Shown: positions 1 through 64,000 of the stretch, piece by piece
How the letters are laid out: each line of letters opens with the position of its first letter
How positions within the stretch are numbered: the first letter of the stretch is position 1
Assembly (NCBI GenBank): GCA_944385945.1
Contig: CALWZD010000070.1
Span: forward strand, 30,605-94,604
DNA length: 64,000 bases
DNA from: an uncultured Anaerofilum sp.
GTDB lineage: Bacteria; Bacillota; Clostridia; Oscillospirales; Ruminococcaceae
Direction: 5' to 3'
The notes under the pieces: model-generated
The model's input: the letters and a program-made list of their open reading frames with translations, nothing else
Told to the model about the DNA's origin: nothing
Database searches by the model: none
Program-made: the position numbers and the translations under genes

Positions 1-11
1 GAGTGGCTGTC

Positions 12-102
12 TGGCGGAGAAGGAGGGATTTGAACCCTCGCGCCGGTTACCCGACCTACGCCCTTAGCAGGGGCGCCTCTTCGACCTCTTGAGTACTTCT
101 CC
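12..102 (-). tRNA. tRNA-Ser (GCT)
   Basis: Reverse complement GGAGAAG...CCCT-GCT-AAGGG...GGTTCAAATCC...CGCCA; long variable arm; encoded CCA. Confidence 0.97.
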
Positions 103-151
103 AGAGCAAAGTATATGCGTAGCTATTCAATTTTCATGTAGATAAGGTGTT

Positions 152-238
152 TGGCGGAGAGGGTGGGATTCGAACCCACGGCCCTGACGGGTCACCGGTT
201 TTCAAGACCGGCTCCTTAAACCACTCGGACACCTCTCC
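152..238 (-). tRNA. tRNA-Ser (TGA)
   Basis: Reverse complement GGAGAGG...CCGGTCT-TGA-AAACCGG...GGTTCGAATCC...CGCCA; long variable arm. Confidence 0.97.
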
Positions 239-276
239 TCATGGCTTTTCAGAAGTTACTGAATAACGCAAGACAA

Positions 277-305
277 ATAATATCATACAAAGCATTAAAA
301 GTCAA
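277..305 (-). promoter_or_regulatory. sigmaA promoter of the tRNA-Ser pair
   Basis: TTGACT-17 nt-TATTAT with extended TGn on the minus strand. Confidence 0.75.
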
Positions 306-470
306 CACCTTTTTTAAAAAAAGTTTGATATTTTTTAAAAAACATACAAAAATAACGGCAAAACGTAATTTGGTCGATATTATTTTTTTCTTGCAGGGGT
401 GATGAGTTTGCGGTAAAATAAAAGAAAGCCACCCATTGCAGGAGGGTATCAAACAATAAGGAGAGCCTTT

Positions 471-1460
471 ATGAAAGCTACTGTGGTCATTCCCAATCTG
501 AATGGTGCAGGTTGGTTGAAGGACAGCATTGAATCCATTTATGCACAGACGATGCAGGATTTTGAACTGATCGTGATCGACAACGCATCTACCGACGAAA
601 GCAAAGCGATTGCACAAAGCTATGTAGGGCGTAGCAACTATACCTTGATCGAAAATGAAACGAATACAGGGTTTTCTTATGCCGTCAATCAAGGTATCCG
701 TATCGCAAAAGGGGAATATGTTGCCCTGTTTAACAACGATGCCTTTGCCGAACCCGATTGGCTGGAGCAACTCATCGCCACAGCCGAGCAGGATAAGCGT
801 ATTTTTGCGGTGTCCAGTTTGATGATCCGTCATTTCGAGCGGGAACTTGCCGATGATGCCGGCGACTATGTGACACTGCTGGGTTTTGCCTGCAAGCGAG
901 GCGACGGCATGAAAGCCAGCCGCTATACAAAGCCTTGTCGGGTCTTTTCGGCTTGTGGCGGTGCAGCGTTGTATCGAAAGTCGATTTTGGACGAGATCGG
1001 CTTGTTCGACGAAACGTTTTTTGCCTACTATGAAGATGTAGACATCAGTTGGCGAGCAAATAGCTTGGGCTATCGCAATGTGTATTGTCCCACCGCAAAG
1101 TGTTATCATATTTGCGGTGCGACCACGGGGGCAGTGCGGTACAATCCGTTCAAAAGTATTCAAAGCGGAAGAAACAGCATCCTGTTGCCGTATAAAAATA
1201 TGCCGTTGCTCATGCTGCTGTTGAATCTTCCGTTTTTGGTGTTGGGATATTTGGTAAAGACGGCGATGTTTCGTTTTCGTGGCTTTGGCGATGCGTATAG
1301 GCAGGGATTCAAAGAGGCACTGAAGACCATCGGAAAAATACAAAAGCCACGTTTTCGGCTGAAAAATATCCCCAACTACATTCTAGTACAGCTTTGGCTG
1401 GTTTGGGGGCTGGGGCAATACATCGTTTATCGCCTGCAAAGGGCTTTGAAAATTCAATAA
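471..1460 (+). CDS. Glycosyltransferase family 2 (rhamnosyltransferase-like)
   Basis: VVIPNLNG, VIDNASTD, LFNND, YYEDVD motifs; RBS AAGGAG. Confidence 0.9.
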   Translation: MKATVVIPNLNGAGWLKDSIESIYAQTMQDFELIVIDNASTDESKAIAQSYVGRSNYTLIENETNTGFSYAVNQGIRIAKGEYVALFNNDAFAEPDWLEQLIATAEQDKRIFAVSSLMIRHFERELADDAGDYVTLLGFACKRGDGMKASRYTKPCRVFSACGGAALYRKSILDEIGLFDETFFAYYEDVDISWRANSLGYRNVYCPTAKCYHICGATTGAVRYNPFKSIQSGRNSILLPYKNMPLLMLLLNLPFLVLGYLVKTAMFRFRGFGDAYRQGFKEALKTIGKIQKPRFRLKNIPNYILVQLWLVWGLGQYIVYRLQRALKIQ

Positions 1461-1474
1461 AGGAGCGAGAATCA

Positions 1475-2116
1475 ATGACAAGCAATCGACCTGTGGCATT
1501 CGTGCGTGAAAAAATGATCGAGCGCACGATGAAAATGCTGGAAAAAAACAATATGACCGCCTATTATGCGCCTACGGTTGCCGATGCACAGGCACTTGTA
1601 AAACAGCTTGTTCCAAAAGGGGCAAGTGTTGCCTGCGGTGGCAGTATGTCGTTGGAAGAAGCGGGCATCATGGAGATTTTACGCAGCGGTGACTACACCT
1701 TTTTCGACCGTCAAGGCGTGACCGGTGACGCCGTAGGCGATGTGCTGCGCAAGGCATTTTTTGCTGATTGCTATCTTACCAGCTGCAACGCTGTCACCGA
1801 GCAAGGTGAGCTATTTAACGTAGACGGAAATGCCAACCGTGTGGCTGCGATGTGTTTTGGACCCGAAAGTGTCATCTGTGTGGTAGGGTATAACAAGATC
1901 GTACCCGATTTGCAGGCAGCGCAAGAGCGATTGGAAACCATTGCAGCACCGGCAAATGCGGTTCGTTTGGAGCGCAAGACCCCTTGCACCACGACCGGTC
2001 GCTGTGAAAATTGCCACAGCCCCGAGCGTATCTGCTGCACGACGGTGGTACACCGTCAGCAGCGTGTTGCCGGTAGGATCAAAGTGATTTTGGTCGGCGA
2101 AGAACTGGGCTACTAA
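1475..2116 (+). CDS. Lactate utilization (LUD domain) protein
   Basis: GGSMSL, NVDGNANRVAAM, C-terminal Cys cluster (PCTTTGRCENC..RICC); start moved to the ATG after AAGGAG. Confidence 0.85.
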   Translation: MTSNRPVAFVREKMIERTMKMLEKNNMTAYYAPTVADAQALVKQLVPKGASVACGGSMSLEEAGIMEILRSGDYTFFDRQGVTGDAVGDVLRKAFFADCYLTSCNAVTEQGELFNVDGNANRVAAMCFGPESVICVVGYNKIVPDLQAAQERLETIAAPANAVRLERKTPCTTTGRCENCHSPERICCTTVVHRQQRVAGRIKVILVGEELGY

Positions 2117-2133
2117 ACTAAACCTATCCCTAA

Positions 2134-2184
2134 CAAGCCGAGAACCCCTTCTGCACATAGGGCAGAGGGGGTTCTCGGTTTATT
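2134..2184. terminator. Bidirectional intrinsic terminator
   Basis: CCGAGAACCCCTTCTGC...GCAGAGGGGGTTCTCGG hairpin between convergent genes. Confidence 0.75.
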
Positions 2185-2188
2185 GGCT

Positions 2189-2365
2189 TTACAGGTCGTC
2201 AGCATCTTGCTGGGGCATTTCATGCGGATTTTTCGGCAGACCGGTGTAACTTCCGTCGGGGTCAGCTTTGCTGGGGCGAGGGGTTGCGCAGCTTTCCACG
2301 ACCTCGTTATACAAATGCTTGGGGGGAAGATGGCGGTCATTCTGGTTGGTTCCGTTTGACAACAT
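2189..2365 (-). CDS. Small 58-aa protein ending DPDGSYTGLPKNPHEMPQQDADDL (not in the ORF track)
   Basis: AAAGGAG RBS 10 nt before ATG; stop next to the terminator; sigmaF/G-like promoter directly upstream; C-terminus resembles a clostridial hypothetical family as I recall it (DPxGSYTG...PxQDADDL). Confidence 0.8.
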   Translation of the reverse strand: MLSNGTNQNDRHLPPKHLYNEVVESCATPRPSKADPDGSYTGLPKNPHEMPQQDADDL

Positions 2366-2383
2366 TTCGCTTCAACTCCTTTC

Positions 2384-2418
2384 GCATACAGTATGCCCAG
2401 TGTGGGAATACTGTATAC
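2384..2418. promoter_or_regulatory. Overlapping divergent sigmaF/sigmaG-type promoters
   Basis: Plus strand GCATA-N15-GGGAATACTG; minus strand GTATA-N15-GGGCATACTG; both fit GYATA-N15-GGnnAnAHTR. Confidence 0.7.
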
Positions 2419-2443
2419 AATCAAGGGGAAAGGAGCAGATAAA

Positions 2444-3355
2444 ATGAGCCGTGTGCGGGCATTTTGGTTAAGTTTTTTGTTGAGTGCAGGCATTGTTATC
2501 CCGTTGTTGGGGTGTGTGGTACTCATGCAAGGAAAACGCATGAAAGAACAACAGGAGCAGCAGGTGGAAGCCGGAACTGCGGTACAGGGGGTGCCGATTG
2601 CATTGGCAACACCCGACGACCACATTGCGTGTCTGGCGGTAGTGGAAACCGAGCAGGAACCCATCTTTCTGCTGATAGGGCTGGATGCGGTGCAGGATAG
2701 GGTGGCAGTTCTGGGTTTTCCGTCACAAACGGTCATTCTTTCACCACAGGGAAGTAGTACACTGGGCGAAGAATGTGTACAGGCAGGGCCTGGCAGAGCG
2801 GCGCAGCTTTTGAGCGATACTTTGCAGTTGGAGATCCCGTATTACCTGCTGGTAGATGCGAATACACTTGCTTCGGCAGCTACCGATTGGCAAGCGGTCA
2901 CAGTGAATTTGTCGGGATATAACATTGACGGAGTCAGTGCGCAGGTAGGAAAAGCACCGGTATGTATGTTAGTGGCAGAACAGGCGGTGTCGCTACTGGA
3001 TGAATGGAAGCTGCAAAATGCGGCACGTTCCGACATGATGGCAAATATGATGGGCGAATTTTTGCTTTCGGCAATTTTAAATCAGCCGACCGCTGTGGCG
3101 GATGCTCTGCGGGATTGCAGCAGTAAAATGCTCACCACACTTACTTCGCAGGAGTTTTTGAAAATCGACCGCATCTGTGGGCTAATGAACAAGACCGAGC
3201 CGGAATTTTTACCGCAGCGGCTTGCAGGCAGCATGAACGGAACAAGGTTTGAACTGAACGAGGAGTCGGTGGCATTGGTACAGGAACTGTTTGAAAAATA
3301 TAAACAGGCGGATACGGACGAAGCAGAAATGACAACGCAAAGCGGACAGGAATAG
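2444..3355 (+). CDS. Membrane-anchored hypothetical protein, degenerate LCP (LytR-CpsA-Psr)-like
   Basis: N-terminal TM helix; LLIGLDA..DRVAVLGFPSQT and LSDTLQLEIPYYLLVD resemble the LCP core; RBS AAGGAG. Confidence 0.6.
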   Translation: MSRVRAFWLSFLLSAGIVIPLLGCVVLMQGKRMKEQQEQQVEAGTAVQGVPIALATPDDHIACLAVVETEQEPIFLLIGLDAVQDRVAVLGFPSQTVILSPQGSSTLGEECVQAGPGRAAQLLSDTLQLEIPYYLLVDANTLASAATDWQAVTVNLSGYNIDGVSAQVGKAPVCMLVAEQAVSLLDEWKLQNAARSDMMANMMGEFLLSAILNQPTAVADALRDCSSKMLTTLTSQEFLKIDRICGLMNKTEPEFLPQRLAGSMNGTRFELNEESVALVQELFEKYKQADTDEAEMTTQSGQE

Positions 3356-3473
3356 CGTTAAAAAAGCAGGGAGTGAGAAAGCTTCTCACTCCCTGCTTTT
3401 ATGTTCAAAAATACTAGATTGATTGACAAGGCAATGTATTTGTGTTACTTTGGAAAAAAGAATATAGAAAGAG

Positions 3474-3740
3474 GTGAGCAGAATGAAAAAATTGTGGGGT
3501 CTGCTTGCAATCATATGGGCAGTGACAGCGGCGATCAGCTGGTGGCAGGGACAAGTAGGTTCTGCAATCGTGCGTCTGCTTGCTTGTGTGATGTTTGCGA
3601 TTTTTTGGATTTTACAGGCAAAATGCGATACAATGGGCGAAAAAGGCGAAAAAATAATGAAAGTGGCAAAAGTATGTATGCTTGTAGTGGTGCTTGTTGC
3701 CTTAGTTGTCATCTTTTTTGAATTGCATTTGTTTGAGTAA
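3474..3740 (+). CDS. Small hypothetical membrane protein (3 TM)
   Basis: Hydrophobic helices; RBS GAGGTG upstream; start may be the ATG at 3483. Confidence 0.7.
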   Translation: MSRMKKLWGLLAIIWAVTAAISWWQGQVGSAIVRLLACVMFAIFWILQAKCDTMGEKGEKIMKVAKVCMLVVVLVALVVIFFELHLFE

Positions 3741-3754
3741 AAAGGGGGATTGAT

Positions 3755-4009
3755 ATGAACAAGCTAGATTGGAAGACACTTGCGATTTCGTTACTGGTTT
3801 TGTTTGTGGTATCCTTACTGCCGGCTTGTTTTGTGGAGCAAACACAGTTGCAGCTTGGATTTCCGGCGGTGTTTTATCGGGTGTTCACAGGCGAAACATC
3901 TGCTTACAGTGCGCATTTTAACCCGCTGGCATTTTTGTTCGATGTGGCGGTGGTGTATGCTGTCGTTTACGGTGTGAAAAGATTGCATCAGTCGATTTTG
4001 AAAAAATGA
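3755..4009 (+). CDS. Small hypothetical membrane protein (2 TM)
   Basis: RBS AAGGGGG; two hydrophobic segments flanking GFP-FY; followed by a terminator. Confidence 0.7.
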   Translation: MNKLDWKTLAISLLVLFVVSLLPACFVEQTQLQLGFPAVFYRVFTGETSAYSAHFNPLAFLFDVAVVYAVVYGVKRLHQSILKK

Positions 4010-4053
4010 AAAAAGCACCTGCATTCCTGTTCAAATGGAATGCAGGTGCTTTT
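4010..4053. terminator. Bidirectional terminator
   Basis: AAAAGCACCTGCATTCC...GGAATGCAGGTGCTTTT. Confidence 0.8.
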
Positions 4054-4057
4054 GGTT

Positions 4058-4134
4058 TGGTGGGCCATTCAGGACTTGAACCCGAGACCAATCGGTTATG
4101 AGCCGACAGCTCTGACCAGCTGAGCTAATGGCCC
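4058..4134 (-). tRNA. tRNA-Ile2 (CAT, lysidine-modified; tools may call it Met)
   Basis: GGGCCATTAGCTCAG...CGGCT-CAT-AACCG...GGTTCAAGTCC...CACCA; anticodon arm typical of Firmicute Ile2. Confidence 0.9.
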
Positions 4135-4222
4135 CTATCTGCTAAATGCACAGATTATTATAGCATATTCTTACGAAAAAGAAAAGCCCCTTTTCGTAAG
4201 AATATGCTTTTTTGCTTGCGCA

Positions 4223-5539
4223 TCAAACGGTGGTCGTCAGCTTCGGGGGCTGTGTAAAGGAATGCTGTACAGGTGGCTGTGAAGCGTTTTGCAGCCGGTC
4301 TTTCGCAACGGCGAGCATCAACTTGATGCGGTTTTCCTGATTGACACGGGTCGCACTGGGGTCGTAGTCGATGGGGGTGATGTTGGCATTGGGGTAAACG
4401 GCACGTAATTTGTTGATCATGCCTTTGCCCGAGATGTGGTTGGGCAAACAGCCAAACGGCTGGGTACATACGATGTTCTCGAAGCCGGTCACGATCAGTT
4501 CTGCCATTTCTGCGGTCAACAGCCAGCCCTCACCCATTTTGTTTCCGTAGCTGATCAAGCCATCGGCAAGCTTTTTCATCTCAAGGAACGGAGTAGGTGC
4601 ATGAAGACCGTGCTTTCGAATGCTTTCGCCCATCAGTTGCTCACGGGCGTCCAGATAATCCAGTGCAAAATCGGCAGCCCATGCGCCCAGTGCATTTCCG
4701 CCGTACAAACGGATGGTTTCGCTCATGTTGGCGATACAGTATTGCACGAATCCCATCAGACCCGGCAGGTTTACTTCGCACCCCTCTGAGGCAAGGAATT
4801 CTTCCAGATGGTTGTTGCCGAGAGGGGAGTATTTTACGTAGATCTCGCCCACGACGCCGACTTTCGGCTTGGGTACGACCGTTTTGGGAATCGCTGCAAA
4901 ATCGGCTGCAATGGCATCGAATCGTTTTTTCATCTGGCTTTTTGCCATGCCTTTTCCGGCACGAAAATCTTGGCAGATGGTTTGTATCCAACGTTGTGCC
5001 GTTGCTTCGGCATCGCCTTTGTTATTTTCGTAAGGGGATACCTGATTGCGCAGACACATGAGCATATCGCCGTACAGTACGGCAGAAAGGACTTTTTTCG
5101 CCAGAGGAATGGTAAGCGAAAACCCGCTGTCCTTTTCCAAACCGCTGAAGTTCAGGCTGGCGACCGGAATATTTTCGAATCCTGCTTTGTACAGTGCTTT
5201 GCGCAGCAGATGGATATAGTTGGAGGCACGGCAGCCACCACCTGTTTGGGTGATGAGCAAAGCGGTGTGCTCGAGGTCGTAGCGACCGCTTTTCAGGGCG
5301 GTGATGAACTGTCCAATGACCAACAAAGCGGGGTAGCAGGTGTCGTTATGGACGTATTTCAGCCCCTCTTGCGCAATTTGGGGCCCATCGTCCTGTAAGA
5401 TTTCGGCTTGATAGCCCTCGCTTTGTAAAATATCCTGCAAAATGGCAAAATGCAAAGGTGCCATATTGGGAATTAAAATCTTATGGGTGGAGCGCATTTC
5501 CTTCGTAAATTTTGGGGGAACATAGTGGGCATCGATCAC
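4223..5539 (-). CDS. 2-hydroxyacyl-CoA dehydratase-related protein (partner of the CoA-activase protein)
   Basis: HNDTCYPA, QTGGGCRASNY, GEGWLL, QPFGCLPNH motifs; overlaps the upstream stop. Confidence 0.85.
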   Translation of the reverse strand: MIDAHYVPPKFTKEMRSTHKILIPNMAPLHFAILQDILQSEGYQAEILQDDGPQIAQEGLKYVHNDTCYPALLVIGQFITALKSGRYDLEHTALLITQTGGGCRASNYIHLLRKALYKAGFENIPVASLNFSGLEKDSGFSLTIPLAKKVLSAVLYGDMLMCLRNQVSPYENNKGDAEATAQRWIQTICQDFRAGKGMAKSQMKKRFDAIAADFAAIPKTVVPKPKVGVVGEIYVKYSPLGNNHLEEFLASEGCEVNLPGLMGFVQYCIANMSETIRLYGGNALGAWAADFALDYLDAREQLMGESIRKHGLHAPTPFLEMKKLADGLISYGNKMGEGWLLTAEMAELIVTGFENIVCTQPFGCLPNHISGKGMINKLRAVYPNANITPIDYDPSATRVNQENRIKLMLAVAKDRLQNASQPPVQHSFTQPPKLTTTV

Positions 5540-8454
5540 AGAGAATTGCCCTCCTTTCTTGCTTCGATCGCTGCAAACAGGCTGCGCAATCGGATAGTGA
5601 CTGCACCAAGGTTGGTGATCTCGTCGATTTTGATTTGGGTGTACAGCTTACCGCCGTTTTGCAGGATGTCTTTGGTTTCGTCGGTGGTGATGGAATCCAC
5701 ACCACAGCCAAAGCTTACCAGCTGCACCAGTTCCATATCAGGTTGGCTGCATACGTATTTTGCCGCTGCATACAGACGTGCATGGTAAGTCCATTGATTC
5801 AGCACACGGGTGGGGAATTTTTCCATCAGCCAGCTCACACTGTCTTCGGTCACGACCGCAGCACCACAGCTGCAAATCAAGCGGTCGATTCCGTGGTTGA
5901 TTTCGGGGTCGATGTGATAGGGGCGACCGGCAAGTACGATGATGGGCAATCCATTTGCACGTGCGTGTTCAACGATACGTGCGCCCTCGGCACGAACGGC
6001 TGCCATATGATGCTCATACTCGCTGTAAGCGGCACCACACGCCTGCTGCACCTCTTTGGCGGTGATGTCGGGGAAATACTTCGCCAGGATTTTGGGCATT
6101 TTTTTCTCAAAATCTTTGCGGCGGTGAATGCCCAGATAATCGTAGATGAAGGTGGTGTTATAAAGTTCACGGCAGTTGGCAGCGATCACTTCGGGATAGT
6201 ACGCCACCACAGGGCAGTTGTAATGGTTTTCGCCCAGACCCTCATCCAGATTGTAGGTCAGGCAAGGATAGAAGATGGTATCGACACCCATATCGACCAA
6301 TGCACGGATGTGTCCATGCACCAGTTTTGCCGGAAAACAAACGGTGTCGCTGGGGATGGTCGCCTGACCGGTAAGGTAAAGCTGTCGGTTGGAGATAGGA
6401 CTGGTGATGACCTCAAAACCCAAACTGGTGAAAAATGCGTGCCAGAACGGCAGCAGTTCGAACATATTCAGCGCAAGAGGAATCCCGATCTTTCCACGAG
6501 TGCCTGCGACCGGCTGATAGCTTTGCAAAAGATTCAGCTTGTAGGCGTACAGATCACGCTTGGTGTCGGATTCACTGTGGGTCACAGGCTTTTCGCAACG
6601 GTTTCCGCTGATGTAGCGTTTGCCGCCTGCAAAGCGGTTGACGGTAAGCTGGCAATGGTTGGTGCAACCCTTACAGGTGACATTCTGCACCTCGTGGCTA
6701 AAGGTTTCCAACCCGTGTTGGCTGATGACCTTGCTTCGGCTGCCGGGCAAAGAGTGTGCTTTGCCGTACAGTGCAGCACCAAACGCACCCATCAGACCGG
6801 CGATGTCGGGACGAATGACTTCGACTCCCATTTCCTGCTCGAAAGCACGTAAAACGGCTTCGTTCATGAAAGTACCGCCCTGTACCACGATGTTGCGCCC
6901 CAGTTCTTCGGGGCGAGAGGCACGGATGACCTTATAGAGCGCATTTTTCACGACGCTGATAGAAAGACCGGCGGAAATATTCTCGATGCTTGCGCCATCT
7001 TTCTGCGCCTGTTTTACGCTGGAATTCATAAACACGGTGCATCGGCTGCCCAGATCGACCGGGTTTTTGGCGAACAGGGCGAGGCGAGAAAATTCGGGGA
7101 CCGAATACCCAAGTGCTTGTGCAAAGGTCTGCAAAAAGCTGCCACAGCCCGAAGAACAGGCTTCGTTCAGGAAAATGTCGCTGATCGAGCCATCTTCGAT
7201 TTTAAAGCACTTCATATCCTGTCCGCCGATGTCGATAACGAAATCGACGTTGGGCATGAAATGCTGCGCAGCGGTAAAGTGTGCCACCGTTTCGACGATG
7301 CCGAAATCAGCTTCGAACGCACTTTTGATGAGTGCTTCGCCGTAGCCGGTGGTGGTAACACTGGTGATGGACAGGCTGGGATGACGGCGATAAAGCTCGG
7401 TCAAAAGTTCCTTGATGAGCGGAATGGGGTTGCCCGAGTTGGGTTGGTAGTTGGTGAAAAGCAGGTTATCGTTTTGGTCGATAACGACCATCTTCACGGT
7501 GGTGCTGCCAGCGTCAATGCCGATATGTACCGACCCTACATCTTCGCCGAATGCAATGCGGGGAACGGTCGCTTTCATATGGCGAGCATGGAACTGCTCG
7601 TATTCCTCCATCGAGGAGAACAAAGGCGGCTGGCTTGCATAGCTGCCCAGTGCGCCGTCCTGCTCCATGGCTTTTGCAACAGTGGCAAGCTCCATTTCGG
7701 TGTCGGCATACAAAGCGGTGCCGAGTGCAACGAAATACAGGCTGTTCTCGGGGCAAGTTCCGGTCAGCTGTAACGCTTGGTCAAATGCTTTGCGCAACTG
7801 GCTGAAAAAGGTCAAAGGTCCACCCAAATACAGCACGTTGCCCTCAATGGGGCGTCCCTGTGCCAATCCTGCAATGGTCTGGTTGACCACTGCATGGAGG
7901 ATACTGGCAGCGATGTCGGGGATCTTTGCACCCTGATTCAACAGCGGTTGTACGTCTGTTTTAGCGAATACACCGCAGCGGCTGGCGATGGTGTAAATTT
8001 TTTCTGCTTTGGCAGCCTCTTGGTCGAGTTGTTCGGGAGAAAGCCCCAACAGAGTTGCCATCTGGTCGATAAAAGCACCCGTACCGCCGGCACAGCTGCC
8101 GTTCATGCGCACTTCTGTGCCGTTTTTCAAAAACAGGATTTTGGCATCCTCACCGCCCAGTTCGATGATAGCGTCGGTGTCGGGGGCAAAAGTTTGTGCA
8201 GCGATGCGGGTGGCAAATACTTCTTGCACAAACGATACACCGCAGTTTTTGGCAAAACCCATCGCTGCCGAGCCGGAAATGGCAAGGTGTGCATGGGTGC
8301 ACTTTAGCTGAGATTGCAGCTTGGTCAGCAGCTCCGAAGCCTTTTGTGCGATGTGGCTGTTATGACGTTCGTAGCTGGAAAAAATAAGGTTGTTCTGGTC
8401 ATCCAGAACAGCACATTTAATGGTTGTTGAACCGATGTCGAGACCGATCCGCAT
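5536..8454 (-). CDS. Acyl-CoA dehydratase activase (tandem BadF/BadG/BcrA/BcrD ATPase domains plus DUF2229-like domain)
   Basis: GLDIGSTT and GIDAGSTT, ELGGEDAK and DIGGQD, CAGGTG and CSSGCG; RBS GGAGGT. Confidence 0.9.
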   Translation of the reverse strand: MRIGLDIGSTTIKCAVLDDQNNLIFSSYERHNSHIAQKASELLTKLQSQLKCTHAHLAISGSAAMGFAKNCGVSFVQEVFATRIAAQTFAPDTDAIIELGGEDAKILFLKNGTEVRMNGSCAGGTGAFIDQMATLLGLSPEQLDQEAAKAEKIYTIASRCGVFAKTDVQPLLNQGAKIPDIAASILHAVVNQTIAGLAQGRPIEGNVLYLGGPLTFFSQLRKAFDQALQLTGTCPENSLYFVALGTALYADTEMELATVAKAMEQDGALGSYASQPPLFSSMEEYEQFHARHMKATVPRIAFGEDVGSVHIGIDAGSTTVKMVVIDQNDNLLFTNYQPNSGNPIPLIKELLTELYRRHPSLSITSVTTTGYGEALIKSAFEADFGIVETVAHFTAAQHFMPNVDFVIDIGGQDMKCFKIEDGSISDIFLNEACSSGCGSFLQTFAQALGYSVPEFSRLALFAKNPVDLGSRCTVFMNSSVKQAQKDGASIENISAGLSISVVKNALYKVIRASRPEELGRNIVVQGGTFMNEAVLRAFEQEMGVEVIRPDIAGLMGAFGAALYGKAHSLPGSRSKVISQHGLETFSHEVQNVTCKGCTNHCQLTVNRFAGGKRYISGNRCEKPVTHSESDTKRDLYAYKLNLLQSYQPVAGTRGKIGIPLALNMFELLPFWHAFFTSLGFEVITSPISNRQLYLTGQATIPSDTVCFPAKLVHGHIRALVDMGVDTIFYPCLTYNLDEGLGENHYNCPVVAYYPEVIAANCRELYNTTFIYDYLGIHRRKDFEKKMPKILAKYFPDITAKEVQQACGAAYSEYEHHMAAVRAEGARIVEHARANGLPIIVLAGRPYHIDPEINHGIDRLICSCGAAVVTEDSVSWLMEKFPTRVLNQWTYHARLYAAAKYVCSQPDMELVQLVSFGCGVDSITTDETKDILQNGGKLYTQIKIDEITNLGAVTIRLRSLFAAIEARKEGNSL

Positions 8455-8770
8455 ATGAAAACCTCCGAAAGAAACTGCTGTGCCATGCAACAAAGCAGCT
8501 CCTACATATTTATATATAATTTTTGAATATTCACTTTATATTTTACTTGCGACAGCCAAAAAAGCAAGTGAAAAATTGCAAAAAAAGGCTCGCTTTTTGT
8601 AAAAATGACGTAGATTCATTTGATTTTTTGAGCAAGATTTTCGTTGCTTTTTGGGGCAGAAAAAGTGGTTTCTTTGTAATGTGTACAGGTGTTTTATATA
8701 TAAAAGCAACTTTTTCTCCAACCAAAAACCGCCTTCTTCTGTGGAAGAAGGCGGTAAACAAAGAAAAGCA

Positions 8771-9322
8771 TCAGTGAGTGTAGCAGATGGCATTGCGCAC
8801 GGTTTGTGCGGTTTCCTCCCCTTGCAGCATCGCCAACAGACGAAGCCCAAACGGAATGGCTGCACCCAATCCCCGACCGGTCAGCAAGTTGCCGTCCTGT
8901 ACGAACTCGGTCTGAAGAACGGTCGCTCCGGTCAGTGCATCTTCAAAGCTGGGGTAAGAGGTCGCCTGTTTGCCCTGCAACAGCCTCATTTTGCCAAAGA
9001 TACTGGGGGCAGCGCAGATGGCAGACAAAATTTTTCCTTCTGTGTGGTACTGGGAAACGATGCTGCGTACCGTTTCGCTTTCGAATAGATTGGTGGTTCC
9101 GGGCAGACCTCCGGGCAGGAACAAAGCGTCGTAATCGGCAGAATGCAGGCGGTCGATCGGAAGATCGGCTTTTACCGAAATCTGATGCGAACCGGTCACC
9201 ATTTCACCGCCGGCGACCGAAACCATCGAAACTTCTACACCGCCACGGCGCAGGATGTCCACAACGATCAGTGCTTCGCATTCTTCAAAACCTTCGGCGA
9301 GAAAAACACATACTTTTTTCAT
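8771..9322 (-). CDS. DJ-1/PfpI (YajL/ThiJ) family glyoxalase/deglycase
   Basis: GFEECEA, LPGG, AICAAP nucleophile Cys. Confidence 0.92.
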   Translation of the reverse strand: MKKVCVFLAEGFEECEALIVVDILRRGGVEVSMVSVAGGEMVTGSHQISVKADLPIDRLHSADYDALFLPGGLPGTTNLFESETVRSIVSQYHTEGKILSAICAAPSIFGKMRLLQGKQATSYPSFEDALTGATVLQTEFVQDGNLLTGRGLGAAIPFGLRLLAMLQGEETAQTVRNAICYTH

Positions 9323-9401
9323 AAAAATCCATCCTTTCGGTTTTGCTTTGGGTATCTACCCACAAAAAAACGCATATCCTTTTGACAAAGGGGGTCGTGC
9401 C

Positions 9402-9491
9402 ATGCTTGCAGCAATTTTGGTTGCCGCATTTCTTGCGGCAGGAATGATGTACATCTGTATTTTGGCGAATGCCGACAGGGAAGATAAATAA
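9402..9491 (+). CDS. Putative 29-aa single-TM small protein
   Basis: RBS AAAGGGGG, MLAAILVAAFLAAGMMYICILANADREDK, followed by a terminator. Confidence 0.45.
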   Translation: MLAAILVAAFLAAGMMYICILANADREDK

Positions 9492-9557
9492 ATCAGCTAC
9501 GAAAAAGCAATCGACCTTGCACACAATGCGAAAGATCGACTGCTTTTGGGGGTCGTT

Positions 9558-10469
9558 TTATAAGCTGCGGATATATTCGGCGGCAGCAAGCGCAGCCACT
9601 GCACCATCGGCAGCAGCGGTGACCAGCTGGCGTACGGTTTTGGTACGTCCGTCACCGGCTGCAAAAACACCGGCAAGATTGGTGCGACAGTCCTCGCCTG
9701 CTACGATATAGCCGTGGCTGTCGGTCTGCACCAGATCGGCAAAAGCGGAATTTTGCGGCACTTGCCCGATCGCAACGAACAGCCCGTCCAGTGCAAGCAG
9801 ACGGGTCTGCTTGGTGGGCAGATGTTCTACCACAACGCCGGTCAATGCGGTGTCACCTTGCAGTTCCACAATGGTGCTGTCCAGAATGAACTCGACATTT
9901 TCCAGCTTTTTCAACCGCTCTACTTGCGCTGCCTCGCCACGGAACTCGCTGCGACGATGGATGAGATACACCTTTGCGCACAGTTTCGAAAGAACTTCGG
10001 CGTCCTCCAATGCGGTGTTTCCGCCACCCATAACAGCAACAATTTTTCCCTGAAAGAAAGAGCCGTCGCAGGTAGCACAATAAGATATGCCTCGACCGGT
10101 CAGTTTTTCCTCGCCGGCAAGACCCAGCTGACGGTTCTTTGCGCCTGTGGCAAGAATCAGCGTTTTTGCTTCATAACTTGCCATATCGGTGGTCAACACT
10201 TTTTTGTCGGGGGCGTTGGTGAGCGCTGTTACGGTTTCAAATGCAAAGGAAACTCCCAGCTGCTCTGCCTGTGCGTATAGGTTATTGGCAAAATCTGCAC
10301 CCGAGATCATGCCGATGCCGGGGTAGTTTTCAACGGTGGGAGAAACGATGATCTGCCCGCCGTACATCGCCCCCTCAAATACCAACACCGAAAGACCGGC
10401 ACGGGCGGCATAAATGGCAGCAGATAGACCGGCGGTGCCGGCACCAATAATAGCGAGGTCATACAGCAT
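9558..10469 (-). CDS. trxB: Thioredoxin reductase
   Basis: GAGTAG FAD motif, CATCDG, GGGNTA, AAGD. Confidence 0.95.
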   Translation of the reverse strand: MLYDLAIIGAGTAGLSAAIYAARAGLSVLVFEGAMYGGQIIVSPTVENYPGIGMISGADFANNLYAQAEQLGVSFAFETVTALTNAPDKKVLTTDMASYEAKTLILATGAKNRQLGLAGEEKLTGRGISYCATCDGSFFQGKIVAVMGGGNTALEDAEVLSKLCAKVYLIHRRSEFRGEAAQVERLKKLENVEFILDSTIVELQGDTALTGVVVEHLPTKQTRLLALDGLFVAIGQVPQNSAFADLVQTDSHGYIVAGEDCRTNLAGVFAAGDGRTKTVRQLVTAAADGAVAALAAAEYIRSL

Positions 10470-10484
10470 GGGGAAACACACTCC

Positions 10485-10790
10485 TTATTTCAGCAGGTTC
10501 AGCAGAGCAGCCTTGGGCTTTACGCCTACCGAAGTAGCTGCGATCTCGCCGTTTTTGAAGATCAGAACGGTGGGGATGGTCATAATGCCGTATTTGGCAG
10601 CCAGTTCGGGCTGCTCGTCTACGTTGATCTTGCCCACTTTTGCACCGGTCACTTCCTGTGCGATCTCGTCTACGATGGGGCCAAGCATACGGCAGGGACC
10701 GCACCACGATGCCCAGAAGTCGACCAATACGGGAACGTCGCTTCTCAAAACTTCTTTTTCAAAATTTTCTTTGGTAAAAGTAAGTGCCAT
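10485..10790 (-). CDS. trxA: Thioredoxin
   Basis: WCGPC active site. Confidence 0.97.
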   Translation of the reverse strand: MALTFTKENFEKEVLRSDVPVLVDFWASWCGPCRMLGPIVDEIAQEVTGAKVGKINVDEQPELAAKYGIMTIPTVLIFKNGEIAATSVGVKPKAALLNLLK

Positions 10791-10879
10791 GATTCATATC
10801 TCCTTTCAAATCCTGCATATCTTGCAGAGGGAAGGTTGTTATTCGATGTGCTTATTATATGCTACTCTGCGCAGAAAAT

Positions 10880-10897
10880 CCGTTGTTTTTGCAACGG
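10880..10897. promoter_or_regulatory. Putative Crp/Fnr-family operator upstream of trxAB
   Basis: CCGTTG-TTTTTG-CAACGG palindrome centred about -41.5 relative to TATAAT at 10854-10859 (minus strand). Confidence 0.6.
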
Positions 10898-10905
10898 GGA
10901 TCAAA

Positions 10906-11595
10906 TTATTTCTCTTTTTCACAGCCACAAGTGTCGGGAAACAGGTGAAAACGGTTCAAATGATAGTCCAGCAATCCTTGTGCTTTCATGTTGGAAAGTT
11001 CTTTGGACAACGCACTGCGGTCTACACTGAGATAGTCGGCAAGCTCCTGACGGCTGAAAGGAACGGTAAATTCACAGGTCTGGGACAGCCTTGCTTCGGC
11101 AGACAGATATGCCAACAGCTTTTCCCGCAGGGTGCGACGAGATAGAAAGGAAACTTTGCGTGACAGGTTAAGTGCTCGCTGCGAGGTGATCTGCAACAAA
11201 TTTTCCATCAGTTGGCGGTGATACGGCCCTACGCAACCGCTGCGCCCCAGCAGACGATGTTGGTCGATGAGAAGGATCTCGGATGGCTTTACAGCTACCG
11301 CACTGGAAGTAATGAGCGAGCAATCGGTGCAAGCATATACCTCGCCAAAAATGTCGGAGGGCAAAAAGCGATTGTGGATACTGCGATTGCCCAGAATATC
11401 CTCCTCCCACAGCTGCACCTCGCCCGAAAGAACCAGAGCTACCTGTGTCACGGTCTGCCCTGCCCAAAAAATCACCTGATTTTTTTGGAACGATTGCTGA
11501 CGTACCTGCAAGCAATCCAGCAGGGGGGAAAGTTCGTTTTCGGGGATATTGCGAAACAACATACTCTGTTGAATGACGGAAAAGTATTTTTCCAT
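10906..11595 (-). CDS. Crp/Fnr family transcriptional regulator
   Basis: cNMP-binding-like domain (DIFGEVYA) and HTH (SRQELADYLSVDRSALSKELS); start MEKYFS after AAGGAG. Confidence 0.92.
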   Translation of the reverse strand: MEKYFSVIQQSMLFRNIPENELSPLLDCLQVRQQSFQKNQVIFWAGQTVTQVALVLSGEVQLWEEDILGNRSIHNRFLPSDIFGEVYACTDCSLITSSAVAVKPSEILLIDQHRLLGRSGCVGPYHRQLMENLLQITSQRALNLSRKVSFLSRRTLREKLLAYLSAEARLSQTCEFTVPFSRQELADYLSVDRSALSKELSNMKAQGLLDYHLNRFHLFPDTCGCEKEK

Positions 11596-11838
11596 GTTGA
11601 AATTACTCCTTGTATATGATTTCAAAGAAAATTCTATTTTATTCAGAATACTATACCGCTTGGAAAAAAACAAGGTTGTTACACAAACCAACAAAAAATT
11701 TACAAAAAAACGGAAAAAAACAGGAGAGGGTATACAAAAGCATTGAGCGAACTGACAGGATTTGATATAATAAAACAAAACGCAAACAAAATAAAAAACA
11801 TAAGAATAGGAAAACATAAGAGAGGACTGAGTGAGGCT

Positions 11839-12867
11839 ATGTTTAACGAAAACAAGGGGTTTGATTTGGTGACGTTTGGAGAGATCATGCTGCGGCTTTC
11901 TCCGCCGACCAGTGAGCGTTTGGTGCGGGGCGATCTGTTCGAAAAGCGTGCCGGCGGTGCAGAACTGAACGTGGCAAGCGGCGTTGCCTTGTTGGGTCTG
12001 CGTACCGGCATCATCTCCAAACTGCCCGATAACGAAATGGGTACATACATCAAAAACAGGATCCGTTTTGTGGGGGTATCCGACGACTTTTTGATCTACG
12101 ATTCTTCCCACGACGCCCGTTTGGGTATCTACTACTACGAAAACGGTGCAGCACCCCGCAAGCCGGGGATTGTCTACGACCGTGCGAATTCCTCTATCAA
12201 TAACATCCGAATGGAGGAGATCCCCGAAGAAGTTTATACCCAAACACGGATGTTCCACACCAGTGGCATCACGCTGGCACTGTCCCAAGCAACACGGGAA
12301 GCTGCGATCGAGATGATCAAGCGGTTCAAAAAAGGCGGTGCGAAAATTTCGTTCGACGTCAACTATCGTGCGAATCTGTGGGACGAGGAAACTGCCCGTA
12401 AAACCATCGAGAAAATCTTGCCTTATGTAGATGTTTTGTTTGTTTCGGAAGAAAGCAGCCGTCGGATGTTCCAGAAAACCGGCGAAATGAAAGATATTAT
12501 GAAAAGCTACTGCGACGAGTTTGGCGTAAAAATTGTAGCAACCACCCAGCGAACCGTCATCAGCCCCAAAAAGCACGATTTTACCTCGGTGATTTACTCG
12601 TCGGTGACACACGGTTATTACACCGAAGAACCCTACCGTGATATTGATGTGGTCGACCGTATCGGCAGCGGTGATGCATATGTGGGCGGTGTACTGTTTG
12701 GATTGCTGAACTACAATGACCCCATGAAGGCACTGCAATTCGGCAATGCGACCAGCGCAGTGAAAAACACCATTCCCGGCGACCTGCCATCCTCCGATTT
12801 TAAAGAAATCAGCCGTATCATAAAGGCACACAATGCGGTCGGCCCACAGAGCGAAATGGATCGCTGA
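11839..12867 (+). CDS. kdgK: PfkB family sugar kinase, 2-keto-3-deoxygluconate kinase-like
   Basis: VTFGEIMLRL, GGAELNVA, SFDVNYRANLW, DRIGSGDAY. Confidence 0.82.
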   Translation: MFNENKGFDLVTFGEIMLRLSPPTSERLVRGDLFEKRAGGAELNVASGVALLGLRTGIISKLPDNEMGTYIKNRIRFVGVSDDFLIYDSSHDARLGIYYYENGAAPRKPGIVYDRANSSINNIRMEEIPEEVYTQTRMFHTSGITLALSQATREAAIEMIKRFKKGGAKISFDVNYRANLWDEETARKTIEKILPYVDVLFVSEESSRRMFQKTGEMKDIMKSYCDEFGVKIVATTQRTVISPKKHDFTSVIYSSVTHGYYTEEPYRDIDVVDRIGSGDAYVGGVLFGLLNYNDPMKALQFGNATSAVKNTIPGDLPSSDFKEISRIIKAHNAVGPQSEMDR

Positions 12868-12937
12868 GTGATTTTAGAAAAAAGTTTTGTTTATGGGAAA
12901 TGCCCCCTCTGCAGCGACAGAGGGGGCATTTGTAGTT

Positions 12938-14491
12938 TTATTTTGCGTACTCTACGGCACGGCTCTCACGAATCACGTTTACCTTGATTTGACCGGGATA
13001 ATTCAATTCTTCCTCGATCTTGCGGGTGATGGAATGTGCCAACAAAATCAGCTGGTCGTCGTTTACGACATCGGGTTTTACCATGATGCGAACTTCACGT
13101 CCTGCCTGTACAGCAAAAGCACTCTCAACGCCTTCAAAGCTGCAACTGATTTCTTCCAGATTCTCCAGACGCTTGATGTAGCTTTCCAGATTTTCACGAC
13201 GTGCGCCGGGACGTGCAGCACTGATGGCATCGGCAGCCATGATGATGAAAGCAAGCGGAGTTTTCGGCTCTACATCACCGTGGTGTGCTTCGATCGCATG
13301 GATGATGGCAGGATTTTCCTTGTACTTCTTAGCAATGTCCACGCCAATCTGTACATGGCTGCCCTCGATCTCGTGGTTCAGCGACTTACCGATGTCATGC
13401 AGCAAACCGGCACGACGTGCCTGCTGTACGTTTACGCCCAGTTCGGCAGCCATGATGCCCGAAAGATAGGCAACTTCCAGCGAATGGTTCAAAACGTTCT
13501 GACCGTAACTGGTACGGAACCGCAGACGTCCCAACAGCTTTACAACGTCGGGATGGATACCGTGAATGCCCACATCCATCACAGCGTGTTCGCCCTCACG
13601 TTTCATGGTCAGCTCCAGTTCACGGCGACATTTGTCTACCGTTTCTTCGATGCGGGCAGGGTGGATACGTCCGTCGGTGATCAAACGCTCCAACGCCATG
13701 CGGGCGACCTCACGGCGCACCTGATCGAAGCTGGACAAGGTGATGGCTTCGGGGGTGTCGTCGATGATAAGTTCTACGCCGGTTGCATTTTCCAACGCAC
13801 GGATGTTGCGTCCCTCACGACCGATGATACGACCTTTCATCTCGTCGTTGGGCAGCGGCACTACGGTAACGGTCGCTTCGCTCGAGTGGTCGGCAGCACA
13901 GCGAGCCAGTGCCTGACTGATGAGTTCACGTGCCATCTGCTCGGCTTCGTCTTTGGTCTGCGCTTCGAATGCAGCCATACGCATCGCTTTCTCATGCACC
14001 AACTGCTCGTCTACACGGCTGAGAAGAAGATGCTTTGCATCCTCCTGCGACAATGCTGCGATCGCTTCCAGTTTTTCCAGTTGGCGGGCTTTCATCTGGT
14101 CCAGTTCGCCAAGACGAGCTTCTACCAGTTCGCTGCGCTTTTTCAGGTCGTTCTCTTTTTGCTCGATATTCTGCGAGCGACGCTCCATCGTTTCTTCTTT
14201 TTGGTCGAGTCTGCGCTCTTGACGGCTCAGCTCGTTGCGACGCTCTTTGATCTCTTTATCAGCCTCGGCTTTCAGACGAAAAGCTTCGTCTTTCGCCTCC
14301 ATCAGGCTTTCTTTTCGCTTTTGTTCGGCGGTTTTGATTGCCTCGTTTACAATGCGCTTTGCTTCATCTTCTGCACTGCCAATTTTTTGCTCGGCAGTTT
14401 TACGGCGATGAGTTTCGCCCGCAAAAAATCCGGCAATACAGCAAAGAACACCCACAACAAGAACAATCAATGCAACAAATACAGGGGGCAT
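12938..14491 (-). CDS. rny: Ribonuclease Y
   Basis: N-terminal TM, coiled coil, KH ([13 protein letters not shown]), HD (LLHDIGK), [11 protein letters not shown]. Confidence 0.97.
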
Positions 14492-14769
14492 CGTTGTTCA
14501 CTCCTTCAATTTCGTAAATTTTCAAACTTTCGATAAACATTCATACTACTTAAAACAAACCATAAAAAAAGCAGGCTCAACGCCCTTTTGGTGTATCTTT
14601 CATGTATAAATCATTTATTCTACACTTTATTTTAAAGCACAGAAAACACAATGTCAAGAAATTGTTGTTTTTAAACAAAAACATCCCCCGAAAAACCGGT
14701 TGACTTTGACCGAAGCAACGTGTATTATTATAGTGACACCATAAAAATGGTGGAAAACTTCATCCTGCA

Positions 14770-15036
14770 AACGCATTGACGTGGACAACAGCAATGCTGA
14801 CCTGTGCAAAAGAGAACGCCGCCGAAAAACCGTGGGTTTGGGTGCTGCAAGCGGCTGTGTGCAAGGGCATCGCTTACCGCCACCGAGCAGCAGGGGCGAA
14901 CCCCTGTCGGGCGTACCGAGCCGTTATCATCGGTGAGAGAGGTACAGCCGTTTTGGCTGTGCAATTCGGGTGGAACCGTGGAGCTTACCGCTTCATCCCG
15001 CATGGATTTTGTGTGTGGGATGAGGCGTTTTTTATT
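14770..15036 (+). promoter_or_regulatory. T-box riboswitch leader (Thr, specifier ACC)
   Basis: AGAGA and GCTG stem-I motifs, ACC specifier at about 14876, CCGTTA, T-box AATTCGGGTGGAACCG, terminator with U-tract before thrS. Confidence 0.92.
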
Positions 15037-15068
15037 TTTTGTGATAGAACAGAAGGAGGAAATGCAAG

Positions 15069-17003
15069 ATGATTCGTGTAGACCTGAAAGGCAACGTAAA
15101 AGAGTTCGAAGCAGGCATCAGTGCTGCCGAAGTGGCAAAAAGCATTGGCATGGGACTGTACAAATCGGCGTGTGCCGCAAAAGTGAATGGGCAAGTGTGC
15201 GATCTGCGTACCCAGCTGAACGGGGATTGCAGTTTGGAGATTTTGACCTTTGCCGATAAAGAGGGCAAAGAGGCATTTTGGCACACCGCAGCCCATGTGA
15301 TGGCACAAGCGATCCAGCACCTGTACCCCGAGGCACACTTCGGTATCGGCCCTGCATTGGAAAACGGCTGGTACTATGACGTTGGCGGAGTAAAGCCCTT
15401 TACCCCCGACCAGTTTGCTGCGATCGAGGCAGAGATGAAGAAAATCGCAAAGGAAGACCTGCCTTTGGAGCGCAAGGTCATCACTTTGGAAGAAGGCAGA
15501 GAGATCTTTGCACAGCAGCCTTATAAGTTAGAACTGCTCGAGGAGTATGCCGAAAAGGGAATGGAAGTTACTGTTTATGTACAGGGCGACTTTGCCGACC
15601 TGTGTGCAGGGCCTCACCTGATGAGTACCGCAGCGGTGAAAGCAGTACGCCTGTTGCAGGCGACCAGTGCATACTGGCGTGGTGATTCCAGCCGTGACAG
15701 CCTGTGCCGTGTATACGGTATTGCATTCCCAAAAGCAAGCGAGTTGGACGAGTATATCCAGCAGCAGGAAGAAGCCCGCAAACGTGACCACAACAAGATC
15801 GGACGTGAACTGGAATACTTCACCACCGTGGAGAGCATCGGTCAGGGTCTGCCCATTTTGCTGCCCAATGGTGCCCGCACCATCCAGTTGATGCAGCGTT
15901 GGGTAGAAGATACCGAGCAAAAACGTGGTTATCAGCTGACCAAAACCCCCTACATGGCAAAACGTGACCTCTACCGCATCAGTGGCCACTGGGATCACTA
16001 CCGTGACGGTATGTTCGTTTTGGGCGATGCAGACGACGAAACCAAAGAATGCTTTGCACTGCGTCCCATGACCTGCCCCTTCCAGTATCAGGTATTCCTC
16101 AACCGTAAACGTTCTTACCGTGACCTGCCCATGCGTTTGGGTGAAACTTCCACCCTGTTCCGCAACGAGGATTCCGGCGAGATGCATGGATTGATCCGTG
16201 TGCGTCAGTTCACCATCAGCGAGGGTCACCTCATCATCCGCCCCGAACAGTTGGAAGAAGAATTTGCAGGCTGCTTGGAACTGGCAAAAGAAATGCTGGA
16301 AACCTTGGGTCTGGCAGACGATGTAAGCTACCGCTTCAGCCAGTGGGACCCCAATCGTACCGATAAATACGAGGGTACTGCGGAGCAGTGGGAAGAAGCA
16401 CAGGGTCTGATGAAAAAGATTTTGGATGATTTGGGATTGGAATATGCGGTTGGTGTAGATGAGGCTGCATTCTATGGTCCCAAACTGGACATCCAGATCC
16501 GCAACGTGTTTGGAAAAGAGGATACCCTTATCACCATCCAGATCGATATGCTGCTGGCAGAGAAATTTGGAATGCACTACACCGACGTAGACGGCAGAGA
16601 GCGCACTCCTTATATCATCCACCGTACTTCCATCGGTTGCTACGAGCGCACTTTGGCTTTGCTGTTGGAGAAGTACGCAGGCGCAATGCCGGTTTGGCTG
16701 ATGCCCACACAGGCAATGGTTATCCCCATCAGCGAAAAGCACCACGACTATGCTGAAAAGGTACACAAGGCACTGGAAGCTGCCGGTGTGCGTGTCGAAA
16801 CTGACTACCGTGCAGAGAAGATGGGCTACAAGATTCGTGAGGCACAGCTGAAGAAGATCCCCTATATGCTGGTGGTAGGCGATAAAGAGGCAGAGGACGG
16901 CACAGTTGCTGTACGTGCCCGCAAAGAAGAAAAGGGCGGTACCAAGCCGCTGGCAGAGTTTGTGGCACAAATTTGTGCAGAAATCGACAGCAAAGAGCGA
17001 TAA
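15069..17003 (+). CDS. thrS: Threonyl-tRNA synthetase
   Basis: TGS domain, DLCAGPH, LRPMTCP, RVRQFT, AFYGPKLD, anticodon-binding domain; T-box upstream. Confidence 0.98.
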   Translation: MIRVDLKGNVKEFEAGISAAEVAKSIGMGLYKSACAAKVNGQVCDLRTQLNGDCSLEILTFADKEGKEAFWHTAAHVMAQAIQHLYPEAHFGIGPALENGWYYDVGGVKPFTPDQFAAIEAEMKKIAKEDLPLERKVITLEEGREIFAQQPYKLELLEEYAEKGMEVTVYVQGDFADLCAGPHLMSTAAVKAVRLLQATSAYWRGDSSRDSLCRVYGIAFPKASELDEYIQQQEEARKRDHNKIGRELEYFTTVESIGQGLPILLPNGARTIQLMQRWVEDTEQKRGYQLTKTPYMAKRDLYRISGHWDHYRDGMFVLGDADDETKECFALRPMTCPFQYQVFLNRKRSYRDLPMRLGETSTLFRNEDSGEMHGLIRVRQFTISEGHLIIRPEQLEEEFAGCLELAKEMLETLGLADDVSYRFSQWDPNRTDKYEGTAEQWEEAQGLMKKILDDLGLEYAVGVDEAAFYGPKLDIQIRNVFGKEDTLITIQIDMLLAEKFGMHYTDVDGRERTPYIIHRTSIGCYERTLALLLEKYAGAMPVWLMPTQAMVIPISEKHHDYAEKVHKALEAAGVRVETDYRAEKMGYKIREAQLKKIPYMLVVGDKEAEDGTVAVRARKEEKGGTKPLAEFVAQICAEIDSKER

Positions 17004-17110
17004 TGCTGTGAGATAAGCGAAAAAATCCCGCAAAAATTCGACGAAATATCGTTTTATTTTGCGGGATTTTTTAAAATTGAAAAATAAAATAAATTTTTTT
17101 CGAAAAAATG

Positions 17111-17139
17111 TTGACAAAATGCGATACGCTTGCTATAAT
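17111..17139 (+). promoter_or_regulatory. Consensus sigmaA promoter of tRNA-Lys
   Basis: TTGACA-17-TATAAT with TGn and an upstream A/T tract. Confidence 0.9.
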
Positions 17140-17152
17140 AATAAAGCGCTGT

Positions 17153-17228
17153 GAGCCATTAGCTCAGCCGGCAGAGCACCTGACTTTTAATCAGGGTGTC
17201 CGGAGTTCGAATCTCCGATGGCTCACCA
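17153..17228 (+). tRNA. tRNA-Lys (TTT)
   Basis: GAGCCATTAGCTCAG...CCTGACT-TTT-AATCAGG...GTTCGAATC...CACCA. Confidence 0.97.
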
Positions 17229-17336
17229 TGACCCCGAATGTGAAAGCATTCGGGGTTTTTCTTTTGCAAATTTGTCGACACTGTAAAATACACCCCGGAA
17301 CCGACTTGCGATGCAATCGGTTCCGGGGGTGTTTGT

Positions 17337-18011
17337 TTAATCGGGGCAGGAGGTTTTTTCTTTTGCAAGCAGGAGTGCTTGCTGTTGGTCGATTCCCCGT
17401 GCCAATGCACTGAATTCGCATCCACAGTATTCCTGCCGATATAAATGATGTTCCTGCGAAAGGGTGAGGCTGCGCTTATAGCCCTCTTTCTTTTTAAAAT
17501 CGCTTACCAGCCACTGTACTCCATACTTTTGCGCAAGCTCCAGCCCGATTTGATTCAAACGGGCTGCGTCCTTGTGCGGGCTGATCGAGAGCGTAGAGCA
17601 AAACCAGTCATAGCCGTTTTTTGCGGCATAAGCGGCTGCTTGTTCCAACCGCAGCCGATAACATACCGTGCAGCGACTGCCACGCTCAGGCTCGTTTTCT
17701 AACCCTTGGATGGCATTGTAAAATTCTTGCGGGTCGTAGGGAAGTTCGAGGGCTTCCACCTGCCCTTCGCCTGCGGTTTCCTGCAAAAAACGCACCAGTT
17801 CCTGTCCACGGCGGCGGTATTCCTGTTCAGGCCAGATGTTGGGATTATAGTACAGCACCCCAATATCGAATACCTTGCGAAGCTGCTCTAACACAGCACT
17901 GGAACAGGGACCACAGCAGGCATGAAGCAGCAGACGTGGACGGATGGGCTGTGCCTGAATGGAAGACAGGATGCTTTCCATTTCTTTTTGCCAGTTTTGA
18001 TTGTTTACCAT
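17337..18011 (-). CDS. queH: Epoxyqueuosine reductase QueH
   Basis: LLLHACCGPCS, YYNPNI, RCTVC, STLSISPHK, YRQEYCGCEFS. Confidence 0.93.
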   Translation of the reverse strand: MVNNQNWQKEMESILSSIQAQPIRPRLLLHACCGPCSSAVLEQLRKVFDIGVLYYNPNIWPEQEYRRRGQELVRFLQETAGEGQVEALELPYDPQEFYNAIQGLENEPERGSRCTVCYRLRLEQAAAYAAKNGYDWFCSTLSISPHKDAARLNQIGLELAQKYGVQWLVSDFKKKEGYKRSLTLSQEHHLYRQEYCGCEFSALARGIDQQQALLLAKEKTSCPD

Positions 18012-18150
18012 AATTAAAAAAATCCTTTCTGAAAAAAAGCAAAGTGCGTTTCGTGGGTTTTCGTTCCCTTTAGTCAATCTTTGCACAGAGTTTGCAGCCT
18101 GTTAAAACTCGCATCACACATTTGACATAATCGAATGCTATACTTATCCA

Positions 18151-18434
18151 CGTACTCAGGAGGAGGACAAAACCTCGTCCACTGGAAGATTGCCCCGGGT
18201 GGGAATTTCCGAAAAAGCATTTGATGGCGAACAAGCCAAAATGTCCGAGGGGGAAACAGCCCTCGGTGAGTGATACGTGCGGGCAGGGAAGTATCTCTGC
18301 AAGGCACCTTCGCTGCTCCGTTCCATGCCAGCCTTAGCAATAAGGAGAGAACGGACAGACCAACAATTCATCCGCTGTGCGGATCAAGATAGACGACAAA
18401 CGCTCACAGAGATTTTCTGTGGGCGTTTGTTTTT
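18151..18434 (+). ncRNA. Candidate structured non-coding RNA, family not recognised
   Basis: Extended -10 TGCTATACT (18136-18144), six consecutive hairpins, strong intrinsic terminator 18396-18434, no ORF with an RBS. Confidence 0.6.
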
Positions 18435-18842
18435 GCTGCAATGAAAATCGAACAAGTTATGCAAAGCTACCTTGTTTTCGATTATCAGTATACCACACTT
18501 ATCAAAGCAGAAAAAGCGGTTTTATACAAAGACAGGCAGCCAAAAAATGTCTGCGGTTTTGGATGATCTCAGGGAAAAAAGAGCCCTTGTATATGTAAAA
18601 AGGAAAAAGTTGGTTTGGGTTGGAATTTTTTTTGATAAAATCGACAAAACTTGGCTTTTTGTCAATTCCGCCGGGAATCGCATTGTAAAATCAAAAATAA
18701 ACATGATATAACTAGAATATATTTCATTGTACAAATGTAAAATGCAAGGATGAAATTTTTATCGCTGTCGAATAGACGCTTGAATTTATAGTTTACAAAC
18801 CAAATTCTCCGTTGCGCAGACAAGAAAAGGAGATCGACAACA

Positions 18843-21155
18843 ATGCATAGAAATCTATCACACGACCAACACGGCTTTACCATTCAGGAAATGCTGATCA
18901 CGGTCGCCATTATGGTCTGTTTGCTGGCGGTCACGATAGTGGGCATCGCTACATATGCGCAGCATCTGCAAATTACAGAACTGGATAACGCTGCTCGGCA
19001 AATTTATATGGCAGCACAAAACCGTGCTATTCTGTTAAAGAATGATCAGGCGTTGGAAGAATATATTATCAAGCAAAGTTCGGTTGCAGGAGAGCCTCCT
19101 TTGAACGAGATGCCCAATGTAGACAAAACGCCAAACAGTGATGTCACTACCCAGATCACGGCGTATTATGTTGCACATGATGATGAGCATATCCAGCAGC
19201 TTTTGCCGACCGGAAGTATCGACCCTGCCTTATGGGAAGGGGATTTCTACATCATTTACGAGCCGACGAGCGCAAGCGTTGTAGATGTGTTTTACTCAAA
19301 GAAAGAATTGCCGATCGAGGGCGACTTTGAAACATTTTACCGCAAATGGCGTGGATACGACAAAAGTGTTCGCATGAAAAACGATCCCATGATCGGTTAT
19401 TATGGCGGTGAAGCAGCAGACAGTGGCACGGCAATGGCTTTGCGTACACCCGTTATCAACATTTACAACGAGGAAACTTTGGAAGTAGAAGTCACCTACT
19501 GGGTTCCGAGTTCGCTGAATAATAAGGTGGACTTTAGCCTTACTTTCGAATATCAAGGCGAAAGCTGTGCATTGCCGGTCGATGATTTTGATAAGATCCT
19601 CGAATTTGATTATTATAGATACACAAAAACTTACCTGCTGGATTCGGTAGAGGAGGGCAAGCAGTTCTAAGATTTCCTTGATTTGCAATTTCCGGGGGAA
19701 TCGTTTATCCTTGGCAATGAGTTTACTGTCACAGCCGAAATCCAACCCGCCGAGGGGATAGGCGAAGTGACCGTAAACGGAGCCAAAAAGACAGCGACCG
19801 ACAACAGTTTGTTTGCTGCCACAAGCACTGCCGACCGTGCGGATGTTGCTTATATGCGCCATCTGCAAAATTTGGATGCTGATTTTTCGGGTGTACAGGG
19901 AAAGACCGCAGCGATGCAGACAAAAGACATCACCTGTGTGGCTGATTACGACTTCGACCCGATCGAAAACAGCGAATTGCAATCTTACGACGGACAAAAT
20001 TATCGGATCAGCGACCTGAATACACAGAAAACAGAAAACGCCGGCTTGTTTGGAAACTTTGCCGGAACCGAAACGAAAGCAAAAGAACTGGTCGATGTTT
20101 GCCTTGTAAATGCACAGGTACAAGCGACGCAAAATGCCGGTGTACTGGTGGGCAATGGACAATACTTGACTTTGAGCGGCAGTGAAGTGTACTGGGAAAA
20201 CCGCTCGGCAGCTGCGACCAACCTGCGTGATATTTTGGGCAACAGTACCGATGGGCTGAACTATAAAGTGTTGAGTGACCAATTTGCCGGTGGCTTGGCA
20301 GGTGCTCTAAGCAACTCCACCATTAAAACAAGTTTTGCTTCCAGCTTGTTTAACGGCAAAACAGTTGGAGGCTTGGTTGGTGATGCCCAGAATGTTACCG
20401 TTTCGGCTAGCTATGCAGACGCATATTTGCAGGGCGAACGGAGTGGCGGTTTGTTTGGTGACAATACATCTGCCATTGCAAACACTGTTTCGGACAGCTA
20501 TGCGGTTGGCTATGCCGAGTTGGAAAACAACAGTGTTGCTGCGGGTATTGGTATGGGGAATAATACTATAACCCGTTGTTACAGTGCGCTGCTTTATTCG
20601 GGAGAGGGAACAAAATATGCTTTGACCCAAAGCGGAAGTTGTACCGATGCTTATTATTTGGAGGCACAGGAAGTGCAGACGAATACCAACGGTGCAGTTT
20701 CTGTTTCGTATGACGATTTGACCAATCCCACAAAATGGAGTGCATTGTTTGGCAGCGAGCATATTTTTGCCGAAAAATCTTCTGTGGCTTCGCACCCCTA
20801 TAACCTGCAAACCAGCCTGCTGCTCGATCGCTACAACTATCCCGGTTTGCACGACATCGACCATTGGGGCGATTGGGGCGCACGTTTCCGCAATGGAAGC
20901 CTCGTCTATTATGAGGTGTATGACGAAGGCAGCGGAAACACAAGCTATGGCTTCAGTGGCGGTGGCATCGACCTGTTGAAAAACGATAAGCCCATTTTGA
21001 AAGATGGCTATGCCGTTGCAAGCGACAGCGTAAATGCTACCATTGATACCACGCTGACCATTGTGTACGAAACACAAGGTGGAACCAACACATTAACAAA
21101 AGAGTACAAAAATAATCCCGCACAAGACCAACTGCCGGTTTATACGGTGTCTTCT
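18843..21155 (+). pseudogene. Large prepilin-type (N-methylation) adhesin-like protein with GLUG-like repeats; in-frame TAA at 19668-19670 and truncated C-terminus
   Basis: QHG|FTIQEMLITVAI type IV prepilin motif; ORFs 18843-19670 and 19683-21575 share one frame across a single TAA; AGLFG/AGVLVG/AGGLAG/VGGLVG repeats. Confidence 0.8.
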
Positions 21156-21575
21156 GCAGTCGACGAAAAAACGCATCTTTTGCCCGATGCTCTGCTGCTT
21201 GCAGCGGTGGTAAACCGCTTGATGTTTTTGTTCGTGTTGGGGCAGCCGCTTGGCACGACACTGCCACAAATGCTGCTTGGTGCAGTGAGCGTATCGGTGC
21301 CGCTGCTCGGACTGGTTTTGCTGATGGACAAACTGCTGGGAAAAGAAAGCATGGGCGGCGGTGACATTAAACTGCTGTTTGTAATGGGACTATACGCAAG
21401 CTGGATGCAAATGCTGCTGGTGCTGTTTGTGGCGTGTTTGCTGGGGCTTGTGTGGGCAGCCGCTGCAAAAAAACAGGCAGCCATTGCGTTTGGTCCGTTT
21501 TTGGCGTTGGCATTCGGCATTGTGCTGCTGTTTGGCGATGGCTTTATTGCATGGTATCAACAACTGTTGACTTAA
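21156..21575 (+). pseudogene. pilD: C-terminal half of a prepilin peptidase (A24), fused in-frame to the upstream adhesin
   Basis: D..THLLPD, MGGGDIKLL, IAFGPFLA motifs; no own start and no N-terminal CxxC domain. Confidence 0.8.
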
Positions 21576-21592
21576 AAAGGAGAATCGTTTTT

Positions 21593-22547
21593 ATGGCGAA
21601 AACAAAAATTGCATTCGACATCGGCAATAACAGCGTGAAAATTGCCGTTGTGAAACGGGACGAGATGGAACTGCACGAGATCCGTCTGCCACAGAATATG
21701 ATCCAAAACGACGTGCAGGCGACCCCCAGTGCCTTTGCCGAGTTTTTGAAAAAACAACGCAAAGAAAAAAATCTGCCGTTTGGTGACCATGCCTCGCATG
21801 ACCCAAAACCAGCTGTTGCTGAACCTGCCGTATGAATTCAGCGAGTTTATCCAAGGCGAGCCGGAACAGTATTACTGCGACTATGCGCTGTGCGAAACCC
21901 CCGACGCCCAACAGGCAGACCAGCAAATGAGCATGATGGCAGCTGCTGTTTCCAAAGAAACCGTTTATGGCTATGGCGGTACCTTTGCACGTGCCGGATT
22001 TTCGATGAAAGCGATGCTGCCACAGGAAATGGCATTGATCGAACTGGTAAAAGCCTACCGCAAACGAAACCCCAACGCCCCCAAAGAGTTTTGCTTTGTC
22101 GATCTGGGCTACACCTCTACCCGCATCGCCATCATCAATCAGGATTACCTTTCGGCAACCCGTCAGGTGGAACTGGGTGGACGTGACCTCGACGAGGTAG
22201 TCGCCGACCTGCTGAATGTAGATGCTTTCCTGTCCGACACCTACAAACGCTCCAACCATCTGGACGTGCTGAACAATCCACGTTGCTTGGAACTATACGA
22301 ACGCACCGCCGTGGAAACATTGAAAGTAATCAACTTTTACAGCTTTACCAACCGTCAAAGCCAACTGGACGGCATCTATCTGATCGGTGGCAGTGCCAAC
22401 ATCCCCGCACTTCGTCAAATCTTTGCCGACGTGGTGGGTATGCCCATCTTGGACGCTGCGGAACTGGTACCCGGAAAAAATAAAGACCCCCAACTGTGCC
22501 ATACCGCACTTCGTGCAGTAGGCATGGCTTTGGCAGAGGAGGGCTAA
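21593..22547 (+). pseudogene. pilM: Type IV pilus assembly protein PilM, frameshifted near 21775
   Basis: IAFDIGNNSVKIA in one frame; LVTMPRM, FVDLGYTST, IYLIGGSANI in another. Confidence 0.82.
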
Positions 22548-22550
22548 ACG

Positions 22551-23132
22551 ATGAATTGGAATCGTCCCATCAATACCCCAAAAGATACATACCCCACCAA
22601 ACGCAGCATGAACCTATTTATCAAGGTCGACCGCACCACAAAACCGGCATCCATTGCGCTGTATGTCCTGTTTGCGTTGGTGGTGTTGCTGGCACTTGCC
22701 AAAATTTTGGTCTTTGACCGCTGGATGGCTGTGAACGAATTGCAGCAGCAGTACGACGCATTGGAGCGCACCGTCGAGCAGCAGACCGAACAGTTGGCAA
22801 ATTACAGCGAGATCGAACGGGAATATATCCTCTATTCTTCCACCGAAGAAGAAAAAACGATGGTCGACCGCATGGAGATATTGAACCTCATCGACTCCGC
22901 TGTACGTCCTGTCGCCGACATTTCCAGCATTTCCATCAAAGGAACGCAGGTCTTGGTGCAGTTCGGCGGTATCTCTCTGAGCGAAACCGCACAGGTCGTA
23001 ACCGAACTGGAAAAATCTCCCCTTGTGGCAAAAACCACCGTGGATACTGCTTCCTCGTTAGAAGAAAATAAAGATGTGGTTGATGCGAACATTTTGATCG
23101 AATTAAACGTGCAGGAGGAACCGCAAGCATGA
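22551..23132 (+). CDS. PilN-like pilus alignment protein
   Basis: SMNLF motif, TM helix, coiled coil; lies after pilM. Confidence 0.7.
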   Translation: MNWNRPINTPKDTYPTKRSMNLFIKVDRTTKPASIALYVLFALVVLLALAKILVFDRWMAVNELQQQYDALERTVEQQTEQLANYSEIEREYILYSSTEEEKTMVDRMEILNLIDSAVRPVADISSISIKGTQVLVQFGGISLSETAQVVTELEKSPLVAKTTVDTASSLEENKDVVDANILIELNVQEEPQA

Positions 23133-23682
23133 GAAAATTGACCATCCGTGAAAAATTTTTGCTGCTCATTTTGACGGTCCTTCTGCTGGTGAGCGGGTAT
23201 ATTTTGCTGGTGCATATGCCGCTGGAACAGCAGACCCAGACTTTGACCCAACAGATCGCCGACACCGAGGAAATCATTCTCATCGGCGAAGCAAAACTGC
23301 AAAATCAAACCGCCATGCAGCGTGAACTGAAAGCACTGTACGAAAAAATCCAAACCCCATCAGTATGTCGGCTTACGATAACCAACAGGCAGTGATGTTC
23401 GAACTGAACAGCATCCTGAAAAACAGCCAAAGTTACTCGCTTAGCTTCGGCACGGTGGATTCCAGCCAAAGTATCGTGCGCCGCAGTATCTCTATGCAGT
23501 TCACCGCTGTAAATTACGACGCTGCAAAAGATATTTTGCAACAGCTGCACGACAGCCAGTATCGCTGTTTGCTGAATGATGTGAACATCGCCAGCGGTAC
23601 CGCCGATGTGAGCGTGACAGCCTCGATCATTTTCTTCGAGCATCAGTTCGACAAAGGCGCCGGCAGTACCACCCAGCCCTGA
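23129..23682 (+). pseudogene. PilO-like protein, frameshifted in an A6 run at 23343-23348
   Basis: LTIREKFLL TM start; adding one A joins it to the 23365-23682 ORF (YEKNPNPISMSAYDN). Confidence 0.75.
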
Positions 23683-23853
23683 TTCTTGCAAAAAAATTCC
23701 TGCCAAAGCTTGTTCACCTAAGCGGTTTTGGCAGGAGTTTTTGTTTGCCGTGTCGGTAAAATAGTGACAGTGGGTTTTCTTTTTGCATATAAATGTGATA
23801 TGATGATAAAATAAGCGCACCTTATTTTGTGCAGTGAAAGGAGAAGATGTAAA

Positions 23854-24060
23854 ATGACCGATGAAAAAATCCAGCGCATCAATGCGCTTGCTAAAAAAAG
23901 CCGTACCCCCGAGGGTCTGACCGCCGAGGAAAAATTGGAACAAGCTGCACTTCGCCGAGAATATATCGACGCAATGAAACAAAGCTTGAAAAGTCAACTG
24001 GACGCCAGCGTGGTGATCCGTCCGGACGGCAGCAGCTACAAGCTGACCCAAAAGCAATAA
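23854..24060 (+). CDS. DUF896 (YnzC/UPF0291) family protein
   Basis: IQRINALAKKS..GLTAEEKLEQAALRREYI. Confidence 0.9.
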   Translation: MTDEKIQRINALAKKSRTPEGLTAEEKLEQAALRREYIDAMKQSLKSQLDASVVIRPDGSSYKLTQKQ

Positions 24061-24091
24061 GTCGCTGCGGTAAGGAAAAGAGGAGATTTAT

Positions 24092-25261
24092 GTGACTGAG
24101 TTTTTATTGAAGCATTTTGTAAGGGGTTATCCCGATGTGCAAAATGCCGATGTGCGCAGCCGATGCGGAAATTTGGCAGGCGTAGTGGGCATCGTGTGCA
24201 ATCTGCTGCTGTGCGGATTTAAATTTGTGGCAGGCATTTTGAGCGGAAGCGTTGCCATTTCCGCCGACGCAGTGAACAATCTGTCCGATGCGTCCTCCAG
24301 TATCATCACTTTGCTTGGCTTCCATATGGCAGCAAAACCCGCCGATGCCGAGCATCCGTATGGGCATGGGCGCACCGAGTATCTTTCCGGCTTGGCAGTA
24401 AGTGTGATGATTTTATTGATCGGCATTGAATTGGTGAAAAGCAGTGTCGAAAAAATCATTTCCCCCAAACCTATCGAGGTGGGGTATCTGTCGCTCGCCA
24501 TTTTGGTAGTGTCCATCGCCGTAAAGTTCTGGATGTCGGCGTTTAACAAAAAAGTGGGCAAAATGATCGGTTCTTCGGTGCTGGAAGCCACCTCTGCCGA
24601 CAGCCGAAACGATGTCATCACCACCACCGTCGTGCTGGTCGCTGCACTGTTGCAAAAAGTGTTTGCGTGGCAATTGGACGGTTGGTTCGGTTTGGCAGTG
24701 GCACTGTTTATCCTGTACAGCGGTTGGGGATTGGTGAAAGACGCCATCGCACCGTTGCTGGGACAAGCACCTGACCCCGAACTGGTAAACCATATCGTCG
24801 AAGTGACCCGCAGCTATCCCGGTGTGTTGGGCATCCACGACGTGATCGTACATGATTACGGTCCCGGCAGACAGTTTGCCAGCTTGCACGTCGAAATGGC
24901 TGCCGATGTGGACGTGTTGCAAAGCCATGATGTCATCGACTGCATCGAACGTCGGTTTTTGCAGCAGGACAATCTGCACGTCATCATCCATTACGACCCC
25001 GTGGTAAGCGACAATGGGCAGACACAGCAGATACGGGAATACCTGAGCCAACAGCTCAAGACCATCGACCCCAACATCACCCTGCACGACCTGCGAATGG
25101 TGCCGGGAGAAACCCACACCAACCTCATTTTTGATGTGGTCATTCCGCATGGCTTCGACAAAATGCCTGCTTGTCGACTGAAAGCCGAGATCGAACAGAT
25201 GGCAAAAAAGAAAAACCCAGATTGGTGCTGTGTCATCACAGTGGAAACCAGCTATACATAA
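24092..25261 (+). CDS. Cation diffusion facilitator family transporter
   Basis: ADAVNNLSD, HPYGHGRTEY, DSRND, VHDYGP. Confidence 0.93.
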   Translation: MTEFLLKHFVRGYPDVQNADVRSRCGNLAGVVGIVCNLLLCGFKFVAGILSGSVAISADAVNNLSDASSSIITLLGFHMAAKPADAEHPYGHGRTEYLSGLAVSVMILLIGIELVKSSVEKIISPKPIEVGYLSLAILVVSIAVKFWMSAFNKKVGKMIGSSVLEATSADSRNDVITTTVVLVAALLQKVFAWQLDGWFGLAVALFILYSGWGLVKDAIAPLLGQAPDPELVNHIVEVTRSYPGVLGIHDVIVHDYGPGRQFASLHVEMAADVDVLQSHDVIDCIERRFLQQDNLHVIIHYDPVVSDNGQTQQIREYLSQQLKTIDPNITLHDLRMVPGETHTNLIFDVVIPHGFDKMPACRLKAEIEQMAKKKNPDWCCVITVETSYT

Positions 25262-25303
25262 ACAAAGCGACCGGAAAAAATCATTCCGGTCGCTTTGCTG
25301 TTT

Positions 25304-26035
25304 TCAGTCGATTTTTATGTAGCTTTCCAAATCGTCCGGCAACTGTACGGTAACATCATCGCCCGTGTTCAAAATGTCGATCTTCATTAAAAAGGTAGAG
25401 TCGGTGCTTTCACTCTGGTCCAGTACCAAGGGGGCTTCTAAGGTGATGGACTCAAACTCGCCCGACCGTGCAATGACCGCTGAAAATTCCACGGTTTGCA
25501 GCGCAAACGGTGCCGATCCGGTAAATTGCTGCAAAGATGCCGAAACGGTTTGTGAAAGCTGGTCGCCATCAAAGGAACCGCTCAGCACAGTGCTTCCCCC
25601 CGCACTCGATTGCGCAGTAAGCGAGGCTAGATCGTCTTCCGAGAGTTCGCTCCATGTCGACAGCAGCACATAAAACGACGGAGAAGGGGTACCGTTTTCC
25701 TGTACCGTTTTTGCGCCCAACTGGTTGACATACCGTTTTCCGTCTAGGGTATAAAGATTGCCCGAAAGCTCCATGCCCAGCATGGAAACCGAGAGATCGG
25801 TAGCAGAAACAGGCGACTCGCCCAGCTGGATGGCACTGTCCATCGTCACCGAAACAGGCATCGTTACCCCTTGGGCAGAAAGCTGAAGTTCCAACTGTGT
25901 GTGGGCTTGCAATGCGGATTGGGAAAGGGTGGTGCTTACGGCTTGCTGAAACAGTTGTTGCGGTGTTTTTTGGGAACAACCGCACAGCAGCAAAATACAG
26001 GCGAACGACAGGAAAAGCAAAACTTTTTGTATCAT
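25304..26035 (-). CDS. Hypothetical lipoprotein
   Basis: Signal peptide with lipobox LCGC; RBS AGGAG. Confidence 0.75.
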   Translation of the reverse strand: MIQKVLLFLSFACILLLCGCSQKTPQQLFQQAVSTTLSQSALQAHTQLELQLSAQGVTMPVSVTMDSAIQLGESPVSATDLSVSMLGMELSGNLYTLDGKRYVNQLGAKTVQENGTPSPSFYVLLSTWSELSEDDLASLTAQSSAGGSTVLSGSFDGDQLSQTVSASLQQFTGSAPFALQTVEFSAVIARSGEFESITLEAPLVLDQSESTDSTFLMKIDILNTGDDVTVQLPDDLESYIKID

Positions 26036-26046
26036 TTTCCCTCTCC

Positions 26047-26964
26047 TCACAATCTCGAAAATTCCACGGCGATCTTTGCAGCGGTGCAAGCGTTGTGATA
26101 AGCAAGCTGCAAATTGGTCGAAAGGCTTTTTCCGTCGGTGTATTGCAAAAGCTTGTCCAGCAAATAAGGGGTCAGCCGTTTTCCGGTGATCTTATTGCGC
26201 TGTGCGTCCTCCAGAGCCATCTGAATGATACGATCCATTTCGTCAAAATCCAGTGCGTATTGCTCCGGAACAGGGTTTGCAATGAGTACACCTCCCGTCA
26301 GCCCCAGATCCCATTTCGTCTTTATGATGCGGGCGGCTTCCTGCTCGTCTTTCACGGCATAGTCTACTCCATAGCCGCTCTTTCGGCAGTAAAATGCGGG
26401 GAAATCTTCGCTCCGCATTCCAAGCACAGGCACCCCCATCGTTTCCAGATATTCCAAGGTCAGCCCAATGTCCAAAATCATTTTTGCACCGGCACATACG
26501 ACAGCGACCGGTGTATGGGCGAGTTCTTGCAGGTCGGCAGAAATATCCATGCTGGTTTGTGCGCCACGATGCACTCCTCCGATGCCGCCGGTCGAAAATA
26601 CACGGATACCGGCAAGACTTGCGAGAATCATGGTCGATGCAACGGTCGTAGCACCCGTTTTACCGGTTGCGACCAGAATGGGCAGGTCACGTCGGCTTGC
26701 TTTTTCGATGTTTGTTCCACGGCAGAGCGATTCCAGCTCAAAATCTTCCAGCCCCACCCGCAGCCGTCCATTGATGACAGCGGTGGTGGCAGGAACAACA
26801 CCGTGACCACGAATGAGGCTTTGCACACGGTAGGCAAATTCCAGATTTTGCGGCCATGGCAGCCCGTGTGACAAAATCGTGCTTTCCAGCGCAACGACCG
26901 GTTTGCCCTCCCGTACAGCTGCCTCTATTTCGGGAGCGATCGAAAGATAATGGCTTAGATTCAT
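26047..26964 (-). CDS. psuG: Pseudouridine-5'-phosphate glycosidase
   Basis: VVALESTILSHG, KASRRD, GATTVAST, TGGIGGVHRG, DISADL. Confidence 0.95.
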   Translation of the reverse strand: MNLSHYLSIAPEIEAAVREGKPVVALESTILSHGLPWPQNLEFAYRVQSLIRGHGVVPATTAVINGRLRVGLEDFELESLCRGTNIEKASRRDLPILVATGKTGATTVASTMILASLAGIRVFSTGGIGGVHRGAQTSMDISADLQELAHTPVAVVCAGAKMILDIGLTLEYLETMGVPVLGMRSEDFPAFYCRKSGYGVDYAVKDEQEAARIIKTKWDLGLTGGVLIANPVPEQYALDFDEMDRIIQMALEDAQRNKITGKRLTPYLLDKLLQYTDGKSLSTNLQLAYHNACTAAKIAVEFSRL

Positions 26965-27123
26965 CAGAAACACCCCTTTGCTGAAAAATGCCCGCCTTAC
27001 GGGAAAAAATGGAAGATGTCTACCCGTATTGTACAGAAAAAAAGCAAAAAAAACAAGCTTGTCTGCATAAATCGGACGCTTCGTAGCACACTAATGATAA
27101 ATTTACAAAAGAGGAGAGAGGCT

Positions 27124-27888
27124 ATGAACAAGCAAAATCCAGTGGTACGATTTTTGCGTGGCAAGGGCTTTTATCTGGTGCTGGCAGGCTGTGTGCTGAT
27201 CGCAGCAACTTGCAGTTTCCTTGCAATTCGCAACATGATGACCGAATTGAACGAAAATACCGCTTCGTCGGTAGGAACAGGAGATGACGAATGGACAGAG
27301 CAGCCGATTGTACCCACATTGCCCGAAACACCTGTAGAAAACAAGGCAAGCAGTGTACCAGTTACTTCCAAACCGGCAAGCTCGCAGGCCGCATCCTCGG
27401 CATCGTCCTCCTCGGCAGCATCGTCGCAGCCGCAGCCTTCCGCTTCCAGCGCACAGCAAGAGCCTGCCGCAGCATCTCTGCCCTCCTTTGTGCAGCCGGT
27501 TTCTGGGCAGATCTTGTACGCTTTCAGCGGTGATGAGTTGGTGTTCAACGAAACGTTGGGCGATTGGCGCACCCATAACGGCACCGACTTGGCAGCAACT
27601 GTGGGCGAAGAAGTGAAAAACGCTATGGCTGGCACCGTCACCAAAGCATATGAAGATGGAAACTGGGGCGGTGTCGTAGAAGTGAACTGCGGCGAGTATA
27701 CGCTGCGGTATGCAGGGCTTTCGATCCCGTTGGCAGTTGCCGAAGGCGATGCACTGGCAGTGGGCGACATCCTCGGAAAGGTCAGCGAAGTTCCCTGCGA
27801 AAACGGAATGGATGCCCATTTGCACGTGGAAGCAATGAAAGACGGAGAATACGTCGATCCTGCCCAGTGGTTGGAGCAAAACGATTAA
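27124..27888 (+). CDS. M23 peptidase-domain membrane protein, SpoIIQ-like
   Basis: KGFYLVL TM, Ser/Ala-rich linker, WRTHNGTD and HLHVE motifs; GCATA-N17-CACACTA forespore-type promoter at 27065-27093. Confidence 0.8.
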   Translation: MNKQNPVVRFLRGKGFYLVLAGCVLIAATCSFLAIRNMMTELNENTASSVGTGDDEWTEQPIVPTLPETPVENKASSVPVTSKPASSQAASSASSSSAASSQPQPSASSAQQEPAAASLPSFVQPVSGQILYAFSGDELVFNETLGDWRTHNGTDLAATVGEEVKNAMAGTVTKAYEDGNWGGVVEVNCGEYTLRYAGLSIPLAVAEGDALAVGDILGKVSEVPCENGMDAHLHVEAMKDGEYVDPAQWLEQND

Positions 27889-28122
27889 ATCAAGACAGTA
27901 TGCCACAAAGGCGTCCGCTTCCCATTCGGTGTGGAAAGCGGACGCCTTTGTGACGTTTCAATGGTTGAATAAAACCGAAAAATGTGGTATTCTTATCTAG
28001 ATTATAAGAAGTGTGCCTTTTTGTCTGTACGACCGTTTTAACAGACGAAAACAGGAAAAACGTGTTGTGCGTTTTTTTGCTGCACGACCAAGCTTCGAGT
28101 TTAAAGTGAGGTAAATCCAAGA

Positions 28123-28689
28123 ATGGGAAAATTTAATTTTATCAAGACCGAACTGGACGGTGTGGTCATCATCGAGCCTACGGTTTTTGGTGACGAGCGT
28201 GGATATTTCATGGAAACCTATCAAAAAGAGGAGTTCGCTGCTGCGGGCATCGACCGTGACTTTGTGCAGGACAATCAAAGCAAAAGCAGCAAGGGCGTTT
28301 TGCGGGGTCTGCATTTTCAGACCGAGCATACCCAAGGAAAACTTGTGCGTGTGGTAAGCGGTGAGGTGTTCGACGTCGCCGTAGATTGCCGCCCGAACAG
28401 CAAGACCTTTGGCAAATGGACAGGTGTGATCCTTTCGGCAGAAAATAAACGTCAGTTTTATGTTCCCGAGGGGTTTGCACACGGCTTTTTGGTACTTAGC
28501 GACGAGGCAGAGTTCACCTATAAATGCACCGATTACTATACCCCCTCTGCCGAAGGCGGTATCCCCTACAACGATCCCACCATCGGGGTGGAATGGCCTG
28601 ACTGTGGCTGTGAGTACAAGCTGAGCGCAAAAGATAAGGAGCATCCTGCTTTTGCCGAGCAAACATTCTCGTTTTTTGAAAGGTGGTAA
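28123..28689 (+). CDS. rmlC: dTDP-4-dehydrorhamnose 3,5-epimerase
   Basis: DERGYFMET, QDNQSKS, LRGLHFQ, PEGFAHGF. Confidence 0.96.
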   Translation: MGKFNFIKTELDGVVIIEPTVFGDERGYFMETYQKEEFAAAGIDRDFVQDNQSKSSKGVLRGLHFQTEHTQGKLVRVVSGEVFDVAVDCRPNSKTFGKWTGVILSAENKRQFYVPEGFAHGFLVLSDEAEFTYKCTDYYTPSAEGGIPYNDPTIGVEWPDCGCEYKLSAKDKEHPAFAEQTFSFFERW

Positions 28690-29504
28690 CGGATTTGGAG
28701 CTGTTCAAAGCGTATTGCCGTGACTTCTTGCGTTATCGGCATTTGTTGGAAAATTTGGTCGGTCGTGATTTTAAGTTAAAGTATCGTCGCAGCATTTTGG
28801 GAATGCTGTGGAGCATTTTGAATCCGCTGTTGATGAACGTGGTAATGGTCATCGTATTTTCTACCATTTTGGATATGCGTGGCGGTGGGATCGAAAACTT
28901 CCCCGTATATTTGATCATCGGTCAGCTTTTGTTCACATTTTTCAGCGAAGCGACCGGTGCAGCAATGGGCAGTGTGCTGGCATCTTCGGCACTGCTGCGA
29001 AAAGTGTACATCCCTAAATATATTTTTCCGCTCGAAAAAGTATGCTTTGCGTTGGTGAACTGTGTGTTCAGCTTTATTGCACTTATCGTCGTGATGCTGT
29101 TCACCCGTGCCCCGCTTTATCTGACAGTGCCTCTGGCGTTGTACCCGCTGCTCACCTTATTCGTATTCAGTTTGGGCATTGGTTTGGTGTTGGCAACGCT
29201 TACCGTATTTTTCCGAGATGTAGTGCATCTGTGGGCGGTATTTTTGACCGCTTTGAACTATTTTTCCGCTATTTTCTACGACCCGATGGCATTGCCTGAC
29301 AGTCCGGCAGTTGAGATGCTGCAAAACTTCATCTGCTTTAATCCGGTATACTGGTACATCACCGCTTTCCGTGGTGCCGTGTTGGATGGTCGATTGCTTA
29401 CGGTCGACGAACTGCTGGTATGCGGTATTTGTGCGTTGGTGGCACTCGTCGTAGGGCTGATCGTATTCCGTAAACAACAGGACAAATTTGTCCTTCATAT
29501 GTAA
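28683..29504 (+). CDS. Polysaccharide ABC exporter permease (Wzm/RgpC-like)
   Basis: RDFKLKYRRSILGMLWSILNPLL, FFRD, NPVY. Confidence 0.92.
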   Translation: MVTDLELFKAYCRDFLRYRHLLENLVGRDFKLKYRRSILGMLWSILNPLLMNVVMVIVFSTILDMRGGGIENFPVYLIIGQLLFTFFSEATGAAMGSVLASSALLRKVYIPKYIFPLEKVCFALVNCVFSFIALIVVMLFTRAPLYLTVPLALYPLLTLFVFSLGIGLVLATLTVFFRDVVHLWAVFLTALNYFSAIFYDPMALPDSPAVEMLQNFICFNPVYWYITAFRGAVLDGRLLTVDELLVCGICALVALVVGLIVFRKQQDKFVLHM

Positions 29505-29517
29505 GGGGGAACTGACT

Positions 29518-30252
29518 ATGAACATGGTAGAGATCAATAATGTGTCCATGCGCTTCAACCTTGCAAGGGAAAAAAGCGAGAGCTTGAAAGAGTACTTTTT
29601 GCAGCTCGTTCACGGAAAACTGCAATTCGACGAGTTCTACGCCTTGCGCAATGTAAGCTTTAATGTTGAAAAAGGTGACTTTTTTGGTCTGATCGGTTTG
29701 AACGGTTCGGGAAAATCCACCTTGCTCAAGGTGATCTCCGGCGTATACAAACCGACCGAAGGCTACACCAAAGTAAATGGTACCATTGCACCGCTCATCG
29801 AACTGGGTGCAGGATTCGACATGGATCTGACCGCCCGTGAGAACATCTATTTGAACGGTACCGTTTTGGGGCTTACCCCGAAATACATTTCGGAAAAATT
29901 CGACGAGATCGTGGAATTTAGCGAACTGCATGATTTTATTGATGTTCCGCTGAAAAACTACTCCTCCGGTATGATTGCCCGCATCGGCTTTGCGATTGCG
30001 ACCGTTACCAAGCCCGACCTGCTGATCGCCGACGAGATTTTGTCGGTAGGCGATTTTCTGTTCCAGGAAAAGTGCGAAAAACGAATGCAGAGCCTGCGTG
30101 ACGGCGGTACGACCATGATTTTGGTAAGTCATTCCATTCAGCAGATCGAGCGCAACTGTAATAAAGTCGCATGGCTTGAAAAAGGTCAGCTGAAAATGAT
30201 CGGCGATACCAAAACGGTATGCGACGCATACAAGCAGATCCATCGGGAGTGA
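29518..30252 (+). CDS. Polysaccharide ABC exporter ATPase (Wzt/RgpD-like), no C-terminal carbohydrate-binding domain
   Basis: GLNGSGKST, YSSGM, DEILSVGD. Confidence 0.93.
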   Translation: MNMVEINNVSMRFNLAREKSESLKEYFLQLVHGKLQFDEFYALRNVSFNVEKGDFFGLIGLNGSGKSTLLKVISGVYKPTEGYTKVNGTIAPLIELGAGFDMDLTARENIYLNGTVLGLTPKYISEKFDEIVEFSELHDFIDVPLKNYSSGMIARIGFAIATVTKPDLLIADEILSVGDFLFQEKCEKRMQSLRDGGTTMILVSHSIQQIERNCNKVAWLEKGQLKMIGDTKTVCDAYKQIHRE

Positions 30253-30256
30253 TAGA

Positions 30257-32110
30257 ATGAGCGAGCTACATTCACCACAGCGAGATACTCTTGGAAAAAT
30301 GGTGGGACGGTTTTTTCGCCCCGCCCATTTTGTACAACTGGTAAAACGTGGTACCCAAAGCCTGAAGCGAAACGGGTTGGAAGCGACTTGGCGCAAGGTG
30401 GAATTTCGCATCAATTTGGCACTGCACCGTGAGGTGTGGCAGTATCGTGCTGATATTCCGCTGAATCGGGAAAAAAAGGCGCAACGTGCCGCAAATACCG
30501 ACGGAATGCCGACCATCAGTGTCGTTGTTCCGCTGTACAATACACCGGAAAAATTTTTAAAAGAAATGGTGCGCAGTGTCGAGATGCAGACCTATCCCCG
30601 TTGGCAGTTGGTGCTTGCCGATGCTTCGGATGCGAAGCATCAGCCCCAAAATGCTGCATGGCTGAAAGGCAGGGACAAGCGCATTTGCTATTTTTCCTTG
30701 GAAAAGAACAACGGCATCGCAGGCAATACCAACGCAGCGTTTGAAAAAGCGACCGGCGACTACATTGCCCTGTTTGACCACGACGATGTTTTGCAGCTGA
30801 ATGCCCTGTTCGAGATGGCAACGGCGATTCAAAACACAGGTGCCGAACTGCTTTATTCCGACGAGGTCGTGCTGTCGGGCGATTTGAAGCGATTGGGTGA
30901 ATATCATTTCAAACCCGATTTCAGCCCCGACACCCTGCGTGGCTGTAACTACATCACCCACTTGTGTGTCTTTTCCAAAAAGTTGTTGGAAAAGGTGGGG
31001 TATGAACAGGAAGAATACGACGGCGCACAGGATTTTGATCTGATTTTGCGTTTGAGCGAGCAAGCAAATCGGGTGCATCATATCCCGAAAGTGCTGTACT
31101 TCTGGCGTCGACACGCAGCCTCCACCGCAGCAAGTATTGCGTCCGCTAAACCGTATGCGCTGCTTGCAGGGCAAAAAGCATTGCAGGCGCATCTCGACCG
31201 CATGGGGTTGCAGGGAACTGCCGAATGCATCGAAGGGCGACCGGGTGCGTATCGGGTGCGCTATCAGGTGCAAGGCGACCCTCTGGTGAGCGTTTTGATC
31301 CCCAACAAAGACCACATAGACGATCTCGATCGTTGCTTGAAAGGCTTGTATGCCCATGCAGGCGATGTGCGGTATGAAGTGATCGTGATCGAAAACAACT
31401 CCACCGATGAAAAAACGTTCGCCTATTACGAAACGATGCAAACAAAATATCCTAACTGCCGTATGGTGCGGTACGAGGGCGGGTTTAATTTTTCTGCCAT
31501 CAATAATTTTGGCAGAACATTTGCCAAAGGCGACCATCTTTTGCTGATGAACAACGACCTCGAACCGTTGTCTGACCACTTTTTGGATGAACTGGTCGGG
31601 TACAGCCAGCGTTCGGATGTAGGAGCGGTCGGGGCAAAGCTGTACTATCCCGACGACACCATTCAGCATGGCGGTGTATTTATCGGTTTGGGCGGAAGTG
31701 CCGGTCACAGCCACAAAAGCCACCCCCGCAAGAGCGGTGGCGACCTCTACCGATTAGCCACCACCCAAAATATGAGTGCCGTAACAGGGGCTTGCCTGAT
31801 GGTGAAAACCAGTCTGTACGATGCTATGGGCGGGTTGGATGAGCAAAATTTCGCAGTGGCGTATAATGACGTGGATTTTTGCCTGAAACTGCGCAAAGCG
31901 GGGTATCTGAATGTGTTCACCCCGTTTGCCGAAGCGTATCACTACGAGAGCAAAAGCCGTGGCAGTGATACCGAAGGTGCGAATGCCGTGCGCTATCAGG
32001 GTGAGAAGCAGCGATTTGTGCAAAAGTATGCCGATATGATGGGCGAAGGCGGCGACCCCTACTACAATCCGCATTTCACCCTGCTGTATGAAAATTATGG
32101 GTATAAGTAA
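30257..32110 (+). CDS. Two-domain GT2 glycosyltransferase (RfbC/WsaE-like)
   Basis: VVPLYNTP, FDHDD, YSDE, GAQDFD; second domain IPNKDH, LMNND, AYNDVD. Confidence 0.92.
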   Translation: MSELHSPQRDTLGKMVGRFFRPAHFVQLVKRGTQSLKRNGLEATWRKVEFRINLALHREVWQYRADIPLNREKKAQRAANTDGMPTISVVVPLYNTPEKFLKEMVRSVEMQTYPRWQLVLADASDAKHQPQNAAWLKGRDKRICYFSLEKNNGIAGNTNAAFEKATGDYIALFDHDDVLQLNALFEMATAIQNTGAELLYSDEVVLSGDLKRLGEYHFKPDFSPDTLRGCNYITHLCVFSKKLLEKVGYEQEEYDGAQDFDLILRLSEQANRVHHIPKVLYFWRRHAASTAASIASAKPYALLAGQKALQAHLDRMGLQGTAECIEGRPGAYRVRYQVQGDPLVSVLIPNKDHIDDLDRCLKGLYAHAGDVRYEVIVIENNSTDEKTFAYYETMQTKYPNCRMVRYEGGFNFSAINNFGRTFAKGDHLLLMNNDLEPLSDHFLDELVGYSQRSDVGAVGAKLYYPDDTIQHGGVFIGLGGSAGHSHKSHPRKSGGDLYRLATTQNMSAVTGACLMVKTSLYDAMGGLDEQNFAVAYNDVDFCLKLRKAGYLNVFTPFAEAYHYESKSRGSDTEGANAVRYQGEKQRFVQKYADMMGEGGDPYYNPHFTLLYENYGYK

Positions 32111-33925
32111 ATGAATCAGAATCTAAAAAGAACCAAAGAACTGGCAAACTACTTTTTTGAACAGCTGAAACAAGACGGCATCACCCCCACTGTAAAAAAA
32201 ACAGTGGGGTTTGTAAAGCGTCGCTTTTTGGGGAAAAAGGCACGATTTTTGCCCACCGAACAGGTGCTTGAGCAACAGCGAAACGAAGATACCAGCCATT
32301 TTCCGACCATCAGCATCTGCGTGCCTCTGTATAACACGCCTAAGCAGTTTTTTGATGAACTGTTGCAGAGCGTACAGAATCAGACCTGCCCCAACTGGCA
32401 GCTCTGTTTTGCAGATGCAAGCGACGATGCACACACCGAAGTGAGCCAATGGGTGCAGCAAGCAGCCAGTGCCGACAGCCGTATTCGATATAAAAAAATC
32501 GACAATCGAGGCATTTCGGCAAACACTAACGAGGCAGCAAAATTGGCGAGCGGAGAATATCTTGCACTTGCCGACCACGGCGACGTTTTGGCACCTCATG
32601 CAGTATACTGGGCTGCAAAGACCGCTTACGAAACCAAAGCGGAATTTTTGTACAGTGATGAAGCACTGTTTGAAAAGGATATTCGTCTGCCCATCACAGG
32701 GCATTTCAAGCCGGATTATGCCCCCGAATATTTGGAGTGCTGCAACTATATCTGCCATTTGGCTGTATTTCGTGCAGAGCTGTTTTGGCAGGTGGGAGGG
32801 GAACGCCCCGAATGCGATGGTGCGCAAGACCACGATTTGTTCTTACGCTTAATCCAAGCATCGGGGAAAGAGCCGGTGCATATCCCCAAAGTGTTGTATT
32901 ATTGGAGGGTACACAGCGGGTCGACCAGTGGCGGAACCGAGGCAAAGCCCTATGTAACCGCAGCGGCAAAAAAAGCCATCGCCGACCATTTACAACAAGT
33001 ATGCCCCAACGCAGATGTTACCGATGGGCTGTTCCCGTCTACCTATAAGGTTTGCCCACCGGTGCCGCAAGATGCACTGGTAAGCATTTTAATTCCCAAT
33101 AAAGACCATATTCAAGATCTGGAGAAGGCACTTTCTTCGGTGTACGAAAAAACGGTGGGGTGTCGATTTGAGGTAATTGTGATCGAAAACAATTCCACCG
33201 ACCCCGAAACCTTTGCGTATTACAAAACGATGGAGAAAAAATATCCCAACTGCCGTATGGTGCAGTATCAGGGAGGTTTCAATTTTTCTGCCATCAACAA
33301 TTTTGGCAGAACATTTGCCAACGGCAACTATTTGTTGCTGCTGAACAATGACGTTGAGGTCATCAATCCCGAATGGCTGAGTGAAATGCTTGCGCTGTGC
33401 GCCCGTGACGGCGTTGGTGCGGTGGGGGCGATGCTGTACTACTCCGACGATACCATCCAACACGCAGGGGTCATCGTTGGTCTAGGTGGATATGCAGGTC
33501 ACAGCCACAAGTATGCAAGACGTGGGGGAAGCGGGTATATGTTCCGTGCTGCGACCGTACAAAATCTGTCGGCTGTGACGGCAGCGTGTCTTTTGGTGCG
33601 CAGCGAGGTATATGATGCATTACATGGCTTGGATGAAACGTTTGAAGTTGCGTTTAACGATGTCGATTTTTGCCTGCGCATCCGTGAAGCGGGCTGGCGC
33701 ATTTGCTGGACACCGTATGCACAGCTTTACCACTACGAAAGCAAAAGCCGTGGATTGGATGAACAGGACGAGGCAAAAAAACGTCGTTTTGCAAGCGAAC
33801 AGGCACGTTTGAAACAACGCCACGCCGCTGTGTTGCTGCGTGACCCCTATTACAGCCCTAACCTGACGCTCGACCGTGAAGATTTTTCGGAAAATCCCGA
33901 TCACCGTTTTTTGAAAAACGGATAA
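32111..33925 (+). CDS. Two-domain GT2 glycosyltransferase, tandem paralog
   Basis: Same motifs as the upstream gene, but DHDD reads DHGD. Confidence 0.9.
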   Translation: MNQNLKRTKELANYFFEQLKQDGITPTVKKTVGFVKRRFLGKKARFLPTEQVLEQQRNEDTSHFPTISICVPLYNTPKQFFDELLQSVQNQTCPNWQLCFADASDDAHTEVSQWVQQAASADSRIRYKKIDNRGISANTNEAAKLASGEYLALADHGDVLAPHAVYWAAKTAYETKAEFLYSDEALFEKDIRLPITGHFKPDYAPEYLECCNYICHLAVFRAELFWQVGGERPECDGAQDHDLFLRLIQASGKEPVHIPKVLYYWRVHSGSTSGGTEAKPYVTAAAKKAIADHLQQVCPNADVTDGLFPSTYKVCPPVPQDALVSILIPNKDHIQDLEKALSSVYEKTVGCRFEVIVIENNSTDPETFAYYKTMEKKYPNCRMVQYQGGFNFSAINNFGRTFANGNYLLLLNNDVEVINPEWLSEMLALCARDGVGAVGAMLYYSDDTIQHAGVIVGLGGYAGHSHKYARRGGSGYMFRAATVQNLSAVTAACLLVRSEVYDALHGLDETFEVAFNDVDFCLRIREAGWRICWTPYAQLYHYESKSRGLDEQDEAKKRRFASEQARLKQRHAAVLLRDPYYSPNLTLDREDFSENPDHRFLKNG

Positions 33926-33977
33926 AAAGAGCGGTTGGAAAAGTGTTTTGCTTTCAAATTTCTTGTTTTTGTAGGAA

Positions 33978-34124
33978 ATCCCCTCATCAGTCACGCTATG
34001 CGTGACAGCTTTCCCCTAGGGGAAAGCCAAATAAAAAGCCTTCCCCTTGAGGGGAAGGTGGCTGCGCAGCAGCCGGATGAGGTGGAACGGTTGCGGTTGA
34101 AATTCAAAACAGGCTTTTTCTGCA
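33978..34124 (+). repeat. REP-doublet (REPIN-like) element, copy A
   Basis: Two inverted CCTCATC-hairpin-TTCCCC..GGGGAA units plus a conserved tail; inverted copy at 54769-54937. Confidence 0.8.
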
Positions 34125-34170
34125 AACTGAAAGCACCGACCGTTGCAAAACCAGTCGGTGCTTTTTTGTG

Positions 34171-35277
34171 TTAATAGCTAGGAGTCTTGCTCCAGTTTTT
34201 TTCTACCTCATCAGCCAGACCGTTTTCGTCCAAATCGGCAAGGACGACTTCATCGGCAGAATTGATCTCGCCGGTTAGAAACTGGTCGATGATGGAGGCA
34301 TTCAATTCGAAATCACAGGCAACTACCACCTGTCCATCGTCCAGTGTTTGGCTCCAGTGCGTACCGGAAACAGGCAAGGTCATTTGCGATGTCTGTACAC
34401 CGGCAAGCGTGGGAATTTTAGCAATGAGCGAAGCGAGTTCGGCGTTGGTCAGGTTGGTGTCTATCATCGGTAACAGCTTGTTTGCCAGCAGGTCGATTTT
34501 AGGCAGGCTCAAGGTCAATGCCTGGTCGATGGCTGCTTGAATCACACTGCGTTGGCGTTCGATGCGCTGCCAATCGCTGTCCAAATGACGGATGCGAGCA
34601 TACACCAAAGCGGTGGGACCGTCCAGACGATTAAACCCCTTCACAAATTTTTCTTCTTGTGCGATCTCGTTCATATAATCGGCTTCGGCTTCGCTGAATT
34701 CTACTTCCACACCGCCAATATCGGTGATCGCTGTTTCAAACACATGGAAATTGACCCGTACATAACGGGAAACGTCGATTTTGAAATAGCTGCGGATGGT
34801 TTGCAGCAGCAATTCCGGACCACCGTATGCAAATACGTGGGTCAGCCAGTCGTCGCCTTGGTTGGGAATGGATACCCCGATCGCACGTTCCAACGAAACA
34901 AGCCGAATCGTATTTTCACGGTTGTTGATCGAAAGAATCATCATGCTGTCGGCTCGGGAACGGGTGAAAGATTCGTCCCGCTCGTCGGTGCCGACCAGTA
35001 GAATGTTGTCGATGTCCTTGTGCTTGTTCACATCACCTTCGGGTGGCTCGATGCTGCCACCGTTGCGCATCACATCCAGATATTCTTCGCTGATCTCCAG
35101 TTCGTCGCCAAGGATGCTTGTGTCCTCGATGGGCTGTGAATAGTCAATGCCATCTCCACGGCTTATCAAGTCCAGTTTGCTGTTGATATACCACCAGATG
35201 CCACCGATACCGACAGCGATCAGCAGTAAAAAAACGAAAAGGGCAGTCAATACCCTAGAGAATATTTTACGCTTCAT
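34171..35277 (-). CDS. LCP family glycopolymer transferase
   Basis: TM anchor; NILLVGTD, SRADSMM, LVYARIRH, DWQRIERQR. Confidence 0.92.
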   Translation of the reverse strand: MKRKIFSRVLTALFVFLLLIAVGIGGIWWYINSKLDLISRGDGIDYSQPIEDTSILGDELEISEEYLDVMRNGGSIEPPEGDVNKHKDIDNILLVGTDERDESFTRSRADSMMILSINNRENTIRLVSLERAIGVSIPNQGDDWLTHVFAYGGPELLLQTIRSYFKIDVSRYVRVNFHVFETAITDIGGVEVEFSEAEADYMNEIAQEEKFVKGFNRLDGPTALVYARIRHLDSDWQRIERQRSVIQAAIDQALTLSLPKIDLLANKLLPMIDTNLTNAELASLIAKIPTLAGVQTSQMTLPVSGTHWSQTLDDGQVVVACDFELNASIIDQFLTGEINSADEVVLADLDENGLADEVEKNWSKTPSY

Positions 35278-35434
35278 GGAAACTCCCTCTAAACGGCAGT
35301 TTTTGTTTTTTGCCAAACATAAAGTAATATTTTATACGTATAGCCTATTGTATCGCTTTAAAAATGCAAAATCAATCGACAAATTGTGAAAAGATAAAAA
35401 TTCCCCGAAAACCGCTCGGTCTTCGGGGGAAAGG

Positions 35435-36010
35435 TTATCGACGAGGCTTTTTCTTCTTTCGAACGCTATATCCAAACGTTCCCAGTTGGCTGCCCAATGA
35501 GAAATACGAACCATGTGCATAGGCAAGCAGCCCCGCTTTGTCCAGACAAAGCTTGCCTTGTGCATCTAAAAGGCTTTCGTCTACCTGAATAGCAGTAATG
35601 TCCGCCAAAAACAGGTCATGGCTGCCGAGTTCCAACACTTGGAATACCTTACATTCCAGATTCAAGGGGCTTTCTTCCAAAATGGGACAGCCCACAGTAG
35701 AGGCAGGTGCAGCGGTAAGGTGCATCTCTTTGAATTTGTCCACATCCCTACCGCTTTTTACACCGCACCAATCGACTGCACGCAGTAGTTTTTGGGTAGG
35801 CAAGTTGACTACAAACTCTCCGCTTTCACGAATCAAAGGATAGGAATAGCGACTTTTGCGTACCGAGATCGACAGACGGGGCGGATGGGTACAGACAGTA
35901 CCCGCCCATGCAACTGTAATGAGATTAGGGGATTCCAGACTTCCACAGCTTACCAGAACAGGGGGGACAGGTGCCAGTAATGCACCGCCTTTCCAGATTT
36001 GTTTACTCAT
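35435..36010 (-). CDS. Flavin reductase family protein
   Basis: PVPPVLVSCG, EFVVNLP, SGRDVDK, GSHDLF. Confidence 0.9.
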   Translation of the reverse strand: MSKQIWKGGALLAPVPPVLVSCGSLESPNLITVAWAGTVCTHPPRLSISVRKSRYSYPLIRESGEFVVNLPTQKLLRAVDWCGVKSGRDVDKFKEMHLTAAPASTVGCPILEESPLNLECKVFQVLELGSHDLFLADITAIQVDESLLDAQGKLCLDKAGLLAYAHGSYFSLGSQLGTFGYSVRKKKKPRR

Positions 36011-36980
36011 AGTCGTTGGTGTGATGCTCCTCCTCGAAGGTAGTTTCCTTAATAATAAAACGGGGACGCCGTTTGGTTTCGTTGTAGATTTTTCCGATGT
36101 ATTCGCCGATCACACCCAGACACAAAAGCTGTACGCCTCCCATAAAGAAAATCGCACATAGCATACTCGTCCAACCGGATACCGTAAGCCCAAACAATTT
36201 GGTAGCCAGCACCCACACAATACCAAGAATACTGCACAGGCTGATGAAAAAGCCAAGACCTGTGATGATGCGAATGGGCTTGATAGACAGGCTGGTGATA
36301 CCGTCGAAAGCAAACGACAGCATCTTTTTCAGAGGATAGTGGCTTTCGCCAGCAATGCGTTCGGCTCGCTCGTAGTAAACACTGGAATAGTGATACCCAA
36401 CCAACGGAACTAAGCCACGCAAAAACAGGTTCACTTCATGGAACGAAGCAAGTCCGTCTAACGCTCTACGGCTCATCAGGCGATAGTCGGCATGGTTGAA
36501 CACAACATCGGCACCCAAACTTTTCATTACCTTATAAAAGCCCTCGGCGGTAGTACGTTTGAACCATGTGTCGGTTTCACGCTTGGAGCGAACACCATAC
36601 ACCACATCACAGCCGTCAGTGTATTCATCCAGCATTTTGTCCATTGCGTTGATGTCGTCCTGTCCGTCGCAGTCGATAGAAATGGTCACATCGGCATAAC
36701 GGCGGGCGGTCATCAATCCTGCAAGCAAGGCATTCTGATGCCCACGGTTTCGGGAAAGGCAAACCCCTTGGAAAACGGGGTTCTCGTTGCACAACCCACA
36801 AATAACCTGCCATGTACTATCTTTCGAGCCATCGTTTACAAACAGCACCTTGCTGTTGGGCGAGATCTTGCCTTGGTTGGTCAGCTGCAAGATCTTATCC
36901 GAAAACAATTTACTTGTAATAGGCAATACTTCTTGTTCGTTATAGCAGGGAATAACGATATACAGTATTGGAAGTGTCAT
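36003..36980 (-). CDS. GT2 polyprenol-phosphate glycosyltransferase (GtrB/YkoT-like)
   Basis: IPCYNE, VNDGSKD, RNRGHQNA, IDCDGQD, two C-terminal TM helices with GEYIGKIY. Confidence 0.92.
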   Translation of the reverse strand: MTLPILYIVIPCYNEQEVLPITSKLFSDKILQLTNQGKISPNSKVLFVNDGSKDSTWQVICGLCNENPVFQGVCLSRNRGHQNALLAGLMTARRYADVTISIDCDGQDDINAMDKMLDEYTDGCDVVYGVRSKRETDTWFKRTTAEGFYKVMKSLGADVVFNHADYRLMSRRALDGLASFHEVNLFLRGLVPLVGYHYSSVYYERAERIAGESHYPLKKMLSFAFDGITSLSIKPIRIITGLGFFISLCSILGIVWVLATKLFGLTVSGWTSMLCAIFFMGGVQLLCLGVIGEYIGKIYNETKRRPRFIIKETTFEEEHHTNDYE

Positions 36981-37026
36981 AAATACAAATCTCCCTGATT
37001 TTAAAAATATATAGATGCTGCTATGC

Positions 37027-37728
37027 TTACAGATAATCGTGACAGGAAAGGGAAAACGAAAGCTTTTCCGGTTCCAGCAGACGAAAGCTGGTGCGATAAA
37101 ATTCCAAAATGCCCTCCTGCTTCATGCGGGACAGTTCCCGACACAAAGCACTGCGGTCGCAGCAGAGATACTCTGAAAGCTGCACCCGATTAAAGCGGAT
37201 GCAGAAGGTGTTGCTTTTTGCCCGACGTGCTTCCTCCAGTAAAAATGCACCGATTCGGCTGCGTAAGCTTTTTACAAGCAACAAATCGAGCCTGCGATTC
37301 AGCTCAAAGTATTTTTCGCTGGCACCGGCAAGCAGATTGTAGGTAAAAGCTGCCTGTGCAGCCGGTACAGGGCAATCGGTTTGTCGCAGCCGTGCGCAGG
37401 AAAAATAAAGCACCCGTGTGGGCTGTACAGCAATGACACAAACAGGACTGGGATTTGTGCCAAAGGCAAGCAGATCGCCAAACACACTGCCGGATAAAAA
37501 CTGGGTCACAGGAATGCGTCTGCCGTCGGCAAGCTGCTTTTGCCCCTCCAGTTCGCCGGTAAGCACAAACCCGAATTCGGTGCAGATGTTACCGCTGCAA
37601 ATGAGTGTTTGCCCTTTGGTATAGCTTCGCTCAATGGGGTTTAGCCATTCCACAAACGGTTCAAAATCCTTTCGGGTGATTTTGGAAAAAAGGGGCGAGG
37701 TGGCAAGTATAGCAAATCTTTCGTCCAT
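37027..37728 (-). CDS. Crp/Fnr family transcriptional regulator
   Basis: SVFGDLLA; HTH NRVQLSEYLCCDRSALCRELS. Confidence 0.9.
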   Translation of the reverse strand: MDERFAILATSPLFSKITRKDFEPFVEWLNPIERSYTKGQTLICSGNICTEFGFVLTGELEGQKQLADGRRIPVTQFLSGSVFGDLLAFGTNPSPVCVIAVQPTRVLYFSCARLRQTDCPVPAAQAAFTYNLLAGASEKYFELNRRLDLLLVKSLRSRIGAFLLEEARRAKSNTFCIRFNRVQLSEYLCCDRSALCRELSRMKQEGILEFYRTSFRLLEPEKLSFSLSCHDYL

Positions 37729-37740
37729 AGGCTCTCCTTT

Positions 37741-37754
37741 GTTGCTTGGGCAAC
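37741..37754. promoter_or_regulatory. Putative Crp/Fnr operator GTTGC-N4-GCAAC
   Basis: Perfect half-site palindrome centred -41.5 from TAGAAT (37777-37782) on the plus strand; also just upstream of the regulator's RBS. Confidence 0.65.
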
Positions 37755-37896
37755 TGACTATCTTTCTTTATTATAGTAGAATTAAAAAAACATATCAATA
37801 AAAAAATGAAAAATTGTCTGCAAACGCTTTTACCCGAAAAAATATTTTTTGTGGAAAAACGGTGTTGCGATGATCGGAAAGGAATGAAGATTAAAT

Positions 37897-38976
37897 ATGA
37901 AAAAAATTGTTTCGATGCTTTTAGCATTGTGCATGATGGCAAGCTTTGCAGCCTGCGGAGCAGCGTCTTCCTCGCAAAGTACCAGCCAAAGCGACAGCAG
38001 CCAGCCTGAAAGCAGCCAGCCCGAAAGCAGTTCGGCTGTACAGAGCAGTTCCACCCGGCAGGATGACGAGCGGCAAAAACTGACCTTTCGAATCGCCGGT
38101 ATGAAAGGCCCCACCACGATGGGAATGGTACAGTTGATGAACGAATCCGAACTGGGAAGATCCTACGACAGCTATCAGACCAAGGTATACGCAACTGCAC
38201 AGGAAATCCTCCCGTTGCTGTTACAGGGCGAAGTAGACGTTGCTTTGCTGCCTGCCAATGTAGCAAGCAGTGTGTACAATCAAACACAGGGCAAGATCCA
38301 AGTCGCTGCCATCAACACATTGGGCGTTTTGTATGTGCTTGAAAACGGCGAGAGCATTCAGAGCATTCAAGACCTGAAAGGAAAAACGATTTATTCCACC
38401 GGTAAAGGAAATACACCGGAGTATACACTCAATTATATCCTTACCCAGAACGGCATCGACCCCACCACCGATGTGACCATTGAGTATAAGAGCGAGGCGA
38501 CCGAGGTCGCAACCTTGTTGGCACAGGAGGGAAGCGGTGCGATCGCTGTGTTACCGCAGCCCTATGTTACCACCGCAATGGCACAAAATGCCGACCTGCG
38601 GGTGGCACTGGATTTGACCGAAGAATGGGATAAGGTGAGCACCGACAGCACTTTGGTGACCGGTGTACTGGTAGCGAACAAAGAGTTCATCGAAAGCCAT
38701 CCCGAGGAGTTTGACATTTTCCTGCAATCCTACAAAGAGAGCATCGAATATGTCAACGAATACCCCGCCGAGGCTTCGGAGTTTGTTGTGCAATATGAGA
38801 TTTTGGCAAATGCCACCATTGCCATGCAGGCATTGCCCGAATGCAACATCACATATATTGACGGCACAGAGATGAAAGACACCCTTTCGGGATATTTACA
38901 GGTGCTGATGGAGCAAAATCCGGCTTCCATCGGCGGTGCGATGCCGGCAGATGATTTCTACTATGGTGCTTCATAA
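37897..38976 (+). CDS. NitT/TauT (SsuA-like) ABC substrate-binding lipoprotein
   Basis: Lipobox FAAC, Ser-rich linker, KGPTTMG, INTLGVLY, LPQPY. Confidence 0.88.
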   Translation: MKKIVSMLLALCMMASFAACGAASSSQSTSQSDSSQPESSQPESSSAVQSSSTRQDDERQKLTFRIAGMKGPTTMGMVQLMNESELGRSYDSYQTKVYATAQEILPLLLQGEVDVALLPANVASSVYNQTQGKIQVAAINTLGVLYVLENGESIQSIQDLKGKTIYSTGKGNTPEYTLNYILTQNGIDPTTDVTIEYKSEATEVATLLAQEGSGAIAVLPQPYVTTAMAQNADLRVALDLTEEWDKVSTDSTLVTGVLVANKEFIESHPEEFDIFLQSYKESIEYVNEYPAEASEFVVQYEILANATIAMQALPECNITYIDGTEMKDTLSGYLQVLMEQNPASIGGAMPADDFYYGAS

Positions 38977-39712
38977 AAGATTAAAGCAGCTGTTGGCAGT
39001 TGTGTTTTGGCTGGTGATTTGGCAGCTGGCAGCACAGCGAGTGGGATATGCCATTTTACTGCCAAGCCCTTTGCAAACGTTACAGGCGTTGTTTCGATTG
39101 ATGCCCACCCCTAACTTTTGGTTGCGGGTGGGTATCAGCCTTTTGGGGATTGCACAGGGGTTTTTGCTTGCAGCGTTGCTTGCAGTGCTGTTGGCATCGT
39201 GTGCAAGTGCTTGCGAGGCGGTGAATGTGCTGTTGCAGCCGTTGGTGCTGTTGGCAAAAGCCACCCCTGTCGCTAGCTTTGTCATTCTTGCGTTGATTTG
39301 GATGCCAAGTGCAAAACTGCCCATTTTTATCAGTTTTTTGATGGTCTTTCCGGTATTATATACCGCTGTTTTGCAGGGCATTCGTCAAACCGACCCCCAA
39401 CTGCTTGAGATGGCAAAGGTGTTTCGGATTCCGCTGCATCGTAAAATAAAGGCGATCTATCTCCCGGCGGTCTATCCCTATTTTTACAGCGCAGCGAGTG
39501 TGGCACTGGGGCTGGCGTGGAAAAGCGGCATTGCAGCCGAAGTGATCGGTCTGCCACGCAATACGGTCGGCGAAGCGTTATATCAGGCAAAGGTGCTTTT
39601 GACGACCGACGAAATGTTTGCATGGACAGCCGTGGCAGTGTTGGCGAGTGTAGTGGCAGAACGGGTGGTGCTGTGGCTGCTTGCACTTGGAAACCGTACC
39701 GAGAAAGAATGA
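38951..39712 (+). CDS. NitT/TauT ABC permease
   Basis: LLPSP, ATPVASF, LEMAKVF, WKSGIAAEV. Confidence 0.88.
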   Translation: MISTMVLHKRLKQLLAVVFWLVIWQLAAQRVGYAILLPSPLQTLQALFRLMPTPNFWLRVGISLLGIAQGFLLAALLAVLLASCASACEAVNVLLQPLVLLAKATPVASFVILALIWMPSAKLPIFISFLMVFPVLYTAVLQGIRQTDPQLLEMAKVFRIPLHRKIKAIYLPAVYPYFYSAASVALGLAWKSGIAAEVIGLPRNTVGEALYQAKVLLTTDEMFAWTAVAVLASVVAERVVLWLLALGNRTEKE

Positions 39713-39720
39713 TTGGAAAA

Positions 39721-40323
39721 ATGCAGATAACGATTCGACAACTTGAAAAATCTTACGCCGGACAATCGGTGCTGTGTGGGTTGGATGCTACATTTACGCT
39801 GGGAGAAAGATATGCACTGATGGGCAGATCCGGCTGCGGAAAAACGACTTTTCTGCGCATTTTGATGGGATTGGAACGGCAAGATGCCGGTAGCATCGAC
39901 GGAATGCAAAACCTGCGCCTGTCGGCGGTGTTTCAGCAAGTTCGGCTTTGTCCGTCCTTGACTGCTTTGGAAAATGTACTGCTTGTAGCAGAAAAAAGCT
40001 CTGCCACAAAGCAACGGGCAGAGCTTTTTTTGGAACGGCTTGGCTTAGATGACTTCGCCCGCAAAAAGCGGGTGGATAAATTATCGGGTGGACAACAGCA
40101 GCGTGTAGCCATCGTGCGGGCACTCATGGTACCGTTCGACCTGTTGATTTTGGACGAGGCGTTCAAAGGTCTGGATGAGTCTACCCGTGCCGATGCGATC
40201 GCATTGATCGACGAATGTTTGCAGGGGAGAACATTGCTTGCTGTTACCCACGATGCAGCGGAACTTCCGCTTTTGAAAGCACAGCTTTTGCCGCTGTTCC
40301 AGAAATCTGTGGAAAACGGTTAA
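39721..40323 (+). CDS. ABC transporter ATP-binding protein
   Basis: [26 protein letters not shown]. Confidence 0.9.
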   Translation: MQITIRQLEKSYAGQSVLCGLDATFTLGERYALMGRSGCGKTTFLRILMGLERQDAGSIDGMQNLRLSAVFQQVRLCPSLTALENVLLVAEKSSATKQRAELFLERLGLDDFARKKRVDKLSGGQQQRVAIVRALMVPFDLLILDEAFKGLDESTRADAIALIDECLQGRTLLAVTHDAAELPLLKAQLLPLFQKSVENG

Positions 40324-41393
40324 AATCCGATTTTTTCGGCGACCTGTTGTGTGATTTTCTCTACCTTACCAAAATCTGCGGCACTGCGATAAAAAGCCTC
40401 TAATTGGTCATGAGTCGATTTTGCCTGTCGCTGATATTCGGAAGTCTGGCGCAGCAGTTCTTCCACTGTTTGACGGGAAAGGCGCAGTCGGTTTTTGTGG
40501 CAGGCAAGGGCAGATTTATCGCTGAAACGGGAACAATGCACGGTTTGTTGCTGTTCGAATTGCATGGGATGCCAGCGGTTGGAGGTTACGAAAGCAAGTC
40601 CCAGCGAGGGAATGAGCAGATGTTCTGCCGTTTCGGATTGGGAAAGCGGACACAGGCAGGTGTAGATCTCATACCCTGCTTGCAGGGCTGCATTGCGCAA
40701 AATGGAGATCGCTTTTTGGGCAGCAGCTCCCTGTTCATCCTCAAAAACAATGATTTTATCGGCAGCTGCGACGATACTGTTGCGGTAACATACCACTCCT
40801 TTTGGGGTAACGGCACTGAGCAAGCGAAGATGCTCTTTGCCGGTTTTTCCTGTTGAGGGCAAAAGCCGTTGCGCCAAATGTTCGGTATAGCCAGACAATT
40901 TTTTGTGATCCAGTGCCGAAAGTGCGATCATCTGTTGCTCATGCAGCAGTAAGCTTGCCGAGCTGATACAGCGGTTTGCGCTTTTTTGCAGTTCGCTGCA
41001 TCGGTCGAACAGTTGGATGATTTCGGTGCTGTGTTCTTTTAAAATCTGATCGTCCAGTGTATCGAACAGACTGACCACCGTTTGCTTGGCTCCGGGATAA
41101 TTGGGTTCTACAATGTGTGGTGCAGTTGCATCAATAATTGCTGCGTTATTTTTTGGGAAAATTACGCCGTCCAAACTGTCGGGGTCGGACGAGCAATGCA
41201 GCCGTTCGACATACTGCCCCGAGCGTTCTGCCAAACGCTTCATCATGGTCGATTTTCCACAGCCGGGACCGGCTTTGATGAGGTACATCCACAGGTCAGG
41301 CTGTTGGTCGAGATGATGAAAATATCCCCGAAATCCGCCTGCGGGAGAAAGCGCACCCATAAAAAAATCCATCGAATTTTTGGTTTCTACCAT
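40320..41393 (-). CDS. P-loop ATPase, PRK06851-like (putatively sporulation-associated)
   Basis: GPGCGKST, HCSSDPDSLDGV, DATAPH; sigmaK-like promoter upstream. Confidence 0.8.
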   Translation of the reverse strand: MVETKNSMDFFMGALSPAGGFRGYFHHLDQQPDLWMYLIKAGPGCGKSTMMKRLAERSGQYVERLHCSSDPDSLDGVIFPKNNAAIIDATAPHIVEPNYPGAKQTVVSLFDTLDDQILKEHSTEIIQLFDRCSELQKSANRCISSASLLLHEQQMIALSALDHKKLSGYTEHLAQRLLPSTGKTGKEHLRLLSAVTPKGVVCYRNSIVAAADKIIVFEDEQGAAAQKAISILRNAALQAGYEIYTCLCPLSQSETAEHLLIPSLGLAFVTSNRWHPMQFEQQQTVHCSRFSDKSALACHKNRLRLSRQTVEELLRQTSEYQRQAKSTHDQLEAFYRSAADFGKVEKITQQVAEKIGF

Positions 41394-41416
41394 AAAAAAC
41401 ACCCCTTTCATGGCTT

Positions 41417-41444
41417 ATTGTATGCCAAAAGGGGTGTTTTGGTG
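41417..41444 (-). promoter_or_regulatory. sigmaK-type promoter
   Basis: CACC-N16-CATACAAT on the minus strand. Confidence 0.55.
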
Positions 41445-41462
41445 CCAAAAGGGAAAATTGCT

Positions 41463-42536
41463 TTAATCCAAAAGCTCACACAAAATGGTGTTTTGAATCA
41501 ACATTCCCTGCGGTGTGAGCGCAACACCATCGTCGCTTAGCACAGCAAGCCCGTGCTGTTGACACTGGCGCAAAAAAGGCATCTTTTTTGTAAGGCTTGC
41601 CCCAAATCGTTGTTCCAGTTGCGAAAAACGCAGACCGCTGTTTAATCGAAGTTGCAGCATAACAAAATCTTCGGCACTGCATACGCCGGTCTGTTCCCAA
41701 TCCGAACTGCCCTCGATAAAGGCAGAGGTATCCCGTCCGAATGCGTACCGAATCCCGTTCATGCAGCTGTGTGCAGCCGGCCCAATGCCCAGATAGTCGT
41801 CGCAATTCCAGTAAAGCAGATTGTGACGGCTTTCTTTTTGCGGTAGGGAAAAGTTGGAAATCTCGTATTGTTTATACCCCGCTTGTTCAAGCTGTTCGAC
41901 CGAGTACAGGTAAAACTCGGCAGCGGCATCTTCATCGGGAAGGTCGGTGGGGGGATTGGAAAAAAAGGGAGTGTTTGGTTCGATTTTTAGCAGGTAACTG
42001 GAAATGTGGCTGACCCCGCCTTCTTTCATCAGCTGCAAGGTTTGGTCGAACTCCTGCGTGGTGTAGCCGCCGAGTGCAAGCATAATATCGCCGCTAATGT
42101 TGGAAAAACCTGCCTGATGTGCAAACTGCAACACCTGACGGCTTTGCTGTACCGTATGCACCCGCCCCAATCGGCGCAGACTTTGCTCGGATGCAGTCTG
42201 GATGCCCACCGAAAGGCGGTTGGCACCTGCGGCTCGAAATCCCTGCAACTTTGCAAGGTCTACCGTTTCGGGGTTTGCTTCCAAGGTGATCTCGGCATCC
42301 GAAAGCGGATCGACGGCATCAATCAGCTGACAAAGCTGCTGAGGGCTGAGCAGGCTGGGGGTACCTCCGCCAAAATAAAGAGTATCGGGACGAGCGGGTG
42401 AAAATGCGGCGATTTGGCGCAAAACAGCCTGCACGTATTCGTCGGGAACTGTCCGGCTGGCACCTTGCGAATGAAAGTCGCAGTAGCGGCATTTCGACAT
42501 ACAATAAGGGATGTGGATATAAATTCCAAACGGCAT
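41463..42536 (-). CDS. hemW: Radical SAM heme chaperone HemW
   Basis: YIHIPYCMSKCRYCDF, FGGGTPS, YEISNF, HNLLYW. Confidence 0.92.
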   Translation of the reverse strand: MPFGIYIHIPYCMSKCRYCDFHSQGASRTVPDEYVQAVLRQIAAFSPARPDTLYFGGGTPSLLSPQQLCQLIDAVDPLSDAEITLEANPETVDLAKLQGFRAAGANRLSVGIQTASEQSLRRLGRVHTVQQSRQVLQFAHQAGFSNISGDIMLALGGYTTQEFDQTLQLMKEGGVSHISSYLLKIEPNTPFFSNPPTDLPDEDAAAEFYLYSVEQLEQAGYKQYEISNFSLPQKESRHNLLYWNCDDYLGIGPAAHSCMNGIRYAFGRDTSAFIEGSSDWEQTGVCSAEDFVMLQLRLNSGLRFSQLEQRFGASLTKKMPFLRQCQQHGLAVLSDDGVALTPQGMLIQNTILCELLD

Positions 42537-42751
42537 TTAAAAACCGTCCTTTCTTACAAAGTGGATAGTGCTATTGTACCACCTTTTCACAAAATTGTCA
42601 TTGCACACGGGGTTTTAACAGGATTTTCATGTACATTGCACAGAGGGTATGCTATAATATTCTTGGAAATAATTGAAATGGATAAAGCTGGATTTCGTTT
42701 ATATTACAAAAGATTTTATTGATTGAACGACGATAAAGGATGAAGTGAGCA

Positions 42752-43210
42752 ATGAATATTTTGTTTTTTTTAACCCCGAAACAGGACGTCGCTTTTATTT
42801 ACGACGACTTCAGCATTCGGCAAACGTTGGAAAAAATGGAGCATCACCGTTACTCCTCGATTCCCATTCTCAATCGAAAAGGAGAGTACATCGGAACCAT
42901 CACAGAGGGCGATCTGCTGTGGGGGATCAAAAATGCATACAATCTCTCGCTTGAGCAAGCCGAGGATATGCCGGTGATTCGATTGCCCCGCAAACGGGAC
43001 AATCAGCCTGTACGGGTCGATACCACGATGGATGAACTGGTGACCGCTTCGATGCAGCAGAACTTTGTGCCGGTGATCGACGATAAAAACAGTTTCATCG
43101 GCATCATCAAGCGCAAAGACATTATCCAGTATTGCTATGACCGTTACAAAAAGGAAAATCCCCTCGAAGTCCGCCGCAGGAACACTTTGCAGGCACGGGG
43201 CATATCCTGA
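42752..43210 (+). CDS. CBS domain protein
   Basis: MNILFFLTPK, YSSIPIL, GTITEGD, FVPVIDD. Confidence 0.9.
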   Translation: MNILFFLTPKQDVAFIYDDFSIRQTLEKMEHHRYSSIPILNRKGEYIGTITEGDLLWGIKNAYNLSLEQAEDMPVIRLPRKRDNQPVRVDTTMDELVTASMQQNFVPVIDDKNSFIGIIKRKDIIQYCYDRYKKENPLEVRRRNTLQARGIS

Positions 43211-43240
43211 TAGCAGCAAAAAAGCAACCAAAAGGAGAGA

Positions 43241-43759
43241 ATGACCATGAATTGGAATAAAGTAGAGCCGGCACAGTTTCAGCACAGCCCCTTTCAGATG
43301 ATCGGGCAGCAATGGATGTTGATTACTGCACAAAAACAGGATGGCACCGTAAATACTATGACCGCCAGCTGGGGCGGTATGGGCGTTTTGTGGGGCAAAA
43401 ATGTAGTGTTTGCATTTATCCGTCCGCAGCGGTATACAAAAGAGTTTGTGGACGAGGCACAGCGTTTTACTTTGACCTTTTTTGACGAGAAGTATAAAAA
43501 AGACTTGGGGTATCTTGGCAAGGTGAGCGGTCGCAACGAAAACAAGATCGAAACGGTCGGCTTTTCGGTGGAGCAGCTGGACGGTGCACCTGTTTTCGAA
43601 CAGGCACAAACAGCCATCGTTTGCCGTACGCTGTATACGCAAACGCTGAACCCTGCCAATTTCCATGTTGCGGATCTGGACGAGAAATGGTATCCCGACC
43701 ACGATTACCACACAGTGTATGTTGCAGAGATCGAGGGCATTTACACAAAGGCGGAATAA
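43241..43759 (+). CDS. Flavin reductase family protein
   Basis: NTMTASWGG, RPQRYT, SGRNENK, DYHTVY. Confidence 0.88.
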   Translation: MTMNWNKVEPAQFQHSPFQMIGQQWMLITAQKQDGTVNTMTASWGGMGVLWGKNVVFAFIRPQRYTKEFVDEAQRFTLTFFDEKYKKDLGYLGKVSGRNENKIETVGFSVEQLDGAPVFEQAQTAIVCRTLYTQTLNPANFHVADLDEKWYPDHDYHTVYVAEIEGIYTKAE

Positions 43760-43927
43760 TTGCGGCGTGACGGCAACAGGTCGTTGCGGAATGCTTGACA
43801 ATCCTGCCGAAAAAGGGATATTATAAAAAATACGAGTAGAGGCATATCCCGACAAGGATGTGTACAAAAAGGCGGTGGGTATCGCTTGAGCAAGCGTACG
43901 ACCCACCGCCCAAGTTTTGGGGGAATT

Positions 43928-45262
43928 ATGGCAACAGGAACGCAGGATCTAACACAGGGGAATATTTGGAAGCAGATTTTCATCTATGCGATGCCGATGG
44001 TGGTTTCCAGCCTTTTGCAGGCACTGTATAATATTGTAGATACGATAATCGTAGGGCAATTCGTGGGCAGTGTAGGAATTTCGGCGGTGAACAACTCGGG
44101 GCAGATCTTGACGTTGGTCACAAAAGTGGCGATCGGTCTGACCACCGGCGGAAATATCATCATTGGGCAGTATTTCGGCGCAAAACAAAATGAAAAGCGA
44201 GATCAGGCAAGCGGTACACTGTTTACCTTGTCGATGGCATTGGGTGTTGCAGTCGCACTGGCAATGTATTTTTGTGCGGTGCCGTTGCTTACGGTTTTGG
44301 GTGCGCCCAGTATGCAAGAGGCGGTACAATATCTGCAAATTTGTGCGGTCGGTATGATTCCGGTGTTTGGGTATAATGCATTGGCAGCCGTATTGCGTGG
44401 TGTTGGAAATTCGAAAACACCGCTCAACCTCATTTTGATATCTACCGTCGCCAATCTTGTACTGGACGTTTTGTTTGTAGGCCCGTTGCAGATGGGTGTG
44501 GCAGGTGCTGCGCTTGCAACTACCCTTTCGCAGTTTTTGTGCTTTGCGCTGGCTTGGGCCGCTTTGGCAAAAAAACAGGGATTGATGAAGTTTACTCCGT
44601 CATTTTTGAAGATTCGGCTGGCGATGCTCAAGATGATTTTGCGCCTTGGTGTGCCGAGTGCGTTGCAGATGACCATTGCCGGTTTCAGTTGGTTGGTAGT
44701 GACTTTTTTAATCAATCAATATGGGTTGGATGTGTCGGCAGGAAACGGGGTGAGCATCCGTATCAAGGATTTGTGTCAGCTGTTTATTTCGGCGATGGCA
44801 AGCGGTGCTACCAGTATGATCGCACAAAATTTGGGTGCGTGTAAGTTTGACCGTGCAAAGAAAATCATGTATTCTACTATGAAAATCACCTGCATCATGG
44901 CGGTGGCTTCGATCGTGCTGGTTCAGTTGACTGCGCCATTGTTGGCGGCGATGTTCAGCAGTGAGCAAGCAGTAATTGATGCAGCGGTGCTGAATTTACG
45001 CATTGAGATTTTTGGGCAGATTTTCTATGCGATTTTTATGGTGTATCATTCGCTGGCGATCGGTGCAGGGCATTCTACTTTTGCGATGCTGTCGAGTTTT
45101 TGCAACTGTATTATTTTCAGGGTCGTGCTGGCATTTACATTCAATCATTTCTTTGGGTTGACGGGGTTGTACCTTGCCTGTGCGATCGCACCTTCGATTT
45201 CGGTGCCGCTTGGATGGCTGTACACAAAAAGCAATGCTTGGCGCAGGAGTTTGGCAAAATAA
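43928..45262 (+). CDS. MATE family efflux transporter
   Basis: DLTQGNI, YNIVDTIIVGQ, RGVGNSKTPL, GVAGAALAT; about 12 TM. Confidence 0.93.
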   Translation: MATGTQDLTQGNIWKQIFIYAMPMVVSSLLQALYNIVDTIIVGQFVGSVGISAVNNSGQILTLVTKVAIGLTTGGNIIIGQYFGAKQNEKRDQASGTLFTLSMALGVAVALAMYFCAVPLLTVLGAPSMQEAVQYLQICAVGMIPVFGYNALAAVLRGVGNSKTPLNLILISTVANLVLDVLFVGPLQMGVAGAALATTLSQFLCFALAWAALAKKQGLMKFTPSFLKIRLAMLKMILRLGVPSALQMTIAGFSWLVVTFLINQYGLDVSAGNGVSIRIKDLCQLFISAMASGATSMIAQNLGACKFDRAKKIMYSTMKITCIMAVASIVLVQLTAPLLAAMFSSEQAVIDAAVLNLRIEIFGQIFYAIFMVYHSLAIGAGHSTFAMLSSFCNCIIFRVVLAFTFNHFFGLTGLYLACAIAPSISVPLGWLYTKSNAWRRSLAK

Positions 45263-45265
45263 GAG

Positions 45266-45322
45266 CCACTTTTTGAAAAAAGTGGACAAAAACCCCACCT
45301 TTTGAAAAAGGTGGACGAAAAC
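45266..45322. repeat. Tandem 28-bp palindromic repeat (2 units)
   Basis: CCACTTTTTGAAAAAAGTGGACAAAAAC and CCACCTTTTGAAAAAGGTGGACGAAAAC. Confidence 0.8.
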
Positions 45323-45372
45323 TTTCAACGACAAAAGGCAGGTCGAGCGACCTGCCTTTTGTTTGTATGGAT

Positions 45373-45804
45373 TTAGATGAGGGGGATTTTTCTATCCAGC
45401 AGTGTAGAAAGGATGATTTGAGTACTGGTCTGACCGAATTTTTGGAATTGGTTGATGAGATGTTCCAATTCGGACATATCACTACAGCATACTTTCACAT
45501 TATAGCTGTGGCTGCCGGTGACATGGTCGCATTGCTGCACGGCGGGAAGTTTTTGGATCAGCTCCAAAAAGGTGTCTTTGTCGCTGGGCAGCATCGAAAG
45601 GCTGATGAGTGCATGGATCTTGTTTTTTTCGCTGTCGGGTGACAGTACCAGTGTGTAGCCTGCGATGATGCCCTCCTCCTCCATTTTTCGGATACGTCCC
45701 GAAACGGCAGGGCTGGTGAGCGACACCTTTTGTGCAATTTCTTTTACCGGCATACGGGCATTTTGAGATAAAAACAATAAGATTTGGCGATCGATCATAT
45801 CCAT
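45373..45804 (-). CDS. Lrp/AsnC family transcriptional regulator
   Basis: MDMIDRQIL..NARMP..IAQKVSLTSPAVSGRIRKMEEEGII, VTGSHSY. Confidence 0.93.
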   Translation of the reverse strand: MDMIDRQILLFLSQNARMPVKEIAQKVSLTSPAVSGRIRKMEEEGIIAGYTLVLSPDSEKNKIHALISLSMLPSDKDTFLELIQKLPAVQQCDHVTGSHSYNVKVCCSDMSELEHLINQFQKFGQTSTQIILSTLLDRKIPLI

Positions 45805-46008
45805 AAAACGCACCTCCTGAAAATTGTTTAAAAAATTAAATGTTTTTTAGTGACGGACAAAAAATGCTTTCAAAGAGAAAAAACAAAATTCGAAAAGAGA
45901 AAAAGTTGTTTTTTAAATAAAGAATTTGTATATAATATATTTAAAAAGTAAAGGTAAACACTTAAAAAAGTAGATTGACTTTTGAAAAAAATGTAGTATA
46001 CTTATCCT

Positions 46009-46118
46009 TGCACGGCTAAGGCTGTGCCATAAATATGCTATTCTCTTTTATTTATTATACTTTCCCACCCCTCTATGCAAGAGAGCCTGCCGCCAAGCTG
46101 GCTCTTTTGCTCTTTTTT
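46009..46118 (+). ncRNA. Candidate trans-acting sRNA with a C-rich single-stranded seed
   Basis: TTGACT-16-TATACT promoter, 5' hairpin, CTTTCCCACCCCTCT, terminator with U-tract; no RBS-led ORF. Confidence 0.55.
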
Positions 46119-46223
46119 ACTCTTTTTACAATACACGCAAAAACCGCACAACGCCGCCGGAGAAGATACCGGCTGCATTGTGCGGTTTTTTGCCGGAATC
46201 ATCAAGCCGGTCACTTATTTACA

Positions 46224-47483
46224 TTAAATAAAATATGGTTCGTATAAATACAGGTCGCTGCTTTTTACGATACCTTCCAAATAAAGCCCGTTTTCACGGT
46301 ATTCCTCAAGATTTACACTGCCACGCTGTCGCATCGGTGCAGCAAGCGAAAGTTGGTCATAGGGCAACAGCACTTTTACCGCACGCATCCGGTCGGAAAG
46401 GCGACGGTCGAGTTCGGCAAGCAGTTCGGCAAGCCCAAAGCCTGTTTTTGCACTGGTTAAAAAGACGTCGGGATAAAAGGCACTGGCAGCTGCGTCGCAC
46501 TTATTGTATACCACCAACTGAGGAATGTCATCACAGCCGAGTTCATGCAGCACCTCATCGGTTACTTGCAGCTGTTCTTCCCGTTCGGGGTCACTTGCAT
46601 CGGCGACCTTTATAATAATATCGGAATAAGCCGTTTCCTCCAGCGTGCTTTGAAACGCTTGTACCAAATGGTGTGGCAAGCGGCTTACAAATCCAACGGT
46701 GTCCACCATTACGACGTTCAGCCCACTGGGAAGCGTAAGTTTGCGAGCGGTGGGGTCGAGTGTGGCAAACAGCATATTTGCTTCCAGTACTTCTGCACCG
46801 CAGAGTTTGTTGAGTAGGCTGGATTTGCCTACATTGGTGTAGCCTACCAAAGAAATGACAGGCACACCGCTCTTTTGCCTTGCACGTCGGTTTTCGCCAC
46901 GTCGAGCCTCCAATTCTTTCAAGCGTTGAGCAAGGGCGTCGATGCGTCTGCGAAGATGACGGCGGTCATATTCCAACTTGCTTTCGCCGGCACCACGTCT
47001 TGCGCCGCCACCGCCCCCACCGCCACCGCCTTGACGGGACAGGCTTTGTCCCAGACCTGTTAGGCGGGGAAGCCGATAGCGCAAAGTGGCAAGTTCGGTT
47101 TGCAATTTGCCTTCATTCGTCACAGCACGGCTGGAAAAAATCTCCAGAATAAGCATCGTGCGGTCGATGACTTCCACTTCCAGTGCTTGCTCCAGATTGC
47201 GGATCTGGCTGCCCGAAAGTTCGCCGTCAAAAATCACGGTTTCCACAGCCAAGTTTTGGCAGTATAGCTTTGCCTCGGCAACTTTGCCTTCGCCCACAAC
47301 AGTGGCAACGTCGATGGCATCCCGTTTTTGCACCAGTTGTGCTACCACTTCCATGTGGTTGGCATCTGCCAAAGCGGAAAGTTCCTGCATACTGCGCTCG
47401 GCGTCAAATTTTCCAAGATCGGCACCAAGCAGCAGAACCTTTACAGGTGGGCGTTGTTGTTCGATATTTTTTTGTTCGGTCAT
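46224..47483 (-). CDS. hflX: GTPase HflX
   Basis: IDRTMLILEIF, GYTNVGKSS, LFATLDPT, DTVGF, NKCD. Confidence 0.96.
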   Translation of the reverse strand: MTEQKNIEQQRPPVKVLLLGADLGKFDAERSMQELSALADANHMEVVAQLVQKRDAIDVATVVGEGKVAEAKLYCQNLAVETVIFDGELSGSQIRNLEQALEVEVIDRTMLILEIFSSRAVTNEGKLQTELATLRYRLPRLTGLGQSLSRQGGGGGGGGGARRGAGESKLEYDRRHLRRRIDALAQRLKELEARRGENRRARQKSGVPVISLVGYTNVGKSSLLNKLCGAEVLEANMLFATLDPTARKLTLPSGLNVVMVDTVGFVSRLPHHLVQAFQSTLEETAYSDIIIKVADASDPEREEQLQVTDEVLHELGCDDIPQLVVYNKCDAAASAFYPDVFLTSAKTGFGLAELLAELDRRLSDRMRAVKVLLPYDQLSLAAPMRQRGSVNLEEYRENGLYLEGIVKSSDLYLYEPYFI

Positions 47484-47680
47484 ACACAAACCTCCTTCAT
47501 CAGCGTCAAGCACTGCATAGGAGTGCCACATCCAAGACCTTTTTTTACATTATAAGCGAATTGTATAATTTCGTCAAGAAAAGTAAATAAAAATCCCGTA
47601 ATTATTTACAAAAAAATTAAAAAGTGACAGAATGCTTGTCTTTGCGGGCAAACAAGACACCGTTTTAAGGAATGGGGTAC

Positions 47681-47730
47681 CTTACAAAGTCTTTACATAA
47701 ACCATACAAAAACAAACGAAAAATCATACA
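47681..47730 (+). promoter_or_regulatory. Pho-box-like direct repeats upstream of pstS
   Basis: CTTACA, TTTACA, CATACA, CATACA at 47681, 47692, 47703, 47725 (11-bp phase). Confidence 0.6.
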
Positions 47731-47900
47731 GATTCATGGTTTTTGTAAAGTCGAAAATGCGGTAAAGTATTACCAGAGCCTTGGCGGACAGATACACAGA
47801 GGCTTGGATAAAGAGAGAAAACAAAATGCCGCATTGCGACAAAAGAGGTTTTGCCCTCCGATGCGGCGGCAATATTCCGAAAAAGGGAGTAAAGAGAGTT

Positions 47901-48791
47901 ATGAAACGTCTGAAGAAAGTAATGAGCATCCTGACCGTATCCACCGTTGTTGCAGCAGCTTTGGCAGCTTGCGGCAGCAGCACTTCCTCCTCCAGCGTGG
48001 CAGAGCAAAGCAGCTCTAGCGCAGCTGAGGAGAGCAGCGCAGCAGAAGAAAGCACTGTTGAGGGCAACGTAGCGACCGGCGGTTCTACCAGTGTTGAGAA
48101 AGTGATCGGTGCACTGAGCGAGGCTTTTATGGGTGAGAACACCGCTGTTACCGTTACCTACGATCCCACCGGAAGCAGCGCAGGTGTTACCGGTGCAGAA
48201 GATGGCACCTTGGACATCGGTCTGGCTAGCCGCAGCCTGAAAGAGGAAGAAGTTGCTAAGGGTCTGAAAGAAACCGTTTTCGCACTGGACGGCATTGCGA
48301 TTGTTGTAAACAACGAGAACACCGTTGAAGACCTGAGCCTGGAGCAGATCGCTCAGCTGGCTACCGGTGAGATCACCAACTGGAGCGAGGTAGGCGGTCC
48401 CGATGCACCCGTAGTTTTGATTGGTCGTGAGGCTGGTTCCGGTACCCGTGACGGCTTCGAGAGCGTTGTTGACGTAGAGGACGCTTGTGTATACGAGCAG
48501 GAGCTGACCAGCACCGGCGCAGTTATGACCGCTGTTGCAGGCAACCCCAATGCATTCGGCTACGTATCTCTGGCAAGCGTTGATGAAAACGTAAAAGCAA
48601 TCACCGTTGGCGGTGTTGAAGCAAGCGAAGAAACCGTAAAAGACGGCACCTACCTGCTGCAGCGTCCCTTCGTATTCGTAACCAAGGAAGGCGAAGAACT
48701 GAGCGCACAGGCACAGGCTTTCTATGACTTTGCACTGAGCGAGGCTGCTGCTGATCTGGTTCGTAATGCCGGTGCGGTACCCGTTGTATAA
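47901..48791 (+). CDS. pstS: Phosphate ABC substrate-binding lipoprotein
   Basis: Lipobox LAAC, GGSTSV, TGSSAG, REAGSGTR. Confidence 0.95.
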   Translation: MKRLKKVMSILTVSTVVAAALAACGSSTSSSSVAEQSSSSAAEESSAAEESTVEGNVATGGSTSVEKVIGALSEAFMGENTAVTVTYDPTGSSAGVTGAEDGTLDIGLASRSLKEEEVAKGLKETVFALDGIAIVVNNENTVEDLSLEQIAQLATGEITNWSEVGGPDAPVVLIGREAGSGTRDGFESVVDVEDACVYEQELTSTGAVMTAVAGNPNAFGYVSLASVDENVKAITVGGVEASEETVKDGTYLLQRPFVFVTKEGEELSAQAQAFYDFALSEAAADLVRNAGAVPVV

Positions 48792-48908
48792 TTAAACATT
48801 CAATTAGACAGGCTACCGCCGGAGGGCAACTGAACGTTTTCCGGCGGTATTTTTGCGAAAAAATTCGCACTGAGAGTGGAAAAGAAGATTTTTAAAGAGG
48901 GAAACAAG

Positions 48909-49781
48909 ATGAAGCTGAAGGAAATCATAGAGCGCATCATGCAAGGGGTCTTCCTTGTTTGCGGCATGGTATCAATCGCATCGGTTGCGCTTATCACGAT
49001 ATATATGCTAATCGCAGGTATGCCCGCCATCATCGAAGTAGGACCCATCGACTTTTTGTTTGGTACAGTATGGGAATCCACCAGTAAAGACCCTAAATTC
49101 GGCATTCTGCCCTTTATCCTTACCAGTGTGTGGGGCATGGTTGGTGCATTGATTATTGGTGTGCCGGTGGGCGTGTTTACAGCGGTGTTTTTGGCAAAGC
49201 TGGCACCGGCAAAGGTGGCTGCAATGGTGCGTCCGGCAGTAGAACTGCTGGCAGGTATCCCCAGCGTTGTATACGGTTTGATTGGTATGATCGTTCTGGT
49301 GCCTGCTGTGATGGACACTTTTTCGCTGAAAAGCGGTGCTTGTTTGTTGAGTGCGATCTTGGTTTTGACGATCATGGTTTTGCCGAATATCATTTCGGTA
49401 AGTGAAACCGCATTGCGGGCTGTTCCAAAAGAATACGAGGAAGCAAGCCTTGGTTTGGGTGCAACATGGATCGAAACCGTGTTTAAAGTAAGCATTCCGG
49501 CTGCAAAAAGCGGCATCGTGGCTGGTATCGTGTTGGGCGCAGGTCGTGCGGTAGGCGAAGCAATGGCGGTTATGATGGTTGCAGGTAACGTGGCAAATAT
49601 GCCCGGCTTGTTTAAAAGCGTTCGTTTCCTTACCACAGCCGTTGCAAGCGAAATGAGCTATGCTGCTGACGGAAGTTTGCAGCGTAACGCACTGTTCAGC
49701 ATCGGTTTGGTATTGTTCTTCTTCATTATGCTCATCAACTGGACTCTGCAAAAATTCCTGAAACGAGGTGATAACCTGTGA
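48909..49781 (+). CDS. pstC: Phosphate ABC permease
   Basis: ELLAGIPSVVYG, EASLGLGA, GRAVGEAMAV. Confidence 0.95.
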   Translation: MKLKEIIERIMQGVFLVCGMVSIASVALITIYMLIAGMPAIIEVGPIDFLFGTVWESTSKDPKFGILPFILTSVWGMVGALIIGVPVGVFTAVFLAKLAPAKVAAMVRPAVELLAGIPSVVYGLIGMIVLVPAVMDTFSLKSGACLLSAILVLTIMVLPNIISVSETALRAVPKEYEEASLGLGATWIETVFKVSIPAAKSGIVAGIVLGAGRAVGEAMAVMMVAGNVANMPGLFKSVRFLTTAVASEMSYAADGSLQRNALFSIGLVLFFFIMLINWTLQKFLKRGDNL

Positions 49782-50638
49782 ATCATGCTGCGAAACGAAA
49801 ATTGAAAGGCAATCTGCTGAAATGGGTGGTATATGGCAGTGCGATCCTGACCGTTGTTGTGCTGGTTGCATTGTTAGGCTATATTTTTGTGCGTGGTCTG
49901 CCGCAGGTCACATGGGAATTTCTTTCCACAAAGCCCAGTGTTATCAATGACACCATCGGTATTCTTCCCAACATTCTCAACACCTTATACATGATTTTGC
50001 TCACTTTGGTGATCGCACTTCCGCTGGGTGTGGGGGCAGCGATCTACCTGACCGAGTACGCAACGAATAAAAAGCTGAAAGCGGTCGTAGAATTTACCAC
50101 CGAAACACTGGCAGGTATTCCCAGTATCATCTACGGTCTGGTGGGTATGCTGGTGTTCGTAAAAATGCTTGGGTTTGGCACTTCGATTATTTCGGGCAGC
50201 CTTACGATGGTTATTATGATTTTGCCCACCATTATCCGGACCACGCAGGAAAGTCTAAAGACCGTTCCGCTGGGATACCGTGAAGGTGCGCTGGGATTGG
50301 GTGCCACTAAATGGTACATGATCCGCACCATCGTTTTGCCCTGCTGTTTAAGCGGTATCATTACCGGATGCATTCTGTCCATCGGTCGTATTGTAGGCGA
50401 AAGTGCTGCATTGATGTTTACAGCAGGCTCGGCGACCATCATCGCTGCCAACATCATCAAAGCATACACCAGTGGCGGTGGTACGCTGTCGGTTGCATTG
50501 TATATGTATGCAATGGAGCGTGGTGAAGTAGACGTCGCTTTTGCCATCGCAGCGATTTTGCTGCTGTTGGTACTGGTCATCAATATTGCCACCCGTTTGG
50601 TACAAAAAAAGTTGAATGGTAAGGAGCAGGCAAAATGA
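49778..50638 (+). CDS. pstA: Phosphate ABC permease
   Basis: [25 protein letters not shown]. Confidence 0.95.
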
Positions 50639-51396
50639 GTGAGAATATTCTGTTGCAGGCAAAGGATCTGCATCTTTTTTACGGCGAAACCGAAGCATTG
50701 AAAGGCATCAACATCGAGATCCCCGAAAGAAAAATTACGGCTTTGATCGGCCCTTCGGGTTGTGGTAAGTCCACATTCCTGAAGACGCTCAACCGTATGA
50801 ACGACTTGATCCCCAGCGTAAGCATCACTGGCGAGGTGTTGTTCCGTGGACAGAACATTTTGGCAAAAGATGTGGATGTGACCGACCTGCGCCGTCGCAT
50901 CGGTATGGTGTTCCAAAAGCCGAATCCGTTCCCCATGAGTATTTACGACAACATCGCTTATGGCCCTCGTCTGCATGGCAATCACAGCAAAGCACAGCTG
51001 GATGAACTGGTAGAAAAAAGCCTGCGTGGTGCTGCTATTTGGGACGAAGTGAAAGATCGCCTGAAAAAGAGTGCGCTGGGGCTTTCGGGTGGTCAGCAGC
51101 AGCGTTTGTGCATTGCACGGGCATTGGCAGTAGAGCCTGAACTGCTTTTGATGGACGAGCCGACCAGTGCTTTGGACCCGGCTTCTACAATGCGTATCGA
51201 GGAACTGATGAGCACACTGAAAGAAAATTACACCATTGCCATCGTTACCCATAATATGCAGCAGGCTGCACGTATCAGCGACCGCTGTGCGTTCTTCCTG
51301 ACCGGTGAACTGGTAGAGTGTGACGAAACCGAAACCATCTTCTCGACCCCGCATGATAAACGCACCGAGGACTACATCAGCGGTCGATTCGGCTAA
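50635..51396 (+). CDS. pstB: Phosphate ABC ATPase
   Basis: [33 protein letters not shown]. Confidence 0.97.
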
Positions 51397-51508
51397 TATT
51401 TTGTCTGTAAGCGGAATTTTAAGCGGATTTATGTATATTTCTGCTTTCCAAAATCTTTACAGACGTTGAAAAGCAGAAAAAAATTTTTTATAATAAGAGG
51501 GAACGGCT

Positions 51509-52171
51509 ATGGAATTACGACATGGGTATGACGCCAGCTTGAAAGAGCTGTCGGACAGCATTTTGCAGATGAGCAGCCTTGCTTCTTCTGCCATACAAAA
51601 AGCGATCACCGCATTTGAAACTGCCGACGAGCAGTTGGCAAAGCAGGTCATCGCCGGCGATGAGAACATCGACCAGCTGGAAAAAAGCATCGAGCATCAA
51701 TGCTGGATTCTTTTGCTGCGTCAGCAGCCGGTCGCTACCGACCTGCGCAAGGTGAGCTGTGCCATGAAGATGATTACCGATATTGAGCGTATCGGCGACG
51801 CTGCGGAGGACATTGCAGAGCTGAGCCGCCACATGGGCGGCAGTCATCCCCAGCAGCTGATGGACACCATTCAAACAATGGCAAACTGCGTAAAAGATAT
51901 GTTTGAACAGTCGATCGAAGCATACGTCGCCGGCGATTTGGAGGCTGCAAAAAAAGTGATCCAAACGGACGACGAGGCAGACGAGTTGTTCTGTGTTATG
52001 CGCAAGCTGGCAATCCAGCAGATCGTAGCACACAACGAACAAGCAGATGCAGCAATGAACTGCTTCATGGCTGCAAAGTACCTTGAGCGTGTTGGGGATC
52101 ATGCGGTGAACATTGCAGAGTGGGTGGAATTCAGCAAAACAGGCGTTCACAAAAACAGTAAAATCGTATGA
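51509..52171 (+). CDS. phoU: Phosphate signalling protein PhoU
   Basis: QQPVATDLR, DIERIGD, LERVGDHAVNIAE. Confidence 0.96.
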   Translation: MELRHGYDASLKELSDSILQMSSLASSAIQKAITAFETADEQLAKQVIAGDENIDQLEKSIEHQCWILLLRQQPVATDLRKVSCAMKMITDIERIGDAAEDIAELSRHMGGSHPQQLMDTIQTMANCVKDMFEQSIEAYVAGDLEAAKKVIQTDDEADELFCVMRKLAIQQIVAHNEQADAAMNCFMAAKYLERVGDHAVNIAEWVEFSKTGVHKNSKIV

Positions 52172-52227
52172 CACCCCGAATCGCAAAAAGGCGTTTCGGG
52201 AAATCAGGGGAGAGGAAGAAACGCCTT

Positions 52228-52956
52228 ATGCAAAAAGAAACGGTTATTTTTATTGTGGAGGATGACGAAAATATTCGTGTTCTTCTCGAGGCAGCACTGC
52301 GGGCGTCTGGTTTTCAGACACGCTGCTTCGAGGGTGCCGAACCTGCACTGTTGGAAGCGGTGCAGAAATGTCCGGATGCAATGTTGCTGGACATTATGAT
52401 GAAAGGCATGGATGGGATCACGGCACTTCAGATGATTCGTCAAAATCCCATAATGAAGTCGCTCCCTGTTATGATGCTTACTGCCAAAGATACCGAAAGC
52501 GACAAGGTTTTGGGGCTGGACGCAGGGGCAGACGACTATATGACCAAACCCTTTAGTGTGTTGGAGCTTTGCGCAAGAGTACGGGCACTGGTGCGCCGTG
52601 GCACAAGCGGCGAACCTGTTGCCGAAACTGCAAGCGGAAAGTGTTTGTGTGCAGAAGGTTTGAAAGTGAACTGTGACCTGCGGGAGGTCACCTTGAACGA
52701 TGCCCCCATCGAGTTGACCTTGAAGGAATTCGAACTGCTGCGGGTGTTGATGGAAAACTGCCAGCGTGTGGTGGACCGTGAACAGCTTTTGCAGCAGGTG
52801 TGGGGGTATGAATTTGCGGGAGAAACACGCACCTTGGATATGCATATCGGTACGCTTCGCCATAAGCTCGGCGATGACGAACCCGAACGCAAGTATATCA
52901 AGACCGTGCGTGGGGTCGGCTACCGCTTTTTAATGCCTGTCGAGAGGATGGGCTAA
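52228..52956 (+). CDS. phoP: OmpR-family response regulator (PhoP/PhoB)
   Basis: VEDD, LLDIMM, GADDYMTKPF, TVRGVGY; in the pst-phoU operon. Confidence 0.88.
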   Translation: MQKETVIFIVEDDENIRVLLEAALRASGFQTRCFEGAEPALLEAVQKCPDAMLLDIMMKGMDGITALQMIRQNPIMKSLPVMMLTAKDTESDKVLGLDAGADDYMTKPFSVLELCARVRALVRRGTSGEPVAETASGKCLCAEGLKVNCDLREVTLNDAPIELTLKEFELLRVLMENCQRVVDREQLLQQVWGYEFAGETRTLDMHIGTLRHKLGDDEPERKYIKTVRGVGYRFLMPVERMG

Positions 52957-52959
52957 CAA

Positions 52960-54666
52960 ATGAAAAAAGCCATTTTACGTGGAAATTTTGCGGCGATCTG
53001 TTTAAGCCTTGTTTGTGCATTGATGCTGGCGGCATTTATGTTCAATTACCGAATGACCGAAAAAACCCAGCAGGATCTGCTTAACATGGCACAGGTTGCT
53101 GCATTGTCGTTAGAAACCGACAATGATGCGCAGGAAATTGCACAGTCGATACAAAATGCCATCCATGTGCGGGTAAGTGTGATTGCAAGCGACGGCACTG
53201 TTTTGGCAGACACCGAAACAGAACCGCAGGAGCTGCCGAATCATTCCAACCGCACAGAGATCCAGCAAGCAAAGCAAACGGGAACAGGCACCGATGTACG
53301 GAACAGTGCATCGGTGGGCGAAAAGCTGATCTACGCAGCAGTGAGAACGCCCAGCGGAAGTTACCTGCGCCTGTCAGCATCTTACAACAGCCTTGTGCTG
53401 GACCTGTTTGCCTTTGCACCGATGCTGGCAATCGGTCTTATCGTGGGGATCGTTGTGGCGATTCCGTTGGCAAATAAACAATCCGCAGCCGTAACGGCAC
53501 CCATTGCACAGCTCAGCCGTGAGTTGGCAACCATTAAAAACGGAGGGACAGCGTTGCAGCTGCATCATTACCCATATCCGGAGTTGAGAGCTATGGCACA
53601 AGACATCAATCAGCTTTCAATGGAAATTTCAGGCAATTTGCAGCGGCTACAAGCAGAAAAGGAAAAAATTGATTATATTTTGGATAATATGAGCGAAGGC
53701 TTCCTTTTACTGGACGAACAGGAAAAGATCCTGACCATCAACGAGGCAGCTTGTAGCTTTTTTGGCTGTCATCGGATGCTGGTACAAGGCAAAGAACTTG
53801 CACAGGCAACAAGCAACAAAGAGATTTTGCAAGCAGCCGATAGCGTGATCTATTCGCAACAGGATTCTGCACAGGGACAAATGAGAATCGCAGGCAGACG
53901 TACCATACACGCAGCAGTAAGCCGTGTGCGTGAGGGTGACGGGGGGCTTTCAAAAGGTGCCATTATGATCTTGACGGATATTACAGAGCAGACAAGTACC
54001 GTAAAAATGCGTCAGGAATTTTTCCAGTCTGCAAGCCACGAGCTGAAAACACCCATCACATCCATCCGTGGGTTTGCCGAACTGCTTTGCAGCGATATGC
54101 CGCTGGACGAAACTTCTCGCAAGGATTTTTCCAACCGTATCTTGAAAGAAGCAGGGCGGATGTCCCATCTGATCGAGGACATTATTATGATTAGCCGGAT
54201 GGAAAGCGGCGACATCACCTTCGACAAAGAGCGAGTAAACCTTGCCGATGTAGTGAAAGAAAGCGAGGACTTTGTGCGTGGGTTGGCAGCGCAAAACAAC
54301 ATCACACTGGATGTTGCTACCCAAAATTGCAGCTATTTTGCCTCACGCAGAGAAATGAGTGAGTTGTTCAGCAATTTGTTGGTGAACGCTGTGCGCTACA
54401 ATTACGAGGGTGGCATCGTTCGTGCGACCCTTACCCGTGAACAAGGTCGACCGGTGTTCTCGGTATTCAATACGGGTGAACCCATTCCCGAGAAATATCG
54501 TCAACGCATTTTCGAACGTTTCTTCCGCATCGACAAAGGAAGAAGCAAAGAAAGCGGCGGTACCGGTTTGGGCTTGGCAATCGTGAAGCATATCGCAGTA
54601 AATTACGGGATCGAAGTAGAACTTCAGGTAGAAGAAGACGGAAACCGATTTGTGCTGAAGTTTTAA
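52960..54666 (+). CDS. phoR: Sensor histidine kinase (PhoR-like)
   Basis: 2 TM, PAS-like region, SHELKTP, NAVRYN, GGTGLGLAIVKH. Confidence 0.88.
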   Translation: MKKAILRGNFAAICLSLVCALMLAAFMFNYRMTEKTQQDLLNMAQVAALSLETDNDAQEIAQSIQNAIHVRVSVIASDGTVLADTETEPQELPNHSNRTEIQQAKQTGTGTDVRNSASVGEKLIYAAVRTPSGSYLRLSASYNSLVLDLFAFAPMLAIGLIVGIVVAIPLANKQSAAVTAPIAQLSRELATIKNGGTALQLHHYPYPELRAMAQDINQLSMEISGNLQRLQAEKEKIDYILDNMSEGFLLLDEQEKILTINEAACSFFGCHRMLVQGKELAQATSNKEILQAADSVIYSQQDSAQGQMRIAGRRTIHAAVSRVREGDGGLSKGAIMILTDITEQTSTVKMRQEFFQSASHELKTPITSIRGFAELLCSDMPLDETSRKDFSNRILKEAGRMSHLIEDIIMISRMESGDITFDKERVNLADVVKESEDFVRGLAAQNNITLDVATQNCSYFASRREMSELFSNLLVNAVRYNYEGGIVRATLTREQGRPVFSVFNTGEPIPEKYRQRIFERFFRIDKGRSKESGGTGLGLAIVKHIAVNYGIEVELQVEEDGNRFVLKF

Positions 54667-54768
54667 CAAACGAATGAGCCGTTGCCAAAAGGTGCTGTGT
54701 ACACAGCGATATTATGAGGAAATTTTCGTTGAAAAAACAGGGCAGGAACAAACGTTCCTGCCCTGTGC

Positions 54769-54937
54769 TTGTAGAAAAAGCCTATTTTGAAGTTAACGCA
54801 GCCGTTCCACCTCATCCGGCTGCTTTGCAGCCACCTTCCCCTTAAGGGGAAGGCTTTTTCTTTGTCGAAACAGAGTTTCTCTTTCGGCTTCCCCCTGGGG
54901 GGAAGCTGTCACGAACAGCGTGACTGATGAGGGGACT
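54769..54937 (-). repeat. REP-doublet (REPIN-like) element, copy B
   Basis: Reverse complement of 33978-34124 with a longer central spacer. Confidence 0.8.
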
Positions 54938-54953
54938 TCTGCCCTGTATTTCT

Positions 54954-56774
54954 TTATTGCAGCAAAGCTTCGGTCGCTTCGTTGCGGTATTGATGCGTGT
55001 AAAGGTTGTAGTAGGCTCCTTGCTGTTGCATCAGTTCGTCGTGCGAGCCGCTTTCGATGATAGCACCCGAGCGAATGACCAAAATGCGGTCGGCTGCCCG
55101 AATCGTGGACAGACGATGTGCCACAATAAAACTGGTACGTCCGGAAAGCACCGTTTGAATTGCACTTTGGATCAATGCTTCGGTTTCGGTGTCGATGCTC
55201 GAAGTTGCCTCGTCCAAAATAAAAATCTTGGGGTCGGCAAGCAATACACGTGCAAGACTCAGCAGCTGTTTTTGTCCGGTCGACAGTTTTCCGCCGCCTT
55301 CGCCTACCTGTGCATCGTAACCGCCCGGAAGTTTTAGAATAAATTCTTCTGCGTGTACCATCTGTGCTGCCCGACGAATCTCCTCGTCGGTAGCGTCCGG
55401 TTTGGCAAAACGCAGGTTTTCTGCCACTGTTCCGCTAAACAAGTGCGGAGATTGCAGCACATAGCCAAGACTGGATTGCAGCCAAAGCTGGCTGCGTGTG
55501 CGGTAATCGGCACCGTCGATCAAAACAGCACCCTCGGTCGGCTCGTAAAATCGACAGACCAGATTTACAATCGTCGATTTTCCTGCGCCTGTTTCGCCTA
55601 CAAGTGCAACATTTTGCCCCGGTTCGACCGTAAGATTGAAGTGTTCCAAAACGGTTTCGCCGGTTTTATAGCGGAAAGTTACGTCCTTAAATTCCACTTT
55701 TCCTGCGATCTCGCACCAGTTTTCGATTTTTCCGTCAAATAAATCGCCGTACTCCTGCTGAATGGCAGGGCTGTCGATAATGTCAGGCTGGGTGTCCAGC
55801 AAGTCCAATACACGTTCGGCACTGGCTTGCGCTGCCTGCATCTCTGCCAAAATGTTGGCGAGCTGATGAACGGGGTCGAACAGCTGGGTGGCATAGCTGA
55901 CAAAAGCTGCCAGTGTGCCAAGGTCGATGACCGAACGTAAAGTCATTTCTCCGCCTACCGACAACGCCAGTGCTACCGAAATCGCACCCAAGTTGTATAC
56001 CAGTGGAACGAATAGAGAACTTAAGCTGGCTGCCCGCAGGCTAGACTGGTACATTTCTTCGGTCAAAGTGCAAAATTCCTGTTGAGCAGCGGTTTCACGA
56101 ACCAGTGTTTTTGTCGTCACGGCACCCATGATGCCCTCGTTGAAAGCATCTGTGATGCGGCTGTTTACCTTGCGCACATTGCGTTGCTGTACCAGAATCT
56201 TGCGTTGGAAAATGACGCACAGCACCGCCAAAAGCGGGGTGACGGTCAAGACGAGCAATCCCAGTTTCCAGTTCAACGCAAGCAAAATGCCCATTACGCC
56301 CAAAACGAATGCACCGCCCCACATCAGGTCTATGATGCTCCAGGCAATCATACCGGCGATACGGGCGATGTCGCTGCCTACACGTGCCATCAGCCAGCCC
56401 ACACTGGTGGTGTCGTAAAAACTGAAAGAAAGCTGTTGCAGTTTGGTGAAAGCCTCTTGACGAATGTCATAGCAGATGTCACGTTCCAGCCGACCTGCAC
56501 CCCGTACAAATAAAAATACACCGGTGGACTGTACCACGATCATAATTGCATAGACAGCTGCGAAAAATCCGATACCGACGGTTTGCTGCGGTTGGATAAA
56601 CCGATTGATAGCGTAACGAGTCATCAGTGGGTATAAAAGGTCGATGATGGCGACCAATATCATGACCCCCATGGTGAACACGACTCGCCGTTTGCTGCGC
56701 ATGGCATAACCGACAAGGCGTTTCCATACCCGAAGGTCGATTTTTTTGTCGTTGTATACTTTTTCCTGCATCAT
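54954..56774 (-). CDS. Heterodimeric multidrug-type ABC exporter, subunit with consensus Walker B
   Basis: TMD plus NBD; GETGAGKST, LSTGQKQ, FILDEATS, AHRLST. Confidence 0.92.
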   Translation of the reverse strand: MMQEKVYNDKKIDLRVWKRLVGYAMRSKRRVVFTMGVMILVAIIDLLYPLMTRYAINRFIQPQQTVGIGFFAAVYAIMIVVQSTGVFLFVRGAGRLERDICYDIRQEAFTKLQQLSFSFYDTTSVGWLMARVGSDIARIAGMIAWSIIDLMWGGAFVLGVMGILLALNWKLGLLVLTVTPLLAVLCVIFQRKILVQQRNVRKVNSRITDAFNEGIMGAVTTKTLVRETAAQQEFCTLTEEMYQSSLRAASLSSLFVPLVYNLGAISVALALSVGGEMTLRSVIDLGTLAAFVSYATQLFDPVHQLANILAEMQAAQASAERVLDLLDTQPDIIDSPAIQQEYGDLFDGKIENWCEIAGKVEFKDVTFRYKTGETVLEHFNLTVEPGQNVALVGETGAGKSTIVNLVCRFYEPTEGAVLIDGADYRTRSQLWLQSSLGYVLQSPHLFSGTVAENLRFAKPDATDEEIRRAAQMVHAEEFILKLPGGYDAQVGEGGGKLSTGQKQLLSLARVLLADPKIFILDEATSSIDTETEALIQSAIQTVLSGRTSFIVAHRLSTIRAADRILVIRSGAIIESGSHDELMQQQGAYYNLYTHQYRNEATEALLQ

Positions 56775-58606
56775 ACGGCATCACCGCCTTTCTCACAGGA
56801 TTCCAGTTCGTTTTGAATCACACAAATGCGGCGATAAATGCCCTCTTGCTCGCACAGTTGGGCATGGGTGCCTTGCTGTACGATTTTTCCGTTCTCCAAA
56901 ACAAGGATGAAGTCCGCTTCACGCAAGGTAGAAATGCGGTGGCTGATCAAGAAAGTGGTGCCTGTGTCACGCTCGGCAAGTGCAGCACGGATAGAAGCAT
57001 CGGTTTCGGCATCGACTGCGCTGAGCGAGTCATCGAAAATGCAAACGGGTGTGTTTTGTACCAGCATACGGGCGATGGCAACACGCTGTTTTTGTCCGCC
57101 CGACAAGGTAACGCCTCGTTCGCCGACCACTGTTTCGTACCCCTCCGAAAAACCGGTGATAACATCATGTACACAAGCGGTGCGGGCTGCAGAATAGCAT
57201 TCCTCCTCTTGTGCTTGTGGACGGGCAAGCAGGATATTTTCCCGAATGGTACGGCTGAACAAAAACGGTTCTTGCAGAACGATTCCGATCTTGCTGCGCA
57301 GATGCCCTACTTCAATGTCCCGAATGTCTACACCGTCCAGTAAGATGCGCCCCTTGGTGGGAAGATACAGTCGCTGCAACAAATGAATCAGGGTGGATTT
57401 TCCTGCACCCGTACTGCCCAAAATGCCGACGGTCTGTCCTGCTTTTACCGAAAAATCAATGTGTGACAATACCATACGCCCATCGTCCGGATAGGCAAAG
57501 CAAACATCTTCGAAGGTGATGTTGCCACGAATCGTCGGTTTTGTGGCTTTACCCGGTTCGGTTTCCTGCGGTGCGTTTAGAATTTCCTGCAAACGTCCCA
57601 AGGCGACATCCGCCATTACAAGGTCGGCGAGGATACGCCCCAGATTTCGCATCGGAAAGGTGAGCATACCGGCGTAACTGGTGAACAAAATCACATTGCC
57701 GGTGGTCACCTGACCGTTTGCAGCAAGCAACACACCCACGACCAGCACCAGTGCGATCTGGGTATATCCGATCATGTCCGACAAGCCCCAGTATAAGCCC
57801 ATCAAAGTGTTCAGCTTTAGGCTGATTTTGCGGAAAGCGGTATTCAGACGGGTGAATTTTTCCAGTTCCTGTTTTTGCCGTGCAAAAGCTCGCACGACCC
57901 GCATTCCGGTCAGGTTTTCCTGCAAAGCAGTGGTCAGACGTCCTTCGGCTTCGTCCACCTGTGTAAAATATTTTTGTACCGCTTTCGAGTATACAAAAGA
58001 AAAAACGATCAAAAATGGCAAAAGGCAAGTGGCGACAGCCGTAAGCAACGGGCTGATAGGCAACATGATGCCGATGGCGACCGTTGCCATGAACAGGGTG
58101 CGCAAAACTTGAATGAGTTGGTTTTGGATGAAACGATGCACCGTTTCGACGTCCGACGTACAACGCTGGATCAGGTCGCCCGTTTGATTGGACTTATGCC
58201 ACGCATAGGGAGCATGGGACAAACGGAAAAACAGTTGTTCCCGCAGCGCACGGGAGGTGCCTTCGCCCATTTTTGCGGCGTATTTACCACGCCAAAAGGA
58301 AAACAGTGCGTTGAATCCGCTTACAACAAGCACTGCAACCGCACACAGCCACAAATTGTGCAGCAGGAACTCTCTGCCACCAAGTCGTGCGATCTGTGTT
58401 TGCAGCCAAGTCGGCAGCTGCATGGGCTGCGTATCCAAAACGCTGTCCACGGTGAAGCTGACGACCAACGGAGTAAGATAGCTTGTACCGGCAGCCAGTG
58501 CCGTACAAACGATTGCGATCACAAACGGCAGATGACTGCGGTCTGCGATCTGCCACAGGTTTTTCCAGCGGGAAAAACGGCTGTGACGAGTTGTTTTGGT
58601 TTCCAT
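56771..58606 (-). CDS. Heterodimeric multidrug-type ABC exporter, subunit with degenerate Walker B
   Basis: TMD plus NBD; GSTGAGKST, LSGGQKQR, IFDDSLSAVD (D for catalytic E); RBS AGGAGG. Confidence 0.92.
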   Translation of the reverse strand: METKTTRHSRFSRWKNLWQIADRSHLPFVIAIVCTALAAGTSYLTPLVVSFTVDSVLDTQPMQLPTWLQTQIARLGGREFLLHNLWLCAVAVLVVSGFNALFSFWRGKYAAKMGEGTSRALREQLFFRLSHAPYAWHKSNQTGDLIQRCTSDVETVHRFIQNQLIQVLRTLFMATVAIGIMLPISPLLTAVATCLLPFLIVFSFVYSKAVQKYFTQVDEAEGRLTTALQENLTGMRVVRAFARQKQELEKFTRLNTAFRKISLKLNTLMGLYWGLSDMIGYTQIALVLVVGVLLAANGQVTTGNVILFTSYAGMLTFPMRNLGRILADLVMADVALGRLQEILNAPQETEPGKATKPTIRGNITFEDVCFAYPDDGRMVLSHIDFSVKAGQTVGILGSTGAGKSTLIHLLQRLYLPTKGRILLDGVDIRDIEVGHLRSKIGIVLQEPFLFSRTIRENILLARPQAQEEECYSAARTACVHDVITGFSEGYETVVGERGVTLSGGQKQRVAIARMLVQNTPVCIFDDSLSAVDAETDASIRAALAERDTGTTFLISHRISTLREADFILVLENGKIVQQGTHAQLCEQEGIYRRICVIQNELESCEKGGDAV

Positions 58607-58894
58607 AGATCCTCCTATATGCAAAGGGGGAGCCTTTGCTCTGTGGCAGCAAAACGCACGGATACACGGCGCCGAACGTTCGCTGCGATGTATAGTTGCT
58701 GTGCAGGTGGTAACGGCACACGCACAGAGCGGTGGCAAAAGATTGAAATTGCAGCAAAATCGAGTTTTTCTGCAAACAAGACCAAAGCAAAAATCAATGA
58801 AAAAAGGCGACAAAGCCGGCAGCTCTGTCGCCTTGAAAAAGCAGAAAGCTTTTTGCTATTTGTACAAATTAAGGGCAACAGAGCCAACAGTGCC

Positions 58895-61744
58895 TTAGTT
58901 TGTTTTGGGGTGGTACTTCTCGCAGGTGCATTTTTTCCATTTCAGACCGCTTCCGCAGGGGCATAGATCGTTTCTGCCGATCTGTGTGCCGGTGTGGACA
59001 GGGCGGTTCACTTCGGAATCATCTCCGCCACCTGAAGTAGCGGTGGGTTTCATTACCTGCTGGCGTTCGGTGCGGATCTGTGCAGAAAGCAGCAGACGAA
59101 CCGTATCTTCACGGATGCGGTCGACCATGCTGTCGAACATCTCGAAGCCTTCCAGACGGTATTCTACAACGGGATCTTTTTGTCCGTAGCTGCGCAGATA
59201 GATGCCACGGCGCAGCTGATCCATATCGTCGATGTGCTCCATCCACTTCAGGTCGATATTTTTCAGCAAACAGATGCGCTCAAACTCACGCATTACTGCC
59301 GAACCGCACATCTGCTCTTTTGCACGAAGAACTTTGTTGGCACGGGTAATGAGCAGCTCGCTGATCTCGGTCGCATCCAAATCTTTCAGCTGTTCTTCGC
59401 TGTATTGGAAATCGGTCGGCAATGCAAGCCAACCCAGATAATGCTGACGCAAGCCGGCAAAGTTCCAGTCGGCGGCATTTTCGCCCACGGTGTAGACAGC
59501 GACTGTTTCTTTGATGGTTTCTTCCACCATCTTTTTGATGACTTCGGAAAGATCTTTGCCTTCCAAAATCTCCTGTCGTTGTCCGTAGATGGTTTGACGC
59601 TGGGTGTTCATAACGTCGTCGAAAGACAAAACGCTCTTACGGGTCTGGAAGTTGCGTCCTTCCAGCTTTTTCTGCGCACTTTCCAGTGCGTTGCTTACGA
59701 TCTTGCTGTCGATGGGCATATCGTCCTCGACGCCCAAGCTGGACATCATCTGCTGCATCCGTTCACCGCCGAACAAGCGCATCAGGTCGTCCTCCATCGA
59801 CAGGAAGAAACGGCTGCAACCGGGGTCACCCTGTCGACCGGCACGACCACGCAGCTGGTTGTCGATACGACGGCTCTCGTGGCGTTCGGTGCCAACGATA
59901 AACAAACCGCCTGCCTCACGCACTTTTTCGGCTTCTTGTTCGATGCCGGGCTTGTATTTTTTGTACAGCTCATTGTAATACTCACGTGCAGCAAGGATGT
60001 CCTGATCGTCGGTGTCGCCGTGACCGTCTGCTTCGGCGATGATGTGTTCGGGGTAGCCCTCTTTCAGCATGGTGGCTTTTGCGATGTATTCCGCATTACC
60101 GCCCAGCTGAATATCGGTTCCACGACCAGCCATGTTGGTGGCGATGGTAACAGCGTTCAGCTTACCTGCCTGTGCAACGATCTCGGCTTCTTTTTGGTGG
60201 TATTTTGCGTTCAGCACTTCGTGCTTAATGCCACGGCGTTTGAGCATTGCGCTGAGGTGTTCGCTCTTTTCGATGCTTACCGTACCGACCAGAACCGGCT
60301 GACCTTTTTGGTGACACTCGATGATCTGTTCAATGACGGCATTGCACTTGGCAGCGTCGGTTTTGTAAATGGAGTCGGGCAGGTCTTTGCGCTGAACAGG
60401 CTTATTGGTGGGGATGGTAACGACTTCCAGACCGTAGATCTCACGGAACTCGTCTGCTTCGGTCAAAGCGGTACCGGTCATACCGGCAAGCTTTTTGTAC
60501 ATACGGAAATAGTTCTGGAAAGTGATGGTAGCCACCGTGCGGTTTTCGGCTGCGATCTTTACCCCTTCTTTTGCCTCGATCGCCTGATGCAGACCCTCGT
60601 TGTAACGGCGACCGATCATCAAACGACCGGTAAACTCATCAACGATGATAACTTCGCCGTCTTTTACAACATAGTTGATGTCGTTTTTCATCACGCCATG
60701 CGCTTTGATCGCCTGATTTACATGATGCAGCAGCTCCATGTTGTCGGAATCGGCGATGTTTTCGACGTTGAAATAACGTTCGGCTTTCTTGATGCCGTAC
60801 ATGGTGAGGGTAGCGAGCTTTTGCTTTTCGTCGATGATGTAGTCGATCTCCTCACCGATGGCTTGCAGACGCATATCGTTGCTGATACGGCTTGCCTGCT
60901 CGTACAAAGGATACCCGATGGCGGTCAGATGTGCCATTACTTCGGAGTCCTTCTTTGCATTTTCCACAACTTCGGCTTCACGTGCTTCCAGTTCGATCTG
61001 GGTCATGTGGCGCAGCTTGCGTACAAAGGTGTCGGCTTTTTGGTACAGATCGCTGCTTTCTGCGCCTGCACCACTGATGATAAGCGGTGTACGGGCTTCG
61101 TCGATCAAAATGGAGTCTACCTCGTCAACGATGGCAAATGCGTGTCCACGCTGCACCATAGCGTCTTTGTGGATGACCATATTGTCACGCAGGTAATCGA
61201 ACCCGAATTCGTTGTTGGTGCCGTAGGTGATGTCGCACTGATAGGCAGCTTTGCGCTGTGCGGGGTCGATGCCCGCAACGACCAAACCAACGCTCAGCCC
61301 CAAAAAGCGGTACAATTTGCCCATCAACTCGCTGTCACGGCGGGCAAGATAGCCGTTGACCGTAACAACGTGTACGCCCTCGCCGGTCAGTGCATTCAGG
61401 TAAACCGGCAAAGTAGCGACCAGTGTTTTACCCTCACCGGTGCGCATCTCGGCGATATTGCGGCGATGCAGGACGATACCGCCGATGATCTGTACCCGAA
61501 AGTGTTTCATGCCAAGCACACGCCAGCTGGCTTCACGGCAAGCAGCGTATGCATCGGGCAAAATGTCGTCGAGCGTTTCGCCGTTTGCAAGGCGTTGTTT
61601 CAGCGCAGGGGTGACCGCCTGCAATTCTTTATTGGACATCGCCTGATATTTCGGCTCCAGTTCCATAACTTTGTCCACCAAAGGGCGGATGCGTTTGAGT
61701 TCTTTGTCGGAAAAGGTGCCGAAAATTTTATCTAAAAGAGACAT
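58895..61744 (-). CDS. secA: Protein translocase subunit SecA
   Basis: [53 protein letters not shown]. Confidence 0.98.
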
Positions 61745-62109
61745 TGTTATAATCACAACCTTTTTTGTTTGATGCCGCCCAGCAACTGCCTGTCTGCAAA
61801 GGCAGCGGCAGGGAGGGCATTTAAATATAATAATACTACTATTTAAAGAGATCTGTCAAACCTTGCAGCAGCTTTTTTTGTAAATTTTTTCCCACGATCC
61901 GGCATATTTTGGACAAAGTGAGAAAACGAACGATCATTTTGAAGAAAAAACAGAAACACAGGCGAAAAGAAATGGGTTAATAAAGGCAGTTTTGCGGCAA
62001 GAATAAAGGATGTCGGCTTGACTTTTTTACACAACAGGAGTAGTATAATAATATAATATAGTTATAAAAACTAGATTAAGAAGTTTTAAAGATTTGGGGG
62101 TGGAGGCAG

Positions 62110-62763
62110 ATGAGCCGATATTTTGCAAAAAAAGCACGGGACCCGATGTCCAGTTACACACATTTTTGGGGAGCTATCGTCAGTGCGCTGGCAACGTTGG
62201 TAATGGTGGTTTGGGGGCTTGTTTCACAAACCAACTGGGCGTTGATCGTAGGCGCAGCGGTGTTCGGTTGTTCGCTGATTGCGTTGTATAGTGCATCGAG
62301 CATTTATCATTTTGTAAAGGCAGGAGAACGCTGTTTGCAGCGACTGCGTAAACTCGACCACTCGATGATCTACGTCCTGATCGCCGGCAGTTATACGCCT
62401 GTTTGTTTGGCGTTCATGCAGCGAGATTATGCGCTGAAATTTTTGACGGTTATTTGGGCAATGGCGGTGGCAGGCATTATCATCAAATTGTTTTGGCTGA
62501 ACGCCCCACGTGTGCTGTATACTGCCCTGTATCTGGCGATGGGATGGGCGATCGTGGTCGATCTGCCTTCGTTGGCAGCGATGCCTGTCGGCTGTTTTGG
62601 ATTTATCTTGGCAGGTGGATTGCTCTACACCACAGGTGCAGTCCTGTATATCATCAAAAAGCCGAATCTGCCCAAGGGATGGGGCTTTCATGAATTGTTC
62701 CATTTGTTCATTCTGGCAGGGTCTGCCTGTCATGTGTTGGCGGTGCTGCTGTTTGTACTGTGA
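62110..62763 (+). CDS. Hemolysin III / PAQR family membrane protein
   Basis: SSIYH, LDHSMIYVLIAGSYTP, FHELFHLF. Confidence 0.93.
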   Translation: MSRYFAKKARDPMSSYTHFWGAIVSALATLVMVVWGLVSQTNWALIVGAAVFGCSLIALYSASSIYHFVKAGERCLQRLRKLDHSMIYVLIAGSYTPVCLAFMQRDYALKFLTVIWAMAVAGIIIKLFWLNAPRVLYTALYLAMGWAIVVDLPSLAAMPVGCFGFILAGGLLYTTGAVLYIIKKPNLPKGWGFHELFHLFILAGSACHVLAVLLFVL

Positions 62764-62880
62764 TAGGGTAAGATAAAATCGAATCATTTTTTAATCACTC
62801 TGCGAGATGGCTCGTGGGGTGATTTTTTTATGTGTACTACGCAAAAAAATAAGCAAAATTTTAAATAAAACAATATTGTA

Positions 62881-62913
62881 TTGACAAACTATATTATACA
62901 GAATATAATATAG
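62881..62913 (+). promoter_or_regulatory. sigmaA promoter overlapped by a perfect inverted repeat (putative PadR operator)
   Basis: TTGACA-17-TATAAT; CTATATTATA-CAGAA-TATAATATAG at 62889-62913. Confidence 0.75.
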
Positions 62914-62983
62914 TCAGAAAAAACATATCAACAGCAAAACAGCATTGCCATATCGGCAGCAAGCAAAGAAAGGAGCGATGAGT

Positions 62984-63295
62984 GTGGCATTCAATACAGG
63001 AGCCCCTTTGCTGGATGCATTGGTGCTGAGCGTTGCCAGCATAGAGGATACCTACGGCTACAAGATCACGCAGGACGTGCGCAGCGTAATGAGTGTAAGC
63101 GAAAGTACGTTGTATCCCGTTTTAAGGCGGCTGCAAAAAGACGGCTGTTTGGAAACCTACGACCAAGCGTTTGCCGGAAGAAACCGTCGCTATTATCGGA
63201 TCACCCCCTACGGCAGGCAGCTTTTGCAAGGGTATCGCCAAGAGTGGCTTGCCTATGAGGAAAAGGTACACAGTGTTTTATTTAGAGAGGTGTAA
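62984..63295 (+). CDS. PadR family transcriptional regulator
   Basis: YGYKI, SESTLYPVLRRL, GRNRRYYRIT; GTG start after AGGAG. Confidence 0.93.
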   Translation: MAFNTGAPLLDALVLSVASIEDTYGYKITQDVRSVMSVSESTLYPVLRRLQKDGCLETYDQAFAGRNRRYYRITPYGRQLLQGYRQEWLAYEEKVHSVLFREV

Positions 63296-63297
63296 GC

Positions 63298-64000
63298 ATG
63301 ACAAAGCAGGAATTTTTAAGCAAATTGGAAGATTTGCTTTCGGAGCTGCCCGCCGAAGATCGTGAGGACGCACTGCGGTTTTATCAGGAATATCTCGAAG
63401 ATGCGGGCGAGGAAAATGAACAAAGCGCACTTGCAGAACTGGGCGATGTGGAGCAGTTGGCAGAACAAATTCGGCAGGCGTGTTGCGCCAACAAGGTCGA
63501 ACAGCCGCAACCCGAACAACAGCAACCCGAACAGCCCAAGCAGGAGCCGCATCGCTGGCCAGCACCTGTGCAATATTTACGCCCCAATTCTTCCGATTAT
63601 ACGGAATACCGCAGGCAGCGATCGAAGGATACGGCATCCGATACGTCGGCTACTTCAGAGCCAGTTCAGCCCAAATGCAAGCCGACGAAAGATACGCCCA
63701 ATACAGCTACTATCATAATTTTGATTTTGATTGCAATTTTTACCTTCCCGCTGTGGATCGGCTTCATTGGCACCATCTTTGGCTTGTTTGTTGGCTTCGG
63801 TGTTGCAGCACTGGTTTCGGTGGTGTGTGCGGTAGTGGCACTGTTCAGCATCGCCTCGGTGGGCATCGGCGGATTGCTGGTGTTTGGCGGTTGTGTTTTT
63901 GTTGCAGGCATCAGCCTTGTTGTTCTGGCTGGCATCGGATGGCTTGTAGTGCGATTCGGTGTACCCCTCATCCGATTTATCGTAAACTGTGCCAAAAAGC
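63298..64000 (+). CDS. DUF1700 (HAAS domain) membrane protein, runs off the window end
   Basis: MTKQEFLSKLEDLLSELPAEDREDALRFYQEYLEDAG..LGD, Q/P-rich linker, then TM helices. Confidence 0.88.
   Translation, partial: MTKQEFLSKLEDLLSELPAEDREDALRFYQEYLEDAGEENEQSALAELGDVEQLAEQIRQACCANKVEQPQPEQQQPEQPKQEPHRWPAPVQYLRPNSSDYTEYRRQRSKDTASDTSATSEPVQPKCKPTKDTPNTATIIILILIAIFTFPLWIGFIGTIFGLFVGFGVAALVSVVCAVVALFSIASVGIGGLLVFGGCVFVAGISLVVLAGIGWLVVRFGVPLIRFIVNCAKK

What the first reader, a model, noticed from the sequence alone, without database searches (positions are those of the whole stretch)
18151..18434. Free-standing, densely structured ~280-nt RNA candidate of unrecognised family
Seen: an extended -10 (TGCTATACT) puts +1 near 18151. 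Back-to-back stems follow: GGAAGATT..AATTTCC (18184-18210), GCATTT-TGGC..GCCA-AAATGT (18217-18244), CCGAGGG-G(GAAA)C-AG-CCCTCGG (18245-18266), GTGC-GCAGGGA..TCTCTGC-GCAC (18277-18307), TCCGTTC-CCTTA(GCAA)TAAGG-GAACGGA (18317-18355) and ATCCGC..GCGGAT (18370-18384), then a 15-bp terminator with a U-tract. The first bases CGTACTCA can pair with TGAGTGATACG (18267-18277), closing a multi-way junction. Two GNRA tetraloops support RNA function on this strand. There is no RBS-led ORF, and the region is GC-rich between AT-rich flanks. I see no RNase P, tmRNA, SRP, 6S, T-box or common riboswitch signature. Inference: an undescribed large ncRNA (scaffold, ribozyme or protein sponge; several GGA motifs are present), or a terminator-coupled leader for the pilus locus about 400 nt downstream.
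Basis: partly seen in the sequence, partly recalled or inferred. Interest (0 to 1): 0.78.

Follow-up and report, generated by a model that had tools for sequence, protein, structure and literature searches.

The report
New structured RNA gene beside queH
The stretch is a real, previously uncatalogued non-coding RNA gene of about 285-300 bases, conserved with compensating base-pair changes in at least 12 genera of one family of gut Clostridia; its function is still unknown.

Summary
No Rfam 15 family matches, here or at nine homologous loci.

Homologs occur as one copy per genome in 20 genomes of 12 genera of one GTDB family, whose members are deposited as "uncultured Gemmiger sp.". That covers all 5 species of the window's genus. 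None turned up in 143 genomes of 29 sister families.

The universal core is about 90 nt (18313-18395):
- a three-part hairpin, P5, with an invariant asymmetric loop AUGC(C/G)AG
- a linker AC(C)AAC
- hairpin P6
- a tail UUnnAUAGAU

Helix sequences are replaced wholesale but stay complementary. The 5' domain (18151-18307) varies by lineage.

A conserved ~55-bp promoter block precedes the RNA and a terminator follows it in every arrangement, including one genome where the unit is inverted. The usual downstream gene (DUF896) has its own promoter.

So this is a free-standing RNA gene. It is not a leader of the pilus locus, which lies downstream only in this genome. SRP and 6S RNAs lie elsewhere in the genome.

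The parts
18091..18144 (+). Conserved promoter block: TTTGCA (18091-18096), -35-like TTAAAA (18102-18107), TG-extended -10-like CATAAT (18126-18131), and a second -10-like TATACT (18139-18144, preceded by TGC).
   Evidence: The same elements with the same 5/18/7-nt spacing occur in 18 homologous loci of 11 genera. The promoter scan finds TTAAAA-18-CATAAT with TG. A near-identical -35/TG/-10 arrangement drives a protein gene elsewhere in the genome. Which hexamer is used is not known.
18151..18277 (+). Lineage-variable 5' domain. Helix P1 (CGTACTCA 18151-18158 with TGAGTGATACG 18267-18277, leaving a 3-nt bulge) closes four hairpins at 18159-18180, 18183-18211, 18217-18244 and 18245-18266.
   Evidence: Minimum-free-energy fold. 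It is kept within the genus, with double changes in several pairs. Other genera have one or two hairpins or none here, so it is not part of the universal core.
18277..18307 (+). P4 hairpin: GTGC/GCAC outer stem, GCAGGGA/TCTCTGC inner stem, AGUA loop.
   Evidence: An A-R-U-A loop and complementary stems are kept in three genera, with GUGC/GCAC changing to GGCC/GGCU. A G.U pair sits inside the stem in 8 of 11 sequences, which supports the + strand. Other genera have a different hairpin in this place.
18313..18358 (+). P5, the most conserved element: CUG/CAG (P5a), CCGUUC/GAACGG (P5b), asymmetric internal loop CAUGCCAG (18324-18331), and terminal hairpin CCUUA-GCAA-UAAGG (P5c).
   Evidence: It is found in all 20 homologs. 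P5b and P5c sequences are replaced wholesale but stay complementary. The loop AUGC(C/G)AG is nearly invariant.
18359..18395 (+). Conserved linker ACCAAC (18359-18364), P6 hairpin ATCCGC/GCGGAT (18370-18384), and conserved 3' tail ending AUAGA (18385-18395).
   Evidence: Linker AC(C)AAC and tail UUnnAUAnAU are conserved across genera. P6 covaries, with 15 different complementary stem sequences among the 19 homologs that have a P6.
18396..18434 (+). Intrinsic terminator: 16-bp stem, 5-nt loop, U-tract.
   Evidence: A GC-rich hairpin follows the RNA in the other genera examined, with a T-run in most; the four genomes of genus g112 lack the T-run.
17337..18011 (-). queH (epoxyqueuosine reductase), the divergent neighbour. 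It is context, not part of the RNA.
   Evidence: Pfam PF02677, E = 1.5e-67. queH lies within about 2 kb of the RNA in 10 of the 12 genera.

Best explanation
This is an independent gene for a stable, highly structured non-coding RNA. It is about 285-300 nt here and about 200-260 nt in other genera. It founds an uncatalogued RNA family confined, as far as searched, to one clade of a single family of gut Clostridia (NCBI Oscillospiraceae, Gemmiger relatives).

Shown by sequence comparison: a conserved housekeeping-type promoter block lies upstream, and an intrinsic terminator ends the unit.

The functional part is a ~90-nt core:
- hairpin P5, with an invariant purine/pyrimidine-mixed asymmetric loop AUGC(C/G)AG
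- the single-stranded linker AC(C)AAC
- hairpin P6
- the tail UUnnAUAGAU

The 5' domain and P4 are lineage-specific peripheral elements.

Inferred, not shown: the RNA acts in trans. Its invariant unpaired nucleotides, held in place by covarying helices, would form a binding surface for a protein, or less likely a small ligand. It would not act by regulating a neighbouring gene in cis. The tight synteny queH | RNA | DUF896 is read as inherited gene order in the clade.
For: Structure:
- z = -5.4 against shuffles.
- The same P5-linker-P6-tail architecture is predicted independently for each of 17 and then 20 homologs.

Covariation:
- On the 17-sequence model alignment, 80.5% of cells pair against 71.5% in shuffles (0 of 500 reach it).
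- 15 of 21 pairs show changes on both sides.
- The covariation score is 0.335 against 0.182, and slid controls reach at most 60.5% paired.
- Within the genus, 12 of 56 pairs have double changes.
- P5b occurs as CCGUUC/GAACGG, CCCGCCC/GGGCGGG, GCCGCCC/GGGCGGC, CCCACCU/AGGUGGG, CCCGGC/GCCGGG and CCUUCGCC/GGCGAAGG.

Not coding:
- Indels of 1, 2 and 4 nt separate species of one genus.
- There is no ribosome-binding site.

Not a known RNA:
- No Rfam 15 hit at gathering score.
- No hit at E <= 10 on the window's region 18000-18900.
- No hit at E <= 5 at the RNA position in nine homologous loci.
- SRP and 6S RNAs are found elsewhere in five of these genomes.

Distribution:
- One copy per genome.
- Present in 5/5, 4/4 and 2/2 species of three genera.
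- Hits in 13 of 150 sampled genera of the family, one of them judged doubtful.
- 0 of 143 genomes of 29 other families of the order.

Independent unit:
- The promoter block has fixed spacing in 18 loci.
- A terminator follows the RNA.
- The DUF896 gene downstream has its own TTGCGT-N17-TG-n-TAnAAT promoter.
- The unit is inverted between queH and DUF896 in G077, faces a convergent gene in G096, and is separated from queH by another gene in G118 and G073.

Strand:
- Promoter and terminator sit on the same sides in every arrangement.
- G.U pairs lie inside P4 in 8 of 11 sequences and in P1 in 3 of 4.
Against:
- The reverse strand of the core folds on average 3.9 kcal/mol better (Wilcoxon p = 0.004).
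- In a strand-neutral count, A.C positions next to the core helices (13) outnumber G.U positions (6). The core therefore gives no wobble evidence for the + strand.
- The two -10-like hexamers cannot be told apart without a mapped 5' end.
- The protein-binding mode of action is a guess from the conservation pattern; no partner is identified.
- The strong linkage to queH (10 of 12 genera) could reflect function rather than inherited order.
Confidence: 0.72

Rival explanations
1. It is a trans-acting base-pairing small RNA. A pyrimidine-rich single-stranded stretch pairs with Shine-Dalgarno regions of target mRNAs, as in C-rich sRNAs of Firmicutes. The structured part only provides stability or protein binding.
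For: Five genera carry a CU-rich stretch between the 3' tail and the terminator, with motifs such as UCCUCCU and CUCC (G129, G118, G117, G073, G096). The linker plus the P6 5' strand is C/U-rich in many members. The RNA has its own promoter and terminator, like classical sRNAs.
Against: The CU-rich stretch is absent from the window's genus and from g162, where the terminator follows the tail directly. The invariant nucleotides lie in an internal loop and junctions framed by covarying helices, not in an accessible seed. No target was sought.
Confidence: 0.15
2. The element is read on the minus strand, as a long structured 5' leader (riboswitch-like) of queH.
For: queH is the adjacent divergent gene in 17 genomes of 7 genera and lies within 2 kb in 10 of 12 genera. 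The minus strand folds as well or better. A.C positions next to the core helices would be G.U pairs on that strand. Riboswitches for queuosine genes are known in this bacterial group, for example preQ1-III (review PMC11625349, listed).
Against: - In G118 and G073 a gene of opposite sense lies between the element and queH.
- In G077 the element lies downstream of queH.
- In G096 a convergent transporter gene separates them.
- In G129 and G062 they are on different contigs.
- The terminator-like hairpin with its T-run would sit at the 5' end of such a leader.
- P4 would carry an internal A.C mismatch in 8 of 11 sequences.
- No preQ1 model matches.
Confidence: 0.07
3. It is a cis-acting leader or attenuator for the gene downstream on the same strand: the pilus locus here, DUF896 elsewhere. 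The terminator would be the regulated switch.
For: A terminator directly follows the structured part. A DUF896 gene follows in the same orientation in 11 genomes.
Against: - The pilus genes follow only in this genome, 400 nt away.
- DUF896 has its own -35/-10 immediately after the terminator.
- The RNA is on the opposite strand to DUF896 in G077 and faces a convergent gene in G096.
- In genus g112 the terminator lies 60-80 nt beyond the conserved part, with no conserved alternative pairing.
- The window's genome keeps the RNA without DUF896 beside it.
Confidence: 0.04
4. It is a chance GC-rich spacer or a repeat or mobile element (REP/MITE-like).
For: It is GC-rich between AT-rich flanks and full of hairpins.
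Against: It is single copy in every genome. It is conserved at a syntenic site across 12 genera with compensatory changes and invariant loop nucleotides.
Confidence: 0.02

Closest known systems
raiA motif RNA (Rfam RF03072) and similar orphan structured ncRNAs of Firmicutes
   Same: It is a free-standing RNA gene of about 200 nt or more in Clostridia. It has several covarying helices and invariant nucleotides in internal loops and junctions. It has its own promoter and terminator, and its biochemical function is unknown (raiA: PMC10861870, abstract seen).
   Different: There is no sequence or structure match to the raiA model or any other Rfam model. The distribution is far narrower, one clade of one family. 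The architecture differs, and the 5' half is lineage-variable.
preQ1-III riboswitch (Rfam RF02680)
   Same: It is an RNA restricted to the same bacterial group (Faecalibacterium/Subdoligranulum relatives) and found next to a queuosine-pathway gene.
   Different: From the literature, preQ1-III is a ~100-nt pseudoknot in the 5' UTR of queT on the coding strand. This RNA is on the strand opposite to queH, has its own terminator, moves independently of queH in five genera, and matches no preQ1 model.
6S RNA and Bacillus-type (large) SRP RNA
   Same: They are housekeeping RNAs of similar length (190-270 nt) with their own promoters and terminators.
   Different: Both are present elsewhere in these genomes above the Rfam cut-offs. 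This RNA is neither a long interrupted rod nor an Alu plus S-domain fold.
C-rich base-pairing sRNAs of Firmicutes (RoxS/RsaE type)
   Same: It is an independent sRNA gene ended by a terminator, and some members have a pyrimidine-rich single-stranded stretch.
   Different: The pyrimidine stretch is not universal. Conservation centres on a structured core rather than on seeds. No Rfam sRNA model matches.

Membership tests
Any Rfam 15 family (4227 models) | Covariance-model score at or above the family's gathering score | tested here: not met
   The whole window gives only four tRNAs. In 18000-18900 at E <= 10 there is only noise at or beyond the terminator, best 22 bits against a cut-off of 59. 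Nine homologous loci at E <= 5 give nothing at the RNA position.
SRP RNA (RF00169 / RF01854) | Match to the SRP model, being the genome's only SRP RNA | tested here: not met
   SRP RNA is found on another contig of G000 (C37) and in G003, G004, G115 and G170, above the cut-off.
6S RNA (RF00013) | Match to the 6S model; a rod with a central bubble | tested here: not met
   6S RNA is found elsewhere in the same five genomes, above the cut-off. The fold here is a multi-hairpin array.
preQ1 riboswitches (classes I-III) | Aptamer model match, and location in the 5' UTR of a queuosine gene on the same strand | tested here: not met
   There is no model match. The RNA is on the opposite strand to queH, has its own terminator, and its position relative to queH varies.
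Cis-regulatory leader / attenuator | The same downstream gene in the same orientation, with no promoter in between | tested here: not met
   The downstream genes differ: pilus locus, DUF896, or a convergent transporter. DUF896 has its own promoter. The unit is inverted in G077.
Independent small-RNA gene | Own promoter upstream | tested here: inconclusive
   A conserved block with -35-like and two -10-like hexamers travels with the RNA in 18 loci. No transcription start data were available.
Independent small-RNA gene | Own intrinsic terminator | tested here: met
   A 16-bp stem plus U-tract lies at 18396-18434. Equivalent hairpins occur in the other genera; the four genomes of genus g112 lack a clear U-tract.
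Conserved structured RNA | Base pairs kept through compensatory changes, beyond controls | tested here: met
   0 of 500 shuffles reach the observed pairing, double-change counts or covariation score, and slid controls are lower. R-scape was not available.
REP / MITE-like repeat | Many dispersed copies per genome | tested here: not met
   There is one copy per genome.

The most novel reading that the evidence does not exclude
The ~90-nt core (P5 with the invariant AUGC(C/G)AG loop, the ACAAC linker, P6 and the AUAGAU tail) is a new ligand-binding or catalytic RNA fold that works as a free-standing trans-acting sensor. It might be tied to queuosine/tRNA metabolism, given its persistent place beside queH, and be switched on by a dedicated regulator that binds the unusually conserved promoter block.
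Probability: 0.08. Interest if true: 0.85.

Novelty: new variant of a known kind. Interest (0 to 1): 0.5.

Why it matters
Large structured bacterial RNAs with invariant loop nucleotides have repeatedly turned out to be ribozymes, riboswitches or protein regulators. This one is found in relatives of Gemmiger, Faecalibacterium and Subdoligranulum, which are abundant gut Clostridia in which almost no regulatory RNAs have been studied.

The work here provides a defined family of 20 members, with a consensus core, a conserved promoter and clear boundaries. That makes a deletion, pull-down or structure-probing experiment straightforward. It also adds a candidate family to RNA catalogues.

Its narrow distribution and unknown function keep the immediate importance moderate.

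Tried and rejected

2. Whole-collection pattern scans:
- Genome contigs returned two real Gemmiger loci and two chance hits.
- Metagenome contigs returned eight chance hits only.

3. A long-range helix between the conserved 5' box (UAUnCUAUAA) and the 3' tail (AUAGAU) looked attractive in several species. It was tested by duplex energies against 1000 shuffles per species and is not supported (Fisher p = 0.125 over 10 genera).

4. Strand assignment from wobble pairs in the core:
- The imperfect model alignment was uninformative: 23 G.U against 26 A.C cells.
- The strand-neutral count gave 6 against 13.
- Energies favour the G/U-rich minus strand.
- The strand call therefore rests on P4 and P1 wobbles and on gene organisation.

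5. Weak model hits rejected as chance or doubtful:
- G093 is a plain terminator resembling P4.
- G152 lacks P5.
- G041 lies just after the ribosomal protein S12 gene.
- G112 has the block, P6 and tail but a divergent P5, and is counted only as possible.

6. A search for a pseudoknot partner of the AUGCCAG loop, by eye across variants, found none.

7. Comparison of the promoter block with sporulation sigma-factor consensus sequences, recalled from memory, gave no convincing fit. A second site in the genome shows the TTnAAA / TG / CATAAT arrangement in front of an ordinary protein gene.

8. Literature searches for a queH- or DUF896-linked RNA motif found nothing. The supplements of the human-microbiome RNA catalogue (PMC8040213) were only partly searchable: the first 200 of 408 files.

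9. Earlier notes of this scan contained nothing on this RNA.

Full report
**What is in the window**

- TGCTATACT at 18136-18144.
- A closing helix P1 between CGTACTCA (18151-18158) and TGAGTGATACG (18267-18277).
- Hairpins at 18159-18180, 18184-18210, 18217-18244 and 18245-18266.
- P4 at 18277-18307, P5 at 18313-18358 and P6 at 18370-18384.
- A 16-bp terminator stem (18396-18430) followed by a T-run.

The minimum-free-energy fold reproduces this layout at -113.2 kcal/mol, against -85 +/- 5.2 for dinucleotide shuffles (z = -5.38). The reverse complement folds nearly as well (z = -5.15), so folding energy alone does not give the strand.

The neighbours are queH on the minus strand (17337-18011; Pfam PF02677, E = 1.5e-67) and, 400 nt downstream, a pilin-like gene and a prepilin-peptidase fusion.

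**Known families**

- Rfam 15 finds only four tRNAs in the window.
- A permissive scan of 18000-18900 gives only noise around the terminator.
- A permissive scan of nine homologous loci gives nothing at the RNA position.
- SRP RNA (both models) and 6S RNA are present elsewhere in this genome and in four relatives, above the curated cut-offs. This is therefore not a divergent housekeeping RNA.
- Literature searches for an RNA linked to queH or DUF896 found nothing.

**Homologs**

BLAST found 79-80% identical stretches in three other species of the genus. I then built three covariance models in turn.
- The first, built from the genus alone, reached a second genus. Public records of that genus are titled "uncultured Gemmiger sp.".
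- The second and third reached more genera, partly by scanning at full sensitivity the DNA around queH in 25 related genomes.

I accept 20 members in 12 genera:
- all 5 species of the window's genus
- 4 of 4 species in g112
- 2 of 2 species in g162
- one genome each in nine further genera

Hits I excluded or discounted:
- One more genome (G112) is only possible.
- One hit (G041) is doubtful.
- Two early hits (G093, G152) were chance.

Each genome has one copy. With the third model, 13 of 150 sampled genera of the family were hit, including the doubtful G041. This figure was obtained under the stricter filters and is a lower bound. There were no hits in 143 genomes of 29 other families of the order.

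Exact-pattern scans of the big collections added two Gemmiger records and otherwise only chance matches.

**Anatomy of the family**

The part shared by all members is about 90 nt (window 18313-18395), in this order:
- A-CUG(G), the 5' strand of P5a.
- A 6-9 bp helix, P5b.
- An asymmetric internal loop reading AUGC(C/G)AG on the 5' side and 1-3 nt on the 3' side.
- A terminal hairpin, P5c.
- (C)CAG, which closes P5a.
- A single-stranded AC(C)AAC linker.
- Hairpin P6.
- A tail UUnnAUAnAU.

Each of the 20 cores, folded on its own, gives this same architecture.

The helices change sequence completely while staying complementary:
- P5b occurs as CCGUUC/GAACGG, CCCGCCC/GGGCGGG, GCCGCCC/GGGCGGC, CCCACCU/AGGUGGG, CCCGGC/GCCGGG and CCUUCGCC/GGCGAAGG.
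- P5c and P6 each have more than ten different complementary versions.

On the 17-sequence model alignment, which still has some register errors:
- 80.5% of cells pair, against 71.5% in shuffles (0 of 500 reach it).
- 15 of 21 pairs carry changes on both sides.
- The covariation score is 0.335 against 0.182.
- Sliding the partners drops pairing to 60% or less.

Within the genus, 12 of 56 pairs have double changes. Indels of 1, 2 and 4 nt between species rule out a coding reading.

Two regions are not universal:
- P4 keeps an A-R-U-A loop in three genera and is a different hairpin elsewhere.
- The 5' domain ranges from four hairpins closed by P1 in the window's genus, through two small hairpins, to none.

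The GNRA loops and GGA motifs belong to the variable parts or are not conserved.

**A transcription unit of its own**

A ~55-bp block precedes the RNA in 18 loci with fixed spacing: TTTGCA, 5 nt, TTnAnA, 18 nt, CA(C/T)AAT (mostly preceded by TG), 7 nt, TAnnnT. P1 or its equivalent starts 6-8 nt after the last hexamer.

An almost identical TTGAAA / TG / CATAAT arrangement sits before a protein gene elsewhere in the genome. The upstream pair therefore looks like an ordinary extended -10 promoter. Which hexamer sets the start, about 18138 or about 18151, cannot be decided without 5'-end data.

A GC-rich hairpin follows the RNA in the other genera examined, mostly with a T-run.

In 12 genomes a small DUF896 (YnzC-like) gene follows. 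It has its own TTGCGT-N17-TG-n-TAnAAT promoter, which overlaps the terminator's T-run.

The block-RNA-terminator unit keeps its internal order wherever it lies:
- divergent from queH in 7 genera
- separated from queH by another gene in G118 and G073
- inverted between queH and DUF896 in G077
- followed by a convergent transporter gene in G096
- on a different contig from queH in G129 and G062

This excludes a leader for the pilus genes, which follow only in this genome, and a leader for DUF896. It also argues strongly against a minus-strand leader of queH.

**Strand**

The gene organisation gives the + strand. G.U pairs inside P4 (8 of 11 sequences) and in P1 (3 of 4) agree with it.

The core itself is almost purely Watson-Crick, and its wobble evidence does not help:
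- 23 G.U against 26 A.C cells on the imperfect alignment.
- 6 against 13 in a strand-neutral count.
- The G/U-rich minus strand folds 3.9 kcal/mol better on average.

I put the + strand at roughly 85-90%.

**What it does**

Nothing here shows function. The conservation pattern is invariant unpaired nucleotides framed by helices that covary freely, with peripheral domains that come and go. That is the pattern of RNAs that present a defined three-dimensional surface to a protein or a ligand, rather than of seed-driven base-pairing sRNAs. I therefore favour a trans-acting protein-binding RNA. This step is inference.

A base-pairing role is the main rival. Five genera carry an anti-Shine-Dalgarno-like CU-rich stretch between tail and terminator, but the window's genus and g162 lack it.

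The persistent neighbourhood of queH is most simply inherited gene order, because five genera break it. A functional tie to queuosine metabolism is not excluded.

**Verdict**

This is a real, conserved RNA gene family that is not in Rfam and that I did not find described.

It is a new family of a familiar kind (orphan structured bacterial ncRNA), narrowly distributed and of unknown function, so interest is moderate.

Noticed in passing
L074 (G129), L039 (G118), L037 (G117), L035 (G073), L030 (G096): the 20-40 nt between the RNA's 3' tail and its terminator: In five genera a pyrimidine-rich, anti-Shine-Dalgarno-like stretch (UCCUCCU, CUCC and UUCCCC motifs) sits between the conserved tail and the terminator. 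It is absent from the window's genus and from g162.
   Followed up: partly
window 18435-18842: In 12 related genomes a DUF896/YnzC-like gene with its own promoter follows the RNA. Here that gene is missing, and an AT-rich 400-nt spacer leads to the pilus-like locus. This suggests a rearrangement or insertion at this point in this genome only.
   Followed up: partly
L073/L044 (G077): The whole promoter-RNA unit lies inverted between queH and the DUF896 gene. This member has no recognisable P6 hairpin or AUAGA tail.
   Followed up: partly
G000 contig C62: 6266-6296 (-) and 33465-33495 (+) (loci L078, L079): Two identical copies of a promoter-like 31-mer lie in inverted orientation about 27 kb apart on one contig. 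One copy precedes a membrane-protein gene that I take to encode a Na/Pi-cotransporter-like protein (not searched against Pfam). This may be a large inverted duplication.
   Followed up: no
queH matches (e.g. G129, G112, G151, G156, G018, G081): Several queH matches in related genomes contain one or two in-frame stop codons (TGA or TAA). These may be broken genes, alignment overhang or recoding.
   Followed up: no
L039 (G118) 2215-3170 and L035 (G073) about 500-1260: In two genera an extra gene has been inserted between queH and the RNA, co-oriented with the RNA. By eye these look like an auxin-efflux-carrier-type transporter and an HD-domain-like protein; neither was searched against Pfam.
   Followed up: no
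window 17153-17225: A tRNA gene (anticodon loop CUUUUAA, which reads as tRNA-Lys UUU) lies between thrS (15069-17003) and queH.
   Followed up: no
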